DNA from: Botryllus schlosseri
Taxonomy: Eukaryota
Length of the DNA: 64,000 nucleotides
Direction: 5' to 3'
Assembly (NCBI GenBank): GCA_051294905.1
Contig: CM119372.1
Location: forward strand, 22,446,001-22,510,000
The notes beneath the pieces were generated by a model. That model was not told the DNA's origin and did no database searches. It worked only from the letters and a program-made list of their open reading frames with translations. Shown in pieces: positions 1 to 64,000 of this stretch (position 1 is the first letter of the stretch; every line of letters starts with the position of its first letter). The translations under genes were made by a program, and so were the position numbers.

Positions 1-34
1 CTAATATGATTTCACGAACGTATCGGTGAATATA

Positions 35-630
35 ATTTAGGTAGCGGGTTGCGTGGTTCCGTTCAAACGGCATTGTCGCCCATATGAAATATTTTATCAC
101 AGTAAATATGACCCATCATAGCGTTTGAAACTACCATTTTGGAATTTAGCATTTACCTATCTTATCGTAATCTAGCAGCCCATGGCGTGTCCTAATCTGG
201 AAAAGTGGACTCTGACTTTTTCTTAGCTTTGCACCTGTTTTAGCAGACCACTGTTGAAACTTACTGGACAAAAGACATGAAATATATTTTACGCTTTTTA
301 AAAGTAGTATTTTTATTTCTCTTTCAATTCCCAACATCATACTTTGAGTTCAAATTAGTTTCAGTTTTTGAGAACATACATGTTGAAGTATAAATGCAAG
401 TGCATATAGTAGTGCCTCTATTTTCCGAAAATATAGCTACACTATATGGCATTATTACGATCAGTCATATTTTTTATTAACGTTTAATAATTGCCTAAAG
501 TGTTTTAACACCATATCCGACACCCCTTCTCCGTGTTAATCTTCGAACTACGGGCCTCCATATTATGTAGGAGGGCGCCATACCATGATGTTTTCTAAAT
601 CGGGGTGTTCGAGTAAACGGAGGATTAGTA
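35..630. repeat. Dispersed repeat, also at about 7190-7620 (probable MITE fragment)
   Basis: Collinear similarity, e.g. gtagc-ggttgcgtgg...gcattgtc-cccatatga...ctggacaaaagaca-gaaatata. Confidence 0.6.
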
Positions 631-1526
631 TCGCATTCCCATATCAATCCTATCATTTTCATCCCATGATGCGGACGAATGCTTATGCTGCCGAAAATAG
701 ATACCTCCTAGGATGCATCAATATGAATCAAGCTCTGCACTTTTCGCATAGCTCAATTTGCAGCTTTTGACAATCTATCCTATGCGAACGAATTACGATC
801 GTTTTCACAACTACTTACTTGAGTATATTTAAACTGAATCAATTCTACTTCTACTTCAAGTAGTTTTAAGATGCTTTTAAAAGGAATACTTCTACTCGTA
901 CTTGAGTAGATTCTTGCGTCGCTACTTCTACTTCTACTTGAGTAGCTTTCTTGACTACTTTGACCACATCTGTATATCCAACATTGTACTATCCAATTCC
1001 GGCGGCAAATTTCGACATTTTGAAATGGCAAAACATAGTATCCCAGTCATGGTGGAAGGGAAAGTGATGTTTTTTCGCACGTTTGAATATGGAGATGGGC
1101 CTATCTGATAGGCACTATCATAGACTTTGGACGAAGACATTGCCAATAAAAAATGAGACATTGATAAGTGTCGCAGCCAGAGGACTGGCGCGATAGCAAT
1201 CGTCGAATTCAGCTGGCCCCGGTTCTTTTGGCTCCTAGCTTTAGTGAAGGGGTCACCAACACGCGGCCCACGGGCCATATACGGCCCGCCAGGTATTATT
1301 TTTTGTCCCGTGACCTCGTTTCGGATTTTGTAAACTATGTATGATTATTGTGTCTTCTGATAGCTTGAAATACTATATTTCAAAAATCCGAATCGTTATC
1401 GCAAATATTTATCCCACGCTTCCAATATTACCCTTTTTCGCTATAAAATGTCGTTGACGTTACTAACAGCGTGCTCGCAAAATACGACAAGCCGGTGAGA
1501 CTATATCCAACTGCAACTCGCGCGAC

Positions 1527-4319
1527 ATGGAAATCATTCCATTTGTCATTTCGGCAAAAATCAGTGACCACAACCATATTGGTTTTCTATCACAAGAACA
1601 ACAAAGGACGCCCCCTGAAACATATCACCTCTGCAGACGACGAGAGTTAGTGGACGAAGAAGCGCTCGATGATGCCGCATTCAATCAATTTAAAACATCA
1701 GCCATCCCCCACATCTCGATAAACAACTTTGACGAAAAATTTGTAGAGTTTATGTCTGCTATCAAATCACTGCTGGAACAATTTGCACCTCTACAGCGCC
1801 TTTCGAGAAGTCAAAGAAAATTGAAGCGAAATCCGTGGATGACCACAAAGCTGATTCAACTTATCCGTAAACGTAACCGGTGGCATAACCGATTAGACAC
1901 CAAGAACTGCCCAGAACATGAACGAGAAAGATTTCGACGTTTCAGGAATCGCACCGTGCATCTCATTTCCAAGGCAAAAGCAAAGTACAATGAGAGATTT
2001 TTCAACAGACACATAAAGGACACTCGAAAAACATGGTCAGGACTTAACTCTCTCCTACATCAAAAAAAGGCCATAAGTCTGTTTCGGAAATTGTGAATTC
2101 GGATACCGGAAACAAACTTTCAGACCCGGCGGCCATCGCGAATCACTTCAATGAATATTTTTGTAACGTAGGCCCAAATATTGCTTCTTCTATTACAAAA
2201 CCTGTGTCGGCCAGGTCAGAGGTGAGATCGATATCCCAGTCAATTGTGCTTGAACCTACGACCAAATACGAAGTAGAAGTAGCCATCCACAAACTGAAAT
2301 CGCACAAGGCCGACGGCTATGACCAAATCCCATCATGGTTTTTAAAAATGATAAGCATGCATATCGGTCAATATATGGCCCATTTTTTCAACTTCATGAT
2401 AGAAAATGGAGTCTACCCAAGCTATCTAAAAAAAGCCAGAGTAGTCCCTGTACACAAAGCTGGGGATAGAAGTAATGTCACCAACTACCGTCCGATATCC
2501 GTTCTCCCATGCATCGGGGTTGTATTCGAAAAGTTGCTCCTCTCCCGCCTGTCCTCATTCCTCGCCAAAATGTCTGTCATTTCCCCTCAACAATTTGGCT
2601 TCCGAAACAAACACCAAACCGCACATGCCCTCCTAACAGTGGCCGAACAGTATTATGATATCTCAGAGAAGCGAAATGTGGGATGTAGCATTTTTCTCGA
2701 TCTAAAAAAAGCGTTTGACTGCGTGGATCATAAAATTCTCATCTCGAAATTGGCGCGCTACGGACTTCGGGGCCCACAACTTGAGCTCATGAAAAGTTAC
2801 CTCACTGGACGCCAACAAATGGTTGCGATCTCAGACACCTTGTCCTCTCCTCACCTGGTGACCTGTGGTGTGCCCCAAGGCTCAGTACTTGGACCAGTCC
2901 TTTTCACCCTATATGTCAACGACATTTTTGAAACCTCTTCATTGAACACCACACTTTTCGCTGATGATACTCACCTCCTCTCTTCAGCATCTTCGACGGC
3001 AGAGCTGGATGCCCTGACTGGTGACCAAATGCCCAAAGTCCATGAGTGGACGGCCCAGAACAACCTCTGCATAAACGCCTCGAAATCGCAATTGCTGACA
3101 GTAAATTCAAAAAATAACCTAACCGTTAATATTGCTGGTCAGCCCGTTTCCAACACAGATAATGCCAAATATCTCGGGGTTTTACTGGACTCGAACATGT
3201 CCTGGAAGAGTCATATTCAGTCCCTAGAAACTAAATTATTAGCGAAGTGCGGCCTGTTCTACAGCCTTAGGCGCTTCATGCCAGCATGGGTTCTTCTGAT
3301 ACTCTTTAAATCCTTAATCCAATCGAAGTTACACTATGGCATCCTCTGTTGGGGGGCTGCCAGTAAAACTGCACTCAAGCCACTGCAAAAACTACAACAT
3401 AAAGTACTCCGAATCATAGCTAGGGCTGGGCACAATGATTCGAGTACTCGAATCTGAATCGAGTAGTAATTTTAATGATTCGAGTCGAGTAGTAAAAGAC
3501 GATTTTTTCGAGTACTGAAATTATACGGTCCTCGCAACTGAAAGTTAATTTACTGACGAGAATTAAAGTTTTGATACTATTTTCCACTGAGGAAGCCTTG
3601 GAATCTCGATTGGCCGTGTCTCAGAATATCAGGCACATTACAAAGCTACGAACGTTACTGGAAAAAACACATTTCCGAAGTCATGATCATCCCATAACAT
3701 TGTTAGGAAGTGTAATGAAATCGGTATGGTCTAAAAAATACCAACGTATCTTTAATGTGACGGACAACAGGCATTACGTTCTTTGTGGTCGCATAAAAGG
3801 TACATATTTGGACTTCGACCTAGTACATTCTGTTGTGACGTCATAATGAGTGATACTCGATTACTCGACTCGACTCGAAGCATATTACGTGATTCAGAAT
3901 CGAATCACTCAGGTACTCGATTTTGCCCAGCCCTAATCATAGCTAGGGCCCCAAAGGGGCCTGGCTGCCCATCCAACAAGTCGCTGCTGAAGAGATTCGG
4001 CGTCCTAAACATAGAAGATATGCGGAAACTAGAAATCGCCAAGTTTATGTATCAGTTCCACTGCGGTCGTTGCCCCGAATATTTCAATGACTTCTTTACC
4101 TCGGAATCAAAAGCGCACAAGTACAACACACGCGCGTCCACGTCGTCCAAATATCATATGATCGACCGAAAAGATCATCGCTCTATCAAATATGCCGGAC
4201 CTGATGTGTGGAACAGTATCCCGCCGGCCATCCGACAGTCGACGAGCATGTCCACATTCAAGTCGAAATACAAGCAATTACTACTAAATCCATCCTCAAG
4301 ATTACCGGACCACGACTGA
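1527..4319 (+). pseudogene. LINE ORF2 (endonuclease end + reverse transcriptase), frameshifted near 2061-2095 and split by a MITE at 3421-3935
   Basis: RT motifs NYRPISVL, QFGFR, FLDLKKAFDCVDH, GVPQGSVLGP, LFADDT, KYLGV; removing the MITE and one TSD rejoins LRIIA-RAPKG in frame to the stop at 4319. Confidence 0.92.
3421..3935. mobile_element. hAT MITE (TAGGGCTGGGCA TIR, ACTCGA-rich subtermini)
   Basis: TIR tagggctgggca / tgcccagcccta; perfect 8-bp TSD atcatagc (3413-3420, 3936-3943); sister copy at 27492-28026. Confidence 0.93.
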
Positions 4320-4673
4320 CCTATCGATCTCGCTTCCCATGACATGCCGCCCTATTTATTGTCGCTTTCTTTTTCTATACTATCTTCTTTACTTTCATTC
4401 AGTGTGCATGCCTCCTCTTTACATCGCCTAGGCCAAGGTGGGTGTCAGATTCCATAGACTGCTCCTTGTCGCTTCGACACCTCCCTGTCTTTTCATTGTA
4501 TCGCATTTTTTGTGGTGTATTGAACTGATAAAAATTGCTAATAAACCAATGATGATGATGATGACATACAGGCAATCAGCAAGTCATGGTCATCATAATG
4601 GGTCCGAGTTACGCTCGCGACTGACAGAGCATCTCCAAGCGGTCTTGACACCTGCAAATCAAAGACTTATCAT

Positions 4674-5775
4674 TAGGGCAAGTTTTTGCAACTTTTGCAA
4701 CTTTTTTTTACAGCTTCCTACAGCTTCCTAGATACTCAGAATACAATAACCTATTGCAATCAGTTACATATACCGTTCACCATACGCAACCTACTCTCGT
4801 CATCGCAATTGTCCACCGCCGTCGCTGAGTTCGTGATAAGTTGTAATATGTTCATTTAGTTACTGCTTGATTTGAATTTCCTGATGACCGTGGCGCACAA
4901 GGCCATAAATGGCGAAAAGCACCACTCATGTTTGTAATAATAATAATAATAATAATACTCAGAATCTATGTAATATGATGGTTTAAGGTTAAGCTGTTTG
5001 GAGGGATTTACAGTGCAACTTTTTGCAACTTTTCTCTATTTTTCATACCAATTTTTACTGCAACTTTTATCAAATATTGCGTCAAAATGTAAAGGAGTGA
5101 TTTAAAAACTTGCTATACGCTATTTCTAGTATGGTTCTATTCTCTTTAATTTGCATAAAAAAGAGTTATATGATGAGTTAGCTGCATCTCACTATGTTAT
5201 CTATGACACAATGGCTTGCAAGCCAATAGTTCAACTACTCCGCCAAGCACGACCGTGTTCGAACAATATGTAAATAGATCGCTTTATTGGTGCTGTCGTT
5301 TAAATTTGAGGTAGTTTCACATTTCACAAACGTCCAGACGGGACCACTGAAAATTACATTTAAGCTGGGTCACATTATTCAGGGTATAGATTTTGTTACA
5401 GTCGCCAAGAGTGAGTTTCTCTGCAACGCCTTTGGTCAAGTTTGCAGACCTAGGGGATTCGGGGTGGGGTATTTGACTTGTTTTAGGGAGAGTGGGCTAT
5501 AGCTATGCTGTTTGGCTTTTTTGGGGAAATTATTCCCGCATTGCGGAGTTTTATCGCTATGTGCCGGTAAAAAACGTAATTTTTGGCGGTTTCGCCAGAC
5601 CGTGCGTTAAATGGCAACAAAGTCACAAAAATGACAGCTTTGCAGGAACTAGGTTATACAACAGAACCTTTCAAGTATCTCATACCCTAATAATTCAACA
5701 AAAATTATAAATGCAACTTTTGTTAAAAATAAATGCAACTTTCTCGAAATTTTAGGGCAGCAAAAACTTGCCCTA
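4674..5775. mobile_element. hAT MITE (TAGGGCAAGTTTT TIR, TTGCAAC repeats)
   Basis: TIR tagggcaagttttt / aaaaacttgcccta; TSD cttatcat / cttatcac; relatives at 56447-56856 and about 22000-22444. Confidence 0.85.
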
Positions 5776-5897
5776 CTTATCACTTATCAGCGCACAGTCG
5801 CAGCAAAGAGCAGCCAGATATCGGGTGCGGGATCTACAACAGACATGACATGACAATCATGCCAGGACATCATCAATACATATACATTCCTTTTACC

Positions 5898-6179
5898 TAG
5901 GGTTACCATACGTCCGTGACGCCAACCAGCGAAGACGGACGTTCGCGCGGGTAATTCGGGGTTCGATTGAAAGTGTCGACCTTATTTTTTAGCCAACCCC
6001 ACAAAATTTATATAAAAAGTGGGTAAACTGAGGGTCGGATCAAAGTGATGACCTTTTTTAGTCAACTCACAAAATTTCATAGCAAAAATAGCGAAATCGG
6101 CTGTTTTCGGTCTTAATCAACTAACTTTTCTGATTGGGTAAAATGTACTCCTTTCTAGATTCCAAAATATGGTAAACCA
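5898..6179. mobile_element. hAT MITE (TAGGGTTACCATA family, short)
   Basis: TIR tagggttaccata / tatggtaaacca; perfect TSD cttttacc. Confidence 0.85.
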
Positions 6180-6416
6180 CTTTTACCAATAAGTATACAA
6201 CGCGTGTTATACAACAATACGTTACATTGATTTTGTGCCTTTTCAGCGTTGCTAAGAGCTAATCAGGTGGCAAATATTGGGTGTCGATATTAAAATCGAT
6301 CGGCCCGCGGTGTCTATCGAGTTCAGAAAGTGGCCCGCGACTCATTTTGAGTTGGTGGCCTTTGCTTTACTGAGACCAGCCAAGTGGCTAGCAGTACTGA
6401 CTGTGGTTACTATTAA

Positions 6417-6948
6417 AGGGGCACTGCGCTCTAAAAATGATGTGGTCTCAAATTGAAGGGCAAAACGAAAGAAAAATTTTGGCCGCAGCCGTTCTTTCCA
6501 GAACGCCACCGTAATGGAGCTGTAATGTATTGAAATTTCCAGAGTTGCAGCACGCTCCAGCAGTCACGCAGAGATCAAACTTTATATAGTTGTCAGCCGA
6601 TGTTATGATGGAAATATGTCGTACACGCCAAGGTGGTTTAGATACCGCGTTCAACGGAAGATGTCCAGTCAGGAGATTTATGTCAAAATCGGGCCTAGTG
6701 TATTCTATTTCCTTATGTTATGTTATGTTATGACAACTATATAAAGTTTGATCTCTGCGTGACTGCTGGAGCGTGATGCAACTCTGGAAATTTCAATACA
6801 TTACAGCTCCATTACCAGGGATATCTAGAACTTCTAGATATCCCTGTCCATTACGGTGGCGTTCTGAAGAAAACGGCTGCGGCCAAAATTTTTCTTTCGT
6901 TTTGCCCTTCAATTTGAGACCACGTCATTTTTAGAGCGCAGTGCCCCT
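6417..6948. mobile_element. Long-TIR palindromic MITE with TTAA TSD (Kolobok-like)
   Basis: About 180-bp inverted arms (6417-6595 vs 6731-6948), flanked by TTAA, termini AGG...CCT; partial relative at about 17120-17228. Confidence 0.8.
6816..6846. mobile_element. 31-bp hAT micro-element (TIRs only)
   Basis: cagggatatctagaa-c-ttctagatatccctg flanked by perfect 8-bp TSD tccattac; absent from the opposite arm of the host palindrome. Confidence 0.85.
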
Positions 6949-7978
6949 TTAATGACGTTATGTAGCCTAACAGAACCGGCCGAAGGTATGACTTTTCGGA
7001 TGGGATCGGTGGAAGAAATTTGAATCCGACTACTGGCGAAAAGGTACCACCAAGGACTACCAACAATAATAATAATAATAAATAAATTTTTACAATTCAA
7101 GCTAAGTCCAGAATTTTCCTCGTCGCGTTTTTTTGCGGAATAGATGTGTTGTAATAAATCTATTTCTGGAAAAGTATCGGTCAATACAATTTATGTAGCA
7201 GGTTGCGTGGTCCCTTTCACACCGCATTGTCACCCATATGACAAGTATTTTCACAGTAAATACAGCTCAGCATGATATTTGGAACTATACACTATACAGG
7301 TATCGTAATAGAAGCACATGGTATATCCTTATCTGGTAGAAGTGGTCCTTGACTTTTGAGAATTAGACCCTGTTAGACCACCATTAAATATTTTCTGGAC
7401 AAAAGACACGAAATATATTTTACACTTTCAAAAAACTGTATTTTGCATGGAGCCCATGCATGTTGAAGTTCAAAACTGTGCAGTGTTGCCTCTATTTCCC
7501 AAAGTTTAAAGTTAAATGTAAATTACATTTTTCGATCTATCATATTTTTAGGTAACCTGCTAAACGTTCGAAGATGAGTTTGAGTAATGTAGTATCCGAT
7601 ACTTCCCCGTAACGCTCTTCGTCTAGGAGCCTAGGAGCCCAATAATTCAAGGGGCATCATTCCGTGACATTTTCTGCAACAAGGTGAGATTGAGCGGGCA
7701 AACAAAAGTTAAAAACCGCTGTTCCACGGCAATAAGCTGTCATTTGTATCCATGATGTGGTCGAATTCTTAGGCATTTGAAAGTTTCTGCCTCCGAGGAT
7801 GCAGCAGCACGAAGCCAGTACTCTGCACCGTCCACGTAGCTCGGTTTCCCGCTTTAGAAAGTCCATGACAGGGTATTTATGACTGCTTTTCACAGCTACG
7901 TACTTATTTACCTGAGTAGAGATTCAAAGCCAGCCAATTATACTTCTACTTGAAGTAGTTTTAGGTTGCCATTAAAAA

Positions 7979-9098
7979 TAGGGTTACCATATTTCTGCGA
8001 CCCAAATTCCGGACACTCTTCAGCGCCCACTAGTGGATTTCAAAATGAGTTATGACGTCACAATAGCAAAGCTTTGCTCACAGACCAGAGGTGGTCACGA
8101 TCCGGTTCAGGAGTAATTATGCAGACTGTGTGTTGTCTACCCGGGATCGAAAGCACATGTTTTCAGCCCCTTCCCACCCAAATAAACAATGATTTTTAGT
8201 CCACACTATGGGGTAATCGATGCAACTTAATTATGGGCAGGGGTGCTTTCTATATGCATCTGGTCGTTAAATTTTTTGAATGAATTCTGTCAATAATATT
8301 GGTTGTTCCATATATTACTATAGCGATACTACTCTCCGCCCACATGATCAGAGTTAGCGGTAGAGCTGGTGGAGGATGATGAGTTCGAAAATACAGGAAG
8401 CTTAATTGTACATCGTTAAGTCATGTTCATGTCCTGCCGATAAGATTAATTATCAGCCTTATGCCGGTGCGCACCACGGAGCTTCATAAACACCCTAGAT
8501 CCAGTAGTTTCTAACCTTTTATGGTCGCGACTCCATCTCCAATTTGAAAAGGTTCCGTGGCCCAGATCAAAATTTGACGAGCTGATTACTAAAAGAAGTC
8601 AGCACCTTTGCCCAGACTTAGCCTACTCACGGGCTATTTCGGAAGCTGATTACGTTCAACATATTCGCAAACCCCAGAATAAAGGCAAACGACCCACACG
8701 CTTGAAATCACTATCTTTGAATAAAGCACTTAAACGACCTTAACGATCTCTAGGAATATACCGTTCTCCTATAATTGCGATTACAATTAGGCTTATTCCA
8801 GTAAATGAGGGTTGTTTTTATTTGTATTTTATTGCAGTTTTTGCGAGACTGGTAGTCTCCATATTCAAATCAATAAATGTGATATTAAATCGCGCGTAGC
8901 GCGAAGAAAAATATCATGCATAAGCATAAATAGTCCCAAAAATAAGGTTTTTATGTTGATTTACGAAAAAATTATGAGCCTACGTCAAGTCTTGAAAATT
9001 CCGGACATTTGGCATATCTTAGAAATTCCTCCCGGACGCTAGCTTGAGCAGTGAAATTCCGGACATGTCCGGGAAATTCCGGACGTATGGCAACCCAA
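7979..9098. mobile_element. Composite hAT MITE (TAGGGTTACCATA family, TTCCGGAC repeats)
   Basis: TIR tagggttaccata / tatggcaaccca; TSD about cattaaaa; collinear with 13603-14717; interrupts a CTACTT/TACTTGAGTA-type MITE. Confidence 0.8.
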
Positions 9099-9746
9099 CA
9101 TTAAAAGTACTACTTGTACTAGTACTTGAGTTGATTTTCGCGCCGCTGCTTCAAATTCTACTTGAATAGCTTTATTATGGACTACTTTCACCCCCTCTGT
9201 ATTCCGCAGCCCCGCGCTTCGAATCCAAAAAACACCAGGTTTACGTTTAAAAATGAAGGAACCGTGTCCGTGATAATTACGTAATTTCATTTGAACCTCT
9301 GGCATTTGAATAATGGGCATATAGGTAATCTGAATATTCTTATCTATGGTAGCATATGGTAGAGTAGTTATATAGTATACTGTTCCTTATATTCACGATG
9401 TTTTTATGGTAGGATAAAGGCTTCAAAGTAGATATAAGACAAAGTTAGTGAACTATATGGTACCTATTTTCGTAGGAGCTCATATTAAGCTTGCATAAGC
9501 TTCTATTAGCCTATACTTTATATCCTGCTTCAACCTCATTGGTCGGTATTGATTTTATCGAACCATGTAAACCCCATCCCGAAAATCTAGGTTCCATAAA
9601 CTGGACAACGACTACTAAAGTATTGACTGGAGAGATAATTCTACTCTAAAATGAATCGAATGAAGTTCTGGACGGCGATGCTAGTAGGTAAAGTTAATTA
9701 TCCAGCATTCCTTCTAGATTGGGAAACAGACCCATAGGCTAATTAT

Positions 9747-11643
9747 CAGGACTGAAACAGCACTTCGTCAGTCCCCCCAAAAAAAGTTGGTCTTCGGCCC
9801 ACATAAGGTGATAAACCAAACCTCAGGGGGCTTCCAGACTTCCCATAACGCTATGCGTTTTTCCCGCTACTTATCAGTGGGATTAGTTGTACTGTTTAGC
9901 GAGACAGCTTGTTCCGCTTAAGCGCGCGAAGCGCGAAAACTTTCTTTAATCCAGTGGTTCCCAACCTTTTTCGACTCATCGCCCCCTATTGAAGCTCCAC
10001 ACCGATCATCGCCCCCCAAATATTGGGAACCGAAAGATGGGCATACAAACTTGGGTCACCGGCGAGTGGACTAATAAAAAAAGGTCAACTTTCCGGCTCG
10101 ACCTCGAAATTACACTTTTACAGCTAAATTTTCGTGAGTTGACTAGAAAAAGGCTATTTCTCCGACTTGACTCCCATCAGGACCGTAACAGCACTTCGTC
10201 AGCCCCCCCTCAATAAAAACGTTGGTCTTGGGCCCCCATAGGGAGATAAACCAAACCTCAAACCCCTCAGCCAGTGGGCTTTACGTCGCTACATATCGGC
10301 TATACCCTAAGGCGCCTATGGACAATTAAACACTTACATATGTACATATATTTCGGAGTTCTCGGTCAGCACAAGAGCATTCTTTTTCGGCCAAGTTTTT
10401 CTCGCTACTGATCGTCCTGGCACACTTCTTTGCATGTTACATGACCTATAACTTCATATGTCTTGGTGCGTCGTGGCGCAGTAATGGCCGACGCCGGAGT
10501 CTCCATTTCCACAAATCATGCGTATTTTTGTTGAGGGAAGGGTAGCGTACCCCAAAATCAAGATATATGACAATATGAAATCGCGCGCAGCACGAAAATT
10601 TTTTGTGAAAGTTGCATGAATTTCTAAAATATTTTATGTTAATTCACGAAATAATTTTAGGCTCTCTTCGAGTTCGGTCCAACAATTGGGGGTTTGGGGT
10701 GCAGCAGTTACGGTCCAGACTCCAATATAGCCGTTTTATCGCGAAATCGCCCCCCTATCGCCCCCTTCGTTGTTTTCGCCCCCTTCGTCCGTTTTCGCCC
10801 CCCCTATCACCCCCTTCGGTATTTTCGCCCCCCTAGACAGCTAAATCGCCCCCTGGGGGCGATATCGCCCACGTTGGGAACCACTGATTTAATCCATGAT
10901 TGAATCGATCAATATAACCGGGAATTACATATATATTGCAATCAATTTTTATCCTCTCTCTCTTGGAAAATGTAGGACTCGTAAATAATAAATTAAACTT
11001 ATTCGGGCGGACCCGTTGGTTTACTGACTTCGTTTTATGATGTTATTTCGTGACCTCCTGTCTGTTAACCAAAAGATATATTGAAATCGTCCAAAAGTAC
11101 CTAACTAACAGACGCACACGATTTCATATTGGTACTTATTCACTGGAAAATTATCTTTCTCTGCGGGTGGCATTTGTCAGGCGGGGTTTCGATTGCCTGG
11201 ACAGGAACATTCGGCGCCAGCCATTTAGGCGCCAATGGACACTCAAACATATCGAAGTTTACGATCGGCATAAGGGCAGTCATTATTGGCCAAGGTTTTC
11301 TTGCTGCCGCTCGTCTGACACACTTCTCGGAGTCGCATGTTACGTGAGCTAGAACTTCATATCTCTTGGTGCGTCGTGGCGCGGTAATGGCCGACGTCGA
11401 AATGCCCATTTCTATAAATCATGCGTATTTCTTCTTGGGAGAAGGGTATGCCGAAGAATCAAGAGTCAAGACACTCGGCAACATTAAACCGCGCAAATCG
11501 TGAAAAAAATTTCAATAAGTTGCATGATTTTCAAACAAACGCTATATAATTTACGCTAATTCACGAAATAATTTTGGCCCCCCTTTGAGCTCGCCCCCCC
11601 CCTCACCCCGATTGGGGATTTGGATGCGGCAGTTACGGTTCTG
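9747..11643 (+). mobile_element. hAT MITE family A (CAGGACCGTAAC TIR) with nested insertions
   Basis: TSD ctaattat / ctaactat; contains 9952-10886 (CAGTGGTTCCCAAC TIR, TSD ctttaatc / atttaatc), which contains a family-A copy at 10178-10718 (TSD actcccat / actccaat). Confidence 0.85.
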
Positions 11644-12353
11644 CTAACTATGCTTCTGCTTTCAGGCCATCAAGCTATGTATAACCTACCAGGCAAAGTT
11701 CCGGCCTACCAGGTGTTTCCACCGTCACTACGACTTCATAAAAAGGCATCAAGACTGGGCAGGACATGTCGGATTTGACTCAGTACGATCGCTCTATTTC
11801 TAGCATAGTCGTCACGATTCGTTGAACTATTTGGGAACATATGAAGTATCGTTGCTCTCAGTGTCAGGGCATAATAATGAAACTATTATGCCGATGTGCT
11901 GCGTGAAAGATTTAATCCAGCCCGCCGAGATACACCTCGTTTGGTGTAACCTATAACGATTAACACCGACACCCCGATTACGAAACATGACACTACTACG
12001 GCATGGGCACTTGGGCAGTGATCACAGATTCAAGCCAGGGACAAATTATAACTTTGTATTAACAACGTTACGAGACATCAGATGCCTAATGATATTCATA
12101 GCACAAGCTACACGATGACATATTTTATGAATATATAATTATGGTTAATGGTTATGTCCATCATATCAATATAAGTGGCCGTTGTTTAAATACCCTGTTA
12201 CTGTTACTTGTTCCCACCCACTAATGAATTTGAATACTCCTGATGTATATTTTATTTCAATTGGGAGCATTGATGAGCAATTGTTCCTAATTTTCGCCCA
12301 TCAGATGCTATATATTGATTAAAGAACGAACACAAAATGAAGAGCCGAGGTTG

Positions 12354-13425
12354 CTAGGATGTGGCTTCTCCCGTGGTCCGGCGTTGTGCTGCCTCGACTC
12401 CTCGCTGGTATAATAATTGGTTAATATTGCTCTTATCCATCTGATAACTGGCCCTCGACGATTCTAGTGTCCTGGCGACTCCCAAAGCAAAGGAGAATAG
12501 AAGCTTGTATTTTCCAGTGCTGAACTTGATTACTTCTTCGGGACCTACAAGCCCTATGTAGTGACCCGTTTCGCCGAGAGAATCCAAGTAGTGTTTGAGA
12601 GAGATAAGACATGCACGCTCGGCTTTGTAAATGTCATCCTCCACCTCCTTGTAACTGCCATCCAGTATGTGCCTCACCGTGAGCAGAAAGTCCGTAATAC
12701 CATTGTTCTTGCATAACTCGGCGCCCTCCAGTATTGTCGATCGAACTCCATTCTCGCAGATCTTCAGAGTGGCCATTTTATTAAACATATGAACGATGAC
12801 TTTTCGCCCATCGCGAGAGTCCGATAGAAACGATCTCACCAAGTGCCTCTTCTGCCATAGCAGCAGCACCACTGATGTCGTTAGACTCGTGTTTGCGTGT
12901 AATCAACCGTCGGATTTCATTCGCCCGTGCTTCCACGGGTGATGAGGTACAGTTGAGGCAGATGATGATTTGCATCCATAACATCTTAATCAGTTTAAAT
13001 CCCAATGGGCGTTCATCGTACGGCACTTTGAAGACCTTACCCTTCATTGCTGTTATTGCGTCGACGAATACTCGTTCCTCTGCGGTTTCTCTGGCACTCG
13101 TGAGCCTTGGGCCGTCGACTAGTCTTGGTTCCACATCCACTTCATATATCTCGAGACAATTCTCTTTAGATAGTGCCCGCAAATACTCTCGCGGCTCTTC
13201 TGTGATGGCTAGCGTCAAGTACACAAGACATCCTAGGCGCAGACTGCCTGGTGCGCGATCACAGCAGATTACTTCGATGCAATCGGAAAACAAAAGACTT
13301 CGCTGACGCTCGCTCTCGCCAATTACATGTGGCACGTGACAAACCGTCTTCAGCGACGGTTTTTCATGATAATCTCTTCGCTTCGGTTCTTCATCAAGGT
13401 TCAGATTGGACATAGCCTTATTCAT
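12354..13425 (-). pseudogene. N: Endogenous viral element: paramyxovirus-like (Mononegavirales) nucleocapsid protein N core, one +1 frameshift at about 12831-12840
   Basis: Intronless; KFSTGKYKLLFSFALGVA fits the F-X4-Y-X3-phi-S-phi-A-M/L-G signature of paramyxovirus N; also NGITDFLLTVR (cf. measles AGLASFILTIK), LGETGHY (cf. MGETAPY), LWMQIII, NEIRRL and an N-terminal VCHVP...GCLVYLTLAITEEP block, in the expected order (comparison from memory). Confidence 0.82.
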
Positions 13426-13602
13426 ATCGGTTGTTTGTGACTGTAAGCTCAAAAATGACGCTCAAACCAACCAAACGATAGGGCCTACACAGCAGTAACC
13501 TATAAACGACTGCATTGATATTTGTAAAACTTCAATGTGTACTGTAGCTTTTAGTGAAACAATCAAAAACAAAAAAGACCATAGACGTATACGGTCGTAG
13601 AC

Positions 13603-14717
13603 TAGGCTTACCATATTTTCGTGACACAAATTCCGGAGAATCGTTAACGCCTCCTAGCGGGTTACAAAAGGAGGTATGAACACATATGAAGTCACACCGA
13701 CAATGCTTCGTCTGTCAATTGCATACAGGGGTCGATTTTATAACATAGGTCGTGAATTCACTGACTATTGGGCCATCTTGAATTTGAGCTTCATGTTAAT
13801 TGTAGGGTTGGTATTCTAATTTGGTCTGCAACAGACTTCTTCTCGGGCCGGATGGAATTGTGATGTGGGCAAGTACCGATTTACAAATGAGTACCACACG
13901 ATTGCGTGACTGGATTCTGTCAATAATATTGGTTCGTCCGCGTATCACTATAAAATCTTTACCCTCTCTCAGTCCACCTGATCAAAGTTAGCTGTAAAGC
14001 TGGTGAAGATGACTTTGAAAATGCAAGGACGGTATATTTGTACGTCGCTAAGTCATGTTCATATCACACGGATAGGTCTATTTATGAGCCGAAATGCCGG
14101 CCCGCACCGGCAGGTTGCACATCCGGTGGTTTCCAACCTTTTACGGTCGCGACTCCATTTCCAATTTGAAAATGTTTCGTTGCCCACCTTAAAATTCGGT
14201 AAACTGATTACTAAACCAATGGTAAGTACCGTTGCCCACACTTACTCACGGCCTGTGTTGGAAGCTGATCAAGTCCAACAACTCCGCGATCTCCAGAAAA
14301 GGGTGAACGACCCCAAGCCGAAGAACCCCTATGTTCGACTACAGCATCCAAACGGCTTTACCGACACTATGAATACATGGTTCTCTTAAAATTGCGATTG
14401 CCATTATAGTCCTATTACAGTAAAGATAGTTATTTTAATTTATGTTTTTTTGTAGTTTTTGCGATAAAGGGTTACACCCACATTATAGTCAATAAAAGTC
14501 ACACTAAATATTTAAAAAAAGAAATTTCAAGTAGCATAAATCTTACCAAAACGAGATATTGTTTATGTTGATTAACGAAAAAAAATTTCAGCTCGCGATT
14601 CCTTCAATCCTTCAAAATTCCGGACATTTGGGCATATTTCAGCATTACCGCCCGTACGCGGTTTAAACTGTGAAATTCCGGACATGACCGGGAAATTCCG
14701 GAGATATGGCAACGCCA
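13603..14717. mobile_element. Composite hAT MITE (TAGGGTTACCATA family)
   Basis: TIR taggcttaccata / tatggcaacgcca; TSD tcgtagac / tcatagac; collinear with 7979-9098. Confidence 0.82.
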
Positions 14718-17593
14718 TCATAGACGCACTCTGTATTTTCATTCTGAGGGGGCAAGGGCTCCTTGCTCGCCCTCTGGCTAAGGCAGTGTGCAAGGTTCTG
14801 CTATCATTGCTGCATGTATGCGACAGTATCACTGGCATCATAATTTCACAGTATAGCTCTTATCCACCAGCTGTCTTGTAAAATGAGTATATACAATAGA
14901 TTAACAGATTGCAAGAAATTGAATCGAGAACACTAGTCGTATCGTAAAATCATCATGATTGGCAACAAGGAATCCGACCCATAGTAAATGCACAAATACC
15001 GAGGCAAGCGACAAGGGTGACCCTATACCACCTCAAGGTTGAATTTGCAATTATCCACGATTAGCTCGAGTCGGTGTCGGTATGACATAGCCAGGATTCG
15101 TGATGCCTATTATGTTATAATCCTGTCGGATCTCGCTCCACTTGGACCAATTCTGCGATTCAGGATCACCTGGATGTATCGCTTTCCACGACTACCCCGT
15201 CACCCCTTGTTCTGAGACCACTCAATGTCTCGCCGGTAATTGTTGCAGTACCTCTGGGGCAACGAATAGAAACAAAACTGAATATTAGCCTTACTAATTA
15301 AAATTGCGGTTAAACGACAGCATATACAAACTTCACTCAACAATGCACTCTTCAACTAAAGGCGCTACTTTCGAGAAATCCGTAATCGTATTGCACCACA
15401 GACGATGGGGTGAGATGTCATAATTAGCCCCTGCTTTGAAATAATTGAATGGCTAGCATCGACAATTCGACATCCATCAGTTTGCGCTAATCGGCCGTAT
15501 GCGAGAACTCGAGTCGTATTTTTGAATGACTTGGCTTGGAACAGTCGGTGAAAAGACCGAATTCTGATCTGACGAGTTGTGCTGAAGTCTCGACCTGACC
15601 AGGAGCTGGTGGCTGGCCATGACCATGACCATGGTGCTATTCGTATTGTCAGTCATAGGCTATTAGGGCGGTCGACATCAACATCTACGCCCAGTGACTA
15701 TAAAATGTTTTAATTACCATCTGTAGACTAAAGTAGATGTTTGTCTGTTTGATCGACAGACTTTCGCCGTACGTCGTTATACCAAGTAATCGTATTTCAT
15801 CCTTGTGTCGTAATCTTGTGGTGTTTTGAGTTGACAGAAATATTATTATATGTATGAATTGGTCTAGCAATTTATTAATTAACACTTAACTTGATCAATT
15901 ACCACTTATTGCCTGAGTGCATCTACCACACGAGCTGTGCGGTGTGAATATCAAAAATGTTACTGTCTAATAAGAAAGAACGACAAAGCGCCAAAACGTG
16001 AAACAACATCCTGTGATCAAGTGCTAATGTTAAAATAGCCTAGTTATCAAGCGCACTTGCGCAAAAATGAACGTATAACAGAGCGACTCAACAGAAGAGC
16101 TATTGCGTAACTTATAATCATTTCGAATCATCTACAATATTGCGCAACTCTGTACCACATATTCACTGACGAAGGGTTTTTAATTCTTATCATCAATTCA
16201 GCATGTTTCATGGCTACAGTAACTTTTCAGAAATGTATACTTCTCGAATGACAATCTTAAATTGTTTTTTTTATCAAAAATTGTAGAATTCTGCCATAAT
16301 TGGGTAAATACTTTCGAAAAACCTGTATTATGAACATACAGACGATTTGCACCTTATATGGTCAACGTATATACAATATAGAATGAATAGAACTCTCGAA
16401 ATCGTCGTCGGTTTAACAGATCATTGGTATAGTCGGTAAGGAATGGATGTTGTGATGATGATGACCGCCGACCGTAAAAATGCTGCATAACGATGTAGTC
16501 CTGGTTAAAGATATTTTTTCTGTTGGGGTCGGAAGCCTTTTGCGTCAAAGGAGCAATATTTATTATTTACCCTATTTTTCAATTGTAAATGTCAATCCAT
16601 TGTGACGTTATTCGTGGCGATATTGATCTACAACTCATTCATCTAGCGGCAGATTCGAGAACCCGTTGTACTGCACTGTGGGTTGGATAAGGGGTCTTCA
16701 TAAGCCATTTAGTCGTCTATCAATGCTACTCGCGGGAGTTGATATAACTGGATCACGAAAACGAAGAATATATCACGACAACATTTCTATGGGGCACGGC
16801 TCAAATCAGCCAAGTTTCTTGCCCTCAGACGAAGAAGATAATGGGCGTATTAATTTCCCCACAAGTCATAGTATATTTTATCAGCCTTGGTGCAATGGCG
16901 CTACGTCCACAGATATGACAGAAAGGACAATATTAGCACATCCGCATTTATCACCGTACATGACTTGGGCTGCACGACATGATTTGTTGAGATGACAGCT
17001 GATAAGCACGCCTGCCTTCTAATCGCAAACTATAGTCAATGATTGCTTTCTTTTAGGTAGGCCTATGGGGTGACCTCGATGCCACAGATATAAGCTAGAG
17101 TGCAAAGGAACACTGATGCAGTTTGAATGCGGTGGCTTTTAAGGAAAATGGTTGCTGCCAAAAAAATTTCACACTAATTCTCCTTAATTTTTGACCACAT
17201 CATATTTAGAGCGCATATGCCGCTTTAATGCTAATAGCATTTTTGCCTGTAATTATTCAGAATCCCGTTTTATGATTGTGTGTTCCACAGGAAAGGAGGT
17301 AATTTCAGTTTCAAGGCATTTGAAGTCAAACTAACTGTACTTTGGAAGCATAGAACTTGCTTAGTTTGCGGTCCTGGGCATGTATGACTGTGAATTTCGG
17401 AAATACCGTCTCAGCAAGTTTTGGGTAATTCATCCATCCATGCATGACTGATAAATAAAGTCACTGCCTCTAGATATGAGTCAATTACAATTATTATCTT
17501 TGTGTCAAAGTCGTGTACAAAATAGCGTAATAATTATCACAACGTTAGCCAGTCAATAAGTTATTGTATACGAACTAAATACACTGGTTCATT

Positions 17594-17623
17594 CAGGGAT
17601 ATCTAGAACTCTAGACATCCCTG
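17594..17623. mobile_element. Second copy of the hAT micro-element (30 bp)
   Basis: cagggatatctagaactctagacatccctg; degenerate TSD ggttcatt / ggctcatc. Confidence 0.75.
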
Positions 17624-17764
17624 GGCTCATCACTGACATACTGGTTTGTCGGTATAGTAGGCTATCCTAATATCTATTCTAATATCACCCTTTGATAGTT
17701 TTTATCGTTTCGATATAATCTTACACTGTGGAAGTCTTAAAACCTAGATTCGTCGTGTTGCAGC

Positions 17765-18190
17765 TAGGGTCGTATTTAAATAAAATCAATTTAAAACAAA
17801 CATGTTTAAAACAAGGCCCTAATTTAAAACATGTTTTTAATTTTTTTTAAGCCATGACGTCACCAATATCCAATTGTGACGTCATAGTGGATTGATATTA
17901 ACAATTGAAAATATAGGGTAAATATAGCTCATTTGACAAAATATCTGTACTATTAATGTTGAACCGATTATTTTGAGAGTTCCAACCATCTCATATCGAT
18001 ATACGTCAGCTATATCGGGTGGTATAAATGTCCGTAGGCTCATACAACATGTTTTTTGGAAAGCATTTACACAATTATGGCATAATTTTACAACGTAAAA
18101 AAACACAATGTTTTTTTTAAAAGGCCTTTGTTTAAAACATGTTTTAAACAAAGTGTTTTAAAACACCGTTTGTTTTAAATGCAACCCATA
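17765..18190. mobile_element. MITE with TTTAAAACA arrays
   Basis: taggg start, inverted tttaaaaca / tgttttaaa arrays at both ends, flanked by gttgcagc on both sides. Confidence 0.65.
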
Positions 18191-19007
18191 GTTGCAGCAC
18201 ACAACGTATGTAATAGTACAAATGAGATGCATGCGAAATCTTGTTCAAGCCGCAGCAACTGTAACGAAAAGTAATTACAAGGACTAGTAGAAAAACACCA
18301 AATTACCTTTAGCGCGATGTAGAACTGGCATTATATTCCTGGTGGTCACATAAAATGTGTATATTTGAACATTCCACACGATTCCTATTCTTATAATGTC
18401 TTAGTGTCAATGAGTAATACTTGACGTCTAATACTAGATTTAGACTAGAATCACTGAGGTAGGTAGCCTACTCGATTTTGTCCAGCCCTATTTATTATAA
18501 TATAATGGTCACCTATAATAGTATAATCACGACGCATTCCGACGGCTCACACAACAGCTGCATCGTGCAAGCGCATCCGCAAAAGTTCCGCCGTGAGCGG
18601 ACATGTTATTTCCGTTATGACGGCAAGCGTTTAATATTGAACCTGCATTCGATAATCGCGAGTTCCAGTGCCTATGTGCTGAATTGATGACTGTACTGGG
18701 TCATGCAACACATATTCATCAGGAAAGGAAGCTGATGCCGCCCGCGTGTAATCATAACTTGCTAATCCTTTCGATTACCGACCTATTGCCTGACACTATC
18801 CCAAACCCACAACGCTTCATCGCAATCCAAAAGAATTTAAATTCCGACTTCAAAGAAAAAATAGTAGCATCGTATTTGTGTAGAACATCATCATATGACA
18901 TATAGCCAATTGTACGCAAAATCGAAAACGGAGCTCGGTAGAACGGAAGCTGGAAAATTCACGCCACACATTCGTCGAAAAGACAAGCATGGTATAAGGA
19001 CATAGTA

Positions 19008-19293
19008 TGGGGTTACCATATTTTGGAAATATTTTGGAAATCTGTAAAGAGGTAAATTTTTTCGATCTCGTGGACGGTTGACTAAAAAGAAAAAAAGATC
19101 AACTTACTGGCCCAGCTCCCGAAATACACGCCGGGCATTACTTGGGTGCTGATTTACTGTCTCAAAGTCGATTTAGCCATGTATTTAACCACAATTTACA
19201 AAAAAGAGGACATTTAGGCGTCCTCCGAGGACACTTTAAAAAAAGCCAAAAAAGAGGACAAATCCTCTTAAAAGAGGACGTATGGTAACCCTA
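19008..19293. mobile_element. hAT MITE (TAGGGTTACCATA family, AGAGGAC repeats) just downstream of the SLC16 stop
   Basis: TIR tggggttaccata / tatggtaacccta; perfect TSD acatagta. Confidence 0.88.
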
Positions 19294-19367
19294 ACATAGT
19301 AGCCATCTTCCTCCAGCACGAACGAGATATATTCCCAAGGATATTGTAAGCACATGGCACAGGAATG

Positions 19368-22300
19368 CTACACAGGGCCCAATTCTTCGTGTAACTCATT
19401 CAACTCCCTGACCTCATTAGCAGCACCGGGCTTCCAAATAGGCTTTGTTGAGGAGTGCTGGCGTTTCGTCATGTCCTTCGCAAACAGTGCCGTGCGAAGA
19501 GAGTTTCTGGGACCGCCCGACTTTTTCGTGAGCGGTATTTCTTGTTCTCGCTTGCCGACCGCTTCCCTTTCCTTGACCGGGCAAAATCGCCTGGCAGCGG
19601 GCAAGAGAAACATGGTCACGGCGGAGACCATGAACATACCGCCTCCGACGTAAAACGCTACTTGGTAAGATTGAGTGGCGTCGAATATGAGACCGGCCAC
19701 CACGGGACCGACGACCATACCTAAAGAAAAAACGTGTTAAAAATACAAGGGGCACCAAATTTGGTTGATCGACAGTTGAGCTATTGAATATGCGACATAA
19801 TGAAAAACGACAGTGGAGTATGCGACACTTTGCCATGAGACGCTTGAGCATGTGACTTCATAACGCCAACCCTAACCTCAAAATTAATCCTTACCCAGAC
19901 CCTAAACCCTAATTTAATCATAACCAGACCCTCATGCTATCTTTAACCCACACGCTGAAGCGTCACATGCTATTATGTCCAGAGGTGGTTAAAGTAATCA
20001 TCGTTTATACTCAAGCATAACATCGTAAATTTCTATCCAAGTACAAATTGAAGTATTCTCGGCCTAGCTTTGCCCAAAAACTGGAAACTGTTAAAAGTAG
20101 AAGTGGAAGAAGTATAAAGAAACTAACACTTGAGTATGCGGTGCAAGTATCCAAAACCTACTTTTATCTGAAAAAAATAGAAGTATACTTCGTCACTGAC
20201 CACCTCTGCTATTATTGTAACGGGTGAATAACTGCAGTCACGTGCCGGGGTTTTCCCCGCACATGTTTTCGGTGACGGTCCCGGGAAATGGGCGGTTCTC
20301 GAAGTATTGTCTTTAATTTGTTTATATTATTTTCGTTTAGAGCGAGTTAAATATTGTTAACCGTTCAATAAATGCTATAAAAGTATGATGACTACTGGAA
20401 GAGCGACGTGTTAGCAACAAGACCGCTGAAGAAGAATTATATTAATGTAACAGTCCGCAGACCGCAACCGACTTCAATTATATAAGATAAAGTAACTGTT
20501 ACAATTATGTCATTATGTCGCATGCTCATTCGGCGAAGCACGAAAAAAGAGAGGGCAGAAAAGATATACCTAGAGCCAGCATCACGTTGATGTAGCCCCA
20601 AACGTGTCGACCTTTCTCCAACCCGAACAGTTGCATAGTCGTCGCGAACATCAGCGAATTCAGGATCCCGGCGTTCACGCCGATGGCTGTAAACAAAACA
20701 CGCGCCACGTCACGAAACGCGACGAAATCGATGATAAGGGCGCCGAATCGATACCTATCGCGTATATGTACATGGTCGCCAGACTTTGCCCTTGCGGCGC
20801 CAGAATGTTAGCGATACCCATCAGCACTCCGCTTACAGCGTAGACGTAAGACAGCCCGAAAGGTAGTCTGTCTGCCACTGTAGCGCACAGCAAACGACCC
20901 AGAAACTCCGAAATACCGTACGCCGTCATGACTATAGCGCCACTCTGCGTGTCGATACCGATAGTGCCCATGTAGTCGATCTGTAAATAACATACCTGAT
21001 CGGTATTACGCAGTCGGAATCGCATGTCAGCGGTAACTTACTAAAAATATAAGCGGGAACAGAAAAGAAACGCTCCAGAACAAAGTGCCGAGCATCCACA
21101 GTATAAACGAGAAATCGGAGCACACAGAACAGTCGTACATGCGTTTGTCGAAGACGTTCTTCTTGATCTCTTGCGCCGCGAGGCTGATCTTGCTCTCCGT
21201 GCAGTTTTGGAGAGATTCGTTGATTGCGTGCTTGTCCACTGCGAGGAAAGAGGGCATTGTCGGGTTGTCGGCGTCAGATGTGGTCAACGTTGTTGACGTT
21301 GCTACTGGGGTAGAAGCAGAAGTAACGCCGTGCATTTCTACTCCGTTACAAGGAGAATTAGCAAGTAGTCTAAACTACTTCAAGTAGATGTAGAAAACTA
21401 ATCAAGTAAGTAGTTTCAAAAAATACATTCAGCCGACGGGTCGCATACTTCAAGCGGTTAATCGAAGGCGGACCTGGACACTTTCCAATTAGCAAGACGC
21501 GCCTTCGCGACCAACACAAAAGACTATATTGCCTAAGTTTTTGTTGCACTAAAATCGTGAGAAGGTTGCACTCAATTTTAAAAAAGTTGCAGTGAAATGT
21601 TGTATTTATAATGAGATACTCGAAAGTTGTATAACCTAACAGTTTAAGATTTGCCTGTTCCATTTCTTGCTTGGCTATACTCAATCGATCATGATAAACA
21701 TCACTGTACTTTAGGTTTGTAACCCACGTGACAGCATGTCGCTGTCAACTTTGGTACTTTCCCGTTTCACAAACGGTCACAGGCGAGGCAGCCGAAAATT
21801 ACGTTTTTTGCCGGTACGGAGCAAGAAAATAACACAATGCGGAATTAAATACCCGCAAAAAGTCAAACAACAAAGCGATAATTTCCCCCTCCCTTCCCCC
21901 AAACAAGTCAAATACCACACACAAACCCCATAGGTCTGAAAGCTCGACCCACTGCAGCAAAACTCAGTGTTGGCGACTTTAACAAAATCAATAGCTTGAA
22001 AAAAGGTAACCTAGTTAAAATGTAATTGTCGACGGTCTCGCCGCGTCGTCCATAAAATGAAACTAACTCAAATTTAAACGACAGAGATTTAATTAGGCGA
22101 TCAATTTACATATAGTTCGAGCCCTGTCGTGCTTGGTTGGCGCTGTTGAACATCGAGCTTACCAGCCATTGCGTCATATATAACATTGAGAAGCAGCACA
22201 AAGCTCTTTGTTATGCAAATAAAAGAGAATAAAACCGCACTTGAAGTAGTTTTATAGCATGTTATTTAAAACACTCCTATACATTTTGCGCATCACTTGA

Positions 22301-25300
22301 TAGAAGTTGCAGTAAAAAGTTGCATGAAAAATAGAAAAAGTTGCGATAAAAATCCTACAAACATCTTAAAATATCATGCTACACAAATTCGGAGTATTTA
22401 GGAAGCTGTCGGAAGCCGTAAAAAATTTGAAAAAACTTGCCCTACTGATGACACTACGAATAGGTGGAATCTTCCGAAAATATATTCAGTTGTCATGATA
22501 CAGGGGCCTTTCCGCCCATGATGATTTCGCCGTAGTGTCCTATGATTTCACTCATAAAAGCGATGAAAGCACATCCCAAAAGCACTTTTTAGTTTACGAA
22601 ACCCAACGTGCAATAAGTAAGTAGTTTCGCCTTAAATTAACTGAAAACTAGAAGTGGACGTAGCCTAAAACATAGCCACTTGAGTACAGTACGAGTAGTG
22701 ATAACCTATAGTATACTTAAATACTCGGAAAAAATAGAAGTACTTCGTCACCCTCGGGTCAGCACTACGTTATCGCATGTCTGGAATACACTTAGATTAA
22801 CCGATTCACGATTCGGATGCACCTTGAAACACAGATGTTTCAATCAACAAAGGAAAGCTTAAGAACTGACTAACGAACGCTCAGTCATTAGTGTCTATAT
22901 CAGGGGTTCTCAAAGGGTGGGCCACAGGAGTAATTTGGGTGGGCCACAGAGGTATTTGGAATATTGTAGGATTCGTGAAGATTAGTTGCATTTTTCTTTT
23001 GTTCATATATTAAAAAAAAATATTGATGTTATCGAATTATACGTACGCTACATAAAGCTTTTCATTCGTCTCTGATGAGACTTAATGGTACGTATGGAGT
23101 CACGAATATACAAGTCGAAATGGATGGGGATACGGCGGCTTTTGAACCCCCAGCTATGACAACCTCCGGCCAACAGCAACGAAAATAATTTCGATTATAT
23201 AATAACTGAAAGTTGATGCTGAAATATCCAAGTATTCCGGCTGGGTCATAATGAATTGAGGAGTTGGCACAGCACATTAATCTTCGGAGTCGGTCTAAAA
23301 AGGTCCGGCCTTGAAATCATTGTACATAATGTAAGAGTCACATGAATTGGTGGTAATATTGGATTTAATGTTATTACATCGTAACTTCAAAAGGTACAGG
23401 ACCTGTATTGAGTAGGACCAGGGCCGTAATAGCACTTTGTCACCCCCCCCCAAAAAAAACGTTGCTCTTGGGCCCCCATATGATGATAAATCGAACTTCT
23501 GGGGGGCCGTTAGCTGAAACAGCTTTTCTCGCCTGCACGCGCGAAGCGCGAAAAATTATACAATGCATGATTGAATCGGTCAGTATGATCGGAAATACAC
23601 ATTGCTATCAATTGTTATCCTCTCTCTGCTCACGTAATCAGATTTACAGGTAGAGGTAAGTGAGGTGTGTTTGAAAAGGTAGGCCCATCAATAATAATTA
23701 AACATCTTCGGGCATCTACCCGTTGGCAGGAACGAAAGAGCACTTCGTCAGGCCCCCCAAAAAAACTTGGGTCTTGGGCTCCCATAGGGTAATAAACCTA
23801 CCCCCAATCACGGTGTTCGCTTTTGCCACCTAATTATTCGTACGGTTTAGTGAGCCAGCGCCAAGCGCGAATATTTTCGATAATTCATGATAAAATCGGG
23901 TAATAAGATCGGGAATTGCATTTCTTGTCCTCTCTGCTCACGTAATCATATTTACCGGTAGAGCTGAGTGAGGTGTTTAAGGAAACTATAGAGACCGTTG
24001 TTATGATATTATTTCGTGACCTCCTGTCCGCTATATCAAAAATATAGAATCGCCCAAACGTATGCTACTAAACTAAAAGACGCACGCGATTTCCAATTGG
24101 TATCTCTTCACTGGCATATAATTTTCCCTGTGGGATGGTATTTGTCTTGTGAGGTTCAGATTGCCATGACAGGAACATTTGGCGTCAGTCATTTAGGCGC
24201 CTAATTAAACCTATGTGTATTTTGTATATATAACGAAGTTTTCGGTCATCATAAGGGCAGTCCTTTTAGGCCAAGGTTTCTCGCTGTCAATCGATCTGGC
24301 ACACTCCTTGGAGTCGCATGTTACATGGCCTAAAACTCTATATGTCTTGGTATATCGTGGCCAGGTAATGGCCAACGCCGATACGCCCATTTCTATAAAT
24401 CTTGTGTATTACTTCTTGGGGGAAGAGCACCCAAAAATCAAGATACTTGGCAACTTGAAATCGCGCGTAGCGCGAAAAGTTTTTGATAAAGTTGCATAAA
24501 TTTTCAAAAAATACTCTATAATTTATGCTAATTCACGAAATAATTTTGGGCCCCCTTCGAGCTCGCCCCCCCCCCAATTGGGGAGTTTGGGGTGCGGCAG
24601 TTACGGTCCTGATTAGGACAACATTGTATTCTTCACTTCTCTCTGGTATCCCATTCATCAAAGAATTGTTTGAAGCGGGCCCAGAATGGGTATAATACTC
24701 TCCACCAGAGTGGAATTAAAGCCCCAATCAGACAGTGAATGCGGGGATCGGATCATTGGGTTTCGTGACTTGTGTGGAACAGAAGATGTACGCAAGAGTT
24801 TACGATATTTAAGGGCCGTAACTTTCGCACCCCTAACCCACAATTGGGAGAGCTCTAAGTTGGTAATAATTATCTCGTTGGTTGTCTGTTGCTTCGCGCG
24901 ATTTCACGTTCCCTCAGATCGACATTTAAGTATGAACACTGAACAGTAATAAAAGAAAAATGCGTATATTATAGAGAAATAGCCATATCGGCGGCGATTA
25001 ACCTACCACACATTGAAATGCACCATGACTTGAAAAGAGGTGGGCCACAAACCGGAAGATGGGCCAAAGCCAAAAAATGGCTGAGAACCCCTGGTCTATA
25101 TATACCAGTGATGGAGCGAGTTGAAGGTTTACGCAAGTGTACGCAAAAGATCCTTACCGTATAGGTTGAGCTACTATCAATCCTTTAGAAAACAAAGCTT
25201 CACATAATTTTTACATTATCTCTTGTCAATGTAGGACGTACGACCAATATATGCCGTGTGCCTACAAAAGGGAAGTAAATGTCCACACAGAAACCCAAGA

Positions 25301-28300
25301 TGAACGTGATCATTACTGTTTCAACGGGATTTAGTACGTTACGAGGATCAGGATTATAGAATGCTTACATTCTATAGTCAGATTGTTATTACGAGATTTT
25401 ATTACCTAACTTTCAGCAATCTGTCCTCAGTGCCGGGAGCTAAGGATGAAAGGCTTGAGAGGCAACTCTCGAATATGCACTTTATGACCTTAACGCGAAC
25501 CGATCGCATATCTTCCACTGTGAACAAGAACAGCTTATTTCTCAAGTCAAAAGTGTTTTACAGCGCCCGCCCACCAACTTTACACGGCCGATTCACCGAT
25601 GCATTATATTATCATATTTGTAGAGTGCCGAAATGCTGCGCTGGCGCTACGATACCCACGGGTGTCATAATAGGATGATGTTTGTTGGTCGTTCATGCTT
25701 TCACAAATACTGAGGGAATTTCCGCCAGGCCCATGTGCTTATTTCATTAAATTCCAGTAATGCTGACTTATTGCACAGTACGGCTTAGTGCTAGGCTAAG
25801 GCAGAAAAGAGAAGTCTAGAATTTATATACCGGTGGATCTCTGTGGTAGGGTTATTTACTGCGTTTCCATGCACGGCCGACGGACCCATTTTCGAGAGAG
25901 TCGGCCGACGAACAGGAGAATTTTTGTTGCGCAGCACACCAACGTCGCCCGACTTGTCGGCCATCGAGTGAATAATTCGGCTAGGTCGTTCCGCCATCCT
26001 TGCGCTGTATCTTCGACCAGCTGATTGCTATGTGTTACTTACAATACACTTTTCATATCAAATTAACGATGGCTGACGCTCCGGACGGATCTTAGACGCA
26101 TTGAGAAACCAGGAATTTAATTATGATTGCAACGGAAGAACGGAAGTTAGTAGTACCGGACTACCGGTAATGCTGTGAATCAGCCCTAGGCTACTGAAAT
26201 CTTCTTCGTGATCTGCTCATATACGCTGCTACCACATTTCGAGGGTTTGTGTTCTGTTACATGGACAAAAACTACGGTTTGACCACAAACTAGGTGAACT
26301 TATTCACATTTCCCTGGTAAGCAAGTCATAAACAAGACACTTGGTAGTCCACGTCTGAATCACGACGACGAAACAGTAGTAGCGGTAGACTAGACAAAAA
26401 GTTCCTAGTCTGCGCTCGAAATGATCGGGCCGCGTCATTCCATATCTTGTAATCTATATCGCCCACATACTAAGATATAGCACCTAATTTTCATCTTTTT
26501 TCCATCTTATTTTATCTTCTGTTAGTTTTAAGCAAAGTGGTTCATCATGACCATTTTATATGTTGGATTTAAGCCTACGTGTTCCAGGTCAAAGCGGGTT
26601 GTTTGATTGAATGACCGCTACAAGTCGTATCGGCTCATTCCTACCGAGTCATTTTATCGCAATCTCGTGATGATTATGAAATTATTAGTAAGCAAGCCAA
26701 AAACGTCATCGCGAATGTTTCGCCCACCTAGTTCGGCCAAGTCACGGTCGGATTACGCCTGATCATGGAAACACGGCCGGCACGTGTACAACGCATGCGC
26801 CATGGCCTTTCGGCCGTCCGTCGGCCGCACATGGAAACGAAGTAATTGTGTCGTGAGTGTCGACTGCAATTGGTGCGGCCAAGCAATTCATATTTCTCTA
26901 ACACAGTTATACGATACTCACAGTCCCTATTGGAGCCCAACGCCCGCTCCAGCACTTGATCCCTGTTTTTCGGCGACGCGTGCTTTACTTTCGTGGCTAC
27001 TTTTTGTTCCGGAGTCTTGATGGGACGGAACGCACAAATGCAGATCAGTCCGACCACGAGCACCATTCCGGATAGGATACGATACGTGTTCCGCCAGCCC
27101 ACCTCGTTGACCATATATTCGGAGAAGGGATTCATCAATAATGTACCTTTGCAATAATACAAGATGTTTTCACAATCACTATATCTCACGCGTCATGTAG
27201 GCTGCTATTCGGGAGGAAATGTTACTAGACGCGTGACTAACATGTCAATAAGAAAGTGCTGAGCGTGATGAACACGGCGCGAATGGCAATAATGCTTACG
27301 CGACATCATGAGGTTCAGGCCTGAATCACAATGGACCCTCCCTTCCGTTACGAGGGTCGCATTGTTCAAAGATCACGGCTGTCATGTGCTAAGACGACTT
27401 GTTCCAACATGTTCAACTAATGCATTGTATTATATATGCACGATAAGCGGTTAACAAGTGACTGTTTGTGTTGTGTTTGCTGCATAACCAATAGGGCTGG
27501 GCAAATCGAGTTCCTGAGTGATTCGATTCTGAATCACGTAATATGCTTCGAGTCGAGTCGAGTAATCGAGTATCACTCATTATGGCGTCATAACAGAATG
27601 TAATACTTCAAAGTTCAATTGTGTACCGTTTATGCCATTATAGAGATTGTGTATCTCTATAATGCCACCACGAAGAATATAATGCCAGTTATCCATCTCA
27701 TAAAAGATACTTAGATATTTTTTGGACGCGACCGACTTCATTTCACTTGGTGACAGTTGTGGAATAATCGTGACATCGGAAATGTGCTACGTCCAGTAAC
27801 CTTCGTAGGTTTGTACCATATGTTTCGTAAGCTACGATACCGCCAATTAAGGTTTCAAGGCTTCATCAGTGAAAATTAGTATCGAAAAATAAATTTCTCG
27901 TTGATAAATTAACTTTCAGTGGTTAATTTTAGTACTCGAAAAAATCGTCTTTTATTACTCGACTCGGATCATTAACATAAATACTCGATTCAGATTCGAG
28001 TACTCAAATCATTATGCCCAGCCCTAATAACCAATAACCAATGCTGTGTAGTTCAATTGACACCATCAGTAACAACATACAAGGAATAAAATATCATACG
28101 ATATTTTCATAGGCCTAGATTATGCCAATGTTACGAATTGATAGAGTATTGTATTCTTCGCCTTTATTAAATGAGCTAACTGGCGGACACGATTGATTTC
28201 CAAAACACTTGATTAATGATACGGGCATATATTTATTGAAGGAATTGAGATTTCCGCACCGTTACTGATGGGTTGCGTTCCCAAACCCTACGGTTTCTTG

Positions 28301-31300
28301 AAGAGATTTACCGAAAATTCAATATTAGATTTCAACAAAATGAGTATGCTTCGCAATGCAATGAGTAACTTTGCATTCATATCAGGGCTGGGCTTGTACT
28401 CGAGTTCGGCGTTTAGTTTGAGCAGCCCTGACAACCTATTCAGTACAATAAAATGAGGAGTTTGTAAGCCGTTCGGCATAAGGCCGCCGTTGAGAATTCG
28501 ATGTAAAATGCACAAAAACATAGGAGGGATTTCCATTGCTAAGTATCTCCCTACGAAATACAGTCACGTTTTGACTAACGTTGAGCGCTATTTCCTAATT
28601 CAAAATCGCCAGCTACGTAGGCCTACCTAACAGAGGTGATGGAATTTGAATTAAGCAAATCTCTGAGACTCTTGACCGTACAGAGATAATATTGATGACC
28701 TCTAGAAAATATACGACACCGCCCTTCAACCTCAAGTTATAGCAGATGACTGTTTACTGATATAAAACATTGGATTGGTTTGGAACGTTGGTGTTTTCAA
28801 AACCCACTACGACAGTAAAGCTTTAATTTCAACACGAGTTGACTATAAAATGCGAGCCTCACCCGTTTGCGAAAACGATTGGTACATTTACTGACTAAGC
28901 GCAATATCCATGAATCGTATGATTGACAGTAATCGGCATATAACTCTCAAATAGAAACGGCATAAATATACGGTGAGTGATGTGTATCGTGATTGGACAT
29001 TATTATTACTTGATTACAATTACTGAATTGTGTTGTTCTGCGTCGAGTAAACGACGATGGTCATTCGTTTCTGTTGCCCTGCACGTCAGGACCTTTTGTT
29101 AAGTTCGCATGAATAAAGTCTCAAGTTAGTACATAACAGTGAGTGGGTATCTGTTTGAATTAGCATACTCACACGCTCGCTACCAAGGATCAGTGATAAT
29201 GTTGCAATGTTAATGTTTCATAAACGTACAAATATACGGACTGTTAGCAGCCTTTATTTAGAAACAAAATAAGTATGGCCAACCCACGCGAGTGTATGGC
29301 TGGTTCGCTGCAAAATATCCGTCATGCTGTACAATGTGTTTACAGGATACGGCAGTTTACAATTGTTATTGAAATGACGTCATTCAGCCAAATCCTATTA
29401 TGCCGCTCATTTCCGCAAAATCATACGCTGGATGCGGTTAGGAAATTCAATACTGCGCATATGCCCGCCGATTGGTCATAGTACGATGGTCAAACCAGAG
29501 CTCCACGTTAAACCGCGCGTGTATTATTACAAGACACTCGCTTTACTGCACGTAAGCCGGCATACAGACGCAAAAGGTCACGTCTGATTTCGTTGTCAGT
29601 CATAAAATGACACGTACCGAATGATATTCCAGCAGATGCCAGACATGTCGCCAGGGCCTGATGTTTGGAAGGAAAGTACTGACCGGTCAACGTCATGGCA
29701 GAGTTATACATGAAATTAGCAGAAATTCCGAACATCGCACTGAAAGCAAACGAGTCTGTTACTATCCCAGCCACTTTCAACCGTGTACAAAATCACTCTC
29801 CCACCTGTACGTTAAAAAAAAAAGATAAATGACAGGAGCGAATGACGTTGCGATTAGACTTGCGGTTCCGGATATCACACCGAATCCGGCGAGCTTCCGC
29901 GCTCCGAATATCGTGATTAATGGCGTACTGATAGGACATGTTCCCACAGTGAAACCAAACGCCAACGACGCAATCCAGCCTACAAAGCAAAAAAGTTGCA
30001 TTGTCAAATCGGAAAGCGCGTGGAAATGACCAGTACGTACCGCTTTCTAGTTTTGTCGCGTTAAACTCTTCCGTTAGCGATTCAACAAGAACGCCAAAAC
30101 TTGACAGCGTCCCCGCCACAGGTATCATAATAATCCAACTGGCAATAACCACAAGCCACCCGCGAACGTTTTGAACACATCCCCTTAAAATGAGTACTAA
30201 TTTTTTATTCTTTGACACTGCACCGTGAATACGTGGGTGTAGAACAGGAGTCGCCAACACAAAACTGGCCGAGGGCCACTTTTCAAATTTCGTGCGTGCA
30301 GCATGAATACAATATCGCGACAAAATATACCTGCAGGCCACACAGTTGAACTTTGGATACAACACTGTGCTCTGTAACATGGGCGATGGGTGCATCGTTT
30401 TCTCAAAAGAAGTAATATTTTAATGAAGAAGTAAAGATACAACAGGAAATGTCATGAATTCATGATCACTAACTTCGTTATATTTTGAACTTTGAGTTGT
30501 GCATGATACCCGACAACGCTTTTCAGCGACTAAGGAATCGATATTGGGGATAGCGAGACACGTTATTAGCTGAAACAATGTCTTATACTAGAGATTGATC
30601 TTGTGAGGAAGCCATAAGCCGTTTTCTAACCGTCTCAGTCTTGGCAGTGTCTGTGTAATTGCACGTCAAGGCAATATGCCCAATTGCCCACTGCCCATTC
30701 ACATCAGCTGACTCTCCCTCGATGGAATGCTGTTGCCATCGCCGAAGCCGTTTCGGCTCGTGGGAAATAGTGATGTTGGGCACAGGCGAATAGCTTATTT
30801 TGAAACAACAACAACAATATTTTGTAATTGAAATCAATTTCAGCATTTGAAAATGTTTTACTTAGCGTTCTTCCGAAATCTCAAATCAGATCGCGGGCCG
30901 CAAAACGTGACCTCGCGGGTCGCGTGTTGGTGACACCTGGCGTAGAATATGTGTATTTACCAGACTTACACCGAAGGGTCAGGCGGCAAATTAGGTCATC
31001 GGCACTTTCTGGCATCAAATTTCGCTTTCAGGCGCATTTCAATGGGTAAACAGTGAACACGTACCTAAGCAATGGTGGAAATCGGCAAAACACACGATTT
31101 TCGTTTTTAGTGTATACACTCCAATGTTTATACCATTGTTAAGGTAGCATAATGAGGTTAACGTGTAATTTCTGCTGCGATAAAGGCGCAGTGTGGATGT
31201 ATACGCGTTCGGAATAAATGGATCATTTCGCGATAACATATAATTTCAACGTAAAGCATTTGAGCAATTCGTATAAAACGATAGGGCTAATCCGTGCAAG

Positions 31301-32730
31301 GGAGCGCCAGTATATTATTACGCGATAATAATCTTCGTCATAGGATGATCTAATCGCCAAACTATTGGCCGATAGTGTATGATTTATTTGGTTGCTATGA
31401 AATTTTCACCAAAAGGCATTGCACAACATCGAAATTTTCGTAATTCCGTGATATCTCGGCATCGACTGTCCAAAATGTCAATATATGAATGTCACTGGAT
31501 GATTCCCTTGCTCGTACAGTATAGGCAATAGGCATAGACTACACCAAAATATTGAAATGTTAATCAGCTTTTCAGAAGATGGGCTTTCCCGTTAATCTTC
31601 AATTCATTTTGGAATCCTTGCAGGATTCTATAGTATCTATCATCCGCCTAATGAATATGATTTCGTTACACCATGAAATGATATACAATCAAGTATTTTA
31701 GGTAGGATGCAACCCCCAATATACGTGGCTATAGCACCGCGTGTGTAATGGAAGGAGAGTATATGACTCGTGATTACCCTTGTGATCGGCGGAAGAAAGT
31801 ACGATATTACAATCAATTTCGGGTATTGTAGCATAATATAATTACAGCGTCACTATGGCACAGTCTGCACGATACATATTTGAACTTACAGCAAATATTT
31901 TACCCAAGTACCGTACCCAGTTAGGGCGATTTCTTGTAACCAAACCTAATTGAGAACGTTGACAAATAAAGAAATATTTATACATATGCATTATGACACG
32001 ATAATGTGCACTATCATGCTGCTAATTGGATATTATTGGCAGTGCGAGCACTTGCACATTGCGCATGGTGCCTGTGCAGCATTAGGTATGTATATATTTG
32101 CACACGAAGAAACGCTCGAGGTTGGGGGTGTGATACTTACGTTTGAGTCATATTTACCACCGTCGAATCTGCAATGACATTTGCGATCACGTCAACAAAT
32201 CAGACGCGGCATTGGCGGCAATAACCGTAACCACTTACAATCCGCATGGCCGGAAGAAATTGTGCACCAAACGTTGCATATGCGCGTGCGCGTATATAGG
32301 GTAATCACATTGTATACCAACAGAGATATATGTAGTACTGTAGTACAAACCGAATTTATATTACTCATTCTGACGCATGTACGACGTACGTACACGGACG
32401 GTTAAAGTCCTGTTTTACCTAGAGACCACTTATTCTATATGAATTTTCGCACCTTTTCCTTGCAGGCTCTGATTGATGTAGTAGCTTGTCTTCTTCTTTT
32501 TCTACATTGCCAGTGTCAACGTTGAATGTCACATGGTTATGTAATTCATCTTGAGTATGTGAAGCATTCGATGTTTCGTTAGTCGCAACGGCGTTTGTCT
32601 CTGAATTACTTTTTTCGGAATCTGTCGCTACCGATTCATCGATGTGTTGAGCTTCCGCCATCGGCGCAGCGCCGTTGACCTCGGATTTTTGCTGATCTGC
32701 CTGCAGGACCTCGTGATCTGACTCATTCAT
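19368..32730 (-). CDS. SLC16A10: Monocarboxylate / aromatic amino acid transporter, SLC16 family (MCT8/MCT10-like), multi-exon; orthology only at family level
   Basis: Exons (plus coordinates): 32453-32730, 32141-32168, 30041-about 30183, 29805-29979, 29618-29739, 26922-27146, possibly about 21640-21709, 21042-21369, 20755-20980, 20570-20686, 19368-19720; GT-AG sites; motifs GWLVVIAS, WIASLAFG..CPI..FGARK, GWRNTYR, GPVVAGLIFDATQSY. Phases around the exon 2/3 junction and the large loop are unresolved. Confidence 0.88.
22901..25093. mobile_element. hAT MITE (CAGGGGTTCTCA TIR) carrying a nested family-A copy at 23419-24611
   Basis: Perfect TSD gtctatat; inner element TSD agtaggac / attaggac; lies in an SLC16 intron. 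Confidence 0.88.
25859..26842. mobile_element. Harbinger-like MITE (CGGCCGA-rich TIRs, TTA/TAA flanks)
   Basis: ctgcgtttccatgcacggccgacggac is inverted relative to gtccgtcggccgcacatggaaacgaag; 3-bp TWA flanks. Confidence 0.65.
27492..28026. mobile_element. hAT MITE (TAGGGCTGGGCA family), opposite orientation to 3421-3935
   Basis: Matching TIRs and perfect TSD ataaccaa. Confidence 0.9.
30245..30939. mobile_element. hAT MITE (CAGGGGTCGCCAAC family)
   Basis: TSD gtgtagaa / gcgtagaa; collinear with 48616-49222. Confidence 0.8.
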
Positions 32731-34124
32731 TGCAGATATATTATTACATCACAAAACAATTATTCTAAAGTGAAAAACAAGTCATCCTCATATCCAAGAT
32801 GGTTCAAAGCTAGCGGAGTGATATGCCGGGTTGCAGTTGCGCAATTGGCTAATGCCGCAAATTATTTCGGGATCGCCTTGTGAAGGCAGCGTAAGTTTTA
32901 TATGGTAAATATTTACATATGACGGGAGTTCGCTTTACGAGATAAATATTTGTTCGGTAATAATAAATCTCAGACAGATATCAAATACCAGCGCAATTGA
33001 GCCCATAGTAAACTCGCATAGCTAGCTGGGAATAGTGAGATCATCTAACTGGTTAAAAAATACCCATAACAAGCTGTAGTCATCCATCAATTCTATTACA
33101 CACATGCTGAAATAATAATACCCACACCATACGGTTTATATATTAGCTGACAATCACCCAACGAATCGCCGGGTTACGAAACATTGACTGAAGGAGAGTG
33201 TATATGAAACACAGTTGCGCAATATGACGAAATCGATCGACAATCATTCACACCTGACACATCGGCTCCTACAGAGCACCATCACAAGCACACGAATCTA
33301 CCGAATGGGCGGAATTTCTCAATACCGTACTCGGACTTCCACGCCGGCCGCCTCCGCAATCGGGAGGCAATGTACCTGACTGAAAATCATCGTGTAGTTG
33401 TAGTGATGCATAATTTTGCCCTCTTCCCCACCGTTTTACAGCAATTTATTGTATCATTTTAAGCGTCAAAAGAACTTTTTAGATTGTAGAAACAGCATTT
33501 TGTAGTCAAATATATTTCGAAGCGCTACCAGTAAACATGTTTACAGTAGTTAGCATCTGAGCCCTCTATACAACTGCAGATTTAACATCACGGGCTGACA
33601 ATCAGTAAAATGAAACTTTCAAACTTATCCTCTACTACGCCGTAGTCCTCAAGACACCTTCCAACAATTACTTTAATATTAACTAAAGCGAGCATGTGGT
33701 TCTATTCCTGAAAATGCCTATCCTTGCATAGTTCTGTCCAGAATACTTGAACGAATAAAACAATCCAAGGAACAACTATCGGCATTGCCGCCATATATCG
33801 GTTGCCAAAAACAAAGAGACGAACTGATATCGGCACAGGCGTAAGGCGAACGGCTGTTTTGCGATGAATTTTGCATGACGTAACTTGTTTTTGATACAGC
33901 TGACTGGCATCAGCTGGGTTCTTACTGCCGTTGTTCATCGCTCGACTGTTGGGTCTGTTCCGTTGGAAATGGTTGTCGTGGTAATCTGGTCCGGGTGATT
34001 TATAGACCCGTAAAAGTATGCATAGATCGTGTTAGAAATGGGCGGTATATGGCATTGTAAATATGCTGTTGAATATCTCACACATTGTTTACTGCCTTGA
34101 ATACAATCGGCACAAGCCCGCTCA

Positions 34125-34382
34125 CGTAAAAGGCGATGCACTCTCCCGATGTACCGGAATAGTAAACAACGGCGCAGCGAAGAATAGGAGTATTGACACT
34201 GCCAGGGTAGTATCGTAGGCCCCGGTAGAGCCATGTAATGAGATGCTCGATAAACTCCAGCCAAGCATATGGAATGGGAATGGAGTGAAACTATAATACA
34301 CATAGCTTACACTAGTAGGGAAAACTAGCCTGGTAGCCGAAAACAAAGCATTGTAATTTACACACAGGAAATGGTTGAATCC
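34125..34382 (-). pseudogene. Probable decayed SLC16-like C-terminal transmembrane segment
   Basis: YNALFSATRLVFP...LGWSLSSISLHGSTGAYDTTLAVSILLFFAA resembles TM10-12 of the adjacent SLC16; followed by a stop/frameshift; weak upstream traces to about 35400. Confidence 0.35.
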
Positions 34383-35554
34383 TGCAAGTATTACTCAGTC
34401 TCATGTAATCCGACGACATGCTCAGCAGGCAGCACAGAACTCAAAGCACACAGTGCAGTTTTACAAGAGCTAAAAGTTTGAATCAGTCCCGTGACGAAAA
34501 TTTGAAGGCGGCAAAATTCTTTCAACAAAACTCAGCTGATCACAACATAATGTCTTACATTGTGACGTAACCTGTGAGAGGACTGCACAATGTTTCAACG
34601 TTCAAATTTCGAACAAGTGTGAGAGTCGTGAGTGTTTTGCTTCCACTGGCTGTCCATGAGTGGCGTTATTAGGGTAAACTGGTATACCTAGCGCTTTTCG
34701 AATGCGAGAAAGAATGTCTACACATATATTCCGATGACATCTGTCAATAATAGGCACAACGAAACGATAGACACGGCCTATGAAATTGTCGATCATTTCT
34801 CTATCTCATAATCACCAACGCAAGGGTCGGTTCGAAATGTCTTCGCTAGTGTACGTTCTAGTCTCTGCAATCGCTGTAAGTTCTATTCTCCGACTATCAA
34901 TGAATAATCAGAACACCTTCGTTGGTATTTTATGACACCGTTTTATAGATTTTTCATCGCATGATAAAAAGTACTGCGACACCTCGGGCCATTTCGCGAC
35001 TTATTATTGGGCGGATAGGCACCTAGAATGCTGCAAAATCAGTAACATTCCTAGAGTCCAAAGTCCACCTCACGTATAATTTGTCTTAACGCGCGTTCGC
35101 GCCGCATCAAATAACTTTCCTTCGCGATGGTAAATTCGGCGTATTCAAGGACCCCTTACTCTGCAATGTAATCATGACTGCAATAACAATATGAAACGGC
35201 AGTACAGAAAAATCAATAACCCTTTCATCCACGAGACTTCACTTCGCAATTGTTTCAAACTGCACCCGCATAGAAGGTATTAACTTACCGAAACAGCTGA
35301 CGAGCATAGCGGAAACCATTCATATTTAACAATGAGTGACTAGTTCGAACTATGTCCAAGCCGAGAGGAAAAAGCCATACATTGCTTCAGACGGACAACC
35401 ACTTGACCACACATAACAAGATAACTCTCGAAGGTGCAGCTTTCACGAGAGGGAATTACTAAAGTCATTAATTGCACTTGAAGAGACTACTGGCCATCGC
35501 ACTACGATACATACTGATCATCATTGCGCTTGATGTGGTTAAATTCATGATTGA

Positions 35555-38500
35555 TTACATTGATACAAACATATAACTAGTTGTTACAAAGAGCAACAGT
35601 TCAAGGTATGGTGTTAGCAATGTGAACCCAGCGCTTGTAGTCATTATATCCGTTACATCCCGGCCTGCCACATCCCAGTTGCAACCGTCCGTAGTACAGT
35701 AGGAGAAATCACAACTGTGTGGCAAAGATAAACATATTGGAATTGAAGCCACGGATATTGCTATTCATTCTGAACGTACCTGATGTCAGAACTAGCATTC
35801 AGCAGCTGTTGGAATTGTGGCGAACTACGAAGTGATGGCAGGAATGTTGCGCAATCGAGGTAGACCTTGTTCTGTTCGCTCATACATTTTTTCGTGCTTA
35901 GCAATACTGTAAAGGTAAGAGTCTATATGTTGTCACGAAGTCAATCTTTTTAAAATATACCTGTATTTGTTTAGGGTAGGCCAGCGTGAAAGTGAAAAAA
36001 TGCAGAAATATGACTTCTAGAAATATGCCTGTGTTATTAACTTAAACTTAACGTATTGCGCTGAAAACCCCGAAAGAAATTCGCTAGACGCTTGTGATGG
36101 TGCTAAATTCTCCACCAAATCGTCATTTCTAACTTTTTCTGTGTTGCACACCAGTTTTTAGAGCGCGGGGTACCCTGCAGACCCGGTTTCGGCGCTTGGT
36201 TACAGCCCAGGGCAGATGTCAAAATCTGCACCAGCTGAGGTCAGTACTGGTCCGACAGAAGTGCAAGGCAGTAGACAGAGCAAATCATTATTACCTACGG
36301 GTTAATTGCCCTGTGCCGACACCTAACGTAATCTTCAGAATACTATGCTGGTGACGTCAATTTTTGTGATACGATTGTTGATGTACGATGTTCTTTTCCA
36401 TTCTCTACTAGTTGCTGACGATTGCCCCGGACGAGTGTCAGCCGAAATTATTCGGGCTCATTTCCATATGAATACACTATTCAATTGGAGGTATAGAACT
36501 TCAATATACATTTGAATAGTATGTATTCATATTGCAATGAACCCGAATATTTTCGGCTGGGACTCGTCAGGGGTAATCGTCACCAACTAGTAAAGTGAAT
36601 TAAAAAGAACATTCTATAATGAATATCAACAATCGAATCACAAAATATGACGTCACCAGCATAGCATACTAACGGTCTTAACCGAGACTAGGAACATACC
36701 GTTCTCTTACAATTAGACTATTTTCAGTAAATGATGGATATAGTGCTATAGATTTTTGAGTGCATTTTTTTGCGAGGGCGGGGGTACCCATAGTAAAAAT
36801 ATATATGCGACACTAAATCGTGCGCAGTGCAAAGAAATATTTCAAGAAGCATTAATTTTGAGCTTCCTTCTAGCCTTCGACATTCCGGACATTTAACATG
36901 TGGAGTCGGAGTCGGAGTCGGTGGAGTCGGAGTCGGAGTTTGGCTAATTTTCGCTTGATGGAGTCGGAGTCATGAAAACTGCGGTGGATGGAGTCGGAGC
37001 CTGGGTCGTGGGAAAAATACTAACTGGAGTCGGAGTCGGAGTTAGTGAAAATGACCCCGACTTCGACTCCGACTCCAACTTCTTCACCACGTAAACAATT
37101 TCTTTTCAAAGATATCTTTTAAATTACTAATAATAGGATTATTATGTACTATCAATTACTGTTATTGGTAACGATACAGATCAGAGGCGGCCAGACCGTG
37201 CCCCGCAGTCCAAATGTGGCCCGCGAGAAGGTTTTGTGTTGCCTGCGAGGTAATTCTCGAAATTATATATAACATCAGGTAAAATTGCAAGGCCAACCAA
37301 AATTTGATTAGCCTAACCGTGAAATTTGATGATGACTAATACATCACTTTCGACGCACGGCGTAACCAGGGGCCAGCCACATTCAGCGCAGTTCTTCATA
37401 TATGATCATAAAGTAGAATATTCCGTAGCAGATTTATTGACTTTAAATTTTTCATAGCACTTCGCATGATTTATTGTCACATTTCTTGCATTTAGTATTG
37501 GAAACCCTCCTAGAAATTAGATACGCGTAATTTACGGAATCGAGTCCAACCATACTCGCAATTAGGAGATAACGTGTCGTCGAACACGGGACTTTGCTTG
37601 TGCGCTCGAAGCGAGATCGTTGGCGATGAAACATTAGCGTAAAATGACAGAACCATGTTCACCGAAACCGTCGATATTGCTATGTTCTAAACGCCAAATA
37701 AAACATTCCTAGCCAAATGAGCCCATTGCTATACAGAGGCGACCCCCAATATGTGCAAGTGATATATTTATTGTTCGAATTCATTCATTACCTTTGAAAT
37801 ATTTCGTGCTTCGCGTGACCAGGGCATGACTGCACGCACACCGTACAGTTGCCCACTGAGTTTTCATGACATAATTTTAAAACGTAGTCATATAAGTCTT
37901 GTTTTCAATGTTACTGAATTCGGTTCATTGCTATCGGGCGACTAAAAAAAGGTTATCAACATTCAAGTTTCCCGCACTATGGTTCGAAAATCTCATGCAG
38001 CCTTTAGCCGAAAAGGTTGGCCACCCCTGACATATATAGAATTGAACATTATTTGCAAAATACAATTCAGTTGCATATAGGAAGAATGAAGCAATATGCA
38101 TCTTCGCGATGCAGTCACAAATTGATGCAATCTTTGGAATTATACCATGATATTGTGACAGAGCAAATATATCGTCTGGTTGTAATATTGATGTAAATAC
38201 AACCAAACGCTCCTTCCCACTCGACAAAATTAAAAATATTTGTGGTGTAGTTTAGCTGCTTGGGTGAACAAATGATTTAGAAAGAATGCAAGTCCTTGTC
38301 CTTGAATACTTGACTGAGTTCAAGTAGACTAGACATATGCCATTTGACTACCTCCTAAATTTCGTTTATGACCAATGGCTACTAGTAGTGAGGGTGTGTG
38401 CTTGTAATCAGTACAGCAGGGGTGTCAAACATCCGGCCCGCGGGCCGCATCCGGCCCGCCAGACCATTTCATCCGGCCCGCGAAGCTATTTTGAAAAATG

Positions 38501-41500
38501 GCGGTATTATCCGGCATATTTCTTACAAATGTTGAGATTTTTTGTACGAAATTTCATCATCACATTATCCCTCAAGATAGCAAAAGACGATTATATGTGC
38601 AATTGTTCATAGGTCCATTATGAGCACCCGACAGTGGTGTTGTGGTTTCACTCTAGTCACCATCAGCAAGAAAAAGGCTTCATTTGCGTCCAATTCCGAG
38701 AATGCAAAAAATGCACACTCAATTTAGAGTTTTACGGAAAATGGACCAAAATGAAGTTATTCACAGCACTGAAACCGCCATAGTGAGAAACCGGTATTTG
38801 CAGGCTACATGGAGAATATAATTGTTACACAAAAATAGAATTCAAATATCTGTGGACGCACTTCCAATTTCGCTTATGACTTAACAGAACCTGCATACGT
38901 AGAAGCCAGAATCGCGATATAATAGTAATGAGCCAACTTCAATATATCTCTCGTATTCTTCATCGCATACAGATGAGGTATATCGTCCTTGAAACTACTC
39001 TTTTCGCAGTTTATATTACCATATGTAACCAGCCATATACTTGATTTAGGTGATTCCATTGTTCGCTAATAAACGTGTTAGGGCGATTTTTTTTGACATG
39101 TCAAAAAAAGTCAAAATTAGGTCAAAATTGTAGCGTTAGGTCAAAATTTGTCAAAATTGTTTACAAAGTCAAACATGTTTTGACCTCTGCATTTCGTTTG
39201 TATCGTAGATATTGCGCTGTCAAAAATTTGACGTCTGCATTTTGTTTGTATCGTAGATTTATCACTGTCGGTGAATTTATCATTTGATATTTTACAGCTT
39301 GTAGCCTACTTTATAGGCCTACCGTTGTAAACGGCCCATCGGCTGCTCATTGTGAATCATAAACGGTCAAATGAAACAAATAGTGACATGGTTTTATCGT
39401 CAACGTAACGCAATATCCTCACTGAAGCAATACTGCTTGGACATTGCATGGTTCTTATATCAAGAAGCGCAAGCTGAAAAATTGTGATATAGACAACATT
39501 GTCAGAATGAAGCAACACGGTGTGTCACCAGCAGTGTGCACACAACTTCAGTGTTGTCAGTCAACAACTGCTGCTGTTGAACGTTCTTTCTCCATTCTGG
39601 GCAAGATACTTAGTAAGGACAGACACATTCTACCCGAGAATGTAGGAAAGCATCTTTCGTTGTACTACAACAAATTTCAATTATTTCCACCATAATACGT
39701 AATGTAACTACTGGAATTCTTCATAGGGCCAGATTTCGTTAAAATACTAGTTTTTTCATGTAAAAATTTGTCAGTTTTTGAGCCAAAAACGTTTTTTCAG
39801 GCCAATCTACTTTGTAAGGACAGACAGTTCCAACCAGAAATGAAGATAAGAAGTATAATTTTAACATTATGTGCGTAAATGAAAATTTAGATTTTTTAGG
39901 TCAAAATCTTCCGTTTTTTTGGTATAAAAATCGCCTTAGTTATAATGTAATATATAATTGTGTAGGCCTAATAATTTAGTATTCAAGCAAAAAACAAGGG
40001 TATGGAATTTCAATCATTTGAATGGTCCGGCCCGCGAGCCATAAGAGGGTTTGAATCCGGCACGCGACACAATTCGAGTTTGACACCCCTGCAGTACAGT
40101 GTGTAATGAGAAAATTAGTACGATGCATCTCTGTATTAGTGGCTGAATCATACACAAGAGCAACACTTCGATTGTTTTATCTACATTTTAATTATACAGA
40201 AAGGGATGCATGTCATGTTCGAATTATTCATACATATTAGGTTATTAGAGAGTCCATGTTACGAAAACTGATGAAATATGAAAAAATGAAGGAAATTTAG
40301 AAAGGCAATACTTCATGCATAGTGAATAATTCGAGCTGTGCCACAATGAAACAATTTTGCATGCCATTGTTATTCATATGTTTGCATATGTTTAATGGTT
40401 ATATGATAGTCAGCACCGTAACTGCCGCACCCCAAACCACCCAATTGGGGGGGGGCGAGCTCGAAGGAGGCCCAAAATTATTTCGTGAATTAGCATAAAT
40501 CATAGAGTATTTTTTGAAAATTTATGCAATTTTTTCAAAATTCAAGCTGCTATTTATCTTTATCATTGGCTATTGGGCCATTACCGCGCCACGACTCACC
40601 AAGAAATACAATCAAGTTTTAGGCCATATAACATGCGACTCCAAGACAGTGTTGGGATCAAGTCACTACCTTCGAGTCATCTCGAGTCATTGCAGATTTT
40701 TACACGAGTCAAGTCAAGTCACTCGATTTTCTCGTGACTCGAGTCAAGTCAAGTCACCCGATTTTTGGAGGTGACTCGAGTCAAGTCGAGTCAATTCAAG
40801 TCACGAGTCAAGTCACTAGTCGAGTCAAGTTGAATTTTCAAAGTACGATGTATGATTCAAGGTCATTGCATTTTGCTAACTGTTTTGAATACAGATGGAG
40901 TCCCCATTTATTCTGAATCAAGGAACGAATAAAGAGTTGATTATGCACGCAAGATGGCGCTCTATCGCTCATGCATACGTAGAACTGCCAAACTGCGCAA
41001 GTACAGCGGTATAGCTTCAGTCTATAATAGGGGCGAGAAAACTGCGACTCGCGAGACGCATGCTGCTATTTGAGTCTTTGATTGCGGCTCTACAATGAGT
41101 GTGCAATGTGCATTCAGTGATAATGAACGTAAGCCACTGTGCGGTGCCTTTTCCGTCAAGATTCGCCCAATAATCACAAAGCTAGAATTGAAACGTCATT
41201 ACGAAACCAAACACCAATTTACCCAAAGTATTATGATTAATGAGCTCCGCACTATCAGTCCGATTTCAAACACCTTGAAGCCTAGATGGAGATGCAGCGT
41301 CTTATACCACACAATAATAAACTTCTTTCGATACCCTACCGGTGTTGGGATGACTCGAGTCACCTTTTTCGTATGACTTGACTTGACTCGAGTCACTTTG
41401 CTAAAATGACTTGACTTGACTTGACTCGGCGTATCAGAAATGCGGATTGACTCGTGACTCGGAGCAAAATTCACGAGTCAATTTCAAGTCATCAAGCAAT

Positions 41501-44500
41501 CGATGTCGATGAAATCACTCTATCCTGCTGGTGTAACCTGTGAAAGCGACCAATCATTCAATGATCGGGCGTTTTACTGAACCTCCATTGTTCTCTCACA
41601 AATAAATTGACCACAAATGAAGTGATCGCAGCATACAGCTTACGCAAAATGGATATTTCTCTTCTCAGTTCTTATACATTAACCAAACCTCTTGTTTTAT
41701 TGAAATTGAATTCGAATATAGTTCATATAGTCCTCAACCATTGGCGCACGCTCGAATATGGTCATATCAATTTGTTAATTAGTAATGCATTGCATCTTTT
41801 TAATTCGCTTCTCTATATTCTCTATTTTGGCTGGTAACTAAACTGAGGCTATGTAATTACTTACGTAGTTTAGCATTTCTAGGTATATGTGAGCGATACA
41901 GCGTCTTCTTGCTTGTATATTTGACTCTATATTCGTTCATCGGTTCAGAATCAATAACCACGCAATATGTATTTCAGACAGCTAGCAGTATACAATGACG
42001 TAAGCATGCCTCATACGCCGAAAAGGCCACTTGACTTGAATTGTGACTTGACTCGTGACTTGACTTGACTTGACTCGACTTGACTCGAGTCACCTCCAAA
42101 AATCAAGTGACTTGACTTGACTCGAGTCACCTTCGAAAATCGATTGACTTGACTTGGTTCGAGTCAAAATCTGCAATGACTCGAAATGACTCGTGACTCG
42201 AAGGTAGTGACTTGACCCCAACACTGCACCCTACATTTCATTATGACGAATTAAATTAGTATATATAAATTTTTGTGTTGATACTCTTTTAAGGCAATGA
42301 TCTTTGATATGCGGCTGGTGCGTGAAGCAGCTCTGCCCAGTGCCCACCCCTGATCTATAATTATCAGCCGAAATATAGGATAGCATATGAAGTATCAGAA
42401 AATTCAATAAAATGATATGGAGCAATACCCTACCCACATTTATATTCATGATATACAATTATAAACGTATGAATGATATTCGTTCGATTTAAAGCACGCA
42501 AGAGGGCTGGTTGAGGTGAGCAAGTTTACGACAACGTAAGCTAGAAGCTCCAATATCTGCGTCAACGATCAATTAATTAGTGATGTAACAATGGATACTA
42601 GGTAAAACTCGCACAATCATTGATGGATCGGTTAACAATCCGAACTCATACAAGATATGGCGATTTAGTCGACATCGATTACTTGATGACATGAAATTGA
42701 CTCGTAAATTTTGATTCGAGTCACGAGTCAATCTGCATTTTTGAAGCGTCGAGTCAAGTCAAGTCAAGTCATTTTTACAAAGTGACTCGAGTCAAGTCAA
42801 GTCATACGAAGAAAGTTACTCGAGTCCGACTCGAGTCAAGTCATGACTCCAGTCATCCCAACACTGCTCCAAGAAGTGTCCCAGAACGATCGGCAGCGAG
42901 AAAACCTTGACCGAAAAGGTCTGTGCCCTTATGCTGACCGAAGACTTCGTTATATATACAAAATACATATAGGTTTAATTGTCCATAGGCGCCTACATGA
43001 CTGGCGCCGAATGTTCCTGTCTTTGCAATCTGAACCTCACAAGACAAATACCATCCCGCTGGGAAAAATTTTATGCCAGTGAAGAAATACCAATTTGAAA
43101 TCGCGTGCGTCTCTTAGTTTAGAAGCCTACGTTTGGGCGATTCTATATTTTTGGATATAGCAGACTGGAAGTCACGAAATAACATCATGTAACAAAGTCA
43201 TATCAACGTGTCCGCCCTCCCGAATATGTTTAGTTATTATTTACGGGCCCTCCCGTTTTCAAGACACTTCACTCAGCTCTACCGGTAAATCTAGTTACGT
43301 GAGTAGAGAGGACATTAAATTGATAGCATAATATATATGCAATCGCCGATCTGATTGACCAATTTTATCATAAATTATCGAAAATTTTCGCGCTTCGCGA
43401 GTACAGATGATTTCGCGACAAACACGAACAAGGTGATGGGAGGCCGTTTTATCACCCTATGGGAGCCCATGATCCATGTTCTTGGGGGCCTGACGAGGTA
43501 CTGTTTCGTTCCAGCCAACGGGTATACGCCCGAAAATGTTTAATTATTATTGCGTGGTCCTACCTTTTCAAACACACCTCACTCAGCTCTACCGGCAAAT
43601 CTGATTACGTGAGCAGAGAGAAGATAAAAATTGATAACGATATATATGCAATTCCTGATCATACTGACCGATTCAATCATTAATTCCAGAAATTTTCCGC
43701 GCTTCGCGCGCTTAGGCCACAAAAGTTGATTCAACAAACAAACTCCCAACGAAAAGATATATAGCGGTAAACAGGGAATCGCCGGAGGGGGGCCTTGGGG
43801 GCGAAGCCCCCCAGAAGTTCAGCCTATAACCCTCTGGGGGGCCCATGACCAAAGTTTTTTTTTTGGGGGGGGGGGCCTGACGAAGTGCTGTTACGGCCCT
43901 GCTGATAGTCATTTAACCGTCACTGTAATCGTCGGGATTGGAGTCGGAGTCGGAGTCGGTATTTTTAAAGACTCAGGAGTCGGAGTCCGAGTCGGCCCAT
44001 TGAAAATATGTGGAGTCGAAGTGGGAGTTGGAGTCGGTGCTAAAATTAACCGACTCCACAGTCCTGCATTTAACCATTAGCATTTCACCCCGCAGTTTGA
44101 ACTCTGAAATTCAGGACATATCCGAGAAAATCCGGACGTATGGCAACCGTAGGTTACGAGCCATTTCATCGCGACCCTGGACAGACACACACAGAAACAT
44201 TTCCCGTTAGGAACTAAGCTCGGTATTATGCAATTACCGAACAAGCCGGATATGCCAAATGAGCTATGGTAACTAAATTAATAGTTGAATAATTTTGCTT
44301 AATTATACTTTATATGCAATGTACATTAACGCATTTACGAAATATTTCATTTTTCATTTGTTACTCCGCCACTGCGATTTTGTAGTCTATATTGTAGAAT
44401 GTAGGCCAAGTATACTGTAAGCCTCATCCGACCGCCAGATGGAGCTACATCTTCGAGGAAATCATTGGAAGTTCCTTGCAACCGACATCATATCGACGTA

Positions 44501-45001
44501 CGCCTATTCTCTCGGTGCTAGCAAATCATATAGCATGACCGGTGTAATGTATGAGAATAGTTTTTATTTTCATTATCCGTTTAGCGGCATATAAACCTCA
44601 TTATACATGTTGGAATGACAAAATGGCAATTTAAACGCAAGCGACATCTATAGCAATTGGCCTATCATGGAGTCGAAGACGAGTTTTAAATATGGAAAAA
44701 CCCGGAATGGTCATCCAAATCAATTCCATTATGATCACAGAGCCATAAATAATATCACTACGCACATTGCATGTTTTCTTTAGGCTATTGATATCAGATA
44801 CTCACCAGGACGATCTGCTATCGATAATGAAATGGCTGCAGTTACGCAGATATTCGGTTGATCATTCGGGCACTCGGACTGCGATTCTTGCTTGCTGATG
44901 GAAACGTCATTTTGAAACACTGCGATACCTTCGTAGCACAAAAGTGCCTCCGTTGAAATTATGAAGAATATTGATATAATTACCAGCAATGAATTCTTCA
45001 T
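35555..45001 (-). CDS. GPI-anchored Ly6/uPAR (three-finger) domain protein, about 160 aa, 3 coding exons
   Basis: Exons 44806-45001, 35780-35906 and 35555-35714 join in compatible phases (1, 2); signal peptide then LLCY, 8 Cys, CDFSYCTTDGCN, hydrophobic C-terminus; alternative ATG at 45022. Confidence 0.82.
36341..36666. mobile_element. Palindromic MITE
   Basis: About 150-bp inverted arms (ctatgctggtgacgtca... / ...tgacgtcaccagcatag). Confidence 0.7.
38417..40091. mobile_element. hAT MITE (CAGGGGTGTCAAAC TIR) with a nested hAT deletion derivative at about 39079-39938
   Basis: Perfect TSD cagtacag; ggcccg subterminal repeats. Confidence 0.88.
39444..39695 (+). pseudogene. hAT transposase C-terminal dimerisation-domain fragment
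   Basis: TTAAVERSFSILGKILSKDR matches the hATC S-x-x-x-E-R-x-F-S motif. Confidence 0.8.
40411..43901 (-). mobile_element. hAT MITE family A (reverse), containing 40647-42866, which contains 41340-42226 (GACTCGA / GACTT family)
   Basis: TSDs atgatagt / ctgatagt; ctccaaga / ctccaaga; taccctac / caccctac. Confidence 0.88.
41095..41230 (+). pseudogene. Charlie/SPIN (Buster-type hAT) transposase N-terminal zinc-finger fragment
   Basis: KPLC...LKRHYETKH, typical of GTF2IRD2/SPIN-type hAT transposases. Confidence 0.6.
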
Positions 45002-48000
45002 TTTAGACTTACGAAGACGCATATATTGGATTATTTCGACCTAAGAATAGGAAAAGGAATGGCGTCACGTCGGAAAAATCACTACAATATTTTCATACTT
45101 TGATCCGCTTCATTCGGCTATTGCAGATTTTGAAGGACGGTAATCGAAGTATTAGATAGTTAAATATCCCTATGTCTTCCTGATCTCATTACATACATAA
45201 AAGGGAGTCCACAACTGAACAGCACCATCTTAGATCACAGTCCCAAAATGCTACATTCAAATAGAAGTGTCCTAAAAGTGGCAGGGAAACAGGCGGAAGA
45301 GCGAACCGCAAGATAGGTGCAGGCCGTACAGCGAGGTGTAACATTTCTCTCTGCCCTATAAAATTCTATGAGTACCGCTACAGGTCTGGGTTGGGAATCG
45401 TCGTCATCGTAATCGTCAGATTTTATATTATTAACCGCTCAAGACACATACAATGCGATACACGACACACAATGCGGTGTAACGAACAGATAGGAGATGC
45501 TGAAACAAGCAGCTACGGTCTCTTAATTCAATGAACGAAACCAAAATTGCAATACCTATCAATCTGACTAAACTAACCACACAAATCGGTGTGATCGTAT
45601 ACAGTTTGACGTGCACCGTACAGTGTACGTTGTGCAAGTACAGTACTTACATGAGCGTAGGTAGGGTTAACAGAAATTTATGGTTCATGGTATTATGATC
45701 TCACTTCGATCATCACGATGAAACTATTATGTTGTAGAAAACTGCAACTGACGACCTCAATTATTGTAGGCATTTCTACCTTATTGCATACGGTCGTATT
45801 ATAGGGCGGAGAGCATAAAGCTTATTCGCAAGAAAGCTATCGCTGGAGTAAAAACTGTTAGTCATGGCGCATAAATTTGGATAACAATTCGCGCGATCGT
45901 TGTCCCGAGTCGTCTGGTGAGACTTTTAATCCAGCGAAGTAGGTCGCCACGATAAACAGTTTTAAATCAGACTAGCGTTCTCCCGGACGAGCTAACTTCA
46001 TGATATCCGCCCGTGGAGTTTGGAATGAGACTTGTGACATCATATGTTCACGTTTGTGTTTACAGAGAACGTTTCATTAAAGTTCGTGTTGACACGAACC
46101 AGAACTCTTCAGGGCGTCACACCATATCTACCACGTATCCCTGCCAGTGGCTAGGAGGCCTATCTATTTTATATGCCGAGATACGCCAACAATTATGAAT
46201 TTGAGCCACAATGCGCAGTTCGCAAAATTGGCAATTTATGTGGTGTTCCTGGTGTCCTATTTCTATCTACGGAATTTGTGTGACTGTAACAACTGAGAAC
46301 AACCTAGTCTAGTCAATCTCCAAGAATAGCAATATTCCAACACCATCCTACCCCCGGGATCTACATTTTCTGTTAAATCCATTGTTACACACACGACTGG
46401 ATCACTTCATAACCAATGCTGGTGACGATAAATACTCTTACTGTCTGCCAACAAAAACTTATCGACGTGGATGTTATAGCTCTTTCAGATCACAACCTAT
46501 TCCATCTCATCGATTAGCATGATGTATAGATGAAACTGTGACTTTCGTGATAGCAAGGCGTGCAGCTATTGCTACAGGCTTGGCTCGGCGCCGTATTTGT
46601 CGACAGCTAATTGAAAATAGTACCATGTCGGATATGAATGAAATTATTGATACTGCTATATATCTACCAGATTGATTCCTCATTTTTGAAGCTTGGTTTG
46701 ATTTTGATTTTTTAGTTCGATTTTGATTTGTGTTGTGCAGTTGTTGTATCAAAAATTTCATAATTGTATTCTTGTATTCCAGAAATCCACAGGTCGACAT
46801 GGTCGCATGAACAATATTAGTTCATGGATAATGGATACGCATAATTTCGTAGGGACCATGTGATTGCGACAACTGCACACAGTACTGTGTTTTCAATCCC
46901 CTTGTCTACTGTGTAAAAACTGTGTTCTTACAAGTTTTAACTAGAGACCTCAACGGTTACTTGAAACCTTACTACTTCAGTTACAGTATCCAGTCAGATC
47001 ATTTGGAATAACATGCCCGTTGCAGTTCCAGAGCGAATGTTAAACGGATTTGAACATTCTTCGATGGACTATTGACAATTACCAATTATTTGGTCTGTGA
47101 TATGTGTTATTGGTACTACGGCGCTTTAGCTTGTTTTATGTCATGTGTCTACTGATCTGTTACTTTCTGTATTCTTATACTGTCCAATTATGTTCTGTAT
47201 ATCTTAACGCTGATGTCGTGCTCTATATAGACGGGATAGACTATATAGATGACTATCCGGTCGTGTATCGTGATTTTCCTCTTCATGCCGTTCATCAGAA
47301 AATATCGCCTTTTCGTGTTTTCCTGCAGAGACAAATTCTATTAACGATCTCGAATGGAATACAATTTCCATCATTTGCATATACAATCGGGAATTAATGG
47401 AACTAAATAAGTTTCGATTTTGGCAAGAGTTCAATTGGCGTCAGTGTGCGTTTTCCACTAACATCAGCGACGCATGCGTTGTTTTTATAGAGGCGGTATG
47501 TAGTATATCTGTCGTTTATTGGTAGGCCTACTCAAGTAGATTTTCATTTCTCTCACCATCAGTCGAGTTCCATCCTTGCCGCATGCGTTAGTGGCGTATG
47601 CAATATATTCGAATATTTAAAAAGATAAGTTAAGCATGACTTATAATGCGACATTCACGAATGCACGTGATAGTACTTTGGAATGCCGCGGTTTGTGTTT
47701 TCAGATACGCTACTTTTCTTCGGGTATTTGAAACAGGCATGACAGTTCTCTCAGTTGAAATCCAAGTGTAGTTGGTGCGAGAGTGTGATTCATGGTTAAT
47801 GATTCATCTATAATGTATAATTGCCTTATACGAATTGTTAATTTTTATTATTTCAGAGTTTGTGAAATTTTATAAAACACATTATGGATGTCTCATCGTC
47901 TCATACTCACATGCGATGTAGATTTTATGCTGTGCTTCCACTTTTATATACTTCAACGATATTTGAAATAAAATTTCTTTCGTTACTTTTTGAACTATGT

Positions 48001-48404
48001 CAGGTAAAAAAGAGCAATGGATACATATAGGTTCTAGCTTGTAGGTATACTTTACCAGTTTCATAGTAGCACCAATTGGACAATATCACCTATGTTTCAC
48101 GGTCATGAAATATCTACTTTACGAATACAGGTATTTGCTTCATCATATTGCCTTTCTACATTAGCAGCGAAGATATATTTTGCAGATATACAAGAGCCGA
48201 GAAATGACGCTGTGCCAAAGAACCTTTTCGTATACCATCCGTTTTCTACAGCTACAGCATTTGCACGAACTTGGAATCGATACCGATATTTGAACTATAG
48301 ATCGAAATTTTACGGAGTTGCAAGGGCTGAGTTGAAGTAGGAATATGAGGTGATAAAATCTGGTATTGGGATGTGATAATTTCAGCAAATATATACATAC
48401 AGGC

Positions 48405-49550
48405 AAACTTGGACAACTAGATAATTCTAGTTGTCTAACTTCCCTAAATTAGAACGAAATGCCAGTAATCTAATTCTAATCTAATTAGTTTGTGAAATGT
48501 TATATACTTCTCTTTGTCCGTGGCATTCTAGAGCGAGTTAAAAAGAATATCCCTCTCGCGTTGAGAAATCCTGTGCTAAGCCGCATCGCATTGCTTGCGG
48601 GAGAACTGTATGGTGCAGGGGTCGCCAACTCAAAACGGGTCGCGGCGCACTTTTCAAATTTCGTAGTGAATGCAATATCGAGACAAAATTGTCGACACAG
48701 TTGAGCAACCACGTTTTTGTTGTGGCATGGTTACCACAAAAGAAGAAATATTTTATTAATACAAGGAATATCCTGATCATAAACTTCACTTTATTTTGAA
48801 CTATGAGCTGCGCACGATACCTGGCAACGCTTTTCATTGACCAATGAATCGATATAGGGGCTAGTCAGACATGTTACTAGCTGAAAGACTATCTCATCCT
48901 AAAGATTGATCTTGTGGAGAAGCCCTACGCCGTTTTCTAAGCGTCTTGGTATCTTGACAGCGTCTGGGCAACATGCTCATTCATATCATCTGACTCTAAA
49001 TCGATGAAATGCTGTTCGTTTCGCCGGAACCCTTTCAGCTAATGAGGAATAATGTTGTTGGGCACGGGCGAATACCTTATTTTGAAAACATCAATTGAAA
49101 TTATTTGAAACCAAAATAAATTTCAGCATTTCAAAATTCTTTACTTTGCGTTCTCCCAAAATCAGAAATCAGATCGTGGGCCGCGAAATATGACCTCGTG
49201 GGCCTCTTGTTGGTTACCCCTGGAACAGTGCAAAACGAGCCAAACTTGGTGTACAGGCGTTAGCCATTCTCTTGCTTATAGGAATGCACTGCGATTTGAT
49301 ATGAACCGAACTTGATTTTTGCTGTGTTTCTTTGTCATTCACAATTCCATTCAATTTCCAAGGTTTTGCGAATTCTGTACTTCTATAATCTAATTTGGAA
49401 ATTGTGTAGCTTTAATTCTAATTCTTGTCTTGTTCGGGAAAAGTAGTGTAGCTCTACTTCTAATTCTAATCCAATTTAGATAATGTATAGCTCTAATTCT
49501 AATTCTAATCTAATTTGAAATAACTGAAAATCTTCTAGTTGTCCAACTCA
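48405..49550. mobile_element. MITE with CTAATT arrays, containing a CAGGGGTCGCCAAC hAT MITE at 48616-49222
   Basis: Inverted ends ttggacaactag / ctagttgtccaa; inner element collinear with 30245-30939. Confidence 0.7.
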
Positions 49551-51659
49551 GCATCAAGGAGATGAATAGGCCCATACCAAAGGAAATTGTAGGTTGACAT
49601 CCCCTCCATTTCGATTATAAGGTAAATTCATAAATTAATGACAGGCTATATTCGTCATGCCTGTTTCAACGTTATTATTACAATAATATATATTGCGATT
49701 TTTTAAATCATCTAACATACAATGTTACCATGGTTCTTCCCGACATTAGCAAAGCCGTCGGGCGATATCTCTAACTTGATGGCTTGGTGAGCTGTTTGTG
49801 ATTGCTCTACTTGGCTATTCAGGACCCTTTCTGGTAGTAAAGGCGGTCACACAGGACACATTCAGCGTCAATCGCGCGTTTATGCGTTAAACTTCGCCCG
49901 TTGGGTAATTGACATTCATATTCACACCAGACAACTCTCTCACCGCAAGGAATTTTTTCTCAAGTCATTTCGCAATAATAGTAAGACTATGTGCACTACG
50001 TAATTAAAAATTCAGGAACAATTGCGGCGAACCACTTTACATAAAATATTGCTATATTCCGGATAACTGTTTGTATTCAAACGGCAATATTCATTGTCAA
50101 CAATCCATATCATTATGACCGATCAATCAAACTAATATGTCGATATTACAACTACGATTACGATCAGCGCGTATGTAAATGCTCAAAATTGAACATTCAA
50201 TAGTGCAGTGCTTTTTGTGAAATTGTTTTACCATCATCGACCCCAGTCGGAGAGACCTTGGTGTAGTGTGCGGAATCTGATCCCCTCGTATCAATTCTAC
50301 GCGACGAAGCGGCGTCATAATCTCACTTATGCGTGGCGACATTCAAGATTCAGAATGAGATGAAGAAAAGAATCGTGTTAAGACTGTTAACCCAAATGTA
50401 ATGTTCCTCGGGCTATGTTCAGATTCTCCCAATAAATATATAACGCGGTCAATCCGCTTAATCTATCAATTTATTGTGGACGATGAATGAGAAATACGCA
50501 TGAGCCGAACACGTACGTTCGATATGTCATGTGCAACCGGTCACTTTATTAAATCAGATGTAAACTGATGCAATATTGCTGTCTGTTTACGAGTGTAGGA
50601 ATATTATGCTGCATATTTGTTTAACTTTTCACATATGGCAGCCGTCATACATGCAGCTTTTCTCTCCGACCATAAACAAACATACGCACGATTTCACCTG
50701 CGACGATCTCATATATATACTGGTCTGCGAAAATAAAAAAGACAATAACAAATGACCAATCCTATTTAAATCCTCCTTTCGTGTTCGAACATGCTTACCA
50801 TTGATATCAACATTTTAGACCGTGACACGTGAACAACTATATTGCCTTGTTCAAATAATTCAATACACAAAGCCGCACATTCTACAAAGAAGTCTTCGGT
50901 CAAAATGAAAATAATTTACAAGCACAACAGCACATAGCTGATGTGTGACGTCCTAACGAGGCAATCAAGTCTAAATAGATCAATGGGTCTTCAAATTCTA
51001 CTGCAAACTTCGACTCCATTATGCAAAAACAAAGCTTTGCAAACACATGGTGAGATTTGAGATGCTGTTAGCTAGATTGCGCCGTCCTGTCATAATTATG
51101 GACCTACTTCTACTTCTTCTATTTGATACTTGCTACCCTGACAATCTTGGGAAGGCGTAGCATCATCACGGGTTATCAATCCTTCGCAATACTATTCTAG
51201 ATGTCCGTCACTGTTGGTTGCCATAGGTATCAAATCGAATGTATGAAAAGACCCGCAAAATTAAATGCATCAAACGATATCTTGGGTATACCTCAAAACA
51301 GGCGACCGCACAAATCTTCGGCCGCTTCTCGTTTTGTACTAGTCGACCTTTATGCGATATTGGCGGTGTTCGACGTTAAGGACTATTTGGCGATTCCAAC
51401 CCAGGCCGCCGAATACCACTGCGTGCGGTAAGCTAACGCCTAATCCGACAACATTCATCGTTGGCGTGTCTGAAATATTACCGACCTTGTAAAACCGTGT
51501 CATCGAAGACCAGCACATAATCTATCTATCAGCTGGTACGCATATATAACTACAGCACTTCAACTATGGAATATGGAATTCCGTTCTAAGGCAAACAGGG
51601 TGTCTATCGGGCTACTATGTAAAGGCGTGAATTCAGATTAAAGTTTACGATGTTTGGTC

Positions 51660-52740
51660 GGTACTGATCGGATTTAATCCAACTTTCGCAATGTCATCTG
51701 AAGTATAATAGTCGTGAAATGGTACCGCTTTAATGTCGAACAATGTGCCCAAAAAGATGAAAGGGACGGTGCGTTAGGATAGAGGTTAGGTCGTCGACCG
51801 TTAAGTAACTGCCTGATTTTCGATTCACAACAAAAACACTGTTAATGCGATTTCATTACGTAGCAACGAATTCTAACAAGGAGAATGGAATTTTAACGCG
51901 CTGCACATTACATCAGACACTTTTTATTGGTAACGTTCAAAGAATCCGCATCAAGCTCATAATCAGAGTATAAGTCAATTTCTATTTGGATTTGTGGAAT
52001 CATCTTACCGCTGCCTTGCCATAAAGACTACACAATTTAGCGACCACGCTCATGTGTTGACAGTACGCACGAGCAATTTTAACAATCTTACGTTCCAGAT
52101 TCGTTTTTGTAATCAGGTGGCTACAGAGGATGACTGGCCAGTGGCCGCGATCGACGCGACTACGTACAAGTACATTTGAAGTTCTTCATTCAGTTAATTA
52201 CTGCTAGTCAAACACGACGGCAAACTTTATCGAGACACCTCTTTCAATTATCGCCCATGAGTTGTGTTTGTAAATGCTCGAAATGTATTCAAGACAACCA
52301 AGTGCGGCATGTCATGTAAAGCTTTTTGTCGGGTACTTTACACGCCGTACAAAACAGTCAACCCTCTGACACACGACGTTCATGGCGTCACATTATACAT
52401 CACCGTGGAGAAGTATCTGTTTTGTAGAGTTTCGTTGTGTTTGTTGTCATTCGTACAGATGAAGCGAATGAAATCACCACTTAAGTAGCTACGAGTTAAT
52501 TTCTGATCTTTTGGAATAAAAATCTTATTAAACTTTGCACATGCACTTCGGGTCATTCGAGAGAGTCATATGTTCGTCATTTGGGAATTTATGTAGCTTT
52601 TCGAAGCATGGGATGGTTTTCTGGGAATTACTAAGCTGTTCGGAAATCTTATTAGTAGAAAAACAAAAATCATTGCCTTTTCATTGTATAAACGAATATA
52701 AAAGTTTGTTACACATCGCACCGGGACTGACATAAAAGCA
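51660..52740 (-). pseudogene. Probable decayed OST-alpha paralogue, head-to-head with the intact gene
   Basis: Ordered fragments AFMSVPV...LYNEKAMIF, IFIPK, YFSTVMY...LTVLYG, TVPFIFLGTLFDIKAVPF parallel exons 2, 3, 4 and 7 of the plus-strand gene, with stops and frameshifts. Confidence 0.45.
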
Positions 52741-54219
52741 ACCGAATGGTAAAAGTTGAAAGGCATATCTTTGTTTGTTTCTGTAAAGAAAGTTTGGCAA
52801 ATACTTTGAAAGAGATTTGTCATCAGTAAAAAAGGTTCAGTGTACGTATATATACAGGTAGTTCAAAAGGTGTGAATTTGCAAAGGAATTTTTATGCTTC
52901 GTCTGTGAGGATAAAAACCGATTTGACTAGTGATATTGAGAAGTTATCCGTGCAACCCTCTCGAGTAAACTTGCGATTCAGATATACCTGGATATTACTT
53001 GTAACTTCAAAGCGGTAAGACATTTTTATGGTAGTGGCAATGTAAGCGCTGACAGTATCTCCCAGCTGAATTGTCGTTGCAGTGCTTCGAGTATGTACCA
53101 AACAAGGTTTATCGAGGAAAATTCTATATGTGTAGGAATGGCATCAATTCACTTCACCATGCTGTGTTTGGCATGGCGTCCTTATATGCTATAACATCAC
53201 CTGTACCAAGGAAATTTAAACGTTGCCATGAAATGCATGTCCTATCTCAAAGCGTCGCGACTACCTGCCGCTAGATTAAATGATTCGGCAACCGTTTTTG
53301 ATGAATTTATATAATAACTTTATACTGGCGAACGAAGACCACTATGGCGATTAGACAAGACGATTCTGACGCTATGTGCGGGCAGGGACAATACGGACGT
53401 CGGAATAAGGACATGGACACCTATACAATTATCTTCTTAGTTACAATTTTGAAGTCATACGTTCAGAATGACAGATTCAATTTTTTTTTTAACAAAGTTT
53501 AACTATACTGTAGACATGAAAAGTATCCGATCGAACAAAGTTTTAGTTCCACAGAGCCGCGTGTATTAGGCTACTCCGTTTTAGTCTCCCTGCCGTTCAG
53601 AACCTGCATGCCAACAAATAGCATATTGGTTCGCAGAGACGGTGAACTCTGAGCAATTCTTTGTCAAAAACAGCAGTTGCGTTATCAAAATCTATTAAGA
53701 TCGGTAGATATGTCGTGACTCAATTCCGATTTTGCTCATAAACTATTTGATCTGTAGTTAAAATTCCTATAGAAGCATGTTTGCCAAAAGTACCTTTTGA
53801 CCAGCCGACAATGGACGGGTCTCTGCGAGGTTTCAGCAGTCGTTGATGGCTTTGCCGTATTGAAAAGAGGTATTACAAATCGCCATCGCCATTAGTCCGT
53901 TTATTAGAATAATATTCCATTATAAGAAGTAAAACGTGTGAATATAGTGAGTGCATACGCTTTGGAAGTAGATGGTTATCTCGAAGTACTAAAAGGATGA
54001 TATCAATGTGAAATTATTTAGTTTGAAATCAATAAAACAATATCAGTCTGTATGCATGCCTTCAGGATTCAGCAATGTTGCTTAATTTGAAACTGCCTGA
54101 AATATGAATCGATGAAATGTCAAATGGTAGGGCATATTAGCGATATCGTCTAGGACTCTATGGAGTAACCAATCCCTCAATGTACTACAAGTTATGACTT
54201 GGTCTCGAATGTTTTAGAG

Positions 54220-57200
54220 ATGGATAACGAGACTACCACAGCCGCACTGCCTCCGAACTCTTGTATATTTAGTCCGACAGACAGGGCGCCAAGTTCCAGT
54301 GAAGTAATTCAGCAGTTGAACGGTAATGTAACGAAATATACCTTTTCCTTCGACTCTGCAGAACTCGGAACAATATTTTGAATTTCCAGATATTGGCGCC
54401 GGAGCGTTTGTCTATATGATGGTGCCAGTGGTTTTGTTTGTAATTATGGCAATCGTGTACGTCGAGGAAGCAATCTTCTTTATTAAAACGACAGAGCATT
54501 GGAGAAGGACTCAACACAAACTGTGGATATTATCAGGATTTCCGGTGAATATTCTATAACAGCACGCCAGACAAACACTTTCCAGACCATGTTACAAAAT
54601 TCCAAATTGACATTACCGCTGAAATAATAAATCCAAACTTCACGACAGTATACATTTATCAAGAAATACTTGTTCTCTCAAAACATGGCAAGTGACATTT
54701 CGTCACGACAACTCCCAACGCCTTGTACAATCTGCATGTCAACTGTCAAGTATGTATGAAATCCAGTTTATATAATATATTACGGGGATTTTCCATGTCA
54801 AAAGTGACGTAAGAAAGCGTTTCACGTCTGTTCATATTATATAAATATTTGTACCGTTGTAAATTGTTCGGTACCCTAAGTAGTTCATATCAGTGATATC
54901 ACTAATATGAGTCTCACATCGAGGTGACTATTTTAGCAGTATGTGATGATTGCCACAAGTTCATTGAGTCTTACCATCGAAATTACCAAAGACGCACTCG
55001 GAATAATAAAAGAAAATTGAACGGAACTTAAACTTGACGTGGAACCAAATCAAATATTGCTCGTCGGAACTCACGTGCTTATCGCTTTGTATTCGTCAAG
55101 ATCGCTGATTGAAATCCCCGAACAGAATAAACTCTGTAAATTGCGAATTCGCCATTCTTTTGTTCCCCAAGGTTATATCTGGATTGTGCGTGATTGGACT
55201 TTTCTTTCCTCGTTCATCGCCGACCATACAGATTCTCATTTCTTTGTGAGTTAAAAATTCAGAAATGCTTATTGAAAGCGTACCGGCTAACGTAATAACT
55301 TTTTCAGCTACAATGCCTTATGCATGAAAGAGTATTTCGCTTTAACACTGCATTACTACGGCGGCAAGAAAAAAATGGCGGAGATCACCAATGAAATTGT
55401 CATCCCACCGAATCCGTTTCCTTGCATCATGTGGTGCTGCTTGCCGAAAGTAAAAATGAATGTGTAAGTGTGCACCAAACATAGCTGATTCTGATTGGTA
55501 CAAGGTGCTATTTAGTTCAATGTTACATATTCCTACAGGCGCAGTATCAAGATAATGCAGTATCTAATATATCCAGTGACAATATATCAACCAGTCGTCT
55601 TCTTTATCTTGACCGTACTGTGGAACGAAGATTTGGAAGAAACGAATTTGGTAAGCTTTATGTAACTTAAGCTTTTATATGGAAATCGAACATACATCTC
55701 CTCGCCATACTTTTGAGGTCTACTAATAATTGGAAACTATATCTATTGAAAAATTCTGGTTAAGAGTATGGCAAGTTGATATTTAATAGTGACGTCACAA
55801 TGCATGCAATATAGAACTATCTTAGCGATGACTGGGGAAGCTGTGCCGTGAATTTATCAATGTTTTGTTTCTGGAGTGTACTGTGCGGCCATGGGGCGAT
55901 TTTTGCATCATTGCAACCGATTGCGATTACGATTTCTCTTGAATCGCGCGATTACGAATACGATTACAATAACAGAAAATCCCTATGTAGTATATTAGGA
56001 TCACATGGGAGAGTAATCACGATTATTCACGATTACATTTATATTGTTTCGTGGAATTTGACCTATCATTTTTACCCTTTTTGAAAGTTCAGTAGTTTGT
56101 GCAAGTCTGGTTAGTGGTTTTAACTGACCTCGCTAGCTTCTCGCAGAAACTTCAATAAGACATTACAAATATATAATATAAAAAATCAGCATTAAATGAA
56201 ATTTCCAATTTTACTTTTGAATTCTATACATCTGTCGTCACGTCATTAAATTTCGGGTAAACTTTGATTTGATTTTTAAAGGTTCACCAATGCGCAACAT
56301 TTGTTTTGAAGTTTTACCGCTGCGCCAGGTCTATAGTGATTTAAAGGAGTTCATATTCACCGCAAACGAGCGTGTTCCTCAAGCTTTACAGATAAGAAAA
56401 TCTAAACCTTTCCCTTCGTGTTTCCGAAAAGACATCGGGTGATTACTAGGGCAAGTTTTTGCAACTTTTGCAACTTTGTTCTACAGCTTCCGACAGCTTC
56501 CTAAATACTCGTAAGATATGTAGAATGTTGTTTTAAGCTGTTTGAAGGAATCTTATAGTGTAACTTTTTGCAGCTTTTGTCCATTTTATAAATGCAACTC
56601 TATGCAACATTTGCAACTTTTTCGATTTTTCATGAAAGTATTTTCGGTTTTGGTGAAATACGCAGCCAAATTCTACTGAAACACCGTAAATCAGCACCGA
56701 AGTACGGGTATTTCGGGAGCTGAGCCGGTAAATTGACCTTTTTTTTAGTCAACCGAGCAAAATGTGGTCTTTTAGTGCAATTTTTGCAACTTTTGTCAAA
56801 AATAAATAAAAAAATGCAACTTTCCGCGGATTTAACTGCAACAAGAACTTGCCCTAGTAATTACTTCCTCATTATAATCGAGTGCGATTACGATTACTTG
56901 TGAATGACGCGATTGCGATTACGATTACAGCAAAATCTCGAAGTAGTCGATTACTGTTACGATTACAATGGAAAAGTAATCACGATTACTCACGATTACA
57001 TTCATTTTTGTGCTTGGTAGGCTATACTTGAGCCTTGATCACACATTGTAAGACAACATAAGTTAATAACATATTATATAACGATTGTGATGAGACGGCT
57101 TCATGAGAGAAAAAATTTCTTTTAAATGTGACGTCATTAGCTTGTTATGTCTCAATCAGTTACCCAACTTCATAGCGGACAATTTTCATTCTAGTTACAA

Positions 57201-60200
57201 CCCACTCTAAAATGATGTTTAAGAGTATGGTTGATGGTCAGATGATGCTTCGATTGGAGGCCGTCATGTCTTATTTGATGAGTACGAAATTGTAAACCTT
57301 TGCCCGGCGTAGATACTCCTCAGCAAGCAGAAACGTTCAAACTGCGTTAAGCATAACCATTAACCAAACATCAATAATTACGTTACCGGCGGAGTGCTGG
57401 TGATTATTATCTTCCTGCGAGGCAGGGGTGTCTGGTGTGTATTGCTGACCTGATATGAGGCATGGCGGTGGTTCTTTAAATCATACTACTACATCGAATA
57501 TCTGTTTCAGTGGTTCTTAATCTTTATTAACTTGGGAAATACTTACGCTAATCTGCATTCGGGCGTGTCACCAAAAAGCATATGTATGAGTTCAGTGTGT
57601 GTCCTGGGACCTATATTGTATTTTTCCTGCGTCCTTATATAGCTCAGTGGTCCTCACATCCAGAGAGAACAGTAAAACACCAGTTAAGAACCACTGATCT
57701 AGATACTACGTGTTCATAATTCGTTACGCATCTACGAGAAAAGCTAATACTTGTGATGTAATAATGAGACGTGGAGTTTCTGCTGTCAATAACCTGATAT
57801 ACATCGCACAATCACTTGTTCACATATGTACGTTCAGTTTATGTCATATAGTCCTTGCAGAAGTAAAAAGTAATCGTTCTTTTATAAAGAAGTCGATTAG
57901 ATATGTGAAGTAATCGATTACGATGATTTCGGACTTTTTTCGAATGTAATCGATTGCGATTGCAATTACTTGAAAATGCTGTAATCGTCGTAATCGATTA
58001 CGATTACTAATCACGATTACCCCATGTCTTACTGTACCGATTGACTGTGAAAGATTATTCGGTTTGTCACTATAGAGATACACTAATACGACCATCTACG
58101 GTGTCGAAGTCCCAAATTCTTTCTTCGTGCAGTTTATTCCGCGGAAATGCGAAACAAAACACTTGATACATCAAGCATCACGCACTTCATAATACATCAT
58201 AATATTTTCAGTCCATCTTATTGACGATCCTCAACCTCAGCGTTCCTCTCGCGTCGTTTGTCGCAGTGTACGGATTTGTGATGATCAATAAGGCATCAGA
58301 GGGTGCATTGAGATACTTCCGCATACGACGTATGTTATACATCTTTTGCACAATTATGGATGCCTTAACAACGAAAAATACGTTTCCTTGCAGTTAAATT
58401 CATATCGGTTCAGTTGATTCTCGCCGTGAATACAGTACAAATGGTCATCATGCTTCTGTTGGACAGATTCCAGGCGATGCCGTGTGGATTTCCATACCAA
58501 AATCCAAGACCAGCGTTCAGTAAGTATTGTAAAAATGGTGCGGTTCAATTGTAATGATATAAAGCGGGTAACTACGATATTCGTTGGCCCCACGTAGAGA
58601 GATGTGTATAGTTTCCTGTCAAACTGGACCACGAAGATTTTCATGCAACAGTGTTTCATTTCATGCATACTGCCGTTGCTGCCGAGATTGCTGGATACCG
58701 CAGTACTTTATATTAAATTCTTTTTTCGATCACTAAACACGGACGAAAATTGTCCCCATTTTAACTGTGATTAACGCATGACGGTAGCTATAGCTATATC
58801 ATTCTTGAGCATATTTGAAAAGAACACGAAAATTGACTGCAACGATCATTGCATCCAATCATTGTTGACGACATCGTGAAAGATGAGAGGGAATGCTCAC
58901 TGATCAGTGATCACCCATGGCCTACTGAACTCGGGCCATGTATCACAATACAGACAGTGCATATACGCAGTGGAAGTAGGCCGGGTTGTAATGACTCGAG
59001 TCATGACTCGGCTCGAGTCCGACTCGAGTCACGATTTTCTGATGACTCGACTTGACTTGAGTCATTTTTTCAATCTGTGTATTGACTCGACTTGGAATTG
59101 AGTCATTGCGCATGACTCGAACCAAGTCATATGACTCGAGACTCAGATGACCAAGGCCGACATTTCATTGTAATTTCGAAGAATAGTAACGTAACTACAT
59201 TATTGGCATTTAGTCTATCAATACTATGCTGGTACTTGAAAATGCAACCAGAAACTGCGAGAAAAATTAGTATATTATAAATGCGAACCATTCGATATCA
59301 GCAAACAGAGTTATAAAAAGTTGGTTTCACAATACTTTAACTGGAAACTGAGCAGTCAACACAATGATGTATATGGACTCGGACTCGAGTCATAATACCA
59401 GGACTCGGACTTGACCCTCTGCTCGCTGACTTGGACTGGGAGTTGACTCGGTGGTGAATTGAAAATGACTCGACTCGACTCGAGTCAAAACTATAAAAGT
59501 GAGATTGACTTGTGACTCAAAACCTTGTGACTTGGTTACAACCCTGAAAGTAGGCCATCAGCAGTTCGTATAAATCAGTGGTTTTCAACCTTTTTTTAGA
59601 CACGCCACCCTTTTTGATAGTGAAAAATTTCGCGCCCCCCTTATCGTCATATCACACAATCTAACTGGGATGCTAGCAACCCCAACAGATTGATTGGTGG
59701 TATGGACGGTGATGAATGTTGATGAGAGAATAAAAATATATGAAATTGGGTCTATATAGAGAGAAACATGCGTGTATAGGAGGTAAATCGCGCGGAGCGC
59801 GAAAAAGTTTTTCAGGTGACCGCTTCTTCGCGCCCCCCTTCAGATGTTTCACGCCCCTCCAAGGGGGGCGCGCCCCCAGGTTGAGAACCCCTGGTATAAA
59901 TAGAAACACTGAACATTGGGATGAGTTCCAAACGCTTGCTTCAAGGAGAATCATTTTCCATTTAATTAGACCTTCCCACGGTAATGCTTTCTACCTAAAA
60001 TGCCTCAATAATCCATAAATATACACTAGGTATCATATATATAACATGACAAAGTAATCAAAAATCCAACTTATGTTGACAGTGGTTCATCTTTACATGT
60101 TTCCTGCCGAGCTGTTTCTGTTAAGTATCGCTGCGAGGTTCGCGTTCAGGTTTTCCGAAAAAGGATTGCTGCCAGTCCCTGAGCCGCGTGACATAGAAGA

Positions 60201-60498
60201 CCCAATCGTCGAAACGAAGGTATAAGCCAATGAATAAGGATAAGGGACTTTGGATTTATCAATATTGGCACAGGTTGCATGTACCGCAGGATCTACTGCA
60301 ATGCCAGCAGACGAATTCGACTCCATAGCTTCTGGCTGCTTGTCCTTGCCCGGTAAAGGAACGGCAATCTTTAATTCCGATCGTCAATCAAACAAATACG
60401 CACCATCGTCCTCCAGAAGCGCTAGCAACTCATCCTCTTATTCATCGGTGGAGTTGAAAGCCTACCGAGACACCGCTACTGAGCAAAACCGATGTTGA
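54220..60498 (+). CDS. SLC51A: Organic solute transporter subunit alpha-like, 9 coding exons
   Basis: Exons 54220-54322, 54390-54544, 55172-55245, 55308-55463, 55539-55650, 58212-58329, 58394-58519, 60083-60219, 60274-60498; all GT-AG and phase-consistent; motifs VYVEEAIFF, GLFFPRS, YYGGK, PCIMWCCLP, KFISVQ. Confidence 0.9.
55890..58027. mobile_element. (CGATTA)-array MITE(s) in OST-alpha intron 5, with a nested TAGGGCAAG MITE at 56447-56856
   Basis: GATTAC arrays at about 55918-56037, 56876-57000 and 57895-58020; inner TSD gtgattac / gtaattac; outer boundaries approximate. Confidence 0.65.
58981..59546. mobile_element. hAT MITE (CAGGGTTGTAA TIR, GACTCG arrays)
   Basis: TSD gaagtagg / aaagtagg. 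Confidence 0.8.
59576..59893. mobile_element. hAT MITE (CAGTGGTTTTCAAC / GTTGAGAACCCCTG ends)
   Basis: Perfect TSD gtataaat. Confidence 0.88.
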
Positions 60499-61219
60499 CA
60501 ACAGACTGTCGGGGTGCCATCGTCACTCGCGTCGTTTGTATCCCGAAGGATTGATCATAGAGACTGTTGTGTTGTCGAAAGATCTGGTCGTCCGAACGAC
60601 CCGTAATGAACGTAACTGTTTCGTTTGACCTTATAATAGTGATGGCGTCACAATGTTACGCGTGCCAGTCCGCTGGATCCCCGCACGCAACACTCCACTG
60701 CCTAAAAGTATTGTCACTGAAAGAACATTCGGGCAACAACGTGCTTGGAGATATGAAAGAATCACTCAAGATTATGATACTATAACTTTCGAAGAAGTTT
60801 GAAGTGGAATCAAACTCCGATTTCCAGCGGTGCCTTACTCACATTTGCTCAACCTCATTTCATTTTCAATTCATGCGCGTTGTAATTAATAAGCGAAGTA
60901 TACAGTATTTGAGTCCCCTATTGCATTTGTCAATTCTTTTTCACCGTGTCTATTGCAGCTTACTTGTCACTTTCACTTGTCTGTTGTTGAATGTTCGAAT
61001 ACTCGTCCATATATACTGATATGGCTTAATGTTTTAATGTTTTATGTAGCTAATATTGGCTATAAAATATATATACACATGTCAAGTTCCGTTGTGACCT
61101 TTTGCATAAACTTTCAATTGCTATAGTGTAATCGTACGTTGTGCTTCTGTCGTTGCTCTGTCAAACAGCCAGAAAGATAGAGAGCAAATTGCCGTGTTCA
61201 AAAATTATATCGTATAGAG

Positions 61220-62100
61220 CAGGGGTCACCAACTCAAAACGGTTCGCGGGCCACTTTTCAAAATTCGTCGAGGCCGCGGGCCGCATGACTTCTATATCTA
61301 GATTAAAATAGGCAACGCTGTTAAACGGACTCGTTTTGATAACTCTACGTCAGTACAACGCTAACATGGACAACAGACAAATCGTGATTAGTCATGTTAT
61401 GAATAAGCACAGGGACTCGTGTTCCAGTCGCGCGAAGCGCGAAAAAGTTTTCATGCTCTTGAGTGAATTTCGTCATTATTATTAGTAAATTCTCACATAT
61501 TACCATCAAATATTTATCGTTTCTTAGTCCATGTGATCGAATTCATCGGTAGAGTTGATGCTGGGGGTGTCCACGAAAATTTAGGGAAGTTATTAATGCT
61601 GTGCTGCATCTTTGGGTAGGCAAATTGTTTTTAGCACCTTTTGTTGCATGTTGTTATTTCTCGACATCTCATCAGCAGTTACGGTATAGTGGGAAGATAT
61701 TGGATTCGCCCAAACATAGGCCTACCAGAAACAAATTTTCTTCGTGGTGAGGAGAACACGATTACAAATTGGTATTGAATTATGGTGCGCATCATTTTCC
61801 TCTGCAGTTATAGCATCTGTACTGTGGGGACCAGATTATAAAGGACACTACTATATAAATATCGAAAATCTACTCGCACTGAATCGCGCGTAGAGCGAAG
61901 AAAATTTCAAGAATAATGCAAGCCTCTTAATAATTAGTCAATTCGTGAATTCAATTTGCATATTGACGGCCACCAACACATTCTATTCAAAATAAGTGTC
62001 GACGGCCGCATAATTTTCCTTCTACTGCCGCAGATTCGGCACCGTTGAACTGAAGAATCGATATTGTGGTTAGCTAGACACTGTACTTGCTGGAAAACGA
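61220..62100. mobile_element. Left part of a hAT MITE (CAGGGGTCACCAAC), probably interrupted by the Harbinger element
   Basis: TIR and gcgggcc subterminal repeats like 48616; no right end seen in the window. Confidence 0.6.
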
Positions 62101-62375
62101 TCTCCTCGTAAAGCTTGGTCTTTTGGGAAGCCCGACGTCGTTTTCTAAGGGTGGGTTTCAAAAAGTTGTCTTAATTTAGACCTGGCTTAAGGCCAGTGAA
62201 TGACTTGGCCGAGACGCCAGGCGACGGCGGTCTTAATTCGGTTTCAAATGTCAATTTGGCGCCGCGCTCGGCCAAGTCCGTTAGTTGCGAGTAATTACTG
62301 TCTACTTCGTCGCTGTAGCGAGTTCAACACGGAACCGAGGCCAGATTGTTATTGTTTTGAGTTGCTCGTGGATGA

Positions 62376-63437
62376 ATGAAAGGAGATCAGTGGAGGATTA
62401 TGGAATTGCTGGAGTTGTTGGAATTTACTGACGATGATGATGAACAGTACAGACTGCCAAGAAAGTATCTCGCAGATGTTCAGAACCCCTTCGAAAGGTA
62501 TTCGAACAACGAGTTCAGACTGCGATTCCGGTTTTCAAAAGACGCAACTCACTATCTTTTTGGGCTGTTGAAAGATGATGAAGAATTGACCTGCAGAGAT
62601 CATGCTCTTCCGCCAATACTACAACTAACTTGCGCCTTACGGTTTTTCGCGGATGGCCATTTTCAACAGACTGATGGTGACCTAGCTGGTATAAGCAAAG
62701 TAACTGCTCACAGAAGCATTCACAAAATTACCCGTGCCATATGCCGCAAGAAGCTCCTGTTTTTGAATTTTCCTACTGACCTCGATAAAGTAAAGCAAGA
62801 ATTTTATGACATTGCAGGCTTCCCAAACGTTGTTGGAGCAATCGATTGTACTCATCTACCCATAATATCCCCTGGCGGTGATAATGCAGAGGTGTTCCGG
62901 AACAGAAAAGGTTATTTTTCATTGAACGTTCAAATGATATGTGATGCACAGCGAGTCGTAACAAACATTGTCACACGTTGGTATGGATCTTGTCACGATT
63001 CAAGAATCTTTGACAATTCGGTGATCCGTGATCGATTCGAAGATAATCAAATCGATGGATATTTGCTTGGGGATAATGGATATCCACTGAGGAGCTACTT
63101 ACTTACACCACTATTATCACCAAGAACATCGGCCGAAAAAAAGTATAATCACGCTCATATTGTAACCCGCTCTCGCATAGAGCAGTGCTTTGGCATGCTG
63201 AAAAAAAGATTTTTCGCCTTAGCTATACCGATGAGGACCAAGCTCAGCAATTCCACGAATATCGTCGTGGCCATAACCTGCCTTCATAATCTGGCAATTC
63301 GGACACGACAGATGACTGATGAAACGGAAGTTGATGACGTATTCGAACCAGATGCTTCAGACCACCCTCATGTCGCATCGACTCCTTCTGGACAATCCGA
63401 GCGACAAAGCATAATTTTGAGACACTTTTCAAACTAA
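62376..63437 (+). CDS. Harbinger / HARBI1-like DDE transposase, 353 aa, uninterrupted
   Basis: FRLRFRFS, LRFFADG, GAIDCTH, RNRKGYFSLNVQ, GSCHDSRI, LLGDNGYPL, YNHAH..TRSRIEQCFGMLKKRF, LHN. Confidence 0.95.
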   Translation: MKGDQWRIMELLELLEFTDDDDEQYRLPRKYLADVQNPFERYSNNEFRLRFRFSKDATHYLFGLLKDDEELTCRDHALPPILQLTCALRFFADGHFQQTDGDLAGISKVTAHRSIHKITRAICRKKLLFLNFPTDLDKVKQEFYDIAGFPNVVGAIDCTHLPIISPGGDNAEVFRNRKGYFSLNVQMICDAQRVVTNIVTRWYGSCHDSRIFDNSVIRDRFEDNQIDGYLLGDNGYPLRSYLLTPLLSPRTSAEKKYNHAHIVTRSRIEQCFGMLKKRFFALAIPMRTKLSNSTNIVVAITCLHNLAIRTRQMTDETEVDDVFEPDASDHPHVASTPSGQSERQSIILRHFSN

Positions 63438-63763
63438 TCCATGAATATTCTTTTTCTACACATTCCATTTCAATTACAAAGAAACAAACATGAGCTTTAT
63501 TGCGTGTGTCATGTAAAAATGAAAATTCGCATAGCGGCTGATAGTAAGTTTAACACAGTATAGCAGGATAGCATAAAACAGTATAGCAGGATAGCATAAG
63601 CGCTTAAGCGGTGTAGAAAAACGGTAGAAGCAATTTTATAAATTGCAATACAGGATAGCATGAGCAGTGTGGAAAACCTCGGCAAGAAAAGAATGGCGTG
63701 TCAACGAAATTGAACGAAGTATACAGAAAATTGGTTCAGACACTGGATTCAGTGAGCAAAAAT

Positions 63764-63969
63764 TCACTGATACTTTTTGTCCAGCATCTCGGACTTTTTT
63801 TTATAATGATTCACTTTGAGATCATGCTCAATTTGTCTCATTCTCGTCTCCGTAACTCTCATTTCCAAATCCTTTTCCAGGAGTCTTTTTTTAGCCTTGC
63901 TCTCCTCCAATTTAGCGTTTAGTACATCCAACCTCATTTCTTCATAGGTGGCCTTAGGCTTAGAGCGAG
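63764..63969 (-). CDS. Last exon of the Harbinger second ORF (probable Myb/SANT-like protein, coiled-coil tail)
   Basis: Acceptor ccaaacag then open frame ARSKPKATYEEMRLDVLNAKLEESKAKKRLLEKDLEMRV...KKYQ*; convergent with the transposase. Confidence 0.6.
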
Positions 63970-64000
63970 CTGTTTGGAAAGATGAAAATGATAAATACCA

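Follow-up and report, generated by a model that had tools for sequence, protein, structure and literature searches.

An endogenous paramyxovirus-type nucleoprotein gene in a sea squirt: a viral element in a new host group

How did a gene resembling the nucleoprotein (N) gene of measles virus come to lie in a chromosome of a sea squirt, and is it a fossil or a living gene? To our knowledge, the family to which the measles and mumps viruses belong has so far been seen in vertebrate hosts only. A preliminary description of the locus proposed that the N mRNA of a paramyxovirus-related, negative-strand RNA virus had been copied into the germline of a non-vertebrate chordate, leaving either a fossil or a co-opted gene. 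The DNA analysed here, referred to below as the window, is a stretch of 64,000 nucleotides (C2:22446001-22510000) in an assembly of 495.5 Mb and 219 contigs. According to the analysis, the endogenous viral element is genuine and its host group is new; co-option of this element by the host is plausible and unproven.

Reading frames and protein family

The whole N-like coding region lies on the minus strand at 12354..13425. Two overlapping, intronless open reading frames had been described there, which together would make a protein of about 356 amino acids, and both stop-to-stop reading and read-through translation confirm this arrangement: the minus strand carries stop-to-stop frames of 226 aa (12781..13461) and 182 aa (12354..12902) that overlap by around 120 bases. 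The upstream frame comprises 198 codons (12832..13425, minus strand) and, judging from its alignment to an intact relative designated P0002 (discussed below), corresponds to the N-terminal lobe of the N core. Its first ATG is found at 13425, with a second ATG at 13413 aligning with the start of P0002. The downstream frame (12354..12830, minus strand) comprises 158 codons plus a stop codon at 12354-12356 and corresponds to the C-terminal lobe of the N core; the Pfam and PDB sequence matches fall in this part. The frame changes near 12831 on the same strand. In the alignment to P0002, the upstream frame keeps step with the relative as far as about 12832 and the downstream frame takes over at about 12830, and at the break point two P0002 residues stand opposite one stray window base, leaving the window five letters short. 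When joined with an X at the frame change, the two frames give a protein of 356 residues (P0025) that contains no stop, and the intronless gene is colinear with N from end to end. The join in P0025 was made by coding GGTG as X, which switches frame 13 codons before the true break, these 13 residues being those of the downstream frame; no four-letter word closer to the break is unique in frame.

The preliminary description had named the Pfam profile Paramyxo_ncap (PF00973; profile length 524, curated gathering cut-off 27 bits) as the yardstick for its proposal, and the window protein matches that profile above the cut-off. Taken by itself, the downstream frame reaches 36.8 bits (E 3e-9, profile positions 263-376) and the read-through protein P0025 scores 37.3 bits (E 2.2e-9, profile positions 172-376). 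PF00973 was the only family matched: no other Pfam family was hit by the N-like frames of the window at E values up to 10. Searching PDB sequences with the downstream frame (phmmer) gave a similar picture, with 14 of the 18 matches listed being nucleoproteins at E values of 6.1e-12 to 6.4e-7. By title, these entries are the N proteins of mumps, Nipah, PIV5, measles, cetacean morbillivirus, Hendra and Newcastle disease viruses; the other four matches listed are cellodextrin phosphorylases at E about 0.7 and represent noise. The upstream frame alone has no match in Pfam or PDB, and its homology is therefore visible solely via the intact relatives.

All of the short strings quoted in the preliminary description (KFSTGKYKLLFSFALGVARTLESS, INQLLYQRGVE, NGITDFLLTVR, LGETGHY, NEIRRL and LWMQIII) are found in the two frames. 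The central conserved N motif (F-x4-Y-x3-hydrophobic-S-hydrophobic-A-M-G), checked against the consensus of 20 aligned N proteins, is located at 12480..12524 on the minus strand and reads F-x4-Y-x3-F-S-F-A-L-G; the family consensus in the same columns is FAPGNYPLLWSFAMG. Leu replaces Met in this motif, and a second N copy in the same genome (the C10 copy, see below) has Ile at that position. A Lys residue that is nearly invariant across the aligned N proteins, and which we take to be an RNA contact in measles N, is replaced by Cys in the window copy and in P0002 and is retained as Lys in the C10 copy.

In classical paramyxoviruses, the N protein possesses a disordered C-terminal tail that recruits the phosphoprotein. 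This long tail is absent here, the window protein ending at profile position 376 of 524, just past the N core. A tail is not universal in paramyxovirus N, however, as two exogenous fish paramyxoviruses have N proteins of 372 and 385 aa.

To examine the fold, AlphaFold2 models were made from a 20-row alignment for the two intact relatives, P0002 (pLDDT 81.6, pTM 0.79) and the C10 copy (pLDDT 77.9, pTM 0.76), and not for the broken window copy. The alignment rows included paramyxovirus N, and the models therefore lean on that family. In the comparison with the measles and PIV5 N core that had been suggested, both intact relatives are predicted to adopt the two-lobed helical N-core fold. Foldseek searches of the PDB matched the Nipah, mumps, measles and PIV5 N structures over about 350 columns with TM scores of 0.70-0.79; when Sendai and NDV N are also counted, the matches cover 340-370 columns at 1e-13 to 1e-15, with TM scores of 0.66-0.79. 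Filovirus NP comes next at ~2e-7 and metapneumovirus N at ~8e-7. In BFVD, 12 of the 13 best matches are N proteins of paramyxoviruses or of Sunshine Coast virus (the match at rank 9 is nameless) and the best mutual fit is to the N protein of Wenling tonguesole paramyxovirus (TM 0.80/0.76). The window gene encodes a complete two-lobed, short-type N core of about 356 aa without the disordered tail.

Profile, sequence, fold and tree (see below) agree that the protein belongs, as had been proposed, to paramyxovirus N rather than to any cellular family, and we are as good as certain that it represents a real paramyxo-lineage element. The label 'paramyxovirus lineage' rests on the profile, on the ranking of the predicted folds and on an outgroup-free, unrooted tree with long branches.

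Relatives, host chromosome and other viral sequences

Six-frame searches of the genome with the protein, the Pfam family and the paralogue located N-like sequence at two places only, the window and C10:331193-332245. The search for paralogues that had been suggested thus brought to light one further N copy, and an intact one. This C10 copy (P0001) is an uninterrupted frame of 351 codons, 30-33% identical to the window copy. It scores 34.1 bits against PF00973, compared with 27.6 bits for P0002, and matches a solved nucleocapsid chain with an E value of 3.9e-13; in a phmmer search of the PDB, N proteins alone appear at meaningful E-values. The closest relative of the window copy is P0002, an intact protein of 365 aa encoded on a public contig of 2771 bases, which shares 64% identity with the upstream frame and 66-67% with the window copy overall. 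P0002 may stem from another integration event, or may even belong to a free virus; open frames would then reflect selection in viruses and not in the host.

With the C10 copy as query, phmmer run exhaustively against 1.84 billion representatives produced 22 matches at E up to 0.001, of which 19 were looked up (P0015, P0019 and P0023 were left out). Sixteen of the 19 are paramyxovirus N by source name, and these include the N proteins of Wenling hoplichthys paramyxovirus (372 aa) and Wenling tonguesole paramyxovirus (385 aa). One is an 'Uncharacterized protein' of 374 aa from the frog Hyperolius riggenbachi (P0003), whilst the remaining two are Logan proteins, namely P0002 and a 71-aa fragment (P0012). 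Among the 1.84 billion representatives, this exhaustive scan found no N of a free virus similar enough (near-identical) to point to a recent donor. Word-indexed protein searches returned nothing for the C10 copy and P0002 only for the upstream frame and for P0002 itself, so that these searches yielded neither further close relatives nor an open allele. A search of viral and metagenome contig sets with P0002 found no relative, and the ESM Atlas gave no usable match to the C10 copy.

A maximum-likelihood tree was built from 21 rows, with the fragments P0012, P0015 and P0019 left out, no outgroup, and a midpoint root for drawing only. The window copy pairs with P0002 (support 99/99) and the C10 copy joins this pair (96/93). 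A further branch (95/98) has the window copy, P0002, the C10 copy, the frog protein and the two Wenling viruses on one side and 15 classical paramyxovirus N proteins on the other; long branches meet in this tree, making the deeper joins unsure. What the tree contributes to the phylogeny envisaged in the preliminary description is that the sea-squirt copies group together, off classical paramyxovirus N, in an unrooted topology.

On its chromosome, the N gene sits in 2.3 kb of unique DNA (11669-14006) flanked by high-copy repeats, whose depths run into the thousands in every sequencing run. The gene has a G+C content of 48% compared with 40-41% in the flanks, and the C10 copy displays the same contrast. 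When the 83 window frames of at least 85 aa were compared with Pfam, no other viral genes were found beside the N gene. Reverse-transcriptase genes occur within the window (a reverse transcriptase is matched at 2048-3454), and Pfam further identifies a hAT fragment (39426-39692) and a PIF/Harbinger-type transposase (62376-63434) together with three matches below the cut-off, namely DUF4771 (1467-2093) and two MFS-transporter exons on the minus strand (19371-19736 and 26731-27192). That the host is a non-vertebrate chordate, as had been surmised, is borne out by the presence of GH6 cellulase-type exons in the genome (C9). We know of GH6 among animals in tunicate cellulose synthase only.

At least 20 run rows from 8 studies hold all or part of the stretch, and 8 rows contain half or more of its words. 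The gene is found 22.4 Mb inside a chromosome-scale contig, is surrounded by host repeats and genes and recurs across 8 studies, so that a free virus fused to host sequence during assembly is excluded. The proposal of germline integration therefore stands, resting on the host chromosome and on independent samples. The mRNA origin proposed along with it, and with it a route by way of a retrotransposon, has no signature at the locus: no A-run that could be a poly(A) remnant is seen past the 3' end, and in place of a target-site duplication there are just repeats of 10-12 nt around the locus, which is chance level. Age could have erased marks of both kinds.

Two further ideas about the history of the copies were tried and set aside. 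The first was segmental duplication, but blastn shows the window and the C10 locus to share one high-copy repeat, located on opposite sides of the two genes. The second was that runs labelled organisms B and C might contain diverged orthologues; these gave short contigs 99-100% like the window only, and hence no date.

N is not the only mononegavirus gene represented in this genome. The polymerase (L) profile PF00946 matches 11 times at a total of six places. Five of these are on C3, and the sixth is on C10, 2.6 Mb from the C10 N copy. Several of the L fragments carry many stops. Two L-fragment frames were translated, and both have QGDNQ at the catalytic motif; compared with solved L polymerases, their best E values are 4e-41 and 4e-22, with VSV L at 8.5e-6. 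We take the top entries among these matches to be paramyxovirus L, those near 1e-18 to be Ebola L and those at 1e-12 to 1e-10 to be pneumovirus L. In the ESM Atlas, one L fragment matched generic negative-strand polymerase clusters only. Profiles for the matrix (M) and fusion (F) proteins and for mRNA capping found no match in the genome, a weak result given that the same profiles are silent in control genomes too.

Transcription and the fate of the gene

Signs of transcription come from two sequencing runs. Run X6, the kind of which is guessed to be RNA, provides contigs covering 12244-12732 and 12704-13342 at a depth of 9-11, with zero depth on the unique flanks at 11669-12169 and 14842-15500, both of which are thinly covered by run X17, itself guessed to be DNA. 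In raw reads from RNA run X23 (about 6% of the run), depth across 12337-12503 is 6.3 with the first mate on the plus strand versus 1.3. Under the usual stranded protocol, this orientation would indicate minus-strand RNA, sense to the gene, the library type being assumed and the reads few. X23 reads across position 12486 have A>C in four out of four cases, as does the X6 contig; the change falls at a third codon position and is synonymous. None of the run rows listed as holding the stretch is on record as RNA. We consider it likely that the gene is transcribed from the minus strand. A transcribed 3' untranslated stretch is placed at 12244..12353 on that strand, the X6 contig 12244-12732 stopping at 12244, and the transcript may well be polyadenylated at a host-type AATAAA signal, which can be read from the sequence at 12251..12256 (minus strand), 7 bases before the contig end.

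Run X6 also bears on the nature of the frame break. The contig covering 12704-13342, from another sample with the same organism label, has 644 letters on these 639 positions, with 2 differing letters and, somewhere along these positions, 5 gaps relative to the window. This excess of 5 letters equals the shortfall of the window against P0002, and the break is for this reason perhaps confined to one allele, or an assembly slip. On balance we lean towards the existence of an open allele in the species; the frame change would then be a property of one allele, with other individuals carrying an open frame. The frameshifted reference allele, whether segregating or fixed, argues for relaxed constraint.

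How surprising are the open frames? Of all the single substitutions possible in these frames, approximately 4.4% introduce a stop. If the window copy and P0002 had diverged neutrally after one integration, then their 34% protein divergence would be expected to include ~9 stop-creating changes, the probability of seeing none being ~1e-4. For the window copy and the C10 copy, with 69% divergence, the corresponding figures are ~25 stop-creating changes and a probability of ~1e-11. These expectations imply that the copies either entered separately and recently as diverged viruses or were kept open in the host. In favour of upkeep by the host are the presence of the locus in the runs of 8 studies, the single and possibly allelic lesion, the lesion-free C10 copy and the failure of the exhaustive scan to find a near-identical N from a free virus; against it are the frameshifted reference allele, the lost Lys and the decayed L fragments that point to repeated integrations. 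Judged from these comparisons of sequence, the chance that selection has maintained the window gene as a host gene falls just short of even. Should such selection have acted, then a decoy mechanism, suggested by analogy, would be as good a guess as its contrary: as its likeliest role, the kept gene might supply a decoy nucleoprotein, which would enter the nucleocapsids of related viruses or starve them.

In the account that we prefer, sea squirts would have been infected by an undescribed negative-strand RNA virus from the paramyxovirus lineage, its N mRNA would have been reverse-transcribed and inserted into germline DNA by a host retroelement, and the resulting gene, transcribed and polyadenylated by the host and carrying its frame change on one allele, may have been kept as a decoy. 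A retroelement-mediated route from viral mRNA has been described for mononegavirus elements in the available sections of two published accounts (PMC11089739, PMC4964890). Taken as a whole, this account is the best explanation that we can offer, and the case for and against it is evenly poised.

The strongest competitor to this account accepts the insertion as a real paramyxo-lineage N but denies it a function: the window copy, the C10 copy and P0002 would be separate, fairly recent integrations, the window copy would be decaying and its transcription would be incidental. The frameshift in the window copy fits well with such neutrality, as does the loss of the near-invariant Lys in the lineage of the window copy and P0002. 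Identities among the three copies run from 31 to 67%, as would be expected if they came from different viruses, the L fragments at six places, several of them stop-laden, look like repeated integration followed by decay, and RNA depth is low. What this explanation handles less well is the scarcity of damage. A neutral frame of 1.07 kb would be disabled after slight divergence (4.4% of substitutions creating stops, with indels extra), yet the window copy has one lesion, which may be allelic, and the C10 copy none. Furthermore, recent entry is at odds with there being no near-identical donor N among 1.84 billion representatives. We regard a neutral fossil as a serious possibility, if one that we would not quite back at evens.

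A different kind of function is conceivable at the level of RNA, with the locus serving as the source of a small (piRNA-type) or non-coding RNA directed against related viruses and its coding capacity being irrelevant. The signs of transcription at the locus would suit such a role, to which a frameshifted allele would be harmless, and piRNA-producing bornavirus-like N elements are described for rodents and primates in the portion of PMC4964890 available. However, the few RNA reads run mostly in one direction, that of sense mRNA under the usual library type, and open frames of 351-365 codons in three diverged copies are left unexplained, making this reading distinctly improbable.

Finally, that the gene is not in the germline at all, being a free virus or contaminant misjoined to host DNA, has in its favour that none of the contig pieces listed runs the full length of the 5-kb stretch or bridges the 5' end of the gene to a host repeat, but its probability is close to negligible: a negative-strand RNA virus should not occur in DNA runs, whereas four listed run rows guessed as DNA hold 87-98% of the stretch's words and a contig of run X17 (guessed DNA) bridges 12139-12410, and the gene has no P, M, F or L as a neighbour and is frameshifted in the assembly, deep within a chromosome-scale contig.

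The preferred account can be extended to a small domesticated family of paramyxovirus-type N genes in sea squirts, made up of the window gene with its open and broken alleles, the intact equivalent of that gene from a second species, and a paralogue on another chromosome that is older and also intact. Expressed as tail-less N cores, the members of this family would interfere with nucleocapsid assembly in circulating relatives. We put this forward tentatively and think it rather unlikely to be correct in full. If it were true, then together with the L fragments it would mean that viruses whose N and L are of true paramyxovirus type infected chordates that predate the vertebrates or lie outside them.

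A germline copy constitutes hard evidence that the host lineage was infected, evidence of a kind that virus reads from a filter-feeder cannot give. As evidence of infection, the copy bears on the origin of the family of measles, mumps and Nipah viruses, and on whether this family arose with the vertebrates or earlier. With its open frames and signs of transcription, the gene is also a candidate through which virus-derived immunity could be tested in an invertebrate chordate.

Comparison with known elements and viruses

Endogenous paramyxovirus-derived elements are already known, and the novelty of the sea-squirt gene lies in its host group, the tunicates. The first reports of elements of this type date from 2024 and concern teleosts, amphibians and a shark, according to the available text of two papers (PMC11521997, PMC11089739). 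As described in that text, the vertebrate elements resemble those found here in being solitary N- or L-like insertions, with N and L predominant and with some long open frames (PMC11521997, PMC11089739). The frog protein P0003 is the same kind of thing. The differences are that all hosts reported in the available text are vertebrates, whereas the host here is a tunicate, and that the N proteins of the window copy and its paralogue are of a short type (about 350 aa). In the tree, the window copy and its paralogue are set apart from the 15 classical paramyxovirus N proteins (95/98). Full-text searches of openly accessible main texts, and a term search within PMC2987831, turned up no report of a paramyxovirus-like element in a tunicate or any other invertebrate.

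A second comparison is with endogenous bornavirus-like N (EBLN) elements. In the sections available of PMC4964890, a ground-squirrel EBLN is described as being built into viral ribonucleoproteins as they assemble and as inhibiting Borna disease virus. Like the sea-squirt gene, EBLNs are mononegavirus N genes copied into the germline, and some are described in those sections as open and transcribed, with a proposed dominant-negative or piRNA role (PMC4964890). Unlike it, they derive from a different virus family and reside in vertebrate hosts, and a comparable role for the sea-squirt gene is suggested by analogy only.

Among exogenous viruses, the N proteins of the Wenling hoplichthys and Wenling tonguesole paramyxoviruses come closest to the sea-squirt copies, being of similar length, ending just past the N core and falling on the same side of the tree. 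These viruses differ from the sea-squirt copies in being exogenous and in having fish hosts, and their N proteins are 16-20% identical to the sea-squirt copies, with which they group on long branches.

The final comparison is with an exogenous tunicate-associated virus that, in the available text of a preprint (10.1101/2024.12.15.628590), is placed at the base of Paramyxoviridae and Pneumoviridae. By description, the N protein of this virus is similar to Borna- and Paramyxoviridae N via HHpred, whereas the genomic copies found here match paramyxovirus N directly by HMMER; likewise, its polymerase motif is given in that text as GDD, as against QGDNQ in the L fragments of the sea-squirt genome. 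What the virus and the germline copies have in common is the host group, and the virus, as portrayed in the same text, offers an independent hint that relatives of the paramyxoviruses infect tunicates (10.1101/2024.12.15.628590).

Two nucleoprotein genes and their repeat surroundings

The paramyxovirus-like nucleoprotein (N) gene in the window is accompanied by a second copy on another contig of the host assembly (G000), C10, where an intact 351-codon frame occupies the plus strand at C10:331193-332245 (L005:1501-2556). The identity between the two copies is only 30-33%. High-copy repeats flank the window gene at 10500-11668 and 14007-14841 and are covered thousands of times over in each of the four sequencing runs mapped; another lies at the C10 locus (L005:1-801). 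One repeat family is common to both loci, where it sits downstream of the gene in the window and upstream of the one on C10.

About 40 bases 3' of the stop codon of the C10 copy lies an A-rich run, AGAGAAAAAA, which may be what is left of a viral gene end or may have arisen by chance. On the minus strand at 13435-13450, 15 bases 5' of the window gene's ATG, a pyrimidine-rich stretch ending in AG is a candidate acceptor for spliced-leader trans-splicing. A 168-amino acid open frame runs antisense to the N gene (plus strand, 12800-13306); it has no family match and is probably a by-product of coding-strand composition.

Polymerase fragments

Fragments of mononegavirus L polymerase (loci L008-L017) are found at six places in G000, five on contig C3 (6.70, 7.78, 8.51, 8.83 and 9.21 Mb) and one on C10 (2.97 Mb). 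Compared with solved structures, the L fragments gave top matches at 4e-41, and the motif QGDNQ could be read in both of the two fragments translated. Several of the six places carry many stops. The C3 fragments at 7.78 and 8.51 Mb share an identical stop pattern, and thus look like a duplicated segment.

Mobile elements and host genes

Retroelement remains are present at window 1467-4316, among them a 469-amino acid frame in which a reverse-transcriptase domain is recognised (E 3.9e-35); further open frames lie next to it. The window also contains a 353-amino acid PIF/Harbinger-type DDE transposase frame (62376-63434) and a hAT dimerisation-domain fragment (39426-39692). Upstream of the viral element and on the same (minus) strand, two exons (19371-19857 and 26731-27192) weakly match the Major Facilitator Superfamily and perhaps represent transporter genes in tandem. 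Elsewhere, GH6 cellulase-type exons at two loci close to each other on contig C9 (L018 and L019, 15.03 and 15.07 Mb) suggest that two genes like tunicate cellulose synthase are arranged there in tandem.

A relative in a frog

The 374-amino acid protein P0003 from the frog Hyperolius riggenbachi is a short paramyxovirus-type N (Pfam Paramyxo_ncap, PF00973, E 2e-10), whose gene is annotated as 'uncharacterized protein' with several isoforms. P0003 agrees with the amphibian elements mentioned in PMC11089739.
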